Shown piece by piece: positions 1-64,000 of a DNA stretch of 64,000 nt. A program made the position numbers and the translations under genes. Where the stretch lies: contig NC_073391.1 in the NCBI RefSeq assembly GCF_028641065.1, positions 34,782,001-34,846,000 on the forward strand, given 5' to 3'. The stretch is from Leucoraja erinacea. Lineage: Eukaryota. The notes beneath the pieces were generated by a model that was not told where the DNA came from, searched no databases, and was given only the letters and a program-made list of their open reading frames with translations. Position 1 is the first letter of the stretch. Each line of letters opens with the position of its first letter.

Positions 1-660
1 CACCGATGTCAGGCTAACTTGTCTATAATTCCCTGCTTTCTCTCTCCCTCCTTTCTTAAAAACTCTACAAACTCCCTTTCTTGGAGTCCAGTACCAAACT
101 GATTTTCCCAGTCTATGTGCATGTTGAAATCTCCCATGATCACCTTTGTTACATAGCAATTTTAACTCCTGATGCAACTTGCACCCTATATCCAGGCTAC
201 TGTTTGGGGGCCTGTAGATTACTCCTATTAGGGTATTTTCACCCTTACAATTTCTCAGTTCTATCCACAATGAGTCTACATCTTCTGATTCTGTCACCCC
301 TAGCAAGGAACTGAATTTCATTCCTTACCTATAGAGCTACCCCACTGCCTCTGCCCACCTGTCTGTCTTTTCAATAGAATGTACACCCCTGAATATTCAG
401 TTCCCAGCTCTGATCCTCTTGCAGCCATGTCTCTGTAATTCCCACAACATCGTACTCACCAATTTCTAACTGTGCCTCAAGTTCATCCACTTTATTTCTT
501 ATACTTTGTACATTCATATATAACACTTGATTCAGTATTCACCTCCCCTCTCACACCGGTTCCTATTTCACCTGACCTTACTCTCTTATCCCTTCTTAAA
601 CTTTCCATTCCCATTAATTCGGGTGTCAATCGTAATTTTTCCTTTACTCTCTTCCCATTT
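1..660 (-). mobile_element. CR1 LINE fragments (antisense)
   Basis: About 70-145 is the reverse complement of the CR1 endonuclease segment at about 1120-1195. Confidence 0.75.
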
Positions 661-694
661 AAATGCATCCTTACACTCCCAATTTGCCAAACGC

Positions 695-713
695 CCCCCC
701 CCCCCCCCCCCCC

Positions 714-749
<36 letters not shown>
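695..749. repeat. Poly-C tract
   Basis: About 55 C with one A; source of the poly-Pro/poly-Gly ORFs. Confidence 0.95.
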
Positions 750-764
750 ACCGGTGTTTTAGTT

Positions 765-2695
765 TTAAAACCTGCCAGTGTAGAACTAGCAAATTATAAT
801 GGTAAAAATACCGCATTGGGAGTTATGTACAGGGCCCCAAACAGTAGCCATGATATAAGATACAAGTTACATCAGGAGATAAAATTGCCATGTAGAAACA
901 TAGAAACATAGAAAATAGGTGCAGGAGTAGGCCATTCGGCCCTTCGAGCCTGCACCGCCATTCGTTATGATCATGGCTGATCATCCAACTCAGTATCCTG
1001 TACCTGCCTTCTCTCCATACCCTCTGATCCCTTTAGCCACAAGGGCCACATCTAACTCACTTTTAAATATAGCCAATGAACTGGCCTCAACTACATTCTG
1101 TGTAAAAAAGGCAATGCCACGGTGGTCATAGGAGATTTCAATGTGCAGATAGACTGGGGAAATCAGGTTTGTACTGGACCCCAAGCAAGGGAATTTGTAG
1201 AGTGCCTCCGAGATGGATTCTTAGAGCAGCTTGTAATGAAGCAAACCAGGGAGAAGGCAATTTTGGATTTTGTGTTATGTAATAAACCAGATTTGATAAG
1301 GGAACTCGAGGTAAAGGAACCATTAGGAGGTAGCGACCACAATATGATACTTTAATCTGCAATTTGAGAGCGAGAAGGTGGAATCGGGTGGGTTGGTATT
1401 GAAGCTGAGTCTAGATGGGGCATCTTGGCCTGCGTGGGCAAGTTGGGCCAAAGGGCCTGTTTCGGGACTACAAGGCATGAGGGAGGAGCTGGCCAAAGTT
1501 GACTGGAAAGGGACCCTAGCAGGGATGACGGCGGAACAGCAACGGCAGGAATTTCTCGGAATAATCCAGAAGATGCAGGATCTTTTCATTCCAAAGAGGA
1601 AGAAAGATTCTAGCGGGAGAAAGAGGTGACCGTGACTGACAAGGGAAGTCAAATACAGTTTCAAACTAAAAGGGAAGACGTATAACATAGCAAAGATTAG
1701 TGGGAAGCCAGAGGATTGGGAAGCTTGGGATTGGGAAAAACAGAACAAATAGCAGAGGAGTTAAATAACTTTTTTGCATCAGTCTTCACAATTGAAGACA
1801 CCAGCAACATACCTGAAATTCAAGAGAGTCAGGGGGTGGATGTTAGTGGAGTGGCTACTACTAGGCAGAAGGTGCTTGGGGAGCTGAAAGGGCTGAAGGT
1901 GTTTACGTCACCCGGATGGGATGGACTACACCCTAGGGTTCTGAAAGAGGTGGCTATAGAGATTGTGGAGGCATTGATAGTGATATTTCAAGAATCACTA
2001 GAGACAGGAGAGGTCCCAGATGATTGGAAAATTGCCAATCGTACCCCGCTGCACAAGAAGGGAGGAAAGCGGAATAGTGGGAACTATAAGCCGGGTAGTC
2101 TGTCTTCGGTGGTTGGTAAGATTTTAGAGTCCATTATAAAGGATGAGGTTACAGAGTACTAAGAAGTTCAGGATAAAATGGGCCAAAGTCAGCATGGCTT
2201 GGTGAAGGGAAGGTCTTGCTTGACAACATCTGCTGAAATACTTTGAAGAAGTAAATTGCAGGACAGACAAAGGTGAGTCAGTAGATGGTGTTTACTTAGA
2301 TTTTCAAAAAGCTTTAGATAAGGTGCTACACGCGAGGCTGCTAAGGAAGATGAGAGCCCACGGTATCAAAGGGCAGGTATGAGCATGGATAACAGGTTGG
2401 CTGGATGGCAGAAGACAAAGTGTGGCAACATAGGGGGCTTTATCTGGTTGGCTGCCAGTGACTAGTGGAGTTCCACAGCAGTCGGTGCTGGGGTCGCTAC
2501 TCTTCACGTTGTATATTAATGATTTGGACGAGGGGATTCAAGACTTTGTGGCGAATGATATGAAAATAGGTGGAGGGCCATGTAGTGCAGGGAAAGCATG
2601 AACTCTGTAGAACTTGGACAGGTTGGGAGAGTGGGCAGAGAAGTGGCAGATGGAATATAGTGTAGCGGAGTGTGGAGTCAGGCATTATGGTGGTA
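765..2695 (+). mobile_element. Decayed CR1 LINE ORF2 (APE endonuclease and RT), with a nested antisense CR1 3' end at about 892-1100
   Basis: YRAPN, IGDFN, LGGSDH, SPGWDGLHPRVLKE, DWKIAN, YLDFQKAFDKV motifs with stops and frameshifts. Confidence 0.92.
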
Positions 2696-3559
2696 GGACT
2701 CGCTGTGACCGCGCGGGTCTTCTCTTGGTGCTCCAGTTTCCAAAGACGTACAGACATAGAGGTTTTCATAATTGTAAATTGCCCCAAGTGTGTGCAGGAT
2801 AGTGTTAGTGTGCGGGAATCGCTGGTCGGCATGGATTTGATGGGCCGATGGGCCTCTTTCTGCGCTGTGTATCGAACCTAAACTAAACGATTCGAATGGG
2901 TTGACCTGGGCCACGAAACTTAAAAGCAAATGGTGTTGCTGTCTATCTCCTCACTTTGAAATCCAATACCAATCACGCCAGACTTTCAACGCTATCATTC
3001 CAGGGAGTATCCCTGTGATACTTAGCAAAGTGCACAGTTACATCATTCACAATATGGGTCTGATTCTCAAAAGGCCCCCTCATCCCTTGAGGACATGTGG
3101 AAATAAAAGGATTTATCTTCAAACAGAAAAAAATCACAAGGAACTGCAGGTGCTGGTTTACAAAAGTAAACACAAAATGCTGGAGTAACTCAGTGGGTCA
3201 GGCAGCATCTGTGGAGAACATCAATAGGCAACGCTTTAGGTTGGGACCCTTCTCCAGTGTGAAGGAGAAACACAGATCTTTATATTAGTTTTCCTCATTA
3301 TATTTGAGTTGAGTCTGTTTCTTTGCTCACTACCTCTGCACCGTCAAAGCCCGGCACCTACTCGCAATGCTAACACTTACAGCAGATAGACACAAAAAGC
3401 CAGAGTACCTCAGTGGGTTAGCGAGCATCTCTGGAGAAAAGGAATAGGTGACATTTCGGGTCGAGACCCTTCTTCAGTCTGAGAATCAGGGGAAAGGGAG
3501 ACGAGAGATACAGATAGGATGACAATGAAACTAGTACGATGACTAGGGTGGAGGAGGGA

Positions 3560-4032
3560 CATAGAAACATAGAAAATAGGTGCCTGTGAGCCTGCACCGC
3601 CATCCAATATGATCATGGCTGATCATCTAACTCAGTATCCTGTACCTGCCTTCTCTCCATACCCCCTGATACCTTTAGCCACAAGGGCCACATCTAACTC
3701 CCTCTTTAATACAGCCAATGAACTGGCCTCAACTACCTTTTGTGGCAGAGAATTCCAGAGATTCCCCACTCTCTGTGTGAAAAATGTTTTTCTCATCTCG
3801 GTCCTAAAAGATTTCCCCCTTATCCTTAAACTGTGACCCCTTGTTCTGGACTTCCCCAACATCGGGAACAATCTTCCTGCATCTAGCCTGTCCAACCCCT
3901 TAAGAATTTTGTAAGTTTCTATAAGATCCCCCCTCAATCTTCTAAATTCTAGAGAGTGCAAGCCGAGTCTATCCAGTCTTTCTTCATATGAAAGTCCTGA
4001 CATCCTAGGAATCAGTCTGGTGAACCTTCTCT
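3560..4032 (-). mobile_element. CR1 LINE 3' end
   Basis: [31 protein letters not shown] plus TTCTATGT-type tail. Confidence 0.92.
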
Positions 4033-4547
4033 GACAAAGAGAGAGGCGATGCAAATATTTACACCCCTACATTCACACCCTTATTCCATGCTTACACAAT
4101 GGATACAATTGCTCTCGTACACACTGTGTTACTGGTGACAGCTCAGAACAAGACCAATATTCCACATTTGGTTACAGCCTGTGTCTGATGAAATGTTAAT
4201 GATGTGGCTCCAGTATAAATGTCCCTGGTCACAGCGCACTGCTCTGGGAGTTGGGATTCAGTTTCATCGAGTCAATTCCCTGGCACCAGTTCAGGACAAC
4301 GAGTAGACTGCATCAGGACCTGCTGACTCCACCTCACTACTGGATCAGTCTAATGGCACAGACCTAGCTTGGAGCCCAGTGTAAAAATGTCCAGTTTAAA
4401 AATGTCTCATTTTTTCATTGACTTCATTATTCCAGAAATTGCTCTGAATATTAAACTTTAAATTAGCACAGTCTTGCAGGTTTTATTCTGTGAAGAAACA
4501 TACAGCACTCACTGATAAACATTGCTGGATTAATTGTGTTTATTCTA

Positions 4548-4830
4548 GGTAGAGGTGCTGCCTCACAGCGCCAGAGACCCGGGTTCCATCCCGACTGTGT
4601 GGTTTGTACATTCTCCATGTGACCACATGGGTTTCCTCTGGATGCTCCAGTTTCCTCCCTCATCCCAATGACGAGTGGATTTATAGGTTAGTTGGTCTCT
4701 GTAAATTGCCCCTAATATGTAGGGAGTGGATGGGAAAGTGGCATAGAAGTAACATAGAACTAGTGTGAATGGGTGATCGATGGTCGTCATAGACTCAGTG
4801 GGCCAAAGGCCCTATTTCCTTGCTGTATCC
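4548..4830 (+). mobile_element. tRNA-derived HE1/V-SINE-like SINE (other copies at about 6960-7260 -, 8300-8590 -, 8620-8920 -, 14245-14490 +, 37820-38080 +, 42010-42270 +, 48930-49170 +, 57870-58130 -, 60950-61230 -, 62600-62860 -)
   Basis: GGTAGAG..GCCTCACAGCGCCAGAGACCCGGGTTC head, GGTTTCCTCC..CCCAAAGAC core, CR1-like tail GGGCCxAAGGGCCTGTTTC. Confidence 0.8.
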
Positions 4831-4867
4831 CTAACTCCATACTAATTTCAATGCTGTTTTAATATGT

Positions 4868-5370
4868 GCCAGAGGGAGTGCAGAGAAGGTTCACCAGTGA
4901 TCCCTGGGATGTCAGGACTTTCATATGAAGAAAAACTGGATAGACTCGGCTTGTACTCGCTAGAATTTGGAAGATTGAGGGGGGATCTTATAGAAACGCA
5001 CAAAATTCTTAAGGGGTTTGACAGGCTAGATGCAGGAAGATTGTTCCCGATGTTGAGGAAGTCTAGAACAAGGGGTCACAGTTTAAGGATAAGGGGGATG
5101 TCTTTTAGGACCGCGATGAGAAAAACATTTTTCACACAGTGGTAAATCTGTGGAATTCTCTGCTACAGAAGGTAGTTGAGGCCAGTTCATTGGCTATATT
5201 TACGAGGGAGTTAGATGTGGCCCTTGTGGCTAAAGGAATCAGGGGGTATGGGGAGAAGGCAGGTACAGGATACTGAGTTGGATGATCAGCCATGATCATA
5301 TTGAAAGGCAGTGCAAGCTCGAAGGGCCGAATGGCCTACTCCTGCACCTATTTTCTATGTTTCTATGTTT
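4868..5370 (+). mobile_element. CR1 LINE 3' end
   Basis: Same ORF2 C-terminus, ending ttctatgtttctatgttt. Confidence 0.92.
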
Positions 5371-8050
5371 ACCTCATCTGGAAGCTTGTTCTATACTACC
5401 CACCACCCTCTGTGAAAGAGTTTCCCCTCAAGTTTGTATATAATCTTCTTCCCCTCACCTTATATATATGTTCTCTTGGTTTTGATTCCCCCTACCCTGG
5501 GTAAAAGTCATTACATTGGGAAGAAAGAAGAAGAATTTCACCAGGATGTTATCTGAGCTTGCTTGCTTGAATTACTAGGGAAGGTTGGATAGGCTGGGAT
5601 TTTTAAAATTTGGAGCAGAGGAGTCTGAGCGGTAACCTTATTGCGGTGTACCAGATTATGCGGGGCATGGAAAAAGGGGCATTGCAAATCTAGAGGGCAC
5701 AGACAAGGTGAGAGGGGAGAGATTTAAGAGGAACCTTAGGGGCAACATTTTCACACAGAGGGCAGTCTGTATCTGGAATGAGGAATGAGCTGCCAGAGGA
5801 AGTTATAGAATTAAATACAATTACAGTTTAAAAGGCATTTGGACAGATATATGGATAGGCTGGGTTTAGATAGCTAAGGGCCAAATGCAGGCAAATGGGA
5901 CTAGCCCAGAAGGCCAACTTAGTCAGCATGGACAAGATGGGCTGAAGGGCCTGTTTCCTTACTGTACAGCTCATTATTGTAAGTGTGTTCCCAACACCCC
6001 TACCCTTCACCAGCCCTGTCCCAAACCAACCTTAGGGTGAATAGTCCACAAGTACTACTTAGTGTCAGCTGGCAACTTAGAAACCTCTCTAACGACTTCA
6101 CCAGGGAGACGATTAGACTGAGGGGGAGGTATTTATAGAGAGAATATCAGGTAACTTCATTCACAGAGAACAGACACACAGCCCAGGATGATAACCTTGG
6201 TCGAGGCCCTGGGGCTGTGGTCTCTGTGTGAGAGATGGTGTTGGTCCACAGGACACCACATAATCCTGTGTCTAACTCAACTGTCCGGGGGGAGGACTGG
6301 GCATCAGCTTGTACCCGGTTAGAGGTGCCTCTAGTCTTCCCCCTCCCTCACGCAGCCTCATTCTTTATTTCTCTCTCTCTCTCTCATGCCCGATCTGCTC
6401 CAACTTCCTTTCATCATCTCACTTTCTGCCTCTCACGCTGACTGGTCGCATCACAGGCAGGTTTGACAACTCGAACCCCCAAGAGCGAAGGAGAATACAG
6501 AGAGTAATGGACACAGAGTACTGACCTCCCCGCCATTGAACGGATCTACAGGAGGTGCATCATCAAAAAGGCAGCCAGCATCGTCAAAGACCCACACCAC
6601 CCTGGCCACACTCTCATCTCACTGGTACCTGAAAACCGTGACCTCCAGGTTCAACAACAGCTTCTTCCCGGCGACCATCAGGCTCTTGAACACTGCACAA
6701 CACTGACCTCAGCAACTGCGACCTTATATGGACTTTGTTCTGTTTGCACCACAGACTGGTTTTGCACTATTATGGTCTGGCGTACCTAGTATTACAGTTA
6801 TTCATTTATTGTATTATTTTAGAAACAAGGAACTGTAAAAGCTGGTTTAGGTAGCCTCTCTGGAGAACATGGGTCGGTAATGTTTTGGGTTGGGGCCCTT
6901 CTTCAGGCCGCCGGAGTTGGATACCGACCCGAAATGTCACCAAAATTGTAGACTTGAGATTTTAGAGTCACAGTGTGGAAACAGGCCCTTTTGCCCACAG
7001 AGTCCGTGCCGACCAGCGATCATCCTGTACACTACTTCGATCCTATACACTAGGGATTAATCAACAATTTACAGAAACCAATTAACCTACAAACCTGTAC
7101 ATCTTCAAAGTGTGGGAGGAAACCAGATCATGTGGAGAAAACCTACATGGCCACAGGAGGAATGTACTCACTTCTTACGGACAGCACCCGGAGTCATGAT
7201 TGAAGCCAGGTCTCTGGACCGGTGATGTAGCAACTGTACCGCTACTCCACCATGCCGCACTTTGTTCCACACATGTTCTCCAGAGATGATGCCTGCCTGA
7301 CCCACTGAGCTACTCCAGCACTCTGCGTCCTTTCATTGTGTTATTGATTATTGCAATTTGTCTGTGTGTTGTGTGATAATGGGCCTGTAAAGCTACACAG
7401 TCGAGTTGGCAGTACATGTGACAATTGCACACTCTTGACTCTTGTTTCTGTCTCTGTCACTTTCACTCTCTCTCAAACCTATTTTCCCCTCCTCTCCTTC
7501 TCTCTCTCTCTCCATCTCTCTCTTGATCCCTTGCTCTCTCTGTCTCACTCTCTCTGTAAACGATCTTTCTCTTTAACATTCTCCTGTCTCTCTTGTCACA
7601 GTCTCTCAGACTTACCGACTGCCACTCACTGCATGGGGAATAAGGGTTCAATGTCAATTAGAGACTTGACAATTTTTTTTACATCAGTCACGTTGAAAAC
7701 TGAGATGATCAATAAAACAAAACTGCTTATCTGGGGCTCAATTTGTCTCACTCCTGACAAGTAAAACACTCCCATCCGCTGAATTTCTTTTGCTTCCTTG
7801 ATCACTGTCAATCTCTCTGACATACACACCTCAGCTGGGAATTTAGTATTAAAGCATCATAGAGTCACACCGCATAGCAACACACCCCTCGGCCCATCCA
7901 GTCCATCTACACTAGACCCATTTGCAGTGTTTGGCCCGTATCTCTTTAAACCTTGCCCATCCATGTACCTGTCCAAATGTCTATTAAATGTTGTTATTGT
8001 GCTGGTCTCAACCACCTCCTCTGGTCAGCAAGGCAAAGGAGTGAGTAATT

Positions 8051-8274
8051 GCCCCTGTCCCACTTAGGAAACCTGAACGGAAACTTCTGGAGACTTTGCG
8101 CCCCACCCAAGGTTTTTGTGCGGTTCCCGGAGGTTCCTGGAGGTTTTTGTCAGTCTCCTTACCTTCTTCCACTACCTGCAACCTCCGGCAACCACCTGCA
8201 ACCTCCAGGAACCGCACGGTGGGGCACAAAGTCTCCAGAGGTTTCCGTTCAGGTTTCCTAAGTGGGACAGGGGC
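8051..8274. mobile_element. Palindromic MITE (possibly PIF/Harbinger-type)
   Basis: Long TIRs GCCCCTGTCCCACTTAGGAAACCTGAACGG / reverse complement; second copy at 13815-14024. Confidence 0.85.
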
Positions 8275-9650
8275 TTTCTTGACCAGGCAATGAGGAGTTT
8301 TAGTTTTAGAGATACAGCATGGAAACAGGCTCTTCGGGGCCGCCGTTTCCACGCCGACCAATGATGTCCTACGCACACTAGGGACGATTTTTACATTTAC
8401 CAAGCCAATTAACCTACAAATCTGTACGTATTTGGAGTGAGGGAGGAAACCGAAGATCTTGGAGAAAACCCACAGCAGGTCACCGGGAGAATGTGCAAAC
8501 TCCGTACAGACAGCACCCGTAATCGGGATCGAACCCGGGTCTCCGGCGCTGCATTCGTTGCAAGGCAGCAACTCTACCGCTGCACCACCGTGAGGGTAGA
8601 CACCCCAAACAGCATCAGTTTAGTTTAGTTTAGAGATACAGCATTGAAACAGACCCTTCAAGACACCGAGTCCACGCTGACTATTGATCACCCGTTCACT
8701 AGTTCTATGTGATTCCACTTTCTCATCCACTTGGGCAAGTTACGCAAGTCAACTAACTACAAGCCTGCACGTCTGTAGGATTTGGGAGGAAACCAGAGCA
8801 CCCTGGAGGAAACCCACATGGTCACAGGGAGAATGTGCAAATTCCACACAGGCAGAAACCAAGGTCAGGATTGAACCCGGGTCTCTGGTGCTGTAAGGCA
8901 GCAGCTCTACCCGCTGCACCCTTGCTACAGGGTCAATGGGATGGTAGTGGAGATGATCAAGAGCTTCAAGTCAAGTTTGTGTTGGGACAGTGTAAAGGGA
9001 GCATCACTATTTAAGTTTACATCACTATATAAACCCACATGCCTGTAGAGGAAGCATGTGTCAGATCGTTACAGGGTAACCTTTCCGGTGACTTGTCTAT
9101 GCCGACCGACCCTGCTCTGTGAGTGTGAGAGAGATATGGAGATGTAACCTAATGTCCCCTCACTTGCTGCTCCCCCTCTGTGATTGCTCCTCTGTATCTG
9201 GCTTCTGTACCTTTACATATCTTTAATTTCCCTCCCCCTTGGTCTCTCGAGTCTGAAGAAGGATCTCGACGCGATCTACTCCTTTTCCCCCAGAGATGCT
9301 GCCTGACCTGCTGAGTTACTCCAGCATTTTGTGTCTATCTTCAGTGTAAACCAGCACCTTCAGTTCCTTCCTACACATCCCAGCTTCGATACATGATTCC
9401 CCAGGTAGAAACAAGAAACTGCAGGTGCTGATTAATATTCAAAAGAACACAAAGTGCGGGACTAACTCAATGGGCCAGGCAGCATCTCTGGAGAACTCAG
9501 ATGGATGACGTTTCTGATCAAGATCCTTCTTCAGACTCTTTGTGGCAGTGGTGGGGAGATGGAGAAGAACATTGGAAAAGGGAAGACAGTTTGCTAAAAG
9601 CCTTCATCGCCACAAATCTAGAAGATGAGATGAGACACGGGCAAACAGGC

Positions 9651-9656
9651 TTTATT
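9651..9656 (-). terminator. Probable lipase polyadenylation signal AATAAA
   Basis: tttatt on plus strand about 310 nt past the stop codon. Confidence 0.55.
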
Positions 9657-9968
9657 ACACTGGTCTGTAGATCAGATACAAACTCAGAGTTGTTTCAGAT
9701 TCAGATTCAGATTCAATTTTAATTGTCATTGTCATTGTTTGTGGTCTTCTGTGTCATGGAGTGGGTCTCTTGACTCAGTTGCTCTGATCTATCCACTTGG
9801 CAGCTATTAAATGGCCCTCCCTGTCAGACCCTCTCTTCCACAGGAGACTGTCTGCTTTCAGGTCATGTGCCCATGTCTGTTTGGTTGAAGGGTTAGGATC
9901 GAAGCTCTGTCAATTCCAGCTGGTTTTTGGTCTCAGTCACCAGCAGCTCCTGATGGGCTGAACTGCGT

Positions 9969-10038
9969 CTACTGGGCACAGGGCATCAGAGTTTGCAGGG
10001 TACCCTCAGCAACCATCTGTTTCCCACAGAAGTGGAAC
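9969..10038 (-). CDS. Lipase last coding exon ([22 protein letters not shown])
   Basis: ttgcag acceptor; FC...LxPC terminal disulfide motif; TAG at 9969-9971. Confidence 0.93.
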
Positions 10039-13000
10039 CTGCAAGGGGGCAAAGCAAAGATTTGAGAATATGCAAACCCACCCCTACCCCTGAAGACCAT
10101 GTGAAGCCATTCATTCCATCAAATCTCTCCCATGATCACAGAGATTATAACTGACCCTTTTGTTATACCCAGCTACCTGCCTACACTCCATCCTTTATAC
10201 CGTCAGAGGGAGAGAGAAATCTGTTTGTTTCAGAGTTAAGATATTGTCTGTTTTCCAATTTGTCCTTTCTTTTCATTGAATCATACGGCATGGAAACAGG
10301 CCATTCGGCCCGGAAACAGGCCATTCGGCCCAACTTGCCCATGCCGACCAACATGCCCCATCCACACTATTTCCACCTGCCTGTGTTTGGCCCACATTCT
10401 TCTAAACTTATCCTATCCGTGTACCTGTCTAAATTATTCTTAAACGTTGCGATAGTACCTTCCTCGACTGCCTCCCCCGGCAGCTTGTTCCATACACTCA
10501 CCACGGTTTGTGTAAAAAGGTTACCCCCTCAAGTTGCTATTGAATCTTTCCCCTCTCACCTTAAACTTATCTCCTCCAGTCCTTAATCTCTCTACTCTGG
10601 GAAAAAGCCTGTGCGTTCACCGTCTCTATTCCCCTCCGGATTTTATACACCAGGCTCTTGAACACTGTACAACACTAACATCAGCAACTGTGATCTTCCA
10701 TGGAAGACACAAAGAGCTGGAGTAACTCAGTGGGTCAGGCAGCATCTATGGAGAATATGGTAGGCAGGTGACATTTCAGGTCAGAACCCTTCTTCAGACT
10801 GGTTGCGCGGATTGGGGGGAAAGAAAGGTGGGGCGGAGCAAAGCCTGACAGGTAATAGAACAACAACAGGTGTGCGGGGTTATTGCAAAAGGATTGAAGA
10901 ATTGCAAACTGTGAATCCAGAAGAGGATTTCCTGTGTAAAACCTTTCATAGGAACATAGAAACATAGAAATTAGGTGCAGGAGTAGGCCATTCGGCCCTT
11001 CGAGCCTGCACCGCCATTCAATATGATCATGGCTGATCATCTAACTCAGTATCCCGTACCTGCCTTCTCTCCATACCCCCTGATCCCCTTAGCCACAAGG
11101 GCCACATCTAACTCCCTCTTAAATATAGCCAATGAACTGGCCTCAATACCCTCTGTGGCAGAGAGTTCCAGAGATTCACCACTCTCTGTGTGAAAAAAGT
11201 TCTTCTCATCTCGGTTTTAAAGGATTTCCCCCTTATCCTTAAGCTGTGACCCCTTGTCCTGGACTTCCCTAACATCGGGAACAATCTTCTTGCATCTAGC
11301 CTGTCCAACCCCTTAAGAATTTTGTAAGTTTCTATAAGATCCCCTCTCAATCTTCTAAATTCTAGAGAGCATAAACTAAGTCTATCCAGTCTTTCTTCAT
11401 AAGACAGTCCTGACATCCCAGGAATCAGTCTGGTGAACCTTCTCTGCACTCCCTCTATTGGCAATAATATCCTTCCTCAGATTTGGAGACCAAAACTGTA
11501 CGCAATACTCCAGGTGTGGTCTCACCAAGACCCTGTACAACTGCAGTAGAACCTCCCTGCTCCTATACTCAAATCCTTTTGCAATGAAAGCTAGCATACC
11601 ATTCGCTTTCTTTACAGCCTGCTGCACCTGCATGCCTACCTTCAATGACTGGTGTACCATGACACCCAGGTCTCGCTGCATCTCCCTTTCCCAATCGGCC
11701 ACCATTTAGATAATAGTCTGCTTTCCCGTTTTTGCCACCAAAATGGATAACCTCACATTTATCCACATTATACTGCATCTGCCAAACATTTGCCCACTCA
11801 CCCAGCCTATCCAAGTCACCTTGCAGTCTCCTAGCATCCCCCTCACAGCTAACACTGCCCCCCAGCTTAGTGTCATCTGCAAACTTGGAGATATTGCCTT
11901 CAATTCCCTCATCCCGATCATTAATATATATTGTAAATAGCTGGGGTCCCAGCACTGAGCCTTGCGGTACCCCAGTAGTCACTGCCTGCCATTGTGAAAA
12001 GGACCCGTTTACTCCTACTCTTTGCTTCCTGTTTGCCAGCCAGTTCTCTATCCACATCAATTCTGAACCCCCAATGCCGTGTGCTTTAAGTTTGTATACT
12101 AACTTTCCTAACGATGTACCTGTCCAAATGTCTTAAAACTGCTGCTATAGCACCTGCCACAACTACCTTCTCTGGCAGCTCGTTCCATACACCCACCACC
12201 CACTGAGTGAAAATGTTGCCCCTTGGGTTCCTATTAAATCTTTCTCCTCTCAACTTAAACCTATGTCCTCTGGTTCTTGGTTCCCCAACTCTGGGTAAAA
12301 GACTGTGTATTCACACCATATTTATTCCCTTTTACACACCTCTATAAGATCACCGTGCATCCCACTGCACGCCAAGGAATAAAGTCTGAACCAGAACAGC
12401 CAGGAACATCGGGCCTCTGTAGAGGCAATAGCGGTGGCCTCAATAGGCCTGGCTTTGGGTGAACTTGGGATGGGGACTGGACTTTGTGCCTTCCCCCACA
12501 GTGGTATCCACTGTGGGGGGATGATTTTTCTGTGTGTAAGTTAACATGTTAGTCTGTGTGCAAGATGGCTGTCGGAAGGGAGAGTGGACGCTGGCGCGCT
12601 TTAGCTGCCGCTGCTCTCCACATTGTGTTTTTGATTTTGTGTCTTTGGAATGATTTCTATCTTTAATTTGTGTATTGATGATGTCCTTATTATTTATTTT
12701 TCTCCGACTATATGCTTGTTTCTCTTCTGTTATCTTTTGTAAGGTGTCCTTGGGTGTCCAGAAAGGCGCCAGCAAATAAAATGCATTATTATTATTATGA
12801 ACCTGCCCAACCTCTCTCTGTAGCTCTGGCCCACGAGTCCTGGCAATCTTTTCTGTACCCTTTCCAGCTTAATTTTGTTGTAAGTCATAAGTTCATATGG
12901 TTATAAGTGAAAGGAACAGAATTACGCCATTCGGCCCATCTAGTCTCCTCTGCCATTCAATCAAGGCTAATCTGTCTTTCCCTCTCAACCCCATTCTCCT

Positions 13001-16000
13001 GCCTTCTCCCCATAACCCCTGACACCCGTTTGCTATTGCATTTCGTTGTCTCTGTACTGTACACTGACAATGACAATTAAAATTGAATCTGAATCTGACC
13101 CGTTCGATGACGGTGTATAGTACTGTGTGTTGTTACAGAGCCGGTGTAGAAGCCTTTGTTCTCCTGTCTGATAGTGCGGCCCCACACAAACTGAATCAGA
13201 GGTTGCCGATCAAAGCCCCACCTTCTCCGATTCAGACAATCACCCCCCCCCCCCCCAATACCCCAGCACCACTAATACCATCAACCCGAGTCAGTGAATC
13301 ACAGCATCCCTGCCGCGCGAGGCCATTCTGCCCATCGGATCCATGCTGACTGACCTGGCCTGGTCCCGTCCTCGCTCCACGATGATGTTATCAGCGCCGA
13401 GCTGAGGGCTGAAGATGTTGACCACACTGTTGTCCCAGAGGAACTTCACTTTGGTGACGTCTCCAACGTCTAACTCCACGTCCAGAAGGGAGGTGTAGGT
13501 GGTCCCGGGGTGGAGCTTGGTCCTGAAGCCACACAGACGCCAGACAGTGTTAGTTCACCCATCCTACATCCCCGCCCAGACAGAGACGTAGAATCACACA
13601 ACACAGAAACACCTTGCACTAAATGTGCACCTTTCCACTAGATGTTGTATCCTATATCCTGTATCTGTATACTGTGGGTGGCTTGATTGTTATCAGCAAT
13701 AGTCTTTTCTTTGACTGGATAGCACACAACAAAGGCTTTTCACTGTACCTCGGTACACATAACAATAATAAAGTAAACTAAGTGGGCAGCACAGTCGTGC
13801 AGCGGTAGAGTTTACTGTCCCGCTTAGGAAACCTGAACGGAAACCTCTGGAGACTTTGCGCCCCATCCGAGGTTTCCGTGCGATTCCCGGAGGTTCCCGG
13901 AGGTTTTTGTCAGTCTCTCTACCTGCTTCCACTACCTGCAACCTCCGGGAACCGCACGGAAACCTTGGGTGGGGCGCAAAGTCTCCAGAGGTTTACGTTC
14001 AGGTTTCCTAAGTGGGACAGGGGCATTACTACATTACAGCACCAGAGACAGGAGGAAGACTGGCCAAATGTTGTGCCTTCCACCACAGTGATGAATGCTG
14101 TGGTGGATGTTTATGTTAAATTTTTATTGTGTTTCTGTGTGTTCTTTTTCATTGTACCGCTGCTGGCAAATTCATTTCACTTGCTCTTTTTGTGCAAGTG
14201 ACGAATAAAACCGATTGACTGATTGATTGATTGATTGATTGATTGAGACCCGGGTTCGATCCTGACCTCAGGTGCTGTCTGTGTGAAGTTTGCCTGTGCT
14301 CCCTGTGACCACGTGTGTTTCTCCAGAGTTTCCTCCCACATCACAGACATACATGTTTGTGGGTTAATTGGCTTTGGTAAAATTGTAAATTGTCCCGAGT
14401 GCGTAAGATAGAACTAGTGTCTGGGTGATCGCTGGTCGGCATGGACTCGGCAGGCCGACGGGCCTGTTCACACGCTCTTTCATTAAAGTAAACTAAACTA
14501 AACTAAACTAAACTGGCCCGTTGGTCCAATGAAACCTGGCCGACCAAAAAGCATCATCTAAGTTAGTCTCATTTGCCTGCACCAGCCCATATCCCTCTAA
14601 ATCTTTCCTATCCACATGTAGCTAGCGGGTAACATAGGTGGTGAGAGCAGGGATTGAGGGGGGTGGATCTAAGATGCCAGAACTAATTGTTGAGTCTTCC
14701 CGAAGTGTCATGGGCCTAACTCAATGAAACACCTGTGAAGGCAGGTGCCCACTTGATAATCCCAATGATATACTGGCATCTACACGCCTCTGTTTTGTTT
14801 CTTTGCTGACGTGCAGATAGATTATTACTGAATATGAACTTAGTTATTGTCCTATAGCATAAGTGTGTATAGGTAGATTAGATACTACTTTGGCATAGGC
14901 TTGGTTTTCTTGGTTGAGCGCTTATCCTGGTGTCATAGCACGTACATTGTGTTTTAACAGCAATTTAACAAATGCCAGTGTTATAATAAAGAGAGGTTAT
15001 CTAATAAAGTGTCAGAACACATTAATTAAGGTCAGAATGCTGTACTGAAGGCCAGCCAGGCTAATAAAGTGAGGTTTTAATCAAGCTGTTGCGAGGCTGT
15101 TGCTTACTTTGTGACGAGGTGCTGTCGAGAGATGCCCTTGGTGCCGTACAGTGCAACGTTGATGCGACCTGACACCGAGTGAGAGCCGGAGAGTTTCACC
15201 GATACTTTATATCGCCAGACTGTGGAGAGAGAGACCACTGTCAGGCACCGCGCGGGAGGGACAGAGCACGGGCTGTGTGGGGAGAGCGGGTGGGCTGGGA
15301 AGGGAGCGGAGCTGGGTAGAAGGGGAGGAGTGTGGGGCATGGAGGGGTGGGGGAATGAGGGGTGGGGAGAGGGGGAGTGGAGTGCAGGGAGAGAGAGGGA
15401 GGGTGGGGAGCAGGGGTGTGGGGTGAATGGGAGTGTGTGGGGAGAGAGGGATGGGGGGAGAGGGGAGATTGGAATGTGGGGAGAAAGGGGGGGGTGGGGG
15501 GGAGCAGGGGTGTGGGGTGAAGGGGGGTGTGGGGAGAGCAGGAGTGCGGGAGAGGGGAGAGTGGAGTGCACGGAGAGTGGGGGAGCAGGGGTGTGGGGAG
15601 TGGGGGAGGAGTGGGGGAGAGGGGGAAAGTGGGGGGGAGAGGGGGAGGGGTGGGGGGGAAGGGGGACGGTGGGGAGAGGGGGAGGGGGGAGACGGGTGGA
15701 GAGAGGGGGGGAAGGGGTGGGGGAGCTGGATTGTGGGGAGGGGAGTGTGGGGGAGAGAGGGGAGTGTGGGGGGAAGAGGGGGGAAGTGGGGGGAGGGGGA
15801 GGGGGGGGAAGTGTGGGGAAGGGGGAAGTGTGGGGGGAGGGGGGAGTGGGAGGGGAGTGTGGGGGGAGGGGGGGAGAGGGGAAGTGTGGGGGAAGGGGAG
15901 GAATGCTGGGGAAGAGACTGCAGGAGTGGGATTGGATGGGGTATTGGATGCAGTATATTAGACAGGGTGATTGGTTGGGGACGATTACATGGGGGTATAT

Positions 16001-18231
16001 TGTACATTGCGGTGAATGGATGGTGGTGGTTACAGGTTGGGGGGGTGTGAGTGACTCACGTGCGTATGGACTGGACTCGCCACTGTTCAGGTAGAAGGTC
16101 TGATGCAGGAGCCATGGGTCCGGGCGATACGTGCCCATGTCGTACCCCATGGATGGGCAGCCTCCCGCTGGGCATGCAAAGCACTCCCCCTGAAACACAC
16201 CCACGTGTGGTTACAACCGGCGCACCACAAGACCCTCCCCGTAACATGTCCCTGGTGCAGAGAACAATCCCAAATACCAATAGGGGGCCTGAGGACCCCA
16301 TGCTGTTAAGGGACATGTCATTAACTATAAACTTTCCCATTACATTCGACCTGCCAAAGTGCAACACCTCACACTTGCTCGGAGTAAACTCCATCTGCTA
16401 TTTACCTGCCACCATCTCTAACCGGTCTATAACTCATCAGCTCGTCCAAACCCACTACCTGCTCCCTCGACCCTCTCCCCACTCCCCTGCTGAAGTCCTG
16501 CCTCCCCGTTCTCTGCCCCTACCTCACTAATCTCTTCAACTCCTCATTGTCCCAAGGAATTGTCCCCTCCGCTATCAAAACTGCTGCTGTCACACCAATC
16601 TTAAAGAAACCTGGTCTTGATCCCTCCTCTCTCATTAACTACTGCCCAATCTCAAACCTTCCCTTTCTTTCAAAAACCCTGGAGCGTATCGTTGCGTCGC
16701 AACTTCATTCCCACCTCCTTGAGTATAACCTACTTGAACCCCTCCAATCTGGCTTTCGCCCCCTCCATTGCACAGAAACTGCTCACCTCTGCTGACACTG
16801 GTTCCCTCAACATCCTCATCCTCCTCGACCTGAGCGCAGCCTTCGATACAGTGAACCATAACATCCTGCTCACCAGACTCAAAGACCTCGGCATTGAAGG
16901 CTCTGCACTCAGCTGGCTCTGTTCCTACATTTCCAACAGATCCCACTTCATCTCTCTCCACAACCACACCTCTGCTACAGCCACAGTCACTCAAGGCGTT
17001 CTCCAAGGCTCCGTACTCGGCCCCCTCCTCTTCATCATCTACATCCTCCCCCTTGGTCAGATACTCCGCCACTTCAACCTGGACTTCCACTGTTACGCTG
17101 ACGACACCCAGATCTACCTCGGCACCAAATCCCCCCACACCCCCCCACNNNNNNNNNNNNNNNNNNNNNNNNNNNNNNNNNNNNNNNNNNNNNNNNNNNN
17201 NNNNNNNNNNNNNNNNNNNNNNNNNNNNNNNNNNNNNNNNNNNNNNNNNNNNNNNNNNNNNNNNNNNNNNNNNNNNNNNNNNNNNNNNNNNNNNNNNNNN
17301 NNNNNNNNNNNNNNNNNNNNNNNNNNNNNNNNNNNNNNNNNNNNTCATAGGCTCCAAAGCCACACTCAGCAAAATCAATAACCCCACTCTCACCATCGAC
17401 GGCACCACTGTCTCCCCATCTCCCCAGGCCCGCAACCTTGGCGTGATCTTCGATTCCACCCTCTCCCTTGAGCCTCACATCCGCCATGTCATTAAAACCT
17501 CCTTCTTTCATCTCCGCAACATCGCTAAACTCAGACCCTCTCTCACACCTCCCGCTGCTGAAAGACTCATCCATGCCTTCATCTCCTCCCGACTGGACTA
17601 CTGCAACTCACTTCTCCTTGGCATCAGCTCCACCTACATCAACCGACTCCAACTGGTCCAGAACGCAGCTGCCCGACTCATCACCCACTCCAAATCCTGG
17701 CATCACATCACTCCAGTCCTCAAACAACTTCACTGGCTTCCCATCTCCCACCGGATCAACTACAAAATCCTGATCCTCACCTACAAAGCCCTCCACCATC
17801 TGCCCCCCCCATATCTCACTGACCTCCTCTCCCCCTACCAACCCTCACGGTCCCTCAGATCCACTTCAGCCGGTCTCCTCTCCATCCACAAGTCCAACCT
17901 CCGCAGTTTTGGGGACAGAGCCACCTCCAGGGCAGCTCCCAGGCTCTGGAACTCCCTCCCCCAACTGATCCGCAATTCCGTGTCCCTCACCATCTTCCAG
18001 TCCCGCCTCAAGACCCATCTCTTCACCTCTGCCTATCCTTAGCCCCACGTCCCCCTCCCTTTTCATCTGTGCATTAATTGCCTCATATTGTGTTTTGTAT
18101 TGAATTCTGTCTTTGCTTTGTGTACTAGTCATGTCTCTACTATTTATTTCATTCCCCTTACATGTTTTTCCTCTACCTTCTTAATTTTTGTAAGGTGGCC
18201 TTGAGACTCTTGAAAGGCGCCCATAAATAAA

Positions 18232-18266
<35 letters not shown>

Positions 18267-21200
18267 CCTGCTCTATCCTTTGATGGCCTTCCTCACTGCG
18301 TTTTGCAAAGTTGCAACATCACATCCCAACGTTTGCATTCTCTGCCCCAACCTGTGAATGCAAGCTTAGAATAGTCACCACCCTATCAATATTTGTTGTC
18401 ACTTTCCGGGAAGAGTGGACTTGGCCCCAAGCTCCCTCTGTTCATCAACTTTCCACTTCTTCTTCTTTCGTGTGGCGTGCACAGCCTAAAGTTGTAGGTC
18501 AACTTGTTCTATTTGATCTTCCGTTTGCGCACGTCGAGTTGATTGCATTAGCCGAAACAGGGCGGGCCACGTGAAGGTTGCAATCTTCCACCCCAACTTT
18601 CCACTGTGTTCCAGCATTTACCAGGTATGTTGCACCATCTACCATGCATGTCCTGCCCCATATCTGACTTCTCGAATTGCACAAAGTCACACTTGTCAGG
18701 ATTAAACTCTTTCTGCCAACTCTCTGCCCAACTTTCCATCTGATCTGTACGCTGCTGAAGTCTTGGCCATCCATCACACTATCCACAACCACCACTTCCA
18801 CGTCATCCACTAACCTACCAGCCGGACCTCCCTGCATTCAATTTATTAAATGCATCTCACAAGGGTCCCAGCGCCGAACCCTACGGTACTCGACTGGTTA
18901 AAGACTTCCAATCAGAAAAGCATCCTTCTAACACCACACTCTGCCCCCAATCACCAAGCCAGTTTTGGATCCAATTAGCTGGCTCTCCTTGGGCACCATG
19001 TCACCCTCTTGAGCAGCCTGCCACGTGGGACCTTGTCAAATGCCTTACTAAAGTCCACACAGGCAACAGCGACCACCCCACATTCATCAATCTATTTTGT
19101 TGCCTCAAAATAAAAGGATGTGCCTTTAGAAAGAAGATGAGGAAGAATTTCTTTAATCAGAGGGGGGCGAGTCTGTGGAATTCATTGCCACAGACGGCAG
19201 TGGAGGCCAAGTCTTTGGGCATTTTTAAAGCGGAGGTTGACAGGTTCTTGGCTAGCCAGGGTGTCAAAGTTTACAGGGGTTGAGAATGGAACCTTTCCGA
19301 CCCAAAACACCAGGAAGAAGGGCTCCGACTCAAAATGTCACCTATTCTTCTTTTCCGGAGATGCTGCCTGACCCACTGAGTTACTCCAGCACTTCGTGTC
19401 TTCTTATGAACGCACGAACCTCCTCATCAAACTCAGTCAGATTAGAGAGGCAGGATTTCCCTGCACAAGCACTATTACTGTACCGTCTCCATATAGTGGG
19501 GATAATACTATATATTATATATCGCCTATAAATACTATCCTTGAGGATTCTCCCAGTAGTTTCCCCATCACTGATAAAGCCTCGCTGGCCTGCAGTTATC
19601 TGGTGGATCCAAACTGCTCTTCTTATATAAAGGAACGACATTAGGCATCCTCCAGCCTATGCACTGGTGTTTCAATGGCCCAGGTTTTTTATTCCAGTGT
19701 GTCACTTTATCTGCTGCCTGTCACTGAAATCTTCCCGAAATCTTCCCCTACAACCTTACCTGCCGGGTGGGGAGCGGAGCGGAGCGGGTAGAGGTGCGGG
19801 AAGGAAGATGGGGAGCTGAGCAGGGGGAGAGATGGGGGTGCTCAGGGAGTGAGCACCTGCTCTTGTTCTGCAGAGCCAGATAGCTCACATGCACCGCCTT
19901 GTGGTGATGAGAGGGACAGCTGGCTAAAACGTGCCCACTGCTGAATGATTGGGAAACTGTTCATTAGATGTTCCATGTATCAGGAAGAGAAAGTTGCAAA
20001 TTCTTAAATGTGTCTACCCTTGCTGTGTGCATGTGTGAACGTGCATGTGGTGTGTGTGAGCATGTGTGTGTAAGTAAACGTGTATGCCTGTACGTGTGTG
20101 GGGTATGTGTCAGGTCAAGTTCATTGTCATACGCACAGGTACCGTGACGTACAGGTATAATGAAACTCTTGCTTGCAGCAGCATCACAGGCACATGGACT
20201 CAGACACACATAAACATAAATTATAGATACATTCTACAAGACAATGAAAAGAAAAAGACTGCAAAAAAAAGATGTTAGTGCAAACACAATTAGAAAACAA
20301 GTCCCGGTAGTGCAAAAGGTGCATTGCCAATGTGGGATTAGAGCGAGATGACTGGTACTGGGCTATTGATCTGGTTACTACGGTGGACTGTCTAACTCTG
20401 GCTGTTGCCTGGGTTACTGTGGTGGGGTGACTGTGAGTGAAAGTGTTTTCCTTCTGTACTTACTGCCCGAAACTTCTTGTCGGTGGCGCACGGAAAGGCC
20501 ACAAACCCGTCCGGTGACCCAACACTCTCGGTGAAATACTTAACGGCTCGCAGATGGTTGCAGTGGAGAAAATTCATTGAGCCTGTGGGGGACAAAACCA
20601 ACGTCGCTTCATAGATGCTCAACTGAGGCCCAGATCAACGAGGAGACGTCGCAGACGTGGGAGAGACTTGTGAGGGAACGGCGCCCTGCGTGACTCTCAG
20701 AATATTGCAGCAAATATTAAAGTAATTCTGGCAAAGTGAGGCGTTGCACCTCGGTGCGTCAAACTAGGGCAGGGCTTACACAGTGATCGGCCAAGCCCCG
20801 GAGAGTGTTGTAGGTACACGATTCCCTGACAGTGGTGAGTCGGGTGGACAGGGTGGTGACGCTTGCATTCATTGGGAAGGCTGTAAGTACGAAACTACTA
20901 TCTACCTCAATGGAGACCATTGGACCTTCTTTGATCGGGTTTCGCTGACATTATCTTGCACTAAACGTTACTTACATTATTCCCTTTATACCTTATCTGT
21001 TCACAGTGAATAGCTCGATTGGAATCATTTGCTGGCTGGTCAGCGCGCAACAAAAGTTTTTCACTGCACCCCGGAATAGGTGACGATAAACTAAACTCAC
21101 TCAACTCATAAAAGTTGGGACATAATGATGCAGCTGCACGAGTCTTTGGTAAGACCACACTTGGAGTACTCTGTGTAGTTCTTTTCGCCCATTATTGAAG

Positions 21201-24200
21201 TATACAAGATCATGAGGGGCCATAAATGGTATCAGGACCTGGTAACGGGAGGTAAAACAACAAAGGTTACACAAAAAAGCTGGAGAAACTCACCGGGTGC
21301 CGCAGCACCTACGGAGTGAAGGAAATAGGCAACGTTTCGGGCCGAAACCCTTCTCCAGACTGATCGGGGACGGGGGTGGGCGGGGACAAGAAAGGGAAAA
21401 GGAGGAGGAGCCCGAAGGCTGGGGGATGGGAGGAGACAGCAGGGGGGCTGAGGAAGGGGAGGAGACAGCAAGGACTAACAAAATTGGGAGAATTCGATGT
21501 TCATGCCCCCCGGGATGCAGACTCCCCAAACGGAATATGAGGTGCTGTTCCTCCAATTTCCGGTGCTGCTCGCTGTGGCCATGGAGGAGACCCAGGACAG
21601 AGAGGTCGGAGACGGAGTGGGAGGGAGAGTTGAAGTGCTGAGCTACCGGGAGGTCAGCTTGGTTATTGCGGACCGGGCGGAGGTGTTCGGCGAAACGATC
21701 GCCCAACCTCCGCTTGGTCTCACCGATATAGATCTGCTGACATCTAGAGCAGCGGGACGCAATAGATGAGGTTGGAAGAGATGCAGGTAAACCTCTGTCG
21801 CACCTGGAACGATTGCTTGGGTCCTTGAACGGAGTCGAGGGGGGAGGTAAAGGGACAAGTGTTGCATCTCTTGCGGTTGCAAGGGAAAGTGCCCGGGGAG
21901 GGGGTGGTACGAGAGGGAAGGGAAGAAGTGACAAGGGAGTTATGGAGGGAGCGGTCTTTGCGGAAGGCAGATATGGGGGGAGATGGGAAGATGTGGCGAG
22001 TGGTGGGGTCACGTTGGAGGTGGCGAAACTGACGGAGGATTACTTTTTGTATGTGACCGCTGGTGGGGTGAAAGGTGAGGACTAGGGGGACTCGGCCCTT
22101 GTTGCGAGGGTGTCAGTGGCTGGGTATAGGTTGCCCACCTATAGGTTATAGGTAAAACAACAAAAACAGACTTGGTTGGTAGTCCCCTTTCTGCAGAGTT
22201 TAATGGTATAATAGAGCGATTGTTCCTATTTTCTTTTTCTTTCTTTTCTAGGGTCTACTTTCTCACTTTACTTCCTTCTCTAACTTCTTTTCTAAGGGGC
22301 TTTCTTTTCCCAACACTCTTGCACTTCACGACTCTTGCGCACTTTCTTTACTTTCTTTACTTCTATCTTTTTCTTAAAGATCAAAAAAAAAATGAAGCGG
22401 TACAAAAAATGTATTAAGGTATATGTGCTGTGCAGTATTGTAATTTACCGTACTTCTAATAAAAATAAAATTAAAAAAAAGATCATGAGGGGCGTGGGTA
22501 AAGTGAACGCTCACGTTTCACGTCTTTTCCCCAGGGTGGATGATTCTAGATGAAACTAGAGGGTACAGCCTAAAGGTGAGGGGGGAGAGATTTAAGTGAG
22601 ACCTCATGGAGCCACTTTTTCCACACAGAGTGGAACCTCTGTCTGGAATGAGCTGCCAGAGGAAGCTTTCGAAGTGGATACAACACTTTTTAAACATTTG
22701 GACGAATATATGGATTGGAAATTATATGGGGGATATGGCCAAGTTAGAGTACTCGGTCAGCATGGACAAGGTGGGCCGAAAGGTCTAGCTCTGTACAGCT
22801 CTGTGAATAATTTACACACATGTAACCCACTCACATGAGGTACTGCAGAGGGAGCCGTTTCTAACGAGCGGTGAGCCATGTGCTTTACTTAAAGGGCCCG
22901 TGTTCCTGTGGAAATCACAGAATACAGTGCCACGTGCTCTGGGCTACTGTAACCCCCACAAGATACGTTAATTGACTTCTCTGTAGATACATTGTGTAAG
23001 AAGGAACTGCAGATGCTGGTTTAAACCGAAGCGTATCTATTCTCCAGGGATGCTGCCTGCCCCGCTGAGTTACTCCAGCTTTTAATGTTCTCTGTACATG
23101 GTGGACATTCTGGTGGAGAACACGGTGCTTCTGGTGGAACCTCTCCAGACACAAGCCATGATGGGGTCTCATCCCATGGAGTGATACCTGGACTCCACCC
23201 CCCACCCCACCCATCTCCAAATCCCCCTACCCCCCCCCCCCCCACCCCCACGCCTAAACTCCCCACCATCGCCCGTCATTCACCTTCCCAGATCCCATCC
23301 ATGTCCAGTATGGTGGAGAGCAGGTTCTTGGAGCAGCCCGGCATGTTCTCACCGCCATTCGGGTAGAAGTCCACGTGCCCACAAGGGAAGGTCATCCCAT
23401 ACCCTGTGACAGAGGCAGCCAGTCATCCAAGCCCAAGCAAAGGCAACATTCGCCCCACACCTCCCCCCCCCCCCCCCCACATTGTATCTCTTAGTGCCAT
23501 TTCGCGGTGCATTCGTTCATTTTACTGTTGTCTCTTACTCTGCTATTCCTCCCATCTCCCGTGCTGTTACTGATTCTCTTCCTTGTTCATTCTACCTTTC
23601 CTGCTCTCCTCGCCATTCTCTCTCACTCTCTCTCTCTCTGGTTGTCCCTCAACCTGTCCCCACTCGCCCACTGTTTCTCACCGTCTCACTTTTCATCTCA
23701 CCCCGCACATATTTCTCCCAATCTTCCCATTTTTCACCGTTTCACTTATTTCCTTTCCTCTCCTCCATGCTCTCTCTCCCTCTCACACGTTCTTTCCCTC
23801 TCTGTCTCTTACACTCACACACGCTATCTCTCTCTTTCTCACGCACACTTTCTCTCTCTCACTGTTTCTCGCTCACACCCATTCTCTCCCACACGTTCTC
23901 TCTGTCTCTCATTATTTCGCTCTCTCCTACACTTTCAGTCTCACACTCTCTCTCTTTCTCTCTCTCTCTTTCTCTCGGTATCACACTTACTCTCACACTT
24001 TCTCTCACGCTCACATACTTCCTCACTCTCTCTTACACACTAACTCTCTGTCTCTCTCTTTCACACACACTGTCTCCATCTCCATCTCCATCTCCCTCTC
24101 CGACATAGAAACATAGAAACATAGAAAATAGGTGCAGGAGTAGGCCATTCGGCCCTTCTAGCATGCACCGCCATTCAATATGATCATGGCTGATCATCCA

Positions 24201-27200
24201 ACTTAGTACTCCCTGATCCCTTTAGCCACAAGGGCCACATCTAAGTCTTCTGCTCCGTCTCCCTCTCCATCTCCTTCTCCCTCGCAGTCTCTCTCACTCA
24301 CTCACACACATCCTCTCTCTGCCTACATCTCTGCTGACACAGTTCCCACATTGTGGACTGCCTGAGTGTCACCAACCCACACGCTGCCTGTTCTGGGCAC
24401 GGTGATCTTGCTGCTCTGTGGCCGGTCCTGTGCTCCCCGACTCTCCGCCGCGATATGTGACGGTGTGCAGCTCACTAACGGCACCAACCTTTGCTGGGGG
24501 ACTTGATGGAACCGTCCGTGTGAATCACATCAACGAGCAGGGCGTCGGTGGGATCCAGGCGAACCTCAAGGGGGGTGTTCTGGAAGTACGGGGCAACGGG
24601 ATCCAGCCCTGGGGAGTGTAATCTCGGCATCAGTCCGGTGTCCCCAACTCCAGCCGTGAGTCAAACCACGGCTGAACTAGCAGCATCGCCACCCAGTGCC
24701 ACAAACACAATCCCAGAGGTCAACCCCTTAGCTTATAATATCCCTTTACCACTCTATCAAGCTTACCAATTGGTAGAATAGTCAAATAAGCCATATGTCA
24801 TGCTTGGCTTCACCATCGGTCGGGGCATTAAGAAGTCGTGATGCTGCTTTATAGGACTTTGGTTAAGGCTGCGTTTGGAGTATAGCGTGCAGTTCTGGTC
24901 GGCCCATTACTGGAAGGGTGTGGAGGCTTTGGAGAGGGTGCAGAGGAAATTTACTAGAACGATGCCTGGATTAGATGGTATTAGCTACAGGGAGAGACTT
25001 GGATTGTCTACTCTGGAACATCAGAATTAATTGTCGCAGATGGCTGCAGAGGCCAAGGCATTGAGTATTTTTAAGGCGGAGATTGACAAATTCTTGATTA
25101 GTAAGAGTGTCAAACGTTACGGCGGGAAGGCATGAGAATGTTGTTGAGAGGGGAAAATAGACCAGCCATGACTGAATGGTTTAGCAGACTCAATGGACCG
25201 AATGGCCTGATTCTGCTCCTAACTATGAATTTATGAACTAAAGTGTGTATGATCATCTCCGCGACCAATCCGGTGTGACCTCTCCCACCCTCCGCGCAGA
25301 CTTACAGATGTCTAGGAAGTCCACTCTCCACCCACCCAGACTGTGACCCTCCCGATTCCCCGGGTTGGGGGTGGGGGGAGGGGGGAGGAAGAGACCGTAC
25401 CTGTAATGCGGGCGATGCCCGTCTTCCTCCGGCCTGCCTCCCCGGCCGCATGGGCACCCAGTCCGTGCCCCACCAGGTACACGTCTGACACGGTGTAGTT
25501 GTAGTTACTCTGGTACACACAAGGGCAACACATACGATGAGCTAGCACAGACCCAGGTCAGCAGCGTGACGCACACTGTCAGGGGAGACCAGAGTGTGTA
25601 ACTGAGAAAGATGAAGCGGGGCTAGGATTTGGGATTGATCACTTTAGAGGGGGAATGGACAGTTCTGCCACACACACACACACACACTGCAGAGGCTGGT
25701 TATCTGAAACAGAACAGGACCCGATGAGAAACAAACTGCTTCTGGCACTCTAATGTGACCGCTCCACACACTGTTGTCCCTGTCCCTGTTCCATTACACC
25801 CCACGCTGTAGTACAGACAGACTGGGCCTGTTCATTTACAGTCCAACTGTGTACAGGCAGACACTCCCTGTCCCGTTACACCCCAACTGTTGTACAGCTA
25901 CAGTCCCTGTCCCTTTACAATCCCCGCACTGTTGTCTCAGTCCTGTTACACCCCACACCATTCCTGTTCCGTTAAACTCCGCATACCTGTACACGCACTG
26001 TCCTAGTCCCGTTGCACTCTCCATCGTTGTACAGACACGGTCCAATTACACTCCACACTGCCCCTGTTCCGTTACACCCACATTATTCTCCAGGCAGTCT
26101 GTCCCTGTCCCATTACACCCCACACCCTGCTCTCTGGGGCGTTTTGCTGTGAGCAGCGATGGGCAGTGAGTCACTCGCCTGCAGTGCCTCAAGGAAGTAG
26201 ACGATTTCCGCTCCCACCACGCGGACGTTCTGGGCAGCCTGGCTGAACACACACTGGGAGCCCCCTCGCCAGTCGACCCCCACACAGTTAACGTCGTCCG
26301 CTTGTAGAATCGACTGCAGGGAGAGGAGTGAGAGCACAGGTTCAGTCAGAGCGTCACCATCACTGGGACACCATTGCTAGTGTCACACAATGGCTTTGAA
26401 CTGATTGTACATGAGTCAGCCATTCGGCCCAGCTTTTCCATTCTAGCAATCCAGCTCCAACTCTTCACCTCCCATGTGTACTGACTCACAGCTCACACCT
26501 TGCACAAGCCCATCGCTCACACTTTGCACTGCACGCCACATACTGACTCACAGATCACACCTTGCACTAATCCACACCTTGCACTAAGGGCACTCCTCAC
26601 ATCTTGCACTAATCCACACCTCACAATGTGCACAGACCCACAGCTCACACCTTACACTAGTCCACACCTTGCACAGATCAGCTCACCCTGCACTAATCAA
26701 CACATCACACCTTGCACAGATTCACAGCTCACACCTTGTACTGAGCACGCTTTGCACAGATCCACAGCTCACATTGTGAACTGTGCTCACACCTTGCACA
26801 GATTCACAGCTCACACCTTGCACTGAGCACACGCTTTGCACAGATCCACAGCTCACATCGTGCACTGAGCTCACACCTTGCACATATCCACAGCTCACAT
26901 CCTGCACCGAACTCACACCTTGCACAGATCCACAGTCCATTGCGAGTCACCATTTTCCAAGTACCCGTGGATCACCAGGATTGTCCGGTGCTGGGTATTG
27001 AAGTTTGACACATCGACTGTCTGTGGACTGATCCCACTGATTTCCTGCGTAGAGAACACAAATCAAATGCCCGACCACTACCGCTGTTGCTACCTGGGTC
27101 GGCCGGCTGTAAGGAGGGTGCCGGAGTCCGGGAACGCAGTGGCCTGGCCGGGGTGGAAACTAGCGAGCTGTGCGTAGCTTTAGATTTAGTATTATTATTT

Positions 27201-29779
27201 TCACCAGTACCAAGTTACAGTGAACAGCTTTCTTGCATGCTGCAGAGGGTGGTGGGTGCCTGGAAAGCGCTGCATGAGAGATGGCTGAGGCAGATACCGA
27301 GTGGCGTTTAAGACACTTTTGGATAGGTATGGGTATATGTAGGGAATGGGGGGATATGGATTATGTTCAGGTAGATAAGGTTGATACAGTGGCAGAGTTG
27401 CTGCCTTACAGCGCCAGAGACCTCAGTCCAAGCCTGAAAATTGTCCCTAGTACCATTATCCCCCACTGGGGACAATTTACAATTTCACAGAAGTCAATTA
27501 ACCTATGTCTGTATGTCTTTGGAGAGTGGCAGGAAACCGGAGCACTTGGGAAAAATATCACGTGGTCACAGGGGGGGGAATACAAGCTTCGTACACACAT
27601 CACTCGTAGTCAGGATCGAACCCGGGTCTCTGGCGCTGTCATGCCGCGACTTTACCGCTGCGCCACTGTACAGCCTAATAGGAACCTGAGGGCCATTATT
27701 TTCACACAGCGGGCGGTGGGTGTATGGAAAGAGCTGCCAGAGGAATTAGTTGTGGCAAACACTATAACAATATTTTAAAAGACATTTGGATAGGTATATG
27801 GATAGCTATGGAAGGCAGGTGGGAGTAGTGTAGATGGGGCACGTTGGTCGGCACGGGCACGTTGGGCCGAAGGGTCTGTGTAGATGGGGCACGTTGGTCG
27901 GCATGGGCACGTTGGGCCGAAGGGCCTGTTTCCGTGCTGAGCCATGAGCTGTCTTGTGGAACCAGCACACAGCTTCAGAGGAAGGCGCATTTGGGGGCAG
28001 GAGTCGGATTTAGATGCATCGGCGGTAAAGGGTCGGCGGCGGATGTTGCGAGGAGGGATGGGATGTGATGTGATTCGAGCTTCCCCGTGACCCTCTGCCC
28101 GTCCTCCTGGGGGATGGAGATCCGACTGTACCACACGCCCACCCCATCCCCCGGACCCTGCTCTTCTCCCTCTCCCACCCGGCTGTCCGGGGGGAGGGGG
28201 GTGTTACCTGGAAGTTGTCGGGGTTGAGCCTGGTGTAGAGAAGGAAGCGAGCGGCGATCTGCTCGGGGCTCCAGGGAGCCCTGGTCGTGGGTCTCTCCTG
28301 TATTCCGGTCCACGGGTAACCCACCGGGAAGCAACCCAGCCTCTGGAAGCAGATGGGCTGATCTTCAGCTGCCGGTGGGGAGGAAGGACCCGACTGAATG
28401 TGTAGCGTGTGAGCAAACTTCCCCATGCCAGCCCCGCGGCCAGCACCCGGCCACCGCTTCCGGACACACAGTGCTGGAGCAACTCAGCGGCTAGTCCCAA
28501 CCCCAACCTCACCTCTTCCAGAGACGCTGCCTGACCCGCTAAGTTACTCCAGCACTTTGTTTTGTTCCAGATTCCAGCACCTGCAGTTCCTCACTCTCCG
28601 CGCATACGTTCATAGGTCATTTGAGCAGAATTAGGCCATTCGGCCCATCGAATTACTCTGCCATTCAATTATGGCAGATCTATCTTTCCTTTTCACTCAT
28701 TCTCCTGCCTTCTCGGATAGGCATGGACGAGTTGGGCCGAAGGGCCTGTTTATGTGCCATGACTCCATGATAAGGAACTGTGGATGCTGAAATCTTGAGC
28801 TAAGCACGATGCTGGAGGTCTCAGTGGGTCAGGCAGCATCTGTGGTGAGAATGGACAGACTACATCTCGGCTCAGTCTGAGGAGAGGTCCTGACCCGAAA
28901 CATCGCCCTTCCATTTCCTCCACAGATGCTGCTTGACCCACCGAGTTCCTCAAGCACTTTGTGTTTTACTATTCTATGGAAACTTGTACAATGATATTTA
29001 ATCGAACAATGTAACATCAGTCTGAAGAAGGGTCTCGACCCGAAACGTTAACCATTCCTTCTCTCCAGAGATGCTGCCTGACCCGCTGAGTTACTCCAGC
29101 ATTTTGTGTCTACCTTCGATTTAAACCAGCATCAGCAGTTATTTCCTCCACAATGTACCATCCATTGAGAGTTAAATAAAATATAAAGTCTTCTTCTGCA
29201 GTATAATCTACAGTATAATCAGATTTCCGTTGCCTGTAGACCGCATACCATCGGGACATTGCTGCTGAGAGCCGACTGCCTGCCCCTTTTCCGGGGTTAC
29301 GTCCATGCCCGGCTGGTTTTCGAAAGGGACCATGCGCTGCACACCAGCGCCCTGGGGGGTTTCCGGAAACCGCTGGGCACCGTGGGCGGTGGAATGTATC
29401 CTTAACGAGGAGTGGGAAATAGTTATTTAATATTCAGTATTTAAGAATATATGTTTTACTTTGTATTATGGTGGTGGGTTGTTGGTATTGTTTTGTATTG
29501 TACATATCATTTTTGTAAATAATTGATCACAATTATTTTTAGTTTAAACAAAGAGAGATATTCGTCCCAAAGGCACACACCTCCACTGATAGCAAGAGAC
29601 ACAACGGGATAAAAGGGTTGATAGACACAAAATGCTGGAGTAACTCAGCGGGACAGGAGGCATCTCTGGAGGGAAGGAATGGGAGATGTTTCAGGTCGAG
29701 ACCCTTCTTCAATGTCTCCTGCTCTCTTACCACAAATCCTGGAGAGAAGGAGAGCCACAGGAATCCACAGCCTCAGCAT
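9969..29779 (-). CDS. Pancreatic lipase family protein (PNLIP/PNLIPRP-like), complete, 12 coding exons, 1419 nt = 472 aa; nucleophile Ser replaced by Gly
   Basis: Exons joined in phase: 29731-29779, 28208-28368, 26919-27044, 26179-26313, 25401-25509, 24489-24608, 23284-23403, 20464-20582, 16060-16189, 15108-15219, 13355-13522, 9969-10038. Motifs: signal peptide [71 protein letters not shown]-terminal PLAT domain. Exact paralog not assignable by eye. Confidence 0.95.
10948..12102 (-). mobile_element. CR1 LINE RT domain and 3' end, relatively young
   Basis: [30 protein letters not shown], then the 3' tail. Confidence 0.95.
13355..13522 (-). CDS. Lipase coding exon 11 ([10 protein letters not shown]...[14 protein letters not shown]...)
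   Basis: 168 nt, phase 2-2, PLAT motifs. Confidence 0.94.
13815..14024. mobile_element. Second copy of the palindromic MITE, nested in a SINE
   Basis: Same TIRs; interrupts a SINE head at about 13785-13812 that resumes at about 14033 and 14245. Confidence 0.85.
15108..15219 (-). CDS. Lipase coding exon 10 ([11 protein letters not shown]...HLVTK; PLAT)
   Basis: WRYKV PLAT start; cag / gtaagc. Confidence 0.94.
15270..15910. repeat. G-rich low-complexity tract (GGGGA/GTGGGG-like) in a lipase intron
   Basis: Dozens of G3-G7 runs; source of the long Pro/Gly-rich ORFs. Confidence 0.92.
16060..16189 (-). CDS. Lipase coding exon 9 ([16 protein letters not shown]...[12 protein letters not shown])
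   Basis: 130 nt; cag / gtgagt; conserved Cys pattern. Confidence 0.94.
16430..18262 (+). mobile_element. L2-clade LINE (RT and 3' end), inserted in an older antisense CR1, inside a lipase intron
   Basis: [41 protein letters not shown]; (TAT)n tail; CR1 sequence resumes on both sides. Confidence 0.95.
17149..17344. other. Assembly gap (196 N)
   Basis: Run of N. Confidence 1.
18457..18593 (-). mobile_element. Short retroposon with (GAA)n tail and 11-bp target-site duplication
   Basis: CAACTTTCCAC at 18446-18456 and 18594-18604; minus-strand end GCACGCCACACGAAAGAAGAAGAA. Confidence 0.75.
20464..20582 (-). CDS. Lipase coding exon 8 ([20 protein letters not shown]...KFRA)
   Basis: Catalytic His motif CNHLR; cag / gtaagt. 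Confidence 0.95.
21265..22149 (-). mobile_element. Penelope-like retroelement 3' part (GIY-YIG endonuclease), nested in an L1-like 3' end (21221-22478)
   Basis: [35 protein letters not shown]; 15-bp duplication AGGTAAAACAACAAA at 21250 and 22150. Confidence 0.92.
23284..23403 (-). CDS. Lipase coding exon 7 ([27 protein letters not shown]...GIWE; lid)
   Basis: 120 nt, canonical splice sites, lid start Cys. Confidence 0.95.
23600..24100. repeat. CT/CA-rich low-complexity tract
   Basis: Degenerate (CT)n and (CA)n. Confidence 0.9.
24489..24608 (-). CDS. Lipase coding exon 6 ([32 protein letters not shown])
   Basis: Catalytic Asp exon, 120 nt, canonical splice sites. Confidence 0.95.
25401..25509 (-). 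CDS. Lipase coding exon 5 ([36 protein letters not shown])
   Basis: Nucleophile-elbow exon; cag / gtacgg splice sites. Confidence 0.95.
25770..26130. repeat. Degenerate minisatellite (TCCCTGTCCCGTTACACCCC-like unit)
   Basis: Repeated unit visible by eye. Confidence 0.8.
26179..26313 (-). CDS. Lipase coding exon 4 ([15 protein letters not shown]...YFLEALQ), GC donor
   Basis: 135 nt; donor CAG|gcgagt is required for frame. Confidence 0.9.
26483..26934. repeat. Minisatellite (CAGCTCACACCTTGCACAGATCCA-like) overlapping the lipase exon 3 donor
   Basis: Repeated unit; the last copy is the exon end. Confidence 0.88.
26919..27044 (-). CDS. Lipase coding exon 3 (EISGISPQ...[18 protein letters not shown])
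   Basis: acgcag acceptor; phase-0 donor AAG|gtgtga; beta5-loop HGY motif. Confidence 0.92.
28208..28368 (-). CDS. Lipase coding exon 2 ([14 protein letters not shown]...LNPDNFQ)
   Basis: cag acceptor, gtaac donor, conserved pancreatic lipase N-terminus. Confidence 0.95.
29731..29779 (-). CDS. Lipase coding exon 1 (signal peptide [16 protein letters not shown])
   Basis: ttctccttcag|ATG...TGTG|gtaaga; 49 nt, phase 1 fits next exon. Confidence 0.88.
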
Positions 29780-30484
29780 CTGAAGGAGAAATGGAGCTGT
29801 TTAGTCACAGAGCCACACAGCATGCAAACAGGCCCTGTCGTCCATGCCGACCTAGCTGCTCCATCTCAGCTAGTCCCACCTGCCCTTGTTTGACCAATGT
29901 TAACCTTTATCCTGCATCTGCACACTTTGGACATCTTGATTGTAATGATATACAGTCTTTTCTTTGACTGGATAGCACACAACAAGAAGCTTTTCACTGT
30001 ACTTTGACGCACATGATAATAATGAACTAAACTAAATTAAACTTATTGAGATGCACAAGATCATGACGGGAATGGATAAAGTTCACAGTCTTTCCCCCAC
30101 GATGGTTCACAATCTTTTCCCGATGATAGAGGATTCTAAAACTAAAGGGCACAGGCTTTTTTAAAGAGAGAAGGGGAGAGATTTAAGAGGGACCTCAGGG
30201 GCAACATTTTCACTCGGAGGGTAGTCCGTAACTGGAATGAGCTGCCAGAGGAAGCTATAGAAATGGATACAATTGCGACTTTTAAAATACATTCGGACAG
30301 ATATATGGATAGGAGGGGCTATGGCACAAAAGCAAGCAAATAGGACAAGCCCAGTATGCCAACTTGGTCGGCATGGACAAGGTGGGCCGAAGGGCCTGTT
30401 CCTAGAACTGCTCCACAACTGGGTAAGATAAACTCACGCGTGAGTCAGGGCTGCTGCTCACAGAGACGGGTGATGGAGACTCAC

Positions 30485-30600
30485 CTTTGTCTGTGTAGAG
30501 TGGCGGGCGTGGGTGTGCTGCTCCCCACTGCTCCTTATATCCCCACCCACAGGCGCCGGTGCTGCAGTGTGAGAGGTTCCACAGCTGTACGGTGAGAATG
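30485..30600 (-). promoter_or_regulatory. Putative lipase promoter and short non-coding exon 1
   Basis: Minus strand ATATAAG at 30534-30540, then a short segment ending AAAG|gtgagt (exon boundary 30485); E-box CAGCTG at 30582-30587. Confidence 0.6.
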
Positions 30601-31719
30601 CCAAGCACCCACTACACATGCTGCAACAAGGTCAGCGTACACTGGCGGAGAAAGTAAACCCTGATGTTAACCCCTTCTTCAAATGTGTGTGCGTGTGTGC
30701 GTATGTATGTTTGTGTACATGTATGTGTATGTGTGTACTGTGGCACACACGTGCACTGAGTTCATGTGTGTGTATGTGTGCTTGGGTATGTATGTGCATG
30801 ATCGTATGTGTCTCTGTGTGCGCATGGCTGTGTGTGTGTGTGCGTCTAGGTGTGTGTGAGGGATCAAATTCAGAACAGTACACGACTCTCATCCAAGTCC
30901 CCTGTCAGGGCAATGGAGACACAAGGAACTGCAGATGCTGGAATTTTGATCAAAATACAAAGTGCTGGAGGAATTCAACAGGTCAGGCAGCATCTGTGGT
31001 AGGAAATTGACAGCTGATGTTTTGGGTCGGGACCCTTCTTGACTCTGAACAATAACAACATTTAAATGATATTTGGACGAGTACATGGATAGGAAACGTT
31101 TAGAGGGATTTGGGCCAAATGCTGATAAATTGGACTAGCTTAGATATGGCATTTCGGTCACCATGGGCGAGTTGGGCCACAGGGCCTGTTTCCGTGCTAT
31201 ATGACAGCATGGTTCTTTGGAGAAGCTGAGGTCAGAATAGATCAGCCACACCATAGTGACTGGTGGGCTAGGATCGAGGGCCGAATGGCCTACTGCTGCT
31301 CATTGTGTTCCTGTGCTTGGGTCAGTGTTATGGTGGTGAGTTAATTATTAAAATCACTTGCTTACCTTCAGTAAGATTTTACCAGATCACCAGTGTGGAG
31401 TCTTTCTGTCCTTGCAGACACCTCTACTGTTGTTACCATCTGTGGACCTTGAACGATAAATGAAACCTTGACTCTTTGTAAATTAACTTGAGTCTTATCT
31501 TGAACAAAACACTGCAGCACCTGAGTAAACCAGACCTTCTCTGGAGCGAGGATCTCACCATTCTTGGCAGGGAAGGCGGTTGGCGGGGAGCTGGGACTGA
31601 TTGGGGGGGGGGGGGGGAAGGCACGTACAGTTAGTATGAGCTGAGACATTGCCCGGGCCTGGAGTAATATGCTTCAGGAGTTACAGAGGTTCCCAGTCAC
31701 TGTGTGATGCACCAGATTA

Positions 31720-33840
31720 CCCAAGGTCAATGAGATGCACTGGGCTACCTATCCTTGCAAAAGCAGCCAACATAATCAAAGACACATAATCAACTGTCTC
31801 AACTTTTCTACACCCCTTACCTACTCCAACCTCACCCCCTCTAAACGTACAACCCTCCGAACATTCTGCAGCAACCCTGACATTATAATCCAACCCGCCG
31901 ACAAGGGAGGTGCCGTGGTGGTCTGGCGCGCTGACCTCTACCGGGCTGAGGCTGGGCGACAACTCTAAGACACCTCTTCCTACTTGTCCTAGCACCATGA
32001 TCCCACAGATGAACACTGGGCCTTAATCTCAAACATCATTACTGGTTTCATCACCTGCCTGTGTCTTCCACAGCCTCCAACCTTGTCATTTTCCAGCCCC
32101 GCACAGCCTGTTTTTTCCTTCTCCCCAAAATCCAAACACAACGGACCTGGCAGACCCAGTGTTTCTGCCTGATTCTGTCCCACAGAAATGATTTCCACGC
32201 ACCTCGACTCCATCCTATCCCCCCTGGTCTAATCTCTCCCGACCTATGACCCCGATACCTCACATGCCCTTCGTCTCTTTAATGATTTCCACATTCCGAA
32301 CCCCCATTCCCTCATCTTTACTATGGACATTCAGCCACTCTACAGCTCAATTTCTCACCAGGAAGGCTAAGCCCTCAGTTCCTTCCTCGACTGCAGAACC
32401 ATCCAATTTCCCTCTACTAACACTTTACTCCACCCAGCAGAGCTGGTCCTCACCCTCAACAACTTCTCCTTTGACTCCTACCACTTCCTCCAAGTCCAAG
32501 GAGTAGCTATTGGCACCCGAATAGGCCCCAGCTATGTCTCTACATCAGGTACGTTGAACATCCCTGTTCCAGGCATACACTGGCCCTATCCCCAAACTCC
32601 ATCTCTGTTACATTGATGACTGCATCGGTGTTACCTCCTGCACCCATGCAGAACTCATGGACTTCATCAACTTCACCACCAATTTTCACCCTGCACTCAA
32701 ATTTACTTGGACCATCTCCAACACCTCCCTCCCATTTCTTGATTTCACAATCTCCATCACAAGAAATAGACTATTGACTGATGTCTATTACAAACCCACT
32801 GACTCCCACAACTATCTCAAAAACTACACTTCTTCCCACCGTGCTTCCTGCAAAGACTAAATCCCCTACTCCCAATTCCTCCATCTGCGCTGCATCTGCA
32901 CCCAAGATGATGTGTTCCCTACTTGAACATCCGAGATGTCCTCGTTCTTTAGGGAATGGGGTTCCCCTCTCCCATCACAGATGAGGCCCTCACTCGTGTC
33001 TCCTCAGTACCCCGCAGCTCTGCCCTTGCTCCCCCATCCCCTAGTCACAACAGAGACAGAGTCGCCCTAGTCCTTACCTTCTACCCCATCAGCCGTTTCA
33101 TACAACACATAATCCTTTAAAATGTCCGCCACCTCCAACGGGATCCCACCACCAGCCACATTTTCCCATCTCCACCCCTTTCCGCCTTCTGCAGAGACCG
33201 TTCTGTCCGCAACTTCCTTCCCATCCAAACTACCTCCTCCCCAGACACCTTCTCCTGCAACCGCAGAAGATGCAACACCTGTCGCTATACCTCCTCTCTC
33301 GCCTCTGTCCAAGGACCTCAACAGTCCTTTCACATTAGGCAGAGGTTCGCTTGCACCTCCTCCAACCTCATCTACTGTATCTGGTGTTGAACATATTAGT
33401 TCTCCATCCCATTCCTACACCGACCTTTCTGTCCTCGGTTTCCTTAAATGTCACAGTGAGGCTAAACGCAAATTAGAGGAACAGCATCTTATATTTTGCT
33501 TGGGCAGCTTGCACCCCAGTGGTATGAATATTGATTTGTCTCACTTCAGGTAGCCCCAGCATTCCCTCTCTCCCTATCCCACCCCCACCCAAGTCGCACT
33601 AGCTTCTCATCTTCTCCCTACAAACTGTTTACAATGGCCTGTTCCCTTTATCATTGTTACTTTTTTAGCATATCTTTCATTCATTGTTCCTTAACTCTCC
33701 ACATTACCGTCTACATCTCTCATTTTCTTTATCACGAACCAGTCTGAAGAAGGGTCTCGACCCGAAATGTTACCCATTCCTTCTCTCCAGAGATGCTGCC
33801 TGTCCCGCTGAGTTAATCCAGCTTTTTGTGTCTAACTTCA
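31720..33840 (+). mobile_element. Decayed Penelope-like element (RT and GIY-YIG remnants)
   Basis: [40 protein letters not shown]; terminal repeat with CTGAAGA...GAAA. Confidence 0.92.
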
Positions 33841-34319
33841 TCTTAATCAATGACTTGTCCCACCCCAGTCATTCCTTCTTTTATTGGCTCCCATCTGGTA
33901 GATGCTTTCCCATTGCTCTATTGTACTTGAGTTTGACTTGATAGTATTTAAGTATAGTATTATCTGATCTGATCGGATAACATACAAGATAAAGATCAAG
34001 ATAAAGATTGCCATTATACCTCTGTACATGTGACAATAATAAATCTAAACCTAATTAAAGCAGGTCCCACCTTCCTGCGTTTGTCCCTCTGAACCTTTTC
34101 TATCCACGCATCTGTCCAAATATATTTTAAATGTAGTTATATTATCTACCTCAGCTTCCACCTCTGGCAGTACCCACCACCCTCTGTGTGGAAAAAGTTG
34201 GCACTCAGGTTACTATTAAATCCTACATCTCTCACAATAAACCTATGCCCTCTTGTTCTTCATTTTCCTACCCAGGATCCTTCTCATGGTTCATCCCAAA
34301 CAACTCCGTAACAGAGCAC

Positions 34320-34830
34320 CCTCTCTGACCCTTGGTCTGTTCCCAGGGACACATTCAGAGACGGATATCAAGTGCTGCTTGAAGACCATAAACTCGGTGA
34401 AAAACCTGTTGATCACCCAGCAGAGCGAGATGTCCGTTGGGGAATGTTGCCGACTGGCCCGCCCCAGACATAGAAAATAGGTGCAGGAGTAGGCCATTCG
34501 GGCCTTTGAGCCAGCACCGCCATTCAAAATGCTCGTGGCTGATCAACTAAATTCAGCACCCCGTTTCTGCTTTCCCCCCATATCCCTTGATTTCTTTAGC
34601 AGGCTGCAGGAGTATGTGCTGAGGGACGCATTGAAGTTCGGTGCGGCCAACACTAAGGCTCTGTGGGGGTGGACCACAGTCTTAGGGCCTTAGGCTTCTG
34701 TACATTGAGGGCAGAGTCCGGTGCGTACACCCCTCAAACAAGGGAAGCAAGATCACCCCAGGGGGGGCTATATGAGTGGCAATGGTGTATGTATATAGAT
34801 GTGGGATCCCCTCACACTGTTTTAATTCTG
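34320..34830 (+). mobile_element. L1/Tx1-clade LINE ORF2 C-terminal fragment, interrupted by a CR1 tail (similar 3' ends at about 29270-29520 and 61840-62107)
   Basis: GLFPGTHSETDIKCC..INSVK, LQEYVLRDALKFG-like peptides. Confidence 0.6.
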
Positions 34831-35039
34831 AAGAAGGGTCTCGATCCGAAATGTCACCCATTTCTTCTCTCCAGAGATTTTGCCTGCCCCGCTGAGTTAC
34901 TCCAGCATTTTGTATCTATCCTCTGTTTGAATTACTAAGCTCTGGTTCTGTGCAGGGAATTATTTGGTACTTTCTCCGAGTTCTTTCCATGACTAATATT
35001 GTCCATGCGCCTTTAATTGATGTCTGCCCTAACTGTCGC

Positions 35040-35810
35040 AAAGGCCGAGCGGCCGCCCTGCCAGCACTGCCGTAAAGCGCAGCGGGCTCGAGTTAATAAG
35101 GGCGGGCGGGTGTCGTAAAGAGCGGCAGATGGTGGTGAAGATGGCGGCGGTGCCGGAGCCGCCGAGCGAAGGGGCAACTCCCGCAGCCACCGCGGTCCCA
35201 GCCCCGGCTCCCGTGCCCGTCCCCTCCCCGGCGCCCGTCCCCGCTGCATCCCCCGCACCCTCGCCGTCGCCCAGCCCGTCGCCGACGCTGGCGGTGAAGG
35301 CAGAGGCGGCGGAGAGCCCAGGGGCCGGGGCCGGGGCTGGGCCTGGCGGGGGCCCGGGAGTTGGAGCTGGGACCGGGACTGGGACTGGGACCGGGAGCTG
35401 GAGCCGCCCCCGCCCCTGCCCCCGCCCCCGGGACCGAGCTGAGCGAACGCCACACGCTGCTCGCCGTGCTGCAGTTCCTGAAGAAGAACCGCTTCCGTGA
35501 GGCGGAGGAGACGCTGCGGCGGGAGGCGAGCGTGCAGGAGGGGCCGGACGAGGCTCTGCGGGCGGCCGGGCCCCGCGGATCCGACTCCGTGCACCAGCCC
35601 GACGTCAGCTCGGTGCTGTCGGCCTACAGCAACCAGGGGGACCCCAGCCTGTACGAGGAGTACTACTGCGGCCTCAAGGCCTTCATCGAGGCGGCGCTGG
35701 ACGCGCTCAAGGCCGAGCTGGCCAGCCTCCTCTATCCGGTCTTCGTGCACCTCTACCTGGAGCTGGTGTACAACGAACACGAACGGGAGGCCCGCCTCTT
35801 CTTCCATAGG
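35040..35810. promoter_or_regulatory. CpG island over TAF5 promoter and exon 1
   Basis: Very high GC and CpG density; GC boxes GGGCGG near 35100. Confidence 0.8.
35141..35809 (+). CDS. TAF5: TAF5 exon 1 (low-complexity N-terminus, LisH, NTD2 start); apparent frameshift
   Basis: aagATGGCG start (upstream in-frame ATG at 35129); conserved part lies in another frame; donor AG|gtcagc. Confidence 0.85.
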
Positions 35811-38800
35811 TCAGCCCCAATGCAGTGTGGTGTGTGGGATATAACACTCAGTGTGTAAACCCCTGCAACCCAAGCACAGATGGGGGGGCCTGACACCTCT
35901 TCCACAGGTCAGCCCCAATGTACAGTGGTGTGTGGAATATAACTGTCAGCGTGTAATCCCTATTAAGTGGTGCGCTGGAGTACTGGTACATAATAGTACA
36001 CAAGTCTGACACTTCTTCCTCAGGTCAGCAGACAACACAATGTGGTGTGGAATGTACACCATAGTGTATAAACTCGTGTATCCAGATGAGAGGTCTCGCA
36101 TCTCTTCTAAGGTTAGCCCCAAAACATTATCTGAAGAAGGGTTTCGACCTGAAACGTCACCCATTCCTTCTTTCCAGAGATGCTGCCTGTCCCGCTGAGT
36201 TACTCCAGCATTTTGTGTGTACCTTCAGTGTATACACATAGAAACATATAAATTAGGTGCAGGAGTAGGCCATTCGGCCCTTCGAGCGTGTGGTGTGGTG
36301 TGCACAGTGAGGTGTGTGCACTTAGTGTGTAAATGTGTAAGCCCCTGTAACTGGAGCACTCGTGCACAATAGTACGCGTCTGACACTTCTTCCACATGTC
36401 ATCAGGTGCACAGTCTGGTTTGCAGTATTCCAGTCAGTGGGTAAACCCCTGTAACTGAGTGGGAGATCTGACACCTCTTCCACAGGTCAGCCTCCAATAC
36501 AGTGTGAACACTGTAAACCTCGAGCTGGGGCTCTAGTGCACAAGTCTGATACTCCCACAGGTCAGCAGCCCCAGTGCATTGTGAACACTAAGGTGGAATA
36601 ACGCTGATAGTATGCAAGCACCTGTAACTGAAGCACTAGTACACAAAAGTACATGTCTGACTCTTCTTCCTCAGGTCAGCAGCCAACACAGTTTGGTGGG
36701 CCGAAGGACCTGTTTAGGTCTGTACAGCTCCATTACTTTGTAACACATGGTGGTGTGTAAATCCTTGGAGCATGAATGGGAGGGTTCGCACTCGATATTG
36801 GCTTATTATTGTAATGTTCATGTGATAAGAATTTGGCCATTCGGCCCATCAAGTCTACTCTGCCATGGCTGATCTATCTCCCCATATCTTCTGACACCCG
36901 TACTAATCAATGGGTACAAGCTTTTGTTTGCATGCTATTCAGCCAAATACTATATACATTAGTCCAATCAATCTATACAAAGACACCAGGTAGTGCACCC
37001 AATGGCACAGCACAGTATGGTAGATTAAACAAATGACTGCAGCCCTTTGTCACCCCGTTAACCTGCTGCACGGTTTATTACAGGTACCACGGAGATCAGG
37101 AAGGCTACTACCATGATGACCTGCGGGTGCTGGCCGGCCTGTCCAAGAAGGAGCACATGCAGGGCAACGAGACAGTGCTGGACTTCCGCACCAGCAAGTT
37201 TGTGCTGCGCATCTCGCGGGACTCTTACCAGTGCCTGAAGCGACACCTGCAGGAGCAACACAACAACCAGATCTGGAACATTGTGCAGGAGCACCTCTTC
37301 ATCGATGTCTTCGACGGCATGCCCAGGAGCAAGCAGCAGATCGAGCTGACCTCCGGAGGGATGGCCGGCGAAGCCAAGAGGGAGGCAAACAAAACCAAGG
37401 TGTGGACTGGGTTACGATCGCTCTCCGCAGGGTGGGTGGAACTCTGACACCTCATCTTTTCTCCACACGGTTGGTTCATAGACCCCATGTCTTCTGCACA
37501 GGGTTAACTCGTAGACCCCACCCCATCTCCACAGGGTTGACTCATAGACCCCCATCCCATCTCCACAGGGTTGATTCATAGACCCCCACCCCATCTCCAC
37601 AGAGTGGGCTCTTGGACTCCACTACTTCTCTGCAGGATCTATGGGGAATCCAGGACCGTAGACCTTCTCTGTAAAGTTGGTGGGGAATCATGGACACCAC
37701 CCCATCTCTGCAGTATGGGTGGGGAACCCTGGAGCCTCGTTTCAGTTATCTAATGGATTAATGGGTTGAGGACCTTGATTGCCATATTAAGGAGAGGGAA
37801 GTTGTGCAGCTGCACAATTGGTGCCTAACAGCGCCAAAGACCCGCGTTCAATTCTGACCACACATGGTGTCTGGAGTTTGCAAGTTCTCCCTGTGACCGC
37901 GTGGGTTTTCTCGGGGTGCTCCGGTTTTCTCCCATATTCCAAAGATGTGCACGTTTATAGGTTAATTGGCTTCTGTAAATTGTCCCTTAGGTGCAGGACA
38001 GAACTAGTGAACTGGTGATCGCTGGTCAGCGCGGACTTGGTGGGCCAAAGGGCCTGTTTCCACGCTGCATCTCTAAACTAGGGAGGGGGAATGGAGCAGG
38101 TCAGGCTCGGGCTTGTCACTGTTGTCTTCCTCACAGAGATGCTGTCTGAGTTGTCTGTTTTAATTGCTGTTCTGAGCTGCCAGTGTGAGGAGCCACAGTG
38201 CAGATGTGGCCACTCGGGTGGGGAACAGGTGGGGAACGGGGGGGGGGAATCGGGGCTCAGCTAACTTGTACAAATCTTGGCAGGTGTTCTTTGGGCTGCT
38301 GAAGGAGCCCGAGATTGAACTGCCTCTGGATGACGAAGATGAGGAAGGAGAGAATGAGGAGGGCAAACCCAAGAAGAAGAAGCCGAAGAAGGACAGTCTG
38401 GGGGCCAAGAGCAAGAAGCAGGACCCTAATGCTCCTCAAGTGAACAGGTCCGTGGCAGGCACCATCACAGTGGGTAGACCAGACCAGCCCTGGTCCCCCG
38501 CTATAACGCTCAGTTAGTGACATTTTTTAAATGAATCAAGAGAAGGCGTTTTAAAATACCAATGGTGTTCATGGGGACAGGGGGACGTCTTCCATTCTGA
38601 GACCTTTTTGCTGCACTCACTCCATGGCAGGAACAACATAGGAGCTGTTCGCTCCACAGTATCACATGGAATAATTAAGTGTCAGATCCTGTGCCCAAAC
38701 AAGTCAATCACTACCAGATCTTTGGTCAGTTATACTGGCTCCATCCATACTTAGTTTTTCAAATCTCTCCTCATTCGCAACTCTGCCATATCTGTAACCT

Positions 38801-41800
38801 CCTTCAACCCACAACCCTCTGATATTGTAATTCCATTCTGGCCAGCTATTCAAACTTAATTGCTCTACCATTAATAAAGTCCAAAATGTTTAATTGACAT
38901 ATGTACCGACAATGAAATTCATACTTCACACGCCCACTAACCCAATAACACGTACAATATACAAAAATCAATGAAATTAATTAATAACCACTGGACTGGT
39001 AACCATACAGTGCAAAAAACTGTCTGTAGTGCAACCAAAGCATTTCACCGATGCTGAGGTTAGTGTGCAGTGTTCAAGAGTCTGTAGGAAAGAACTGCAG
39101 ATGCTGATTTAAATCGAAGGTAGACAAAATGCTGGAGTAACTCACTCAGCAGGACAGGCAGTATCTCTGGAGAGAAGGAATGGGTGATGTTTCGGGTCAA
39201 GACCCTTCTTCAGACTCTGGTGGTTGCTGGGAAGATTCTGTTCTTGAACCTGAAGGTCACAGTTTTCTACCTGATGGTAGCAGCGAGATGAAAGCGTGAC
39301 CAGGGTGGTGTGGGTGTTTGATGCTATTGGCTGCCTCTTAGTGGAAGCGCCTCCTGTAGTTCCCTTCGATGGTGGGGAGGTCAGTACCTGTGAGGCAGTA
39401 TCCACCACTCTCTGTAGTCTCCTTACCGAACCAGGGCATGATGCAACCAGCCAGCTGTGATTCAGTTGACCTGACTTCTGGAATTCTTTCCCTAAACCTC
39501 TCTCCATTTAATTGCATTAGTTAATGTTGTCTAGCTTTCGGATATTTTCCCAATGTCCCCTCTGGTCATTACTCTGTGTCGTAATATTTCTGTCAAGTGT
39601 CTTGGGAAAATGTTGTTATGGTACAGGTGCTATATAAATAGTGGTTCTTGTTGGTGCCATTGAGTTGTTTACAAGGCCATTTATTTAATCAACAAAGATT
39701 ACCTAGTTCTGAAGATAGTTTATACAAGATAATTTTGAAAACTGGCTCTTGCTTTTCCTGCATTACTAGATGCAATTCCTTTTCAAATTACTGCTTTAGC
39801 TGTTAAACATCACAATCAGTCCCACGGTATAAATGAAAGTCTAACTGCTTTCTTTCCTACTGATCAAAATCAATAACCCCACTCTCACCATCGACGGCAC
39901 CACTGTCTCCCCATCTCCCCAGGCCCGCAACCTTGGCGTGATCTTTGATTCCACCCTCTCCCTTGAGCCTCACATCCGCCATGTCATTAAAACCTTCTTT
40001 CATCTCCGCAACGTCGCCAAACTCAGACCCTCTCTCACACCTCCCGCTGCTGAAAGACTCATCCATGCCTTCATCTCCTCCCGACTGGACTACTGCAACT
40101 CGCTTCTCCTTGGCATCAGCTCCACCTACATCAACCGACTCCAACTGGTCCAGAACGCAGCTGCCCGACTCATCACCCACACCAAATCCTGGCATCACAT
40201 CACTCCAGTCCTCAAACAACTTCACTGGCTTCCCATCTCCCACCGGATCAACTAGAAAATCCTGATCCTCACCTACAAAGCCCTCCACCATCTGGCCCCC
40301 CCATATCTCACTGACCTCCTCTCCCCCTACCAACCCTCACAGTCCCTCAGATCCACATCAGCCGGTCTCCTCTCCATCCACGTCCAACCTCCGCAGTTTT
40401 GGGGACAGAGCCTTCTCCAGGGCAGCTCCCAGGCTCTGGAACTCCCTCCCCCAACTGATCCGCAATTCCGTGTCCCTCACCATCTTCCAGTCCCGCCTCA
40501 AGACCCATCTTTTCACCTCTGCCTATCCTTAGCCCCACGTCCCCCTCCCTTTTCATTTGTGCATTCATTGCCTCATATTGTGTTTTGTATTGAATTCTGT
40601 CTTTACTTTGTGTACTAGTCATGTCTCTACTATTTATTTCATTCCCCTTACATGTTTTTCTCTACCTGCTAAATTTTTGTAAGGTGTCCTTGAGACTCTT
40701 GAAAGGCGCCCATAAATAACATTTATTATTATTATTATTACTGAAGAATTCCACTTCCCGAGCTGAAGGACTCTGACAAGTTGGACAAGATCATGATAAT
40801 GAAGGAAGCCACGAAGAGGGTGAAGCTCGGTCCTGACTGCCTGCCTTCCATCTGCTTTTACACCTTTCTCAACGCCTATCAGGTGAATGATGTACTCCTT
40901 CTAAGTGGGAGTAGAACGGTGATGTCTGATGAATCACCACCTCTGATCAGGCCCTTTCCTTGCCGTGGCGGGCAGCAGATGTGTTGCAGTGTCAGTGCTT
41001 TTTGTCGATAAAAAGATGCCGGGACACACATCCTTCCTAGGGTCTACGGCAAATCGCCATCCTATAAGCTGTTAAACTATTTAGGGGTCTGACTGTCTAA
41101 TTTAATTAATTAATAACTATGTAATGCATTAATTAATGAACACATTTTATTTTTTTAACTTTTTGTAATAGTAAATACTCTTTTAAACAAAAAAAAAGTG
41201 AAAATCTAGTTTTTAACTTTTTAGAGGTGCCGATGCACTGTACTAATGCATGCCCTCACAAAAAGCAGTGCACAATGTGTTGGGAAGGATATTCTGCTGG
41301 TTAGAGGTCCAGGTGTACGGTGTTCCCTGGAAAAGATATTTAGTGTGCTTTGGGGGACAGATTGTATATTTTCAAAGTTTAAAGGAGATGTGCAGGGAAA
41401 GTATTTTTACATAGTTGAGTGCCTGGACCAATCTGCCAAGGGTGGTGATATAAGCAGATATGATAATGGTGTTTAAAAGCATTTTGGATTGACACATGGA
41501 TATGCAAGGAATGGAGTGATATGGGTTATGTGCTGGTAGATAAGAGTTGGGCTTGGCATTACGTTGTCCACAGATATTGTGGGCCAAAGGGCCTGTTCTG
41601 GTACTGTGCTGTTCTATGGTCTAATGAAGGTGAAATCGCTGATTTGTGCCATCTGTATGTGTGCTCTGGTAAACTAAGGTGCAAAGCCACGAAGAACACG
41701 GGAAAATCTCACTGAAATAAGCAAAATGATGAATGCCGTCTAAAATTCTCAGCACCAGGAGTTACTGTTTAGGACATGAAATCTTCATACTTAAAGGAGT

Positions 41801-44800
41801 TTGGAAGTTTGAACTGAGGTGGACTGCTTCTTGTTGTCGAGTGAGATCCAGGAAGGTTTAGGAATCAAGGGATATTGTGAACCAGGGCAAACTTCATGAG
41901 GAAGAGGCATGATCCTATTGAACGTGCAGCAGCATGATAGAATGTGTTCCTGGGGAGAACGATTACTAAATGGGTTAAAAGTGAATCTTCATATAATGCT
42001 TAATTATGGGCAGCATAGAGGCAGAGCAGGTAGAGCCGCTGCCTTACAGCTCCAGTGTTTGGGTTCGATCCTGACCCTGAGTGCTGTTTGTGTGGAGTTT
42101 GCACGTTTTCCCAGTGACCATGTGGGTATACATGGGTGCAGTATTTTCCTCCCAAAGACATGCAGATTGGTGAGTTAGTTGTCCCCCAGTTGTAGAAGCA
42201 TGGGAGTTGATGGGAATAGGTTAGTGCAAATGGGCGCTGAGGGTTGGCAGGGATTCGATGGGCCAAAAGGCCTGATTGCGTGACGAAGCATTAAAGGTAA
42301 AATTGGAGTTGCTCAATCTGTACACTACCTTGGTTGCATTGGGGATTCTGTGCACACTGCATCTTCCAACTTTGCGTGTGGTCTGCCTGGTCTCTGATCA
42401 CTGCCGTTCTGTTACTGGTCCAGGGTCTCACTGCGGTCGATTTCACCGACGATTCCAGTCTGATCGCGGGCGGGTTCGCCGATTCCACCGTGAGGGTGTG
42501 GAGCGCCACGCCGAAGAAGCTGCGGAGCGTCAAAGGGGCTACGGGTAAAGCATGCGGAACCCGGGATCCGGCTTTGGCAGTCTGCCTGTGGCTGTGAGAT
42601 TGTAGTGGGAAACGGAACTGGTCCAACTGGCAGCTGGGACTGCAAGAGTGGTGGCTATGATGCACTGTTAAATGATCTTCCCCATATTGCTTATTGTCCC
42701 ATTCCCCTCCGTAGGCTTGTTCATTCCACAGACACCAGTATAGAACAGCGCAGCAACAGGCCCTTTAGCCCACAATGTCCATGCCAAAAATGAATCCAAG
42801 TTAAATTAATCTCCTCAGCCTGCATATCCACATGCCTATCTAATTTTGATAGAATTTCTTAAGCCATGGTACCTATGTGTTGTACAAAACTGTGCAGGGT
42901 CTCTTCATGGGTATTTTCACGCTTCCTAGCCTCCTTTCCGTTGTTCTTTCAGGCCAGGTTTGACAGCTCACTGAGCTAGAATCATGTTCTGCTCCTTAGA
43001 CACAAACCGCTGTTTATCATCACACCTCACTTACACTGGCTTTGTCAATAGACTCTGTGTTGTGCTCCCCATATTCCTCCTGTCCCCACCCCTGCCACCC
43101 CCACACAAGGAGCTGGCTGCAGGATGGCTAGTGACTTGCTATTCTGCAAATGTCTCCTCCCTCCATGGGTTTTCCCAAGACTTTGTTTCCCAGGGAGATT
43201 TTGCCTGTAGATTCTCCATACCTCCAGCTGTGCACAGTAGTAGTGTGGAGCTCTGCATTTCTCTGGCACACGGTTTGAAGTGAGAGGTATAAGTAGCGGT
43301 GAAGGACTCGCCTCTCCCTTGGAGAGGGCTGAGTTTTTGTGAAATGTGTCTGGTCCAGTTGGGGAGTGAATGAGGGTGGTGGCAGAGTGAGGGTGGTGGC
43401 AGGGGGAGGGTGTGTTGGCCCTTGTTCTCAGTATGGGTGCAAACAGCAGTCTCACTGAGTGTTTTATCCAACACCTGCAGATCTCAGTTTAATCGACAAG
43501 GAATCTGAGGACGTGCTGGAGAGAATAATGGATGAGAAGTCTGCCTGCGAGTTTAAAATGTTACTGGGACATGGTGGCCCCGTGTACGGCACCAGCTTTA
43601 GTCCCGACAGGTGAGGCGCCTGGAAACTCTTAGATACAACGTTGTGCTCTTGGTCAGCTAATTGTTTTGTGGATGTTGATTGATGCATAAATTTAGTCCA
43701 ACGTTTGTGATGATGATATTGTCAGAGTGATACAGCAGGGAAATAGGCCCTTCGACCCACTGAGTCCACTCCAACCATCAACAATTCATTTATATTGACC
43801 CTACTTTTAAATTCTCCCCACATTCCCGTCAACTACCCCCTCTCAGATTCTACCTCACCCACACTCCAGGGGAAATTCGCAGCAGCCAATTAACCAACCG
43901 ACCCACGGGGGGTGGGGGGGGGAGGGGGACACAAACCAGAGTACAGAATACTTGGCCCATCAAGTCTATGGCACTACCTAACAGCAGCCCCGTCAGTCTC
44001 ATTGGCGGGTTTTTGACTCATAAACGAAGTGCAACAATTGACATGCAGTTAGCAGGTAGGATAATGACAGAAACATTCTGTGGCCGTGGGCTATTGTGAG
44101 TGACACTGTTCACTTTTGTTCTTCAGGAACTACCTTCTGTCCAGCTCGGAAGACGGGACGGTGAGGCTGTGGAGTCTACAAACCTTCACCTGCCTGGTGG
44201 GTTACAAGGGACATAACTACCCGGTGTGGGACACCCAGTTCTCTCCATACGGCTACTACTTCATTTCAGGGGGCCACGATCGAGTGGCACGGTGAGTGTG
44301 TGTGTGTCTGAACCATGACTGGCGGTGCGTTGTGTCTGAGTCACATCGCCCACCCCACTATGTTCATGCTGACAAGTGGCAGCCTCCTGTGTAAATCCCA
44401 TCTCCCTGCACTTGCATTAGCACCAACATCTAAAGAAAAACAATGAACAGCACATGCTGGGTTATAACAATGATAGACACAACGTGCTGTAGTAGCCCAG
44501 CAGATCGAGCAACATCTCTGGAGAAAAAGGACGGGTGACGTTTTGGGTCGGACAGTCTGAAGAATGGTCTTGACCCAAAACATCACCCATCCTTTTTCTC
44601 CAGAAATGCTGTCTGACCCACTGAGTCACTCCAACATTTTGTGTCAACATTTAACTTACCATTTACTTGGAAAGCATCTTGAAGTAGTATGACATGCAGA
44701 ACGTAAACAGGCCATTTGGCCCAACCAGATAAGGTTCCTGCCCGTGTTTAACCCAGATTTCCCCGAGCCTTTCATATCCACGTATCTCTGAAGGTTCCCG

Positions 44801-47068
44801 ACCCAAAATCTTGTCTATCCATGTCGACCAGAGATGTTGCCTGACCCTCTGAGTTACTCCAACATGGGATCCTTAATTTTGCTAGCCCGAGCTGTCTCCT
44901 CCCCTTCCTTAACCCTCGAGCTGTCTCCTCCCACCCCCCCCCCCCCCCCCCGCTCTCGGGCTCCTCCTCCTCCCCCTTTCCTTCCTTCTCCCCTCCCACC
45001 CCACCCCCCATCAGTCTGAAGAAGGGTTTCGGCCTATTTTCTTCGCTCCATAGATGCTGCTGCACCCGCTGAGTTTCTCCAGCAATTTTGTGTTACTCCA
45101 ACACTTTGTTTTGCTCAACTTTCTAACATTTGCAATTCCTTTGTTTCTTCTCTCTATCCATATAGCTGCCCAAATGTCTTTTAAATGTTATTGTACTTGC
45201 CTCCTCTGGCAGCTCGTTCCATATACTCACCATCTAACTGAAAACATTGCCCTTCAAGTTAGTCATACAGAACAGGCATTTGGCCCAACTCATCCATTCC
45301 GACCAAGGTGTCCATTAATGTTTGTTCTGCCGGCTCACGTTTGACCCATATCGTTCTCAAATGTTCCTATCTATGTACCTGTCCCAGCTGTCTTTTAAAT
45401 GTTGTGCCTGCCTTAACTACAGCTCATTCCATATAGCTACCACCCTTTTGAGTGGAAAGGTTTGCCTGTCATGTTCCTATTAAATCTTTCTGGGCACCTT
45501 AGATGACTGTCCACTTTATCTACACCTCTTGTGATTTTATAAATCTGCATACTAAGGGCTCAGTAAACGCAAATTGCTGTTTTTGACTGAGTTGCCGTGA
45601 CCTGTGTATTTATGTGAATGTGCCGTGAACATGATCATCACATTGTGATGTTCCACCCGCCAGGCTCTGGGTGACAGACCACTACCAGCCTCTGCGAATC
45701 TTCTCTGGTCATCTCTCTGATGTCACCTGCACCAGATTTCACCCCAACTCCAACTACGTGGCAACTGGATCTGCAGACAGGACCATCCGGCTCTGGGACG
45801 TTCTGAACGGCAACTGCGTGCGAATCCTGACTGGACACAAGGTGGGCAGCCCGGCACGGGTGGCTGGCAGGGACCTGGCCGAGACGGGCGTTAGTAACGG
45901 CCTCTCATTTCTCACGCTAGGGGCCGATCCACTCGCTGGCGTTTTCTCCCAGCGGCAGGTACCTGGCGTCAGGCGCCACGGACGGACGGGTGCTGCTGTG
46001 GGACATCGGGCACGGGCTGCTGGTGGGGGAGCTAAACGGCCACACGGACACCGTCTACTCTCTCAAGTTCAGTCGGGACGGCGAGATACTAGCCTCAGGT
46101 GAGACCCTTCATCTCTTGCAATTCGGGGGCAGGGTGGGATCTTCCGTGAAGATCAACATTCCCGTCTGTTCTAAGGTGGTGATAGGCATTTTCCCATTGG
46201 CATGTTCAGTTATGGGACTCTGAATGGTAGGGTCCTGGGAAATGTTGTAGAACAAAGGGATCTGGACTACGTAGAATATATTACAATATAGCACATGAAC
46301 GGATCCTTACGGATGCTAGACACAAAATGCTGGAGTAACTCAGCAGCATCTCTGGAGAGAAGGAATGGGTGACGTTTTGGGTCGAGACCCTTCTTCAGAC
46401 TGGGTCTCGACCTCGACCCCAGTGTGTTAAAAGAAGCACGGGAACTGGTGCCCCAGTGCAAGGACCCGGGGAAATAAACACCTGGTGAAGTAGGTGCCGA
46501 ACTATTGACATTTTTGAATAGTTGGGTAGCGGACTGCCAGTTTTCCTGCATGCAGTTGTCATGTTGGTATTTGTGGGATTGCACTGTGTAAATTCACTGC
46601 TGTACTTCTGCGGTTACAACACCCTTTGGAGTTTATTGCATGGGACAGTATTGCTGAGACGGTAGGATGGAATATGCACTACAGATCATGGGCAATTGCC
46701 AGAGTGTACAGTGTGTGAACACTCAATGATACAGCCCAGATGGTGGCAGGCTGGAGTGATGAATATGGGTCCTGGTCGCAGTACCCACTGGTGAAACTGG
46801 GGGCTCCATGGATGTGCAGGGAATGCCTGACTCGTGCTTTGTTGTTGCAGGCTCCATGGATCACACGGTGAAGATGTGGGATACGATCAAGGCCTTTGAG
46901 GATCTGGAGACGGACGATTTTAGCACTGCCACCGGCCACATCAACCTGGCCGACAACTCACAGGAGCTGCTGCTGGGCTCCTACATGACCAAGTCCACGC
47001 CAGTCATCGGCCTGCACTTCACCCGCCGCAACCTGTTGTTGGCTGCCGGGGCCTACAATCCCCAGTGA
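35141..47068 (+). CDS. TAF5: TFIID subunit 5 (NTD1/LisH, NTD2, WD40 repeats), 10 coding exons, about 757 aa after correcting a 1-nt frameshift in exon 1
   Basis: Exons 35141-35809, 37084-37399, 38284-38447, 40747-40882, 42424-42544, 43481-43610, 44127-44291, 45664-45841, 45921-46098, 46851-47068. Peptides LLAVLQFLKK, YPVFVHLYLELVYN, DFRTSKFVLRISRDSY, LPSICFYTFLNAYQ, WD40s, C-terminal HFTRRNLLLAAGAY. Confidence 0.97.
35795..36690. repeat. Degenerate tandem repeat (units of about 75-115 bp) copying the TAF5 exon 1/intron 1 junction
   Basis: CTCTTCCACAG-GTCAGC recurs 7-8 times. Confidence 0.85.
37084..37399 (+). CDS. TAF5: TAF5 exon 2
   Basis: YHGDQEGYYHDDLRVL...EANKTK; 316 nt, phase consistent. 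Confidence 0.95.
37455..37730. repeat. Minisatellite (CTCCACAGGGTTGACTCATAGACCCC-like)
   Basis: Repeated unit of about 35 bp in TAF5 intron 2. Confidence 0.8.
38284..38447 (+). CDS. TAF5: TAF5 exon 3
   Basis: VFFGLLKEPEIELPLDDED...DPNAPQVN. Confidence 0.95.
39864..40738 (+). mobile_element. 5'-truncated L2 LINE, same family as 16430-18262, in TAF5 intron 3
   Basis: Near-identical to about 17370-18260; flanking TACTGA duplication; (TAT)n tail. Confidence 0.95.
40747..40882 (+). CDS. TAF5: TAF5 exon 4
   Basis: IPLPELKDSDKLDK...FLNAYQ; acceptor gaag directly after an L2 (TAT)n tail. Confidence 0.93.
42424..42544 (+). CDS. TAF5: TAF5 exon 5
   Basis: GLTAVDFTDDSSLIAGGFADSTVRVWS. Confidence 0.95.
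43481..43610 (+). CDS. TAF5: TAF5 exon 6
   Basis: DLSLIDKESEDVLERIMDEK...GHGGPVYGTSFSPD. Confidence 0.95.
44127..44291 (+). CDS. TAF5: TAF5 exon 7
   Basis: NYLLSSSEDGTVRLWSLQTFTCLVGYKGHNYPVWD. Confidence 0.95.
45664..45841 (+). CDS. TAF5: TAF5 exon 8
   Basis: LWVTDHYQPLRIFSGH...FHPNSNYVATGSADRT. Confidence 0.95.
45921..46098 (+). CDS. TAF5: TAF5 exon 9
   Basis: GPIHSLAFSPSGRYLASG...FSRDGEILAS; follows a 79-nt intron. Confidence 0.95.
46851..47068 (+). CDS. TAF5: TAF5 last coding exon
   Basis: GSMDHTVKMWD...LLLAAGAYNPQ*; AATAAA at 47701-47706. Confidence 0.95.
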
Positions 47069-48772
47069 TGGGCCGCTCACAGCACTGACACCCTTGCCCA
47101 GGGCCATACAACCCGCAGTGACTCTACTCCTCATCCCCGGGGCCCGCAACCCACAGTGACCGATCCCTCCTGTGACCACTCCCCTCATCGCTGGCCCAGG
47201 GCCGTACTACTTGTAGTGACTCTCCCTCGCTGTCACTGGCTGGTCCAGGGGTGTACAACCCACTGATGCCCCTTCAACCCCCCCTCCCCCCTGCAAGAGT
47301 GTGTGACCAGCCCTGCCCCGTGCTAGCGTGACCTTCTGACTGCCACAGATTACAGATCAAGGATAAAAACCTGCCTTTACCCATCCTTGTTCCCCCAACC
47401 CCCACGTGGTTCTCAGAACGAACAAAGGATGCAGCTATTTCCACGGTATCCGTGGCATTCCCTTACGTACCCAGCCCGCACCAAGGTGACCAGCCTCATC
47501 TAGCCTCAGCCCCTCCCACACCGAGGTGATCAGCCTCTCCTGCCCACAGAGATCAGCCTTTTCTTGCCTTTCCCTCCCACGCTGAGGTGATCAGCCTCCG
47601 CCACATTCGCGACACGTTGCCGCACAGATATTTTGAAAGAATGTGAATGAGAAATTTGTCCCTCATTGTGTTTTTTTCTAAAAGTTTTGATGAAATTTAC
47701 AATAAAACACTGAAATACATCATGGTATCCCGAAAATGTTTCTGCTAAGTGAGAAGTAAATCTTCCCTTTGCAAAGGGAAGATCCATCAATGTTTTGCAC
47801 ACAATCTACTTCACCTAGTTGGAACTTACACTCCCTTTACTGTTGCTTTTAAAGCCCAGTAGTTGCACATCTGCACAAGGATCAGAGTTGGTGAGCATGT
47901 GGGGAGTGTGTAAGTGAATGTGGGAGCACAACTGGGAGGATGGGTCATTGACACCTGAAACTCGCCACTCGACAGGACAATTTTGATTTGAAAATGAAAC
48001 ACTGCCAAAGTTGATTCCCAGTAGATTTACTTGCATTAGGTAACTTGCATTACAACACCATAGTGACACGATTGGAGAGGTTTAAAATATTTCCACAAGT
48101 CCAACAAAAAAGACATATGCTCTTCCTTAATTTCATAATTACACCCTCGCTGAAATGACCCTGAAATAAATCAGAAAGAGGTGAATAAGACATTAGTAAT
48201 GCAGGGGATGAACTTGTCTTAAGACAGGCTTCTGGAGCCAAGCTGAATCAAAGGAAGAACAAGGCAGCAGAATATTATCTGAATGTTAGATTATGAAAAG
48301 GGGAGGTGCAACGGGACTTGGGTGTCCTTGTACACCAGTCACTGAAAGTAAACATGCAGGTACAGCAGGCAGTGAAGAAAGCAAATTGCATGTTGGCCTT
48401 CATAGGACAGAGCAGGCACCCATTAGATACATAATAAAGCTCCTACACTGCCCTGCCATGGATTAGACAGATTATAACTCCCTCACAAACTAATAACAAA
48501 AATGGCTGTGATCGGACAGTGTAGGAGCTTAAATCGCCCTCTGTCATCCCATTAATTAATTATTGTCAATACTTATTTTGTAATTTAAAAACTAGATTTA
48601 ATTCATTTACATTTTTATTATCAAAAGATTACTAAAAACATTAAATTAGGCAGTTGAGCTCTTAAGCACGATCTAGAACTATCCACATTAGACACTGACA
48701 GCAAGGAACAATGTGCGAACTGGCATTTTATTGTCTAAAAAAACAGCTGTAAATGAAAATCCTCACCGCACA

Positions 48773-49856
48773 TCATTTCTGGTCTGCGATTGCCGGTGGT
48801 GCCTTCTTCTTTGATCGCAGTTTGAAGAATAATATGAGTGACGCGATCCCTGCGTACGTAACCAGCACGTACTGTGAGGATGAAAAACAGAGCGAGGTCA
48901 GAAAAATGCTCCTTAATGGCACCGTGATGCCGTGGGGAGAGCCGCTGCCTCACAGTACCAGAGATCCGGGTTTGATCCTGATCTCAGTTGCTGTCTGTGT
49001 GGAGTTTGCAGTTCTCCCTAAGACAGCGTGGGTTGCCTCCGGGTTCTCTGGTTTCCTCCCATATCCCAAAGACATGTAGGCCTGTTAATTGTTAGACTTC
49101 TGTAAACTGCCCCCAGTGGGTAGGGAGAGGATCAAAGGTGGGATAACAGAACTAGTGTGAACGGGTGATCGATCTTCATCACTGCCTTGTTCAGGATCTC
49201 CGACATCTAGCTAACAACATCAATCAATCTCAATACAAGGAATTACAGATGCTGGAATCCTGAGCAAAACACAGTGCTGGAGAAATAAACAGGTGACATT
49301 TTGGGTCAGCCTGATAGTTGGGGGAGAAAGCTGGACAAGAAAAATAGTTGTGCGGCAAAGCCATGCAAGTGATAGATGGATACAGGCGAGTGGGGGGGGG
49401 GGGTGATTGGCAAATGTGTGGAGATTGTGACAAGTCTAAAGTGTTAAATTGTCATTTGTACCAACAACAGAACAAAGACATTTTTACTTGCAGCAGCTTA
49501 ACAGGCCTGTTAACATAATATGTAATAAATAAAAATTCAATAAATTAACAATCACATTAGTGCAAAAAAAAGACAAAAACATGAGGTGCAAAGGAGACCA
49601 AAGGGTGTCTGATAAGGAGGAGTAAAATGTGAAGGAGGGAGAGGGATATGGGTGGAAGGGGAGGGATGAGTGTGGGTGGAAGGGGACGGGGCGAGGGAGA
49701 AGACGTCGGGGGGATCTCGCAGCCAACCATGCAGACCCCTGCCTCCTGTGTCACTGTCCCAGTACTCACGTTCCTCCTGCCTGTGATAGAGTAGGCATTG
49801 AAGTACTTGTAGAATCCAGTGAACTGGTGCTGACCGGGCACATCATGACCCGCCAT
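48773..49856 (-). CDS. ATP5MK: ATP synthase membrane subunit K (DAPIT/USMG5), 61 aa; coding exons 49770-49856 and 48773-48871
   Basis: MAGHDVPGQHQFTGFYKYFNAYSITGRRN|YVLVTYAGIASLILFFKLRSKKKAPPAIADQK*; FTG..KYFN.Y..TGR.N signature; sits between TAF5 and PDCD11 as in human. Confidence 0.95.
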
Positions 49857-50559
49857 TCTGACTGACACAGGCTGCAGAGGAATAAAAAGATGGGTTACAT
49901 CAAGCATTGCAATGATCATCTCAGCATCGTGGTCTGAGTGTGTAGCCCATTAGTTTGCTCTGCAGCCGGACACATACTGCTCCGCTCTGCACATGAAAGA
50001 TGAGATTGTTGTGGAGAGACTGTGGGAGGTCGAGGGAATGTTACCAGGACCAGAATACTGCAGCTCAACGGGACGGAGTTAGCACCGAGGAGAACTGACT
50101 GATGCACACACGGTTACAGGTTGCTTAGAGGGAGGACAGCTTAACTGGGGCCTTTCCTCAACAACAAGATACAAAGACGACAGATAGCACAATGGGCTAA
50201 GAGTTCGGCTGGCGACCGAAGGTAGCCGGTCAAATCCTGTTACATACTGGTTGTCTTAGTAGGGGCAGACACTTCACGCCACCTTTGCTGTGTGTAATGG
50301 AATGTATTACGGCGGCAGGCGCGGGGCCTTTCCTGCTAAAAATGCATTTCGTTGTCTCTGTACTGTACACTGACAATGACAATTAATTGAATCATTTCAT
50401 TTTTTTTTTTTTTTCAAGATACAATTTATTTATCATTTGGACCCCTTGAGGTCCAAACGAAATGACGTTTGGACCTCAAGGGGTCCAAATGATAAATAAA
50501 CACACATACCTCCAACCATCAGTGAGGATGCATCCCTTGGCAGAGGGTCAGACCAGGGA

Positions 50560-50880
50560 TAGGATTCTGCAGGGGAGACTTGCCGCAGGGGGTGAGGCGG
50601 TACAGGGGTGAGGCACCCCCAGGGGTGGGGTGGTACTGGGGATAATTTCCCCAAGGGTACAATGCTACAGGAGTTCCTCCAAGGGTGGAATGCTGGACAG
50701 AAGCCCCCCCGCACCATGGAGTGCTGGGCGGTAGAGATCCCCCAGGGGTGGGGTGCCAGAGAGAAGACCTCACCTCAACCCCACCACTCTAACCTCTAAC
50801 ATTGGGGTGGGGTGCTGGACAGAGGCCTCTCCCCAGGGAGTGAGGTGATGCAGTGGAGAATTCCCCCAGGAGTGGGGAGT
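50560..50880. repeat. Degenerate minisatellite (CCCCAGGGGTGGGGTGCTGG-like)
   Basis: Repeated unit in ATP5MK intron 1. Confidence 0.7.
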
Positions 50881-50929
50881 TTCTGATCTCCGTCCTCAGG
50901 GTGGGAACGGCTGAACCTCTCCCTTCTCC

Positions 50930-51680
50930 CAGTGGTCAGTCCGGGGCCGAACCCTGCGGGGCGGGTGTGGTGCCGGCCTGGTCCCCCGGCGACTGAGGCC
51001 CAGCGGTGTCGCCGGCTGTCGCGCCGGTAGCCCGGCCCCTCCCGCAGGTTCGTTTCGGTTCCAGCGGACCTTCCCCCGGCCAGGCCCAGGGCACCATCAG
51101 ACCCGGACCTTGCCCAGGCCCAGGCCGCCGGCTCTCACCTTCACTCCGCCGCCGCCAACGTCCTTCACAGGCCCGCCCGGGTTTCAGAAGCGGCGCCGGA
51201 AATCCCAGCCCACGGCAGCGCCTATTGGGCGGGCGAGGAGTCAATCACCATGACCGGGACTGGCGCCACCTCCCATTGGGCCGCTCGGACCGAGCGCTCC
51301 CGCCCCTCGACAGCCATTGGCTAATGACTGAAGGTCCCGCCCATCGACTGTAAGACCGCGCGATAGGAGGAGAGCGACGTCACACAGGATCGGCCCGTCG
51401 CTGATTGGGCGAGGCCGCGGAGTCTGCAGGGCCCCGGAAGTGTTTGTGCTGCGACCAGAAGTCCTTCCGGGGGTCGGAGTCATGGCGATGTCCATGTGAG
51501 CGGCCGGGCTCCTCTAGGATCTTTGGTGAGGAGGATCCAAGGGCCTGAGGCCAGGGAGCAGGGAGCAGGGAGCAGGGAGACGAGAGGGTCGCGGGGAGGG
51601 GGAAAGGAGCAGGAGACCTGCGTGGGCGGACGAGGGGGATCGCAGCCCCCGGCATTGGGGCGGAGCAGGAGGAAGAGGCC
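50930..51680. promoter_or_regulatory. CpG island / bidirectional promoter of ATP5MK and PDCD11
   Basis: GC/CpG rich; ATTGG (CCAAT) at 51224, 51275, 51316, 51404; ETS CCGGAAGT 51434-51441; CRE-like GACGTCA near 51376. Confidence 0.8.
51139..51200 (-). other. ATP5MK: Probable non-coding exon 1 of ATP5MK
   Basis: Donor GAAG|gtgaga at 51139/51138 inside the CpG island; matching acceptor at 49871; upper boundary approximate. Confidence 0.6.
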
Positions 51681-52232
51681 ATTCGCCCCCTCGTTAGTTG
51701 TACATCACAGGAACAGGCCGTTCAATGCACGATCTTCGGTTTACGTTCCCTCCATGGTGGGAATAGATAGGGCGAATTAACGGTCTTTTACCCCAAGGTC
51801 GTAGAATTCGGAGCCGGAGTTTTAAGGTTAGAGGGAAAGGTTAGGAAACTGAGAGGCAACATTTGTACACAGACGGTGGAAAGTATATGGAATGAGCTGC
51901 CAGACGAAGTAATTGAGGCAGACACTACAACAACATTTGGAAGTCATTTAGAAAGGTACATGCATAGGAAAGGTTTAGAGGGGTATTGGTCAATCGTGGG
52001 CAGGTGGGACTAGTGGAGATGGTGGGCATCTTGGTCAGCATCGGCAAGTTGGGCTGTGAGTCTGTTTTGTGCTGTGTGACTCGATAGCTCCAATCCATTT
52101 GATCTGGCTGCCAGACCACACTATGTGCCAATACTACATCTGGTGTCTCAGTAACTTGGTAAGAGTCCAGAATGCCAGTCACCAGTGAAGAGGATGTGCC
52201 TAAATGTGTTTTTACCTCTCCAGGTGTTGACA

Positions 52233-52331
52233 ATGGCTGCAGAAGATGAGAGCTTTCCCCGTGGGGGGATACAGAGGAAGGCTGCAGCAGGGAAGAGCAA
52301 GAGGAAGGAGGAAGAGGATGACTTGTTTCAT
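52233..52331 (+). CDS. PDCD11: PDCD11 first coding exon
   Basis: [12 protein letters not shown]...DDLFH|gtaagt; acceptor ends at 52223. Confidence 0.93.
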
Positions 52332-55300
52332 GTAAGTTCTGGAGATGAGGCAACTGGGAAGCAGCAGTGGAATTTACAGATGGGAGGATGATTTCCAATG
52401 TGCGGATGGATGTTGGGTTTCTGTCGCCGATACAGCCGGTCAGAGTGTTTAGTAGTGTTCACTTTTAATCATTCACTGTGAATCCATGGTTGAATATTTC
52501 CGTATGTCACGTAATTTCAATCCACCTTCACCAACTAATCAACAAGTGCGTTTGAGACCCCATTTGCAAATGTACTGCCGGCTGTCAACAATATAACATT
52601 GCTTTCTGCTGTAGTCGGGGAATAAAGGGAACTTCATTCTGTGTCTGGCATGAGGATGGAAATAGCTCAGTGTTCACTCCAATGCTATACTTGCTCCATT
52701 CAGTTGTGCGGTCCTTTTTGTGAGCATACTTTATAAATGTTGTGCTCTGCCTCCAGTGGCCCAGCGCTGAGCCTCGTACAAGGCCCCAAAGGTAGAAAAA
52801 AGGAAGAAAGAAATAAACGATGAGAAAACGAAAAAGCCAATTGGGGTGGAAGGAGGGCCATCGCGGAGGAAACAGCCACCGGAAGCAGACGTGCTCACGT
52901 TCAAGGTATGTTAGCCATCAAGTACATTTTGTGTGGTTCATTGGTACTTTATTATCACATGCCTAGGTAAAATGAAATACCTTTATTGCATACAGTTCAG
53001 TATAGATCTTGCTCTTCATATGAACAATTATACTTTAGTACAGGAGGGGATAAAATAGTAGATTACACTCACACGACACACAAAAGTTGCCGCGTTTCTG
53101 GCACCAACTGATATTCTTCAAGTTCAAAGCTACTAATAATGTAGAGCCCTAACTTGGCCATAAAGGCCCATAGTCCTGGCTGCGGCACTGGGTTGGAGTT
53201 GCAGAGGTTGGCCTGGTCTGGCGATGTGGTTCGTGTTCTCCACCACTGCTCCGTTCCACTGCAGGCCGCGTGCTCTGCCTCTTGGAGCTGCACCCGAAGT
53301 AATCGAGCCCCTGGCTATTGCAGGGCCTCCAGCAGCCTATTCCATGGACTCGTTGACCCACAAATGTGCCGTTCCCTCACCTCACATATCCAACGTTCAG
53401 CCTCTGTGCCCCGAGGCAGCACCCGCAGCTGACCTCAGAAACCACAGAGCACGAGAGGTCAGCTCCCAGCCCCCTCACCGATCCTCTCCTTCATTCACTG
53501 CCATCTGGGAAGCCGGATTGAGGCAAAGATAATTTATCCCTCCCCGTCCATCTGTTCCATGTACAGTTTGTGACATGGTGACTGCACACCGTCCTTCAAA
53601 ACCTCCGTCAATTTCAGCTGGTCCAGAATTTTGCGTCCAGTGTGGGAAAGTACCAGCTTCGCTATCTGTAGTTTTCCTAGCCCTAATCCTCATACAGCTA
53701 TTGCATTGAAATAGGCCCTTCAGCCCACTTTGTCCATGCCAACCCTTGGACTGGGCAGCATCCACATCTCTCTTTCGCTCCTTTCCCCATGCAGAAACTG
53801 ACGGTGGGCACCCTGTTGCTTGGATGTGTGAAGGAAGTGACTGACTTTGAACTGGCGGTGGGTTTGCCCCACGGCCTCACCGGCTACGTCAACCTCACCA
53901 GCATCTGCGAAGCGTTTACACAGTCCCTGAGCAAGCAGGTCAGCGAGGACCTGACCGAGGTGAGTCCGATCATTATCCCTCTCTTACCTCTGGGCCTCTA
54001 CAGTGTCACCTTGCTGGGACCTGTGCAAGCGTCACTTTGGGGGTAGTTCTGGATGTGCATTTGACAATGGGGTAGTGATCAGGAGATGTGGGGTGACATG
54101 AGCAACTGCAGATGCTTGAATCTTCAGTAAAACACAAAGTGCTGCAGGAACTGAGCAGGACGTGCAGCCCTTGTGGAGAGAATGGACAGATAAAGTTACC
54201 AGTCGAGACCTTTCTTCAGGCTGATGGATTATGGAGAGAGAAAGCTGATAAAGAGGTGGGTGCGGGACAAAGGCTGGAAAGTAATGGGTGGATACAAACG
54301 TCGGGGTGATTGGCAGATGGATGGGGTAAGTGACGAGGGATAGAGGTGAAAAGGAGACAAAATGTTGTCAATTAAGGAGGGAAGAGGAGAAGCAAAATAT
54401 AAAGCCAGATGGGTATGGGTGGATGGGGATTGGAATAAAAGGAAAATGTGGGAATTGGGGATTGGAGATGAGCGTGCGGAGAAGGGACGAGGAACAAGGT
54501 TATTGTGGGTGTGTGGGGATTGGTGGTGGGAGAAAAGTGTGCGCACTGGGATGGGGGCCAGGGGGAGGAAATGGGGGTAGGAGGAGTATTGCTTGAAATA
54601 TGAAAACAAATGTTCCGACTGTTGGGTTGTTCGATCCTCAAGCCTAGGCCAGAGGGAGGGCTAATAAGGGGGCCGAGTCTACGTTTGCTATGTTTTTGTA
54701 AGTCTCCATTAGCTTCAGGCAGCCGAGTGAATCTGCCTCGAGTCATTGTACGGCGGTGGTTGTTTGTGCTCCGAGCTTCTGCTTCTTGTTGCCGTCGTGT
54801 TTCCCCAGGACCTGACGGCTCTGTCCGGCCTATTCAGCCCCGGCATGGTCGTGCGCTGCGTCGTCTCCCGGCTCGGCGCAACAAAGACCAACCGCCACAG
54901 CCTGAAGCTGTCCATTAACCCCAAGGAGGTGAACGCGGCGCTGTCGGCAGGGGCGCTGCGCGCTGGCATGGTGAGTGAGCAGCCGTGAGCGGAGTGGCAA
55001 AGAGTCACCCACTGTATGCTATAGCCCTCTAAAGAGTCGCCCACTGTATCCTGTAGCCCAGTAAAGGGTCACCCACTCTATCCCACTCTCAGTAAAGGGT
55101 CGGCCACTGTATCCTATTGCCTAGTATAAGGTCGCACACTGTATACGTCCCTAGTAAACGGTTACCCCCTGTTTCTTGCCCCCATAAAGGGTCACCCCCT
55201 CTACAGCTACCCAGCAAAGGGTTGCCCACTATCTTTTTGCCCAGTAAAGGGCCGCCCACTGTATCCTCTCATTAAGCCTTGCTTGTCAATGGTTCTTGGC

Positions 55301-58300
55301 CCCATTAAGTGAACGGCATTATTGGTTTGTTCTTGGTGGTCGTTTTGTTGGAATAATAAACATGAGACATGAGTGGCTTTATTTGTGATAACTTGTCAGA
55401 CAACGAGAACAGTTAATCAGAGACTGTTCTACAGACTCGAAGCATGCGGCATTTTTATACCATTTTTTGGTAGCAGCAATGTAAAGTTCGTCACGTACAC
55501 AGTTTACAAGGTTAGCTGCTGTGATCCAGCATTCTGTAATTTTCCCCCCATCACCATGGCCTTATCACCAAAAATAAAAAACAAGCCACGCAGGTGTTCA
55601 GGTTTTTGGCTTTGTGTGTCAGTGTGACCAGACATGCTTAGCCTAGGGCTGAAGGGAATCTTCACTGGAGTATGGTTCGTTTCCCAAGGTATGAAGTGCT
55701 GCCCGGGCTCATTCCAAGATGGAAGAACGGCTCAATTCCCTGTAACCTGCTGCCCAGTTGCAGCAGCAGCAGGAGGCCCGCTGAGCATCGCTCTTGTTTT
55801 GTATAAATTCCTGCTCTGCACCGTTCCTGCTGCTGTTCACAGTTTGCTGCTCCCTCTCTCTCTCCCTCTCTCCAGCTGCTCTCTGGCTGTGTATCGAGTG
55901 TGGAGGACCACGGCTATTTGGTTGATATTGGAGTCAAGGTCACCAAGGCCTTCCTGCCGCAACAGAAAGCACAGGAGTACATTAAAAACAGGAACCAAGG
56001 TAGGCCATCCTCGGGAGCAGTCTCTGTTACCGGGACAGCTCTTCATGCACCGCGGAATTGGAAAGAGGTGGTAAACTATCCCCGTAACTCTGAACAGTGT
56101 CACTTGGTCAAACCCTCAGGTGTCGGTGTGCTGTATTGTATTGTATTGCCCACGCACCAGCACTCAGAAGTTGCCAATCTTCACGCCACGCTTATTAGAA
56201 CACAGAGCCGTACAGCACAGGAATAAGTCCATCGACCCACAATGTCTGTGCTGAACATGATGCGAAGACCATCTCTTATCCACCTGCACGCAAACTATGC
56301 CCCTCCATTCCCTACATATCCACGTGTCTATCCAAACGTCCTTTATACGCCACTATTGTATCTGCCTCAACCCCCACACCTGGCAGCGGCTCCAGGAACT
56401 CACCACCCTCTGTTAAAATAAACTTGCCTCGCGCATCACCTTTAAACTCTGCCCCATTCAATTTATTCCTGTCATAAAGGTTGAAAGCGCACACCACCAG
56501 ATTTAAGGCGGATTCTTCCCCGCTGTTATTAGGCTACCGATCGTTCCTCCCATAGGCTAGAGTGTAGCCCTGTTCTTCCAACCTACCTCGTACACCTTGC
56601 ATATTTTCCTCTGTAACAGCAACACTATAACGGCATAACACCATATTATGCACTCTGTTTACACTACCCGTTTTACTTGTTTATGGCCTGATTGTACTGG
56701 TGTATCGTGTATGATTTAACTGGATAGAATGCAAAGCTTCTCACTGTATGAATACACGGGACAATAATAATTCAATGCTGATACTGCAATGCTCCCCAGC
56801 AACTTCCTAACGGGTGGGAATGTCTTATCCTCCAGAGCACACTGAGAATGTTGGTAATTGAATGATACTCACCAATGGTGATAAATTTTTCATGGACTAT
56901 TTGGTGTTTTCTTGTTTTGCTGGCACCAGGACTGCCTCTCCGTGTTGGTCAGTACCTGAACGTCCTGTTGGAGGTGATAAAGGACAACGGCCGATTCGCC
57001 CAGCTTTCAGTCCGCACTAACGACGTTGCCACGGCAATGGCAGCTGAGGATCAGAATTGGGGCTTTGGCAACCTGCTGCCGGGGTTGGTGGTGAATGCCG
57101 AAGTTCAGAAGGTACAGCTCTTGGGATCATGTATTCTCCTCCATTCCCACAAAGGTGGAAGCTCCCCCTGAAGTCCCTCTTAAATCTCTCCCCTCCCACC
57201 TTTCGCCTGTCCCCTCCAGTTTCAGAATCCCTTGTCCTGGGGAACATTCGCTTTATCCATGCAACTCGTGGCACGTACTTCCCCAGGCTCTGACCCATGC
57301 CTACGAGACTTATTTTGGACCTCTGCTGATTTTATTCCAGGTGAACCCCCATAGTCTGGTCCTGCAGTTCCTCTCTGACCTGTCAGGCACTGTTGACTTC
57401 AATCACCTGGATCCACAGAGAGTGGGGAACTACCGCACAGGTCAAAAGGTGAGCGCTTGGGAATAGTGGATGTACCATCAGAACATCGTGTGATGAGTCC
57501 TTGACAAACGTGAGAGTAATTGCATGAGCGTAAGATCCAGCGGGTCACAAGTGTTTAATTGTCTTCTGCACCGACAACGGGACAATGAAATTGTTACATT
57601 ATGTCGGTAAAACGCAATTACACAACTTACAGCGAACAATGAGAGACAGATTCGAGGCCTGAAGCTAATGGAACTCCGCAGCATCAGGCAGCATCTCTGG
57701 ATGGAAATGGGCAATGTTTCTGGTCGGGACACTTATTCAGACTGATGATGCTACCTGGCCTGTCTATTCCCTCTGCAGGTGCTGACTGACTTGCAGAGTC
57801 AGTGTGGACTCAATGGGCTGAATGTCATAAAGAAATGGGCTCTTGTATGTTCATTGTTCTGTTTGGCATGTACAGCATGGAAACGGGCCATTTGGCACAC
57901 TGAGTCCAGGCCGACCATCGATCACCCGTTCACACTAGTTCTATGTTATTCCACTTTTGCATCCACTCCCCTCACACCAGGGGCAATTTGCAGAGGCCTA
58001 TAAACCTACACGTCTTTGTGATGTGGGAGGTAACAGGAGCACGCAGTGGAAATCCACGCGGTCACAGTGATAACATGCAAACTCCACACAGACAGCACCC
58101 GAGGTCAAGATCAAATCTGGGTCTCCAGGTAGGGGAAATCAAGAACCAGAGAATATAGGTTTAAAAATTATCGGGGTATCTAAATCTAAATTTAAATTCT
58201 CGGGGTATCTTAATCTAAATTGTATTAGTTATTTAAGTTATGACATCAGATGAAAGCTGCATACCAAATCTCGTTGCTCTTATATGCAATGAAATAAAAG

Positions 58301-61300
58301 ATATTATTATTATTATTAAAAGGGAAAGATTAAATAGGGCCCTGAGGGGCCATGTTTTCATACACGGTGGTAGATGTATGGAACGAGCTGTGGGAGGAGG
58401 TAGTAGTGGCAGGTATTATAACAACATTTAACAGACACTTGGACAAGTACATGGCTAGGAATGGTTTAGGGATATGGGGAATCTTGGGAGAATGGGACTA
58501 GTTTGAATGTGGCGTGGACGAGTTGGTGCAAAGGGCCTGTTTCCATGCTGTGTGATTCTGGCTCTCTGACCGCACTGTGTTCTCCTCCAGATGAAGGCCT
58601 GCGTGCTGTACCTGTACCCCGACTCCAAGTCCGTGCACCTGACGCTGCGGCCCCTCTTCCTGCAGCCGGGCGCGGATGTGCAGCTGCCCAGTGGCCCGCC
58701 CGTCAGCGAGGTGCTGCAGCACTGCACCGTCGCCTACTACCAAAAGGGCGCCGGCGTCACCTTCCGGGCGGAAGATGGATCGTTTGTTTACTCTCGCGTA
58801 AGTCGCTCCCCTTCCCTCCCCCACTCAAACCTTTTCCCCAGGGTGGAAATGTGAAAGACTAGAGGGCAACGGTTTAAAGGAGAGGTGCTGGGCACGTTTT
58901 TGTTTTTTACACAGAGGGTGGCAGGTGCCTGGAACGCTCTGCCAGGGGTGGTGGTGGAGGCAGATACGATAGTGGCATTTAAGAGGCTCTTAGATGGACA
59001 CATACAGTGGCTTGCAAAAGTATTCATACCCCTTGAACTTTTCCACATTTTGCCACGTTACAACCACAAACGTAAATGTATTTTATTGGGATTTTATGTG
59101 ATAGACCAACACAAAGTGGTGCATAATTGTGAAGTGGAAGGAAAATGATACATGGTTTTCAAATTTTTTTACTAATTAAAAAACTGAAAAGTGTGTAGTG
59201 CAAAAGTATTCAGCCCCCCTGAGTCAATACTTTGTAGAACCACCTTTCGCTGCAATTACAGCTGCAAGTCTTTTGGGGTATGTCTCTACCAGCTTTGCAC
59301 ATCTAGAGACTGAAATTTTTGCCTATTCTTCTTTGCAAAATAGCTCAAGCTCAGTCAGATTGGATGGAGAGCGTCTGTGAACAGCAATTTTCAAGTCTTG
59401 CCAGAGATTCCCAATTGGATTTAGGTCTGGACTTTGACTGGGCCATTCTAACCGATGAATATGCTTTGATCTAAACCATTCCATTGTAGCTCTGGCTGTA
59501 TGTTTAGGGTCGTTGTCCTGCTGGAAGGTGAACCTCCGCCCCAGTCTCAAGTCTTTTGCAGACGCTAACAGGTTTTCTTCCAAGATTGGCCTGTATTTGG
59601 CTCCATCCGTCTTCCCATCAACTCTGACCAGCTTCCCTGTCCCTGCTGAAGAAAAGCGTCCCCACAGCATGATGCTGCCACCACCTTGTTCCACAGTGGG
59701 GGTGGTGTGTTCAGGGTGATGTGCAGTTAGTTTTCCGCCACACATAACGTTTTGCATTTAGGCCAAAAACTTCAATTTTGGTCTCATCTGACCAGAGCAC
59801 CTTCCTCCACATGTTTGCTGTGTCCCCCACATGGCTGTGGCAAACTGCAAACAGGACTTCTTATGGCTTTTTTTTTTCAACAATGGCTTTTTTCTTGCCA
59901 CTCTTCCATAAAGGCCCGATTTGTGGAGTGCACGACTAATAGTTGTCCTGTGGACAGATTCTCCCACCTGAGCTGTGGATCTCTGCAGCTCCTCCAGAGT
60001 TACCATGGGCCTCTTGGCTGCTTCTCTGATCAATGCTGTCCTTGCCCGGTCTGTCAGTTTAGGTGGACGGCCATGTCTTGGTAGGTTTGCAGTTGTGCCA
60101 TACTCTTTCCATTTTCGGATGATGGATTGAACAGTGCTCCGTGAGATGTTCAAAGCTTGGGATATTTTTTTATAACCTAACCCTGCTTTAAACTTCTCCA
60201 CAACTTTATCCCTGACCTGTCTGGTGTGTTCCTTGGGCTTCATTATGCTGTTTGTTCACTAATGTTCTCTAACAAACCACTGAGGCCTTCACAGAACAGC
60301 TGTATTTATACTGAGATTAGATTACACACAAGTGGACTCTATTTACTAATTAGGTGACTTCTGAAGGCAATTGGTTGCACTGGATTTTATTTAGGGGTAT
60401 CAGAGTAAAGGGGGCTGAATACTTTTGCACGCCACACTTTTCAGTTTTTTATTTGTAAAAAATTTGAAAACCATGTATCATTTTCCTTCCACTTCACAAT
60501 TATGCGCCACTTTGTGTTGGTCTATCACATAAAATCCCAATAAAATACATTTACGTTTGTGGTTGTAACATGACAAAATGTGGAAAAGTTCAAGGGGTAT
60601 GAATACTTTTGCAAGGCACTGTAGATATGGAGGGATATGCATCATGTTCAGGCTGATGAGATTAGTTTAGCAGCATTGCGTCTGGCACAGGCATTGTGGG
60701 CTGTAGATCCGATGTGGTACTGTTTTATTCATATCTATTCAAGATGCATGCAAGATATAATACAATGATTCCAGGACTCGTTCTTTTAGATTTTTGGATA
60801 GATTCGGTATTCTAGGCTGAGCCCAGGCTCAGAGGTGACAGACACACTGAGTGACATTTGCCACCCATTTCCTTCCGGCTCGCATTCCCACTCTCACTGT
60901 GGTGCCGAGAGCCTGGCAACCTATTGGCTGTTCACCCCTCCAGCCATTTAGTTTAGCGATCCAGCATGGAAGCAAGTCCTTCAGCCCATCGAGTCCGGGC
61001 CGACCAGCGATCACCTTTATTCACACCAGTTCTATCCTATACACTCGGGTCAATTTAATGAATCCAATTAACCTATTTGCACGTCTTTAGAATGTGGAAG
61101 GTAACTGGAGCATCCGTGGAAAACCCACACACTCACGGGGGAAAAGGTACAAACTCTGTACAGACAGCACCCGTAGTCAGGATCGAACCAAGGTCTCTGG
61201 TGCTGTAAGGCAGCAGCTCTACCACTGTGCCGTTTGTAGGGTAGCTGCATTTTGTTCTGAGGCTTCACATCTTAACCGTCAGCTCTTAACTCCTGGCCCT

Positions 61301-63613
61301 TCTCATTGCAGGTGTTCCACTTGTCGGACACCAAGGTGTCGTCTGCTGCCAACGTGTTCAGGAAGGGCAGCCAGCACAGGTGCAGGGTCATTGACCATGC
61401 CCCCATGGAGCAGATGGCCCTGGTGTCACTGAAAACGTGAGTGTCTGTATCCTGCTCCTGTGAGCATGCACCAAAGGTAACGGCACATTGTTGTGCTGGT
61501 TTAATGGGACATGATGGATTACCAAAGGGACATGTCTGCAGTGGCACAGCAGTGTGTAAGAGAGACGACAAGAGTTACATGCAGATCGAAGCTCCTTCAG
61601 TGCAGACCCACCGAACATTCCCAGACAGCAAACGCGTATTAGACAAATTAGAGCTGCCCTCATGCTCTCGGGGCAGAGACAGCATGGGTTAGGCACAGAG
61701 TGAAGCTCCTTCTTGACCATCCACTTACACACTCCTGGGGTTGAATTCACAGAGTCTACACCGGCTCAACACAATCCTGCGGTCAGACACATAATGAAGA
61801 TCCCTCTGCATTCTCCCATCACACACTCCTACGATTAGACATCTGAGTGAATCTCCCTCTACACCACCCCAGGCCTTCCGTGACCGCTGGTAGCCGCGGG
61901 AGGTCGAGTGTGATACTGATGAGGATGACGTTATTTTAAAATTGATGTCTTGGTTCTTGGTTTCTTGGTCCTCCAAATTATTCCAAATGGAATTTAAACT
62001 GGAGGTGGAATTTAAACTGGAGGTGGGTTTGTAAACACAAGTTACTTTTTTGCTATGTTTGCTTTTGTTTTCTGAATAAATGTTTTGGTATTATTTAAAA
62101 AAAAAACAGCAACAGCGCGGATGAGGTAGTGATTAACGCTTCCTCCACAAAACAAACAGGTTAGACGCTGCATGACACTACCTCTACTCTGTCCCACCAT
62201 ACTCTCCTAGGGTGGGTTAGACAGGTATATACACTGATCTGTCGATGTACTATTCTGAACTGAGGTAAGTGCTTTTGTGTTTTGGAATAATGCTCAGAGA
62301 CCTTTGACTGGAGCCTTGTTTCCAGGCTCCTGTGGGGAGCAGAGACTTGAGGAATGTGTCAGAGTCGCTGGGTCCACTGAGCTTCTCACTTATGCTGTGT
62401 CTTCCACTTTCAGGAGCATTATTGAAGCCTCCTTTCTGAGGCATCAGGACATCCTCCCTGGGCAGGTGATTGAGGTAGGTGTGTCTGAGAAACCTCCCAC
62501 GTTGCGTACCCGAGGCCCCGAGTTCCACATCGTTCCTGCTTCACCCACAGCTCCTGATTAACTAGTCACCCTCCTACTGTTCTCTGCCTCCTTCCATCAT
62601 ACCCTTCGGCCCACCGAGTCCACGCCGACACAGCGATCACCCCATACACTAGCACTACACTACACACTAGGGACAATTTTACAACATGCGGAAGCCAATT
62701 AACCTACAAACCTGTAGATATTTGGAGCTTGGGAGGAAACCGGAGAAAACCCACGCGGTCACAGGGAGAACGTACAAACTCCGTACAGATAGCGCCCTTA
62801 GTCAGGATCGCACCTAGGTCTCTGACACTGAGGCAGCTACTCGACCACTGCACCGCCCCTGGCTCTTTGTCCTTCAGACCAGCTTGTGCCACTTGCTCCA
62901 TCCCTGCCTCTGTTGTGGGCCTTGACTGCAGAACCAACCCTACCAGTTGGTGCCTGTGCCAGGCTTCTCTCTCACACCCAGCCCAGTGGACCAGTCTGGA
63001 CTGAAGCTCTTGTTCAGCATCTTTCACTCGACCCGTATCTCCGCAACACAAGCCCAGGTAACATCCTGTTGAATCTTTTCTGCGCCCTTTCTAACTCAGT
63101 GTCGTCCTCCCTGTAAATGCAAACAGTATTCCAAGTGTGGGAAGCTGTAATAAAAAGGAACTGCAGATGATGGTATATACCAAAGATAGACACAATCCTG
63201 GAGTAATTCAGTGGGTCAGGTAGCATTTCTGGAAAACCTTGATACTGACGTTTTGGGTCCACACCCTTATTCAGAAGTCCGAAGAAGGGTCCTGACCCGA
63301 CACGTCGCCTATTCATGTTCTCCACAGATGCTGCCTGACCTGCTGAGTTGCTCCAGCGCTTTGTGTCCATCTGTGGGAAGTTGCTTTGGTTCATGCGAAA
63401 TGGTAATTTTGGTGTCAAACTGGCTGTTTTTCTCATCCTTATCCTATGTGTGTTACCGCTTTTCAGGGCAAGGTGGCCTCCCTGGAGAAGTTTGGGGTAC
63501 TTGTAACATTGACGGACCACATCAGGGGACTGGTGCCTCGAACCCATCTGGCTAATGTCCCACTGCAGCATCCAGAGAAAATGTACAATGTGGGAGACAA
63601 GATTAAGTGCAGG
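52233..63613 (+). CDS. PDCD11: RRP5 homolog / programmed cell death 11 (S1 repeats), 5' part, 11 coding exons (501 codons), continues beyond the window
   Basis: Exons 52233-52331, 52783-52905, 53795-53959, 54809-54970, 55876-55999, 56930-57111, 57341-57448, 58591-58797, 61312-61436, 62414-62474, 63467-63613 join in frame; DESFPRGG N-terminus, [31 protein letters not shown]1 motifs. Confidence 0.96.
52783..52905 (+). CDS. PDCD11: PDCD11 coding exon 2 (acceptor uncertain)
   Basis: Lys-rich, ends DVLTFK|gtatgt; the aag acceptor at 52782 is the most upstream one giving a stop-free phase-0 join. Confidence 0.7.
53795..53959 (+). CDS. PDCD11: PDCD11 coding exon 3
   Basis: [15 protein letters not shown]...DLTE. 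Confidence 0.93.
54809..54970 (+). CDS. PDCD11: PDCD11 coding exon 4
   Basis: [19 protein letters not shown]...LRAGM. Confidence 0.93.
54995..55265. repeat. Minisatellite (CAGTAAAGGGTCACCCACTGTATC-like, about 29-30 bp)
   Basis: About 9 copies just after a PDCD11 donor. Confidence 0.85.
55876..55999 (+). CDS. PDCD11: PDCD11 coding exon 5
   Basis: [19 protein letters not shown]. Confidence 0.93.
56930..57111 (+). CDS. PDCD11: PDCD11 coding exon 6
   Basis: LRVGQYLN...[14 protein letters not shown]. Confidence 0.93.
57341..57448 (+). CDS. PDCD11: PDCD11 coding exon 7
   Basis: [24 protein letters not shown]. Confidence 0.93.
58591..58797 (+). CDS. PDCD11: PDCD11 coding exon 8
   Basis: [21 protein letters not shown]...YSR|gtaagt. 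Confidence 0.92.
59005..60621 (-). mobile_element. Full-length Tc1-family DNA transposon (IR/DR type), defective transposase 59224-60243
   Basis: TA flanks at 59003-04 and 60622-23; about 215-bp near-identical TIRs starting CAGTG; GRPPK HTH linker, WSDE, QDNDPKH, SPDLNPI(G)NLW; frameshifts and a premature TAG at 59323. Confidence 0.96.
61312..61436 (+). CDS. PDCD11: PDCD11 coding exon 9
   Basis: VFHLSD...[20 protein letters not shown]. Confidence 0.92.
62414..62474 (+). CDS. PDCD11: PDCD11 coding exon 10
   Basis: [20 protein letters not shown]. Confidence 0.9.
63467..63613 (+). CDS. PDCD11: PDCD11 coding exon 11
   Basis: [13 protein letters not shown]...KIKCR|gtaagt. Confidence 0.92.
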
Positions 63614-64000
63614 GTAAGTGTGTTCAATGCCTGGTGCAGTGTGGAGAGAGTGGGGCTAGCCACAGAGTTTTCACGGCCGTACAACATGGGGAAGTGGGAC
63701 AGAGTGGGACGGGCGGTGTGGTCTCCGGGCACAGTCAAGGAGAGAGGGCAGTGTGCATTGTTTGCTGTCTGGCACAATGTGCAAGAGGGCTGTGTGCATT
63801 ATGTTCATTATCTGGTATTGTGTGTGAGAGAGGGCAGTGTGAAATCACCACTGAATCTCCCGGCACTCTGCTCACAGACACCTCTCCTGCAAGGAAAAGT
63901 CCCTCGGTATATCTGCAATATGTGCCCCTCATACCTGTGTGGACGTCAGTTAGGTTTCTTCCCCCACCCTCAGCCTTCACCGCTACAGTGAAACCCAGCC

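Follow-up and report, generated by a model that had tools for sequence, protein, structure and literature searches.

The window, a 64-kb stretch of Leucoraja erinacea DNA, carries a pancreatic-type lipase gene in which the catalytic serine is replaced by glycine. This raises the questions of whether the replacement is real, whether the gene is intact and what a pancreatic lipase without its nucleophile might do. Coding exon 5 (gene exon 6) coincides exactly with 25401..25509 of the minus strand and encodes a nucleophile elbow reading GHGLG. The codon GGA at 25464-25462 (TCC on the plus strand) specifies Gly173 in place of catalytic Ser152, and alignment of this exon with solved pancreatic lipases set the Gly opposite their Ser (catalytic sites are numbered as in the porcine enzyme and colipase contacts as in the human enzyme, after PMC7094207). 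The original prediction had read the same codon at 25462-25464 with no strand given; it lies on the minus strand. Twelve coding exons running from 29779 down to 9969 on this strand join in frame to give 472 amino acids followed by TAG. The spliced protein is identical at 472/472 residues to the L. erinacea NCBI protein P0128, bearing out the earlier claim of an intact gene. The features of the gene are as follows.

30570..30598, minus strand: E-box CAGCTG with two flanking TC-box-like words, similar to a pancreatic PTF1 site, a weak lead
30535..30541, minus strand: TATA-like box GATATAA, a putative function given its position above the non-coding exon
30485..30515, minus strand: likely non-coding exon 1, start approximate, with a GT donor after 30485 and a junction also in the P0128 model
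29731..29779, minus strand: coding exon 1, with the ATG and a signal-peptide-like stretch
28208..28368, minus strand: coding exon 2
26919..27044, minus strand: coding exon 3, with the beta5 loop IHGYLE (Asp79 to Glu)
26179..26313, minus strand: coding exon 4, with GC as the splice donor at its end
25401..25509, minus strand: coding exon 5, with GHGLG and the Gly173 codon GGA at 25462..25464
24489..24608, minus strand: coding exon 6, with catalytic Asp176, Val178 (LDPVAP) and a polar beta9 loop
23284..23403, minus strand: coding exon 7, with a clade-specific Cys241 and the first part of the lid
20464..20582, minus strand: coding exon 8, with the lid end, catalytic His263 and Tyr267 to Val
16060..16189, minus strand: coding exon 9, with a clade-specific linker motif
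15108..15219, minus strand: coding exon 10, start of the PLAT domain
13355..13522, minus strand: coding exon 11, PLAT domain with Lys400
9969..10038, minus strand: coding exon 12, including TAG
9651..9656, minus strand: AATAAA polyadenylation signal

Splice sites are GT-AG in 10/11 introns. The remaining intron has a GC donor after 26179; this junction is also present in P0128, and the donor is unchanged in contigs of sequencing runs X3 and X5. No stops, frameshifts or lost splice sites were found in the gene. The parts that had been described as retained are each present in the spliced protein, namely, Asp (LDP, residue 196), His (CNHL, residue 283), a 23-residue lid between two cysteines, the cysteines of six canonical pairs (presumably bonded) and the Pfam domains Lipase (PF00151) and PLAT (PF01477). 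A signal peptide is likely, judging from the hydrophobic N terminus. An AlphaFold2 model had a mean pLDDT of 78.6, with the lid poorly predicted, and the top 12 structure matches of this model were all pancreatic lipases (TM 0.91-0.95 by target). The NCBI models P0128 and P0001 carry 45 extra N-terminal residues, corresponding to 30485-30620 of the minus strand and running through the TATA-like box; the extension in P0128 is likely a mis-prediction due to a wrong start.

GGA is two changes away from every Ser codon. Coding exon 5 was unchanged in contigs of runs X1, X3 and X5, which carry three organism labels; the listed differences (4/4 for X1, possibly the source sample, 19/19 for X3 and 33/34 for X5) included none within this exon; X6 does not cover it. 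These contigs, together with the presence of Gly in the proteins of eight further species, refute a base-call or assembly error at the codon, which had been called unlikely at the outset and now retains almost no probability.

The spread of the Gly was determined for the 20 species with both this gene and an active-type copy. Isoforms (P0135, P0137 and P0138), partial proteins (P0133 and P0139) and a poor model (P0009) lie outside these counts, as do Rhinoraja and S. canicula, for which there was no full pair. Gly occupied the nucleophile position in 9/20 orthologues, comprising all eight batoids (Leucoraja, Amblyraja, Pristis, Narcine, two Mobula, Hemitrygon and Hypanus) and one of 12 sharks, Heptranchias, whose Gly is known from database records only. 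The other 11 shark orthologues kept Ser. Conservation of the Gly across sharks and rays, a question raised by the original prediction, was thus found for the rays but not for the sharks. Asp176 and His263 were retained in 20/20 orthologues, and the active-type copy had Ser in all 20 of the same species. An alpha/beta-hydrolase without Ser cannot form an acyl-enzyme; hence, by established chemistry, loss of Ser removes serine-hydrolase catalysis, and the sequence makes it near certain that the product of the Gly gene would lack this activity. Among 357 proteins fetched, the elbow was readable in 313 and contained Gly 12 times, 9 times in this clade and 3 times in unrelated proteins, indicating that sporadic Ser-to-Gly replacement exists elsewhere in the wider family. 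Four lipase-family proteins that do not belong to the clade (P0162, P0192, P0267 and P0213) likewise have Gly or Asn in place of the nucleophile. No orthologue of the Gly gene was seen for Rhinoraja, in which the active copy was found, or for Callorhinchus; these may be cases of loss or of absent annotation.

One rival reading is a dying duplicate, that is, a young pseudogene whose frame is still unbroken. The gene evolves slightly faster than the active copy, with mean pairwise protein distances, as ratios to those of the active copy, of 1.40 in batoids, 1.19 in sharks and 1.35 between them. Of 427 sites, 186 are invariant in the Gly-gene clade versus 216 in the active copy. The absence of a visible orthologue in Rhinoraja and Callorhinchus would also fit such decay, as would the finding that 4 of 7 listed differences among skates in three exons were non-synonymous, although these are too few for dN/dS. 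A protein evolving only 1.2 to 1.4 times faster than its active counterpart, however, is not behaving as a pseudogene, and long open frames with Gly are present in eight batoids, among which are skates, an electric ray, a sawfish and stingrays. In a comparison of two skates, the Gly gene differed at 22/449 residues versus 36/434 for the active copy. Exons 4 and 5 differed from the X5 contigs at 1/244 bases, compared to 32/635 for the intron at 25510-26178 (P = 0.0005; 33 of 34 differences listed); against X3 there was 1 exon difference and 16 in the intron, a borderline result (P = 0.052). The recent pseudogene that the original prediction had considered is, therefore, not what was found, and a dying duplicate is very unlikely.

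A Pfam search of the genome detected two pancreatic-type lipase genes, both on the same contig (C15) and separated by 10 Mb. The second gene and the neighbors of the first within the window are as follows.

G000:C15:24450670-24474330 (L003-L005): active-type copy encoding P0349, intact, with GHSLG and LDPAKP
Window 35.0-47.1 kb, plus strand: TAF5-like gene, by Pfam
Window about 49.8 kb, minus strand: ATP5MK/USMG5-like gene, by Pfam
Window 53-64 kb, plus strand: PDCD11/RRP5-like gene, by Pfam

Beyond the window, at G000:C15:34702000-34767400 (L017 and L011), KAZALD1-like and TLX-type homeobox genes lie downstream, placing the window lipase between TLX and TAF5. The names TAF5, ATP5MK/USMG5 and PDCD11/RRP5, like KAZALD1 and TLX, are those that we take these neighbors to bear, and TLX and TAF5 are presumably not adjacent in human. 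Transposase remnants in two frames at 59323-60255 of the window (minus strand) are, we assume, Tc1/mariner-like. The window gene and the P0349 copy have the same layout of 12 coding exons with the same phases. The latter has a GDNF-receptor gene on one side and an enolase-like exon on the other and is at the usual lipase locus; eno4 is among the usual lipase neighbors in fishes (PMC9386070). A GC donor also occurs in its last intron, and its GC3 is 0.33 versus 0.73 in the window gene. The cloned smooth-hound lipase SmDL, described as active in PMC7094207, is of the same, active type.

In trees, the window gene nested among vertebrate pancreatic lipases and its orthologues formed one clade (support 100/99). 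The sister of this clade was a sturgeon and paddlefish gene (P0029, P0154 and P0155; 100/99, LG+G4), and this grouping recurred with an SH-aLRT of 95 in a quick mixture-model tree and 1.0 in FastTree; the stems of both groups are longish. The sturgeon proteins are 55-57% identical to the window protein, and other non-elasmobranch relatives are 53% or less. This divergent sturgeon/paddlefish lipase also includes P0156, and one copy lies on a short Logan contig. AU tests (LG+G4, 27 rows, the mammalian PNLIP row being absent from the trees) rejected orthology of the window gene with mammalian PLRP1 (P = 0.000116); within amniotes, PLRP1 falls together with PLRP2. They also rejected a single clade of both copies, the pattern expected had the active copy been duplicated in elasmobranchs only (P = 0.004). 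Rejection of both groupings suggests that the duplication likely took place before cartilaginous and bony fishes diverged. The gene tree is compatible with a single origin of the Gly (P = 0.16). As sharks are monophyletic, two losses of Ser constitute the shortest account, and on these sequences Ser was probably lost twice, in batoids and separately in Heptranchias.

The residue two positions after the catalytic Asp is Val178 in the window protein. Val was present at this position in 19/20 orthologues and Ile in 1/20, with 11 of these 20 keeping Ser. Elsewhere, position 178 was Ala in 49/50 active-type lipases and in the sturgeon sister and Val in 6/6 PLRP1 proteins; the 1RP1 alignment likewise has Val in dog PLRP1 and Ala in human lipase. 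In work by Roussel and by Crenon, both of 1998, Val178 is said to clash with the substrate acyl chain, and a double reversion at 178 and 180 reportedly reactivates PLRP1. The clade carries only the first of these two PLRP1 changes, position 180 being Pro in 19/20 orthologues and Ala in PLRP1. Since Val or Ile178 occurs in all 20 orthologues, even in Ser-keeping sharks, the pocket was likely blocked first and Ser lost later; Gly is most likely a late step in an already blocked enzyme. In the simplest history suggested by the sequences, the common ancestor of sharks and rays would have acquired a blocked pocket, in convergence with PLRP1, and Ser could then be lost without further cost to activity. 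Inactivation by a different route from PLRP1, as first proposed, is thus upheld by the gene tree as regards a separate origin (AU P = 0.0001) but not as regards Val178, which is common to both (Val or Ile in 20/20 orthologues).

Further changes surround the pocket. D79E/K and R256K/M were found in 20/20 orthologues, A260 and Y267 were also changed in 20/20 and L264F was present in 16/20; these pocket and lid residues presumably serve to hold the lid open. Several of the changed positions are pocket contacts in the 1LPB docking tables of PMC10586085. Site 256 is not essential, as the active enzyme SmDL has His there (PMC7094207). A beta9-loop Leu is replaced by Lys in 8/8 batoids, and this polar loop may weaken interface binding. 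Seventeen sites are invariant in the clade and distinguish it from 90% or more of active lipases; among them are those of a linker motif (Y329, G332, R335, L341 and H342) and Cys241. Cys133 is also found in 20/20. The basking shark protein (Cetorhinus, P0142) keeps Ser but has H151Y (GYSLG) and H75Q (IQGY), a further decay around the active site.

One reading of these changes is a lipase of altered specificity in Ser-keeping sharks and sturgeons, with batoids and Heptranchias having lost catalysis while the gene was kept for a second, non-catalytic role. Such a history would account for Ser in 11/12 sharks alongside an unbroken Asp176 and His263, and the sturgeon sister combines Ser and Ala178 with shared changes at 256, 264 and 267. 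However, the Val or Ile178 of all sharks, the H151Y and H75Q of Cetorhinus and the probable double loss of Ser argue against this explanation, which we consider unlikely.

The closest known relatives compare as follows. Human PNLIP (1LPA) and PNLIPRP2 have the same architecture at about 46-51% identity but possess the full Ser-Asp-His triad, Ala178 and a hydrophobic beta9 loop. The active shark and ray lipases (SmDL and P0349) share exon layout, phases, fold and lid length, with GHSLG and LDPAKP in P0349 versus GHGLG and LDPVAP in the window protein. The sturgeon/paddlefish protein, the sister, has several of the pocket changes while keeping Ser152, Ala178 and Asp79. Mammalian PLRP1 (1RP1 and 2PPL) has in common the pancreatic-lipase fold, a full lid, PLAT and Val178, and both proteins are kept beside an active lipase. 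PLRP1, however, keeps Ser152 and has Ala180, whereas the window gene has Gly152 (as in all batoids, and in 9/20 orthologues overall) and Pro180 (19/20). The window gene is also not in tandem with the active copy, being located next to TAF5 at a distance of 10 Mb, and its clade is changed further at 79, 256, 260, 264 and 267 and in the beta9 loop. The window protein thus belongs to the pancreatic-lipase subfamily but is, by sequence, not an active lipase and, by descent, not a PLRP1; it may work like PLRP1.

No reads of RNA runs X22, X23 and X24 fell on 25290-26350 in the 1-5% of each run that was covered (tissue unknown). The PTF1-like motif at 30570..30598 (minus strand) lies 46 bases above the TATA-like box, and neither pattern matches anywhere else in the 64-kb window; the pattern was set after the sequence was seen. 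The P0349 copy has a tighter PTF1-like match upstream than the window gene. Catshark pancreas transcripts are annotated as Pnliprp1 and Pnliprp2 in PMC4362833. These two annotations would fit two gene copies but do not identify the window gene; lipase terms had no match in two text supplements of that study, whose other files may name transcripts.

A possible role, ranked second, is that of an enzyme-dead secreted protein unrelated to colipase, which would bind a lipid, a bile alcohol or a protein partner through a remodelled surface and serve as a carrier, a chaperone or in gut defence. The 17 clade-specific invariant sites, with the linker motif and Cys241, and the Cys133 found throughout the clade are consistent with such a surface. 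Colipase dependence is patchy in sharks, SmDL shows no activation by colipase (PMC7094207) and the colipase gene of this genome is itself doubtful. In the only colipase gene found (G000:C24:19070626-19074240, L020 and L021, ~19.07 Mb), the residue counted as Arg65 is Gly, and joining exons 2 and 3 (G000:C24:19072220-19074125) through the expected splice sites shifts the frame by one base; the gene looks frameshifted, by either an assembly error or a true loss, and only a weak alternative splice pair gives an open 118-amino-acid frame. Against this role, the linker is about equally conserved in the active copy (0.79 versus 0.78), and Val178, Phe264 and the beta9-loop Lys would be expected to narrow or polarize the acyl pocket. 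These pocket changes, and the Leu-to-Lys change in 8/8 batoids, also weaken the lipid carrier suggested by the original prediction.

The reading ranked first, tentatively and with a probability approaching even, is that of a PLRP1-like competitor, i.e., a secreted enzyme-dead protein dampening fat digestion by competing for colipase or for the bile-salt/lipid interface. In this mechanism, a pancreatic lipase would have been duplicated before sharks and bony fishes diverged, the shark-ray ancestor would have acquired Ala178Val along with further pocket changes, and batoids and Heptranchias would later have lost Ser independently of each other. The active lipase would then face competition for colipase or the interface from an enzyme-dead protein secreted by the pancreas, which would act as a brake on fat digestion. 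The ranking draws on the following observations. PLRP1 provides a precedent, as it is reported to be inactive and to compete for colipase, with a knockout that raises lipolysis (PMC6386725 and PMC8287333). The colipase contacts of lipase given in PMC7094207 (N241, S244, D248 and K400) are kept in 20/20 orthologues. Finally, the lipase of a stingray, a batoid, is activated by colipase (PMC3098174 and PMC7094207). The contact residues are equally invariant across all other family members and, hence, do not single out the competitor role. Counting against this role are also the indifference of SmDL to colipase, the doubtful state of the only colipase gene found here, the polar beta9 loop of batoids and the lack of the Ala180 of PLRP1 throughout the clade.

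Databases already model the Gly proteins but name them by best hit, as "pancreatic triacylglycerol lipase-like" or "lipase-related protein 2-like", and the present result corrects these names. Among the literature matches listed, with subscription journals outside the scope, there was no description of the paralogue, of its Gly or of its Val178. A broader account, plausible but with a probability rather below even, is that a brake on lipolysis evolved twice from different duplicates through the same Ala178Val change: once as mammalian PLRP1 and once as an older shark and ray paralogue that then lost Ser twice, with the sturgeon, shark and ray proteins forming an enzyme-to-pseudoenzyme series. 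The colipase-competing brake of PLRP1 has so far rested on one mammalian lineage. If the account is true, an independent and much older case of Val178 would indicate that such a brake is a repeatable solution, and the three natural steps would provide a series for testing the change from enzyme to pseudoenzyme. The finding is also relevant to the part that colipase plays in the digestion of sharks and rays, which is still debated.

What the first reader, a model, noticed from the sequence alone, without database searches (positions are those of the whole stretch)
39841..40750. L2 retrotransposon inserted inside a 3' splice site of the essential gene TAF5
Seen: left flank CTAAC-TGCTTTCTTTCC-TACTGA (branch-point-like motif plus pyrimidine tract), an 875-bp L2, then (TAT)n-TACTGA-AG|exon 4. 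TACTGA is duplicated at 39858-39863 and 40739-40744, so the pre-insertion acceptor was ctaactgctttctttcctactgaag. The original branch point and pyrimidine tract now lie about 0.9 kb from the AG. Inference: the L2 tail must act as the new 3' splice signal, or splicing is impaired (skipping the 136-nt exon would shift the frame), or the allele is polymorphic.
Basis: partly seen in the sequence, partly recalled or inferred. Interest (0 to 1): 0.7.

Follow-up and report, generated by a model that had tools for sequence, protein, structure and literature searches.

The report
LINE tail replaces TAF5 splice signal
A jumping gene landed two letters in front of an exon's splice acceptor in the vital TAF5 gene and pushed the old splicing signals 0.9 kb away; it is shared by two related species, the exon is still spliced to the exact base, and the jumping gene's own tail likely supplies the replacement signals.

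Summary
An 875-bp, 5'-truncated, sense LINE (L2-type) with a TACTGA duplication sits between the old branch point/pyrimidine tract and the AG of TAF5 exon 4. DNA contigs show it on both haplotypes of an organism A sample and in organism B. Organism C carries the predicted empty site, and organism D also lacks the element. RNA contigs from two organism A studies hold exactly the exon 4+5+6 length between exons 3 and 7/8, so the native AG is used. The old branch point is cut off by 26 AGs. The tail offers a TAAC motif at -28, a U-rich (ATT)n tract and a 39-nt AG-free zone, so it likely took over. Two details look like a survival filter. The tail is a rare variant (156 of 3226 copies) that turns AATAAA into a branch-like TAAC. 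The 5' junction has T where 28 of 30 copies have G, which would have rebuilt a decoy AG. Not measured: branch site, junction efficiency, and the genotype of the RNA animals. This is a clean variant of known transposon-donated splice signals, one case only.

The parts
38284..38447 (+). TAF5 exon 3 (164 nt, phase-2 donor)
   Evidence: gene model; RNA contig piece 38282-38447 in X15 record 1
39841..39845 (+). Original branch-point-like motif CTAAC (A at 39844; -22 in the empty allele), now orphaned
   Evidence: sequence; branch use inferred
39846..39857 (+). Original pyrimidine tract, now about 0.9 kb from the AG
   Evidence: sequence; contiguous with the AG in organism C
39858..39863 (+). 5' copy of target-site duplication TACTGA
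   Evidence: empty site
39864..39864 (+). Junction base T; 28 of 30 family copies have G here, which would make an AG 20 nt after the old branch A
39865..40738 (+). 5'-truncated sense LINE (L2-type): ORF2 C-terminal remnant, 3' UTR, stem-loop, (ATT)n tail; 9 private substitutions and 3 small deletions against other copies
39901..39922 (+). First AG after the old branch point (17 of 20 pyrimidines before it): strongest-looking cryptic acceptor; use would shift the frame
   Evidence: use not observed
40676..40716 (+). Predicted 3' tail stem-loop that covers the last three upstream AGs (40682, 40693, 40704)
   Evidence: z -1.2, not significant
40716..40720 (+). Element-derived branch-like motif ATAAC (A at 40719, -28); C at 40720 is the rare tail variant that lacks AATAAA
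40721..40738 (+). U-rich (ATT)n tail, likely substitute pyrimidine tract
   Evidence: 11 T and 12 pyrimidines in -22..-3; function inferred
40739..40744 (+). 3' copy of target-site duplication TACTGA
40745..40746 (+). Native acceptor AG, still used
   Evidence: contig lengths, arithmetic
40747..40882 (+). TAF5 exon 4 (136 nt), single copy in G000

Best explanation
A LINE copy inserted two bases before the acceptor AG of TAF5 exon 4, exon 4 is still spliced at that AG, and the LINE's own tail likely serves as the new branch point and U-rich tract. Shown: the insertion, its 6-bp duplication, the empty site in organism C, its presence in organisms A and B, and base-exact inclusion of exon 4. Inferred: target-primed insertion copied the last 6 intron bases, so the AG kept its immediate context; U2 likely pairs at the tail's TAAC (A 40719) or at weaker TnA sites in the repeat; U2AF likely uses the (ATT)n tract; the first AG downstream is the native one. 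The allele likely survived because this copy lacked the family's AATAAA, carried TAAC instead, and had T rather than G at its 5' junction, so no decoy AG followed the old signals.
For:: X2 (organism A DNA) has one unbroken contig 39540-39893 with 0 differences, depth 23.3, equal to its two upstream allelic contigs (13.2+9.2); X3 (organism B) runs 39541-39893 into the element with 9 differences; X4 (C) shows the empty site; X7 (D) stops matching at 39863 with 791 letters beyond. with arithmetic: X15 record 1 holds 387 nt between exons 3 and 7 (136+121+130), X17 record 7 holds 717 nt between exons 2 and 8, both as expected; 26 AGs lie between the old branch A and the exon AG; the first AG after A 40719 is the native one, 27 nt on; 11 of 11 coding differences shown in the RNA contigs are synonymous. 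AG-free zone 39 nt; 11 T in -22..-3, against 6-11 at the gene's 8 other acceptors. C 156, A 3056, G or T 14; 39 against 427 on the same 65-nt background. G in 28 of 30 copies at the junction base. Loss of taf5 is lethal in zebrafish (PMC10354717, abstract).
Against: No branch point was mapped and no junction read counts were obtained: one search skipped 40714-40750 as a repeat, and raw-read depth on exons was about 1-2. Contigs drop rare forms, and all 26 cryptic AGs give a frameshift or stop, so mis-spliced RNA would likely be degraded unseen. The new tract's longest pyrimidine run is 3, against 11 before, and the -3 base is A. The RNA animals were not genotyped; fixation rests on one A sample (possibly the assembly's source) and one B sample, where the contig depth (16.1 against 5.7+15.7 upstream) proves only one haplotype. 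The 3' junction was not checked in DNA reads. The rare-variant argument is one case found after the fact (chance 5-8%). No local tuning: 38 other copies are identical over 40660-40724, and two private changes add AGs. The assembly has a frame break in exon 1.
Confidence: 0.8

Rival explanations
1. The tail is used, but the TAAC variant is incidental: branching happens at weak TnA sites in the (ATT)n repeat, any copy of the family would have worked, and strong exon definition does the rest.
For: Six further TnAY motifs lie at -22 to -7. The C variant occurs on several sequence backgrounds, so 5-8% of insertions have it by chance. Branch motifs are weakly conserved (PMC8819188, passages).
Against: The common variant carries AATAAA in sense just upstream of a U-rich run and lacks the C after the branch A; this copy has the 5-8% form.
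Confidence: 0.3
2. Splicing is materially impaired: a fair share of transcripts skip exon 4 or use cryptic AGs in the element and are degraded; the allele is mildly harmful and was fixed by drift.
For: Weak tract; cryptic AGs at 39921, 39966, 40341, 40489 and 40531 have 16-17 pyrimidines in 20; every alternative has a stop or frameshift. An Alu 41 bp upstream of a near-constitutive NUP160 exon promotes skipping in a reporter (PMC6326789, passages).
Against: Two studies' contigs give only the correct path. The allele is shared by two species about 2.5% apart in the flank with no private repair in the last 79 nt.
Confidence: 0.2
3. The insertion is polymorphic and the correctly spliced RNA comes from empty alleles.
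For: RNA samples (S8, S10) are not the DNA sample (S1); only one A genome sample was laid; contigs can hide rare alleles.
Against: Both haplotypes of X2 are filled and organism B is filled; the copy has about 1% private substitutions, so it is not brand new.
Confidence: 0.06
4. The old branch point and tract still work from 0.9 kb away, the element being looped out or skipped.
For: The old motif and tract are intact in organism A and no change is listed there for B.
Against: Branch definition needs an AG-free path to the acceptor (PMC8819188, passages); here 26 AGs intervene, the first 78 nt after the old branch A. About 1% divergence is too little to expect decay of a 20-nt motif.
Confidence: 0.04
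5. Assembly artefact.
For: Only the 5' junction was checked in DNA contigs.
Against: The 5' junction stands in contigs of two organisms, and the duplication matches the empty site exactly.
Confidence: 0.01

Closest known systems
Merle SINE in dog PMEL, intron 10/exon 11 boundary (PMC7349775, passages)
   Same: Retroposon inserted into the original acceptor with a target-site duplication; the old branch point is displaced; the element's tail shapes splicing.
   Different: Merle is antisense, uses a poly(T) and a cryptic AG, exonizes element sequence, is polymorphic and causes a phenotype. Here the element is sense, the tail is (ATT)n, the native AG and mRNA are kept, and two species share it.
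Polymorphic Alu insertions 31-41 bp upstream of exons, NUP160 and SLC2A9 (PMC6326789, passages)
   Same: Insertion into the branch point/pyrimidine zone of an existing exon.
   Different: Those increase skipping by displacing signals (one further locus had no effect); they are polymorphic and not 2 nt from the AG.
Intronic under-representation zones (PMC3088655, passages)
   Same: Defines this position (sense LINE, under 20 bp from an acceptor) as very likely harmful.
   Different: This locus is a surviving exception in an essential gene outside human and mouse.
MIR/AluSp-derived branch points in BLOC1S2 (PMC6822395, passages)
   Same: Transposon sequence predicted to supply branch points.
   Different: There they serve a new transposon-derived exon; here they would serve an old constitutive coding exon.
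L2-clade LINEs UnaL2 and ZfL2 (PMC1636434, PMC4176376, passages)
   Same: 3' tail with a stem-loop followed by a short terminal repeat; RT-encoding family; 5' truncation.
   Different: Repeat unit here is ATT; clade placement was not tested by a tree.

Membership tests
TAF5 (not TAF5L) | LisH-like/NTD2 domains followed by WD40 repeats, best match to TAF5 | tested here: met
   TFIID_NTD2 above cut-off in exons 1 and 2, WD40 in later exons; exon 4 E 8e-24 to TAF5, 1e-3 to TAF5L
TAF5 (functional gene) | Open frame from start to stop | tested here: inconclusive
   656 codons open from 35445 to the stop, 11 of 11 shown coding variants synonymous; the assembly has a frame break between 35326 and about 35440 that no read covered
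Non-LTR retrotransposon insertion | Family encodes reverse transcriptase | tested here: met
   RVT_1 at E 5e-35 and 2.5e-28 in longer copies L093 and L092
Non-LTR retrotransposon insertion | 5' truncation, repeat tail, short target-site duplication confirmed by an empty site | tested here: met
   crude duplications of 5-9 nt in 11 of 42 other truncated copies
L2 clade | 3' stem-loop followed by a short tandem repeat | tested here: inconclusive
   Repeat present; stem-loop predicted at 40676-40716 but 27 of 200 shuffles fold as well
L2 clade | RT phylogeny groups with L2 rather than CR1 or other clades | not tested
   No named reference set was fetched; the Atlas gave only unnamed chordate and mollusc clusters. 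The ORF2 C-terminal likeness to L2 is recalled.
L2 clade | AP endonuclease domain upstream of RT | not tested
   Frames scanned gave RT only; no full-length copy was sought
Transposon-donated 3' splice signal | Native exon spliced correctly although host signals are displaced | tested here: met
   RNA animals not genotyped
Transposon-donated 3' splice signal | Branch point mapped inside element sequence | not testable with these tools
   needs lariat sequencing or a minigene

The most novel reading that the evidence does not exclude
A minority tail variant of this LINE family is a portable 3' splice module: one base change removes the poly(A) hexamer and makes a branch point, and the (ATT)n repeat works as a pyrimidine tract, so such copies can land inside an acceptor and rebuild it at once. 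Then a vertebrate spliceosome accepts a UUA-repeat tract on a constitutive essential exon, and the two tail types should differ genome-wide in where they survive in genes.
Probability: 0.3. Interest if true: 0.65.

Novelty: new variant of a known kind. Interest (0 to 1): 0.45.

Why it matters
Sense LINE insertions within 20 bp of an acceptor are reported as very likely harmful. This one sits 2 bases from the AG of an essential gene, is shared by two species, has a known empty state in relatives, and still yields correct mRNA. It is a ready-made before/after pair for asking what a vertebrate 3' splice site minimally needs, whether an (ATT)n tail can replace a pyrimidine tract, and how retrotransposons swap host splice signals without changing the protein. 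It is also a clean presence/absence marker that groups organisms A and B apart from C and D.

Tried and rejected
Junction counts: the whole-gene lay was swamped by repeats and skipped 40714-40750, so no exon 3-4, 3-5 or cryptic joint row appeared; raw runs X24 (about 5 in 100 read) and X22 (about 1 in 100) gave nothing usable on exon 4. No RNA holder was on record as RNA; X15 and X17 are RNA by the tool's guess, and their exon-only pieces fit spliced RNA. I laid 8 of the 24 runs listed. Local compensation in the tail was rejected: no private substitution after 40566, last private change a 1-nt deletion at 40659. The C variant as one subfamily was not supported: it lies on several backgrounds. 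A screen for other copies sitting before exons (72 frames from 88 loci against Pfam) is uninformative: it missed its own positive control, TAF5 exon 4; its single hit was a Sleeping Beauty-type transposase piece in L086. The tail hairpin is not better than shuffles. A second TAF5 exon 4 or an empty haplotig in G000 was not found. Paper searches for a fixed insertion whose tail replaces an acceptor's signals listed no such case; the library lacks most subscription papers and no supplements were read. PMC11423858 passages gave TFIID structure only.

Full report
Observation. The window reads CTAAC at 39841-39845, a pyrimidine run, TACTGA at 39858-39863, 875 bp of insert, TACTGA at 40739-40744 and AG at 40745-40746. 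The duplication is exactly 6 bp. A ten-exon model with GT-AG introns is open for 656 codons from 35445 to the stop. It carries TFIID_NTD2 and WD40 domains, and exon 4 matches human TAF5 426-471 far better than TAF5L. Exon 4 has one match in G000. Skipping it gives a stop at 42461.

The element. A second copy in the window (17370-18251) is 97.2% identical. A genome search gave 505 candidates, 40 scored, at 97-99% over the last 185 bases. Longer copies encode reverse transcriptase. Copies are 5'-truncated at many places and end in (ATT)n; 11 of 42 truncated copies show crude duplications of 5-9 nt. The TAF5 copy has 9 private substitutions in 874 columns and 3 small deletions against 60 sampled copies. 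A stem-loop before the repeat is predicted but not significant. This anatomy fits L2-clade tails (PMC1636434 and PMC4176376, passages), but the clade label is otherwise recalled and no tree was built.

Is it real and fixed? I laid four DNA-type runs on 39470-39910. X2 (organism A) has two allelic contigs upstream (depth 13.2 and 9.2) that merge into one contig 39540-39893 at depth 23.3, running 30 bases into the element: both haplotypes are filled. X2 may be the assembly's own source. X3 (organism B) has a contig 39541-39893 with 9 differences, also filled; its depth proves one haplotype only. X7 (organism D) stops matching at 39863 with 791 letters beyond; those letters were not shown. So the insertion came after the split from C and D and is shared by A and B. 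The listed flank differences show no derived change shared by A and B alone; word shares on the right flank (0.75 for B, 0.32 for C) put B closer. The 3' junction was not examined in DNA.

Is exon 4 spliced? The whole-gene lay gave no joint row for this acceptor, since the tool skipped 40714-40750 as a repeat and cut its tables. The contig pieces settle the main product. X15 record 1 places exon 3 at record 821-986 and exon 7 at 270-436, leaving 387 nt, the sum of exons 4, 5 and 6. X17 record 7 leaves 717 nt between exons 2 and 8, the expected figure. These runs come from two studies of organism A; the animals were not genotyped. All 11 coding differences shown for these contigs are synonymous (228 rows of that table were not shown), as expected of a working gene. 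Zebrafish taf5 loss is lethal (PMC10354717, abstract).

Mechanism. Between the old branch A (39844) and the exon AG lie 26 AGs, the first 78 nt on, and each would give a frameshift or stop. Branch definition needs an AG-free path to the acceptor (PMC8819188, passages), so the old signals are unlikely to serve. The tail has ATAAC with the A at -28, then 11 T in positions -22 to -3 (6-11 at the gene's 8 other acceptors, 9 in the empty site) and a 39-nt AG-free zone; the first AG after that A is the native one. The tract is weak by the usual standard: 12 pyrimidines in 20, longest run 3. I infer that U2 and U2AF now read element sequence, helped by exon definition. Sense L2 sequence binds PTBP1 and MATR3 in human cells (PMC6108849, passages), which could quiet the cryptic AGs; that is untested here.

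Two lucky details. First, the base after the branch-like A is C in 156 copies, A in 3056 and G or T in 14; on this copy's exact 65-nt background it is 39 against 427. The common form reads AATAAA, a poly(A) hexamer in the gene's sense; this copy lacks it and has TAAC. The variant is about 22 times commoner than each other change at that site, lies on several backgrounds, and 38 other copies match this tail exactly, so it was likely present at insertion rather than fixed later. Second, 28 of 30 copies have G before the point where this copy starts. G there would have put an AG 20 nt after the old branch A, a complete decoy acceptor; the locus has T. An added base at insertion or a later change would both explain it. 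Each detail fits a survival filter, but this is one locus read after the fact, with a 5-8% chance for the first.

Against this reading: no branch mapping, no junction counts, possible hidden mis-splicing, one genome sample per species, and a frame break in exon 1 of the assembly (between 35326 and about 35440, a GC-rich repeat no read covered), likely an assembly indel.

Relation to known cases. Sense LINEs under 20 bp from an acceptor are described as very likely harmful (PMC3088655, passages). The dog merle SINE sits in an acceptor but is antisense, uses a cryptic AG and is polymorphic (PMC7349775, passages). Alu insertions 31-41 bp upstream raise skipping (PMC6326789, passages). Transposon-derived branch points are predicted for a new exon of BLOC1S2 (PMC6822395, passages). 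Four searches listed no fixed sense-LINE case that keeps the native AG; the library is partial and no supplements were read. Earlier notes of this scan describe like events in other genomes, mostly polymorphic or untested; they are unchecked leads.

Verdict. Real, shared by two species, correctly spliced in the main product, with the element's tail the likely new 3' splice signal (0.8). A new variant of a known kind; interest 0.45.

Noticed in passing
window 35141-35809: TAF5 exon 1 has a frame break between the ATG frame and the conserved frame, within 35326 to about 35440 (GC-rich repeat). RNA contigs flank but do not cover it; likely an assembly indel.
   Followed up: partly
window 35141-35809: The model has 10 coding exons; from recall the human gene has 11, with this first exon split in two. 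Possible intron loss or gain, not checked.
   Followed up: no
window 17370-18251: Second, longer copy of the same LINE, 97.2% identical, with the common AATAAA tail; it continues 5' past the N stretch.
   Followed up: partly
G000 genome-wide, LINE tail position equal to window 40720: The C variant occurs on several subfamily backgrounds at about 22 times the rate of G or T, which hints at a recurrent change near the start of reverse transcription or at several source copies.
   Followed up: partly
L013:789-1678: Another copy is truncated at the same 5' position, also with T before it, but with different flanks.
   Followed up: no
window 45842-45920: Intron 8 is only 79 nt in a gene whose other introns are 0.5-2.3 kb.
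   Followed up: no
window 35810-36700 and 37460-37602: Intron 1 begins with degenerate repeats resembling the exon 1 donor region; intron 2 has a 34-nt tandem array.
   Followed up: no
L086:1546-1785: A LINE tail is followed by a Sleeping Beauty-type transposase HTH frame (E 1e-24), likely an insertion into a Tc1 element.
   Followed up: no
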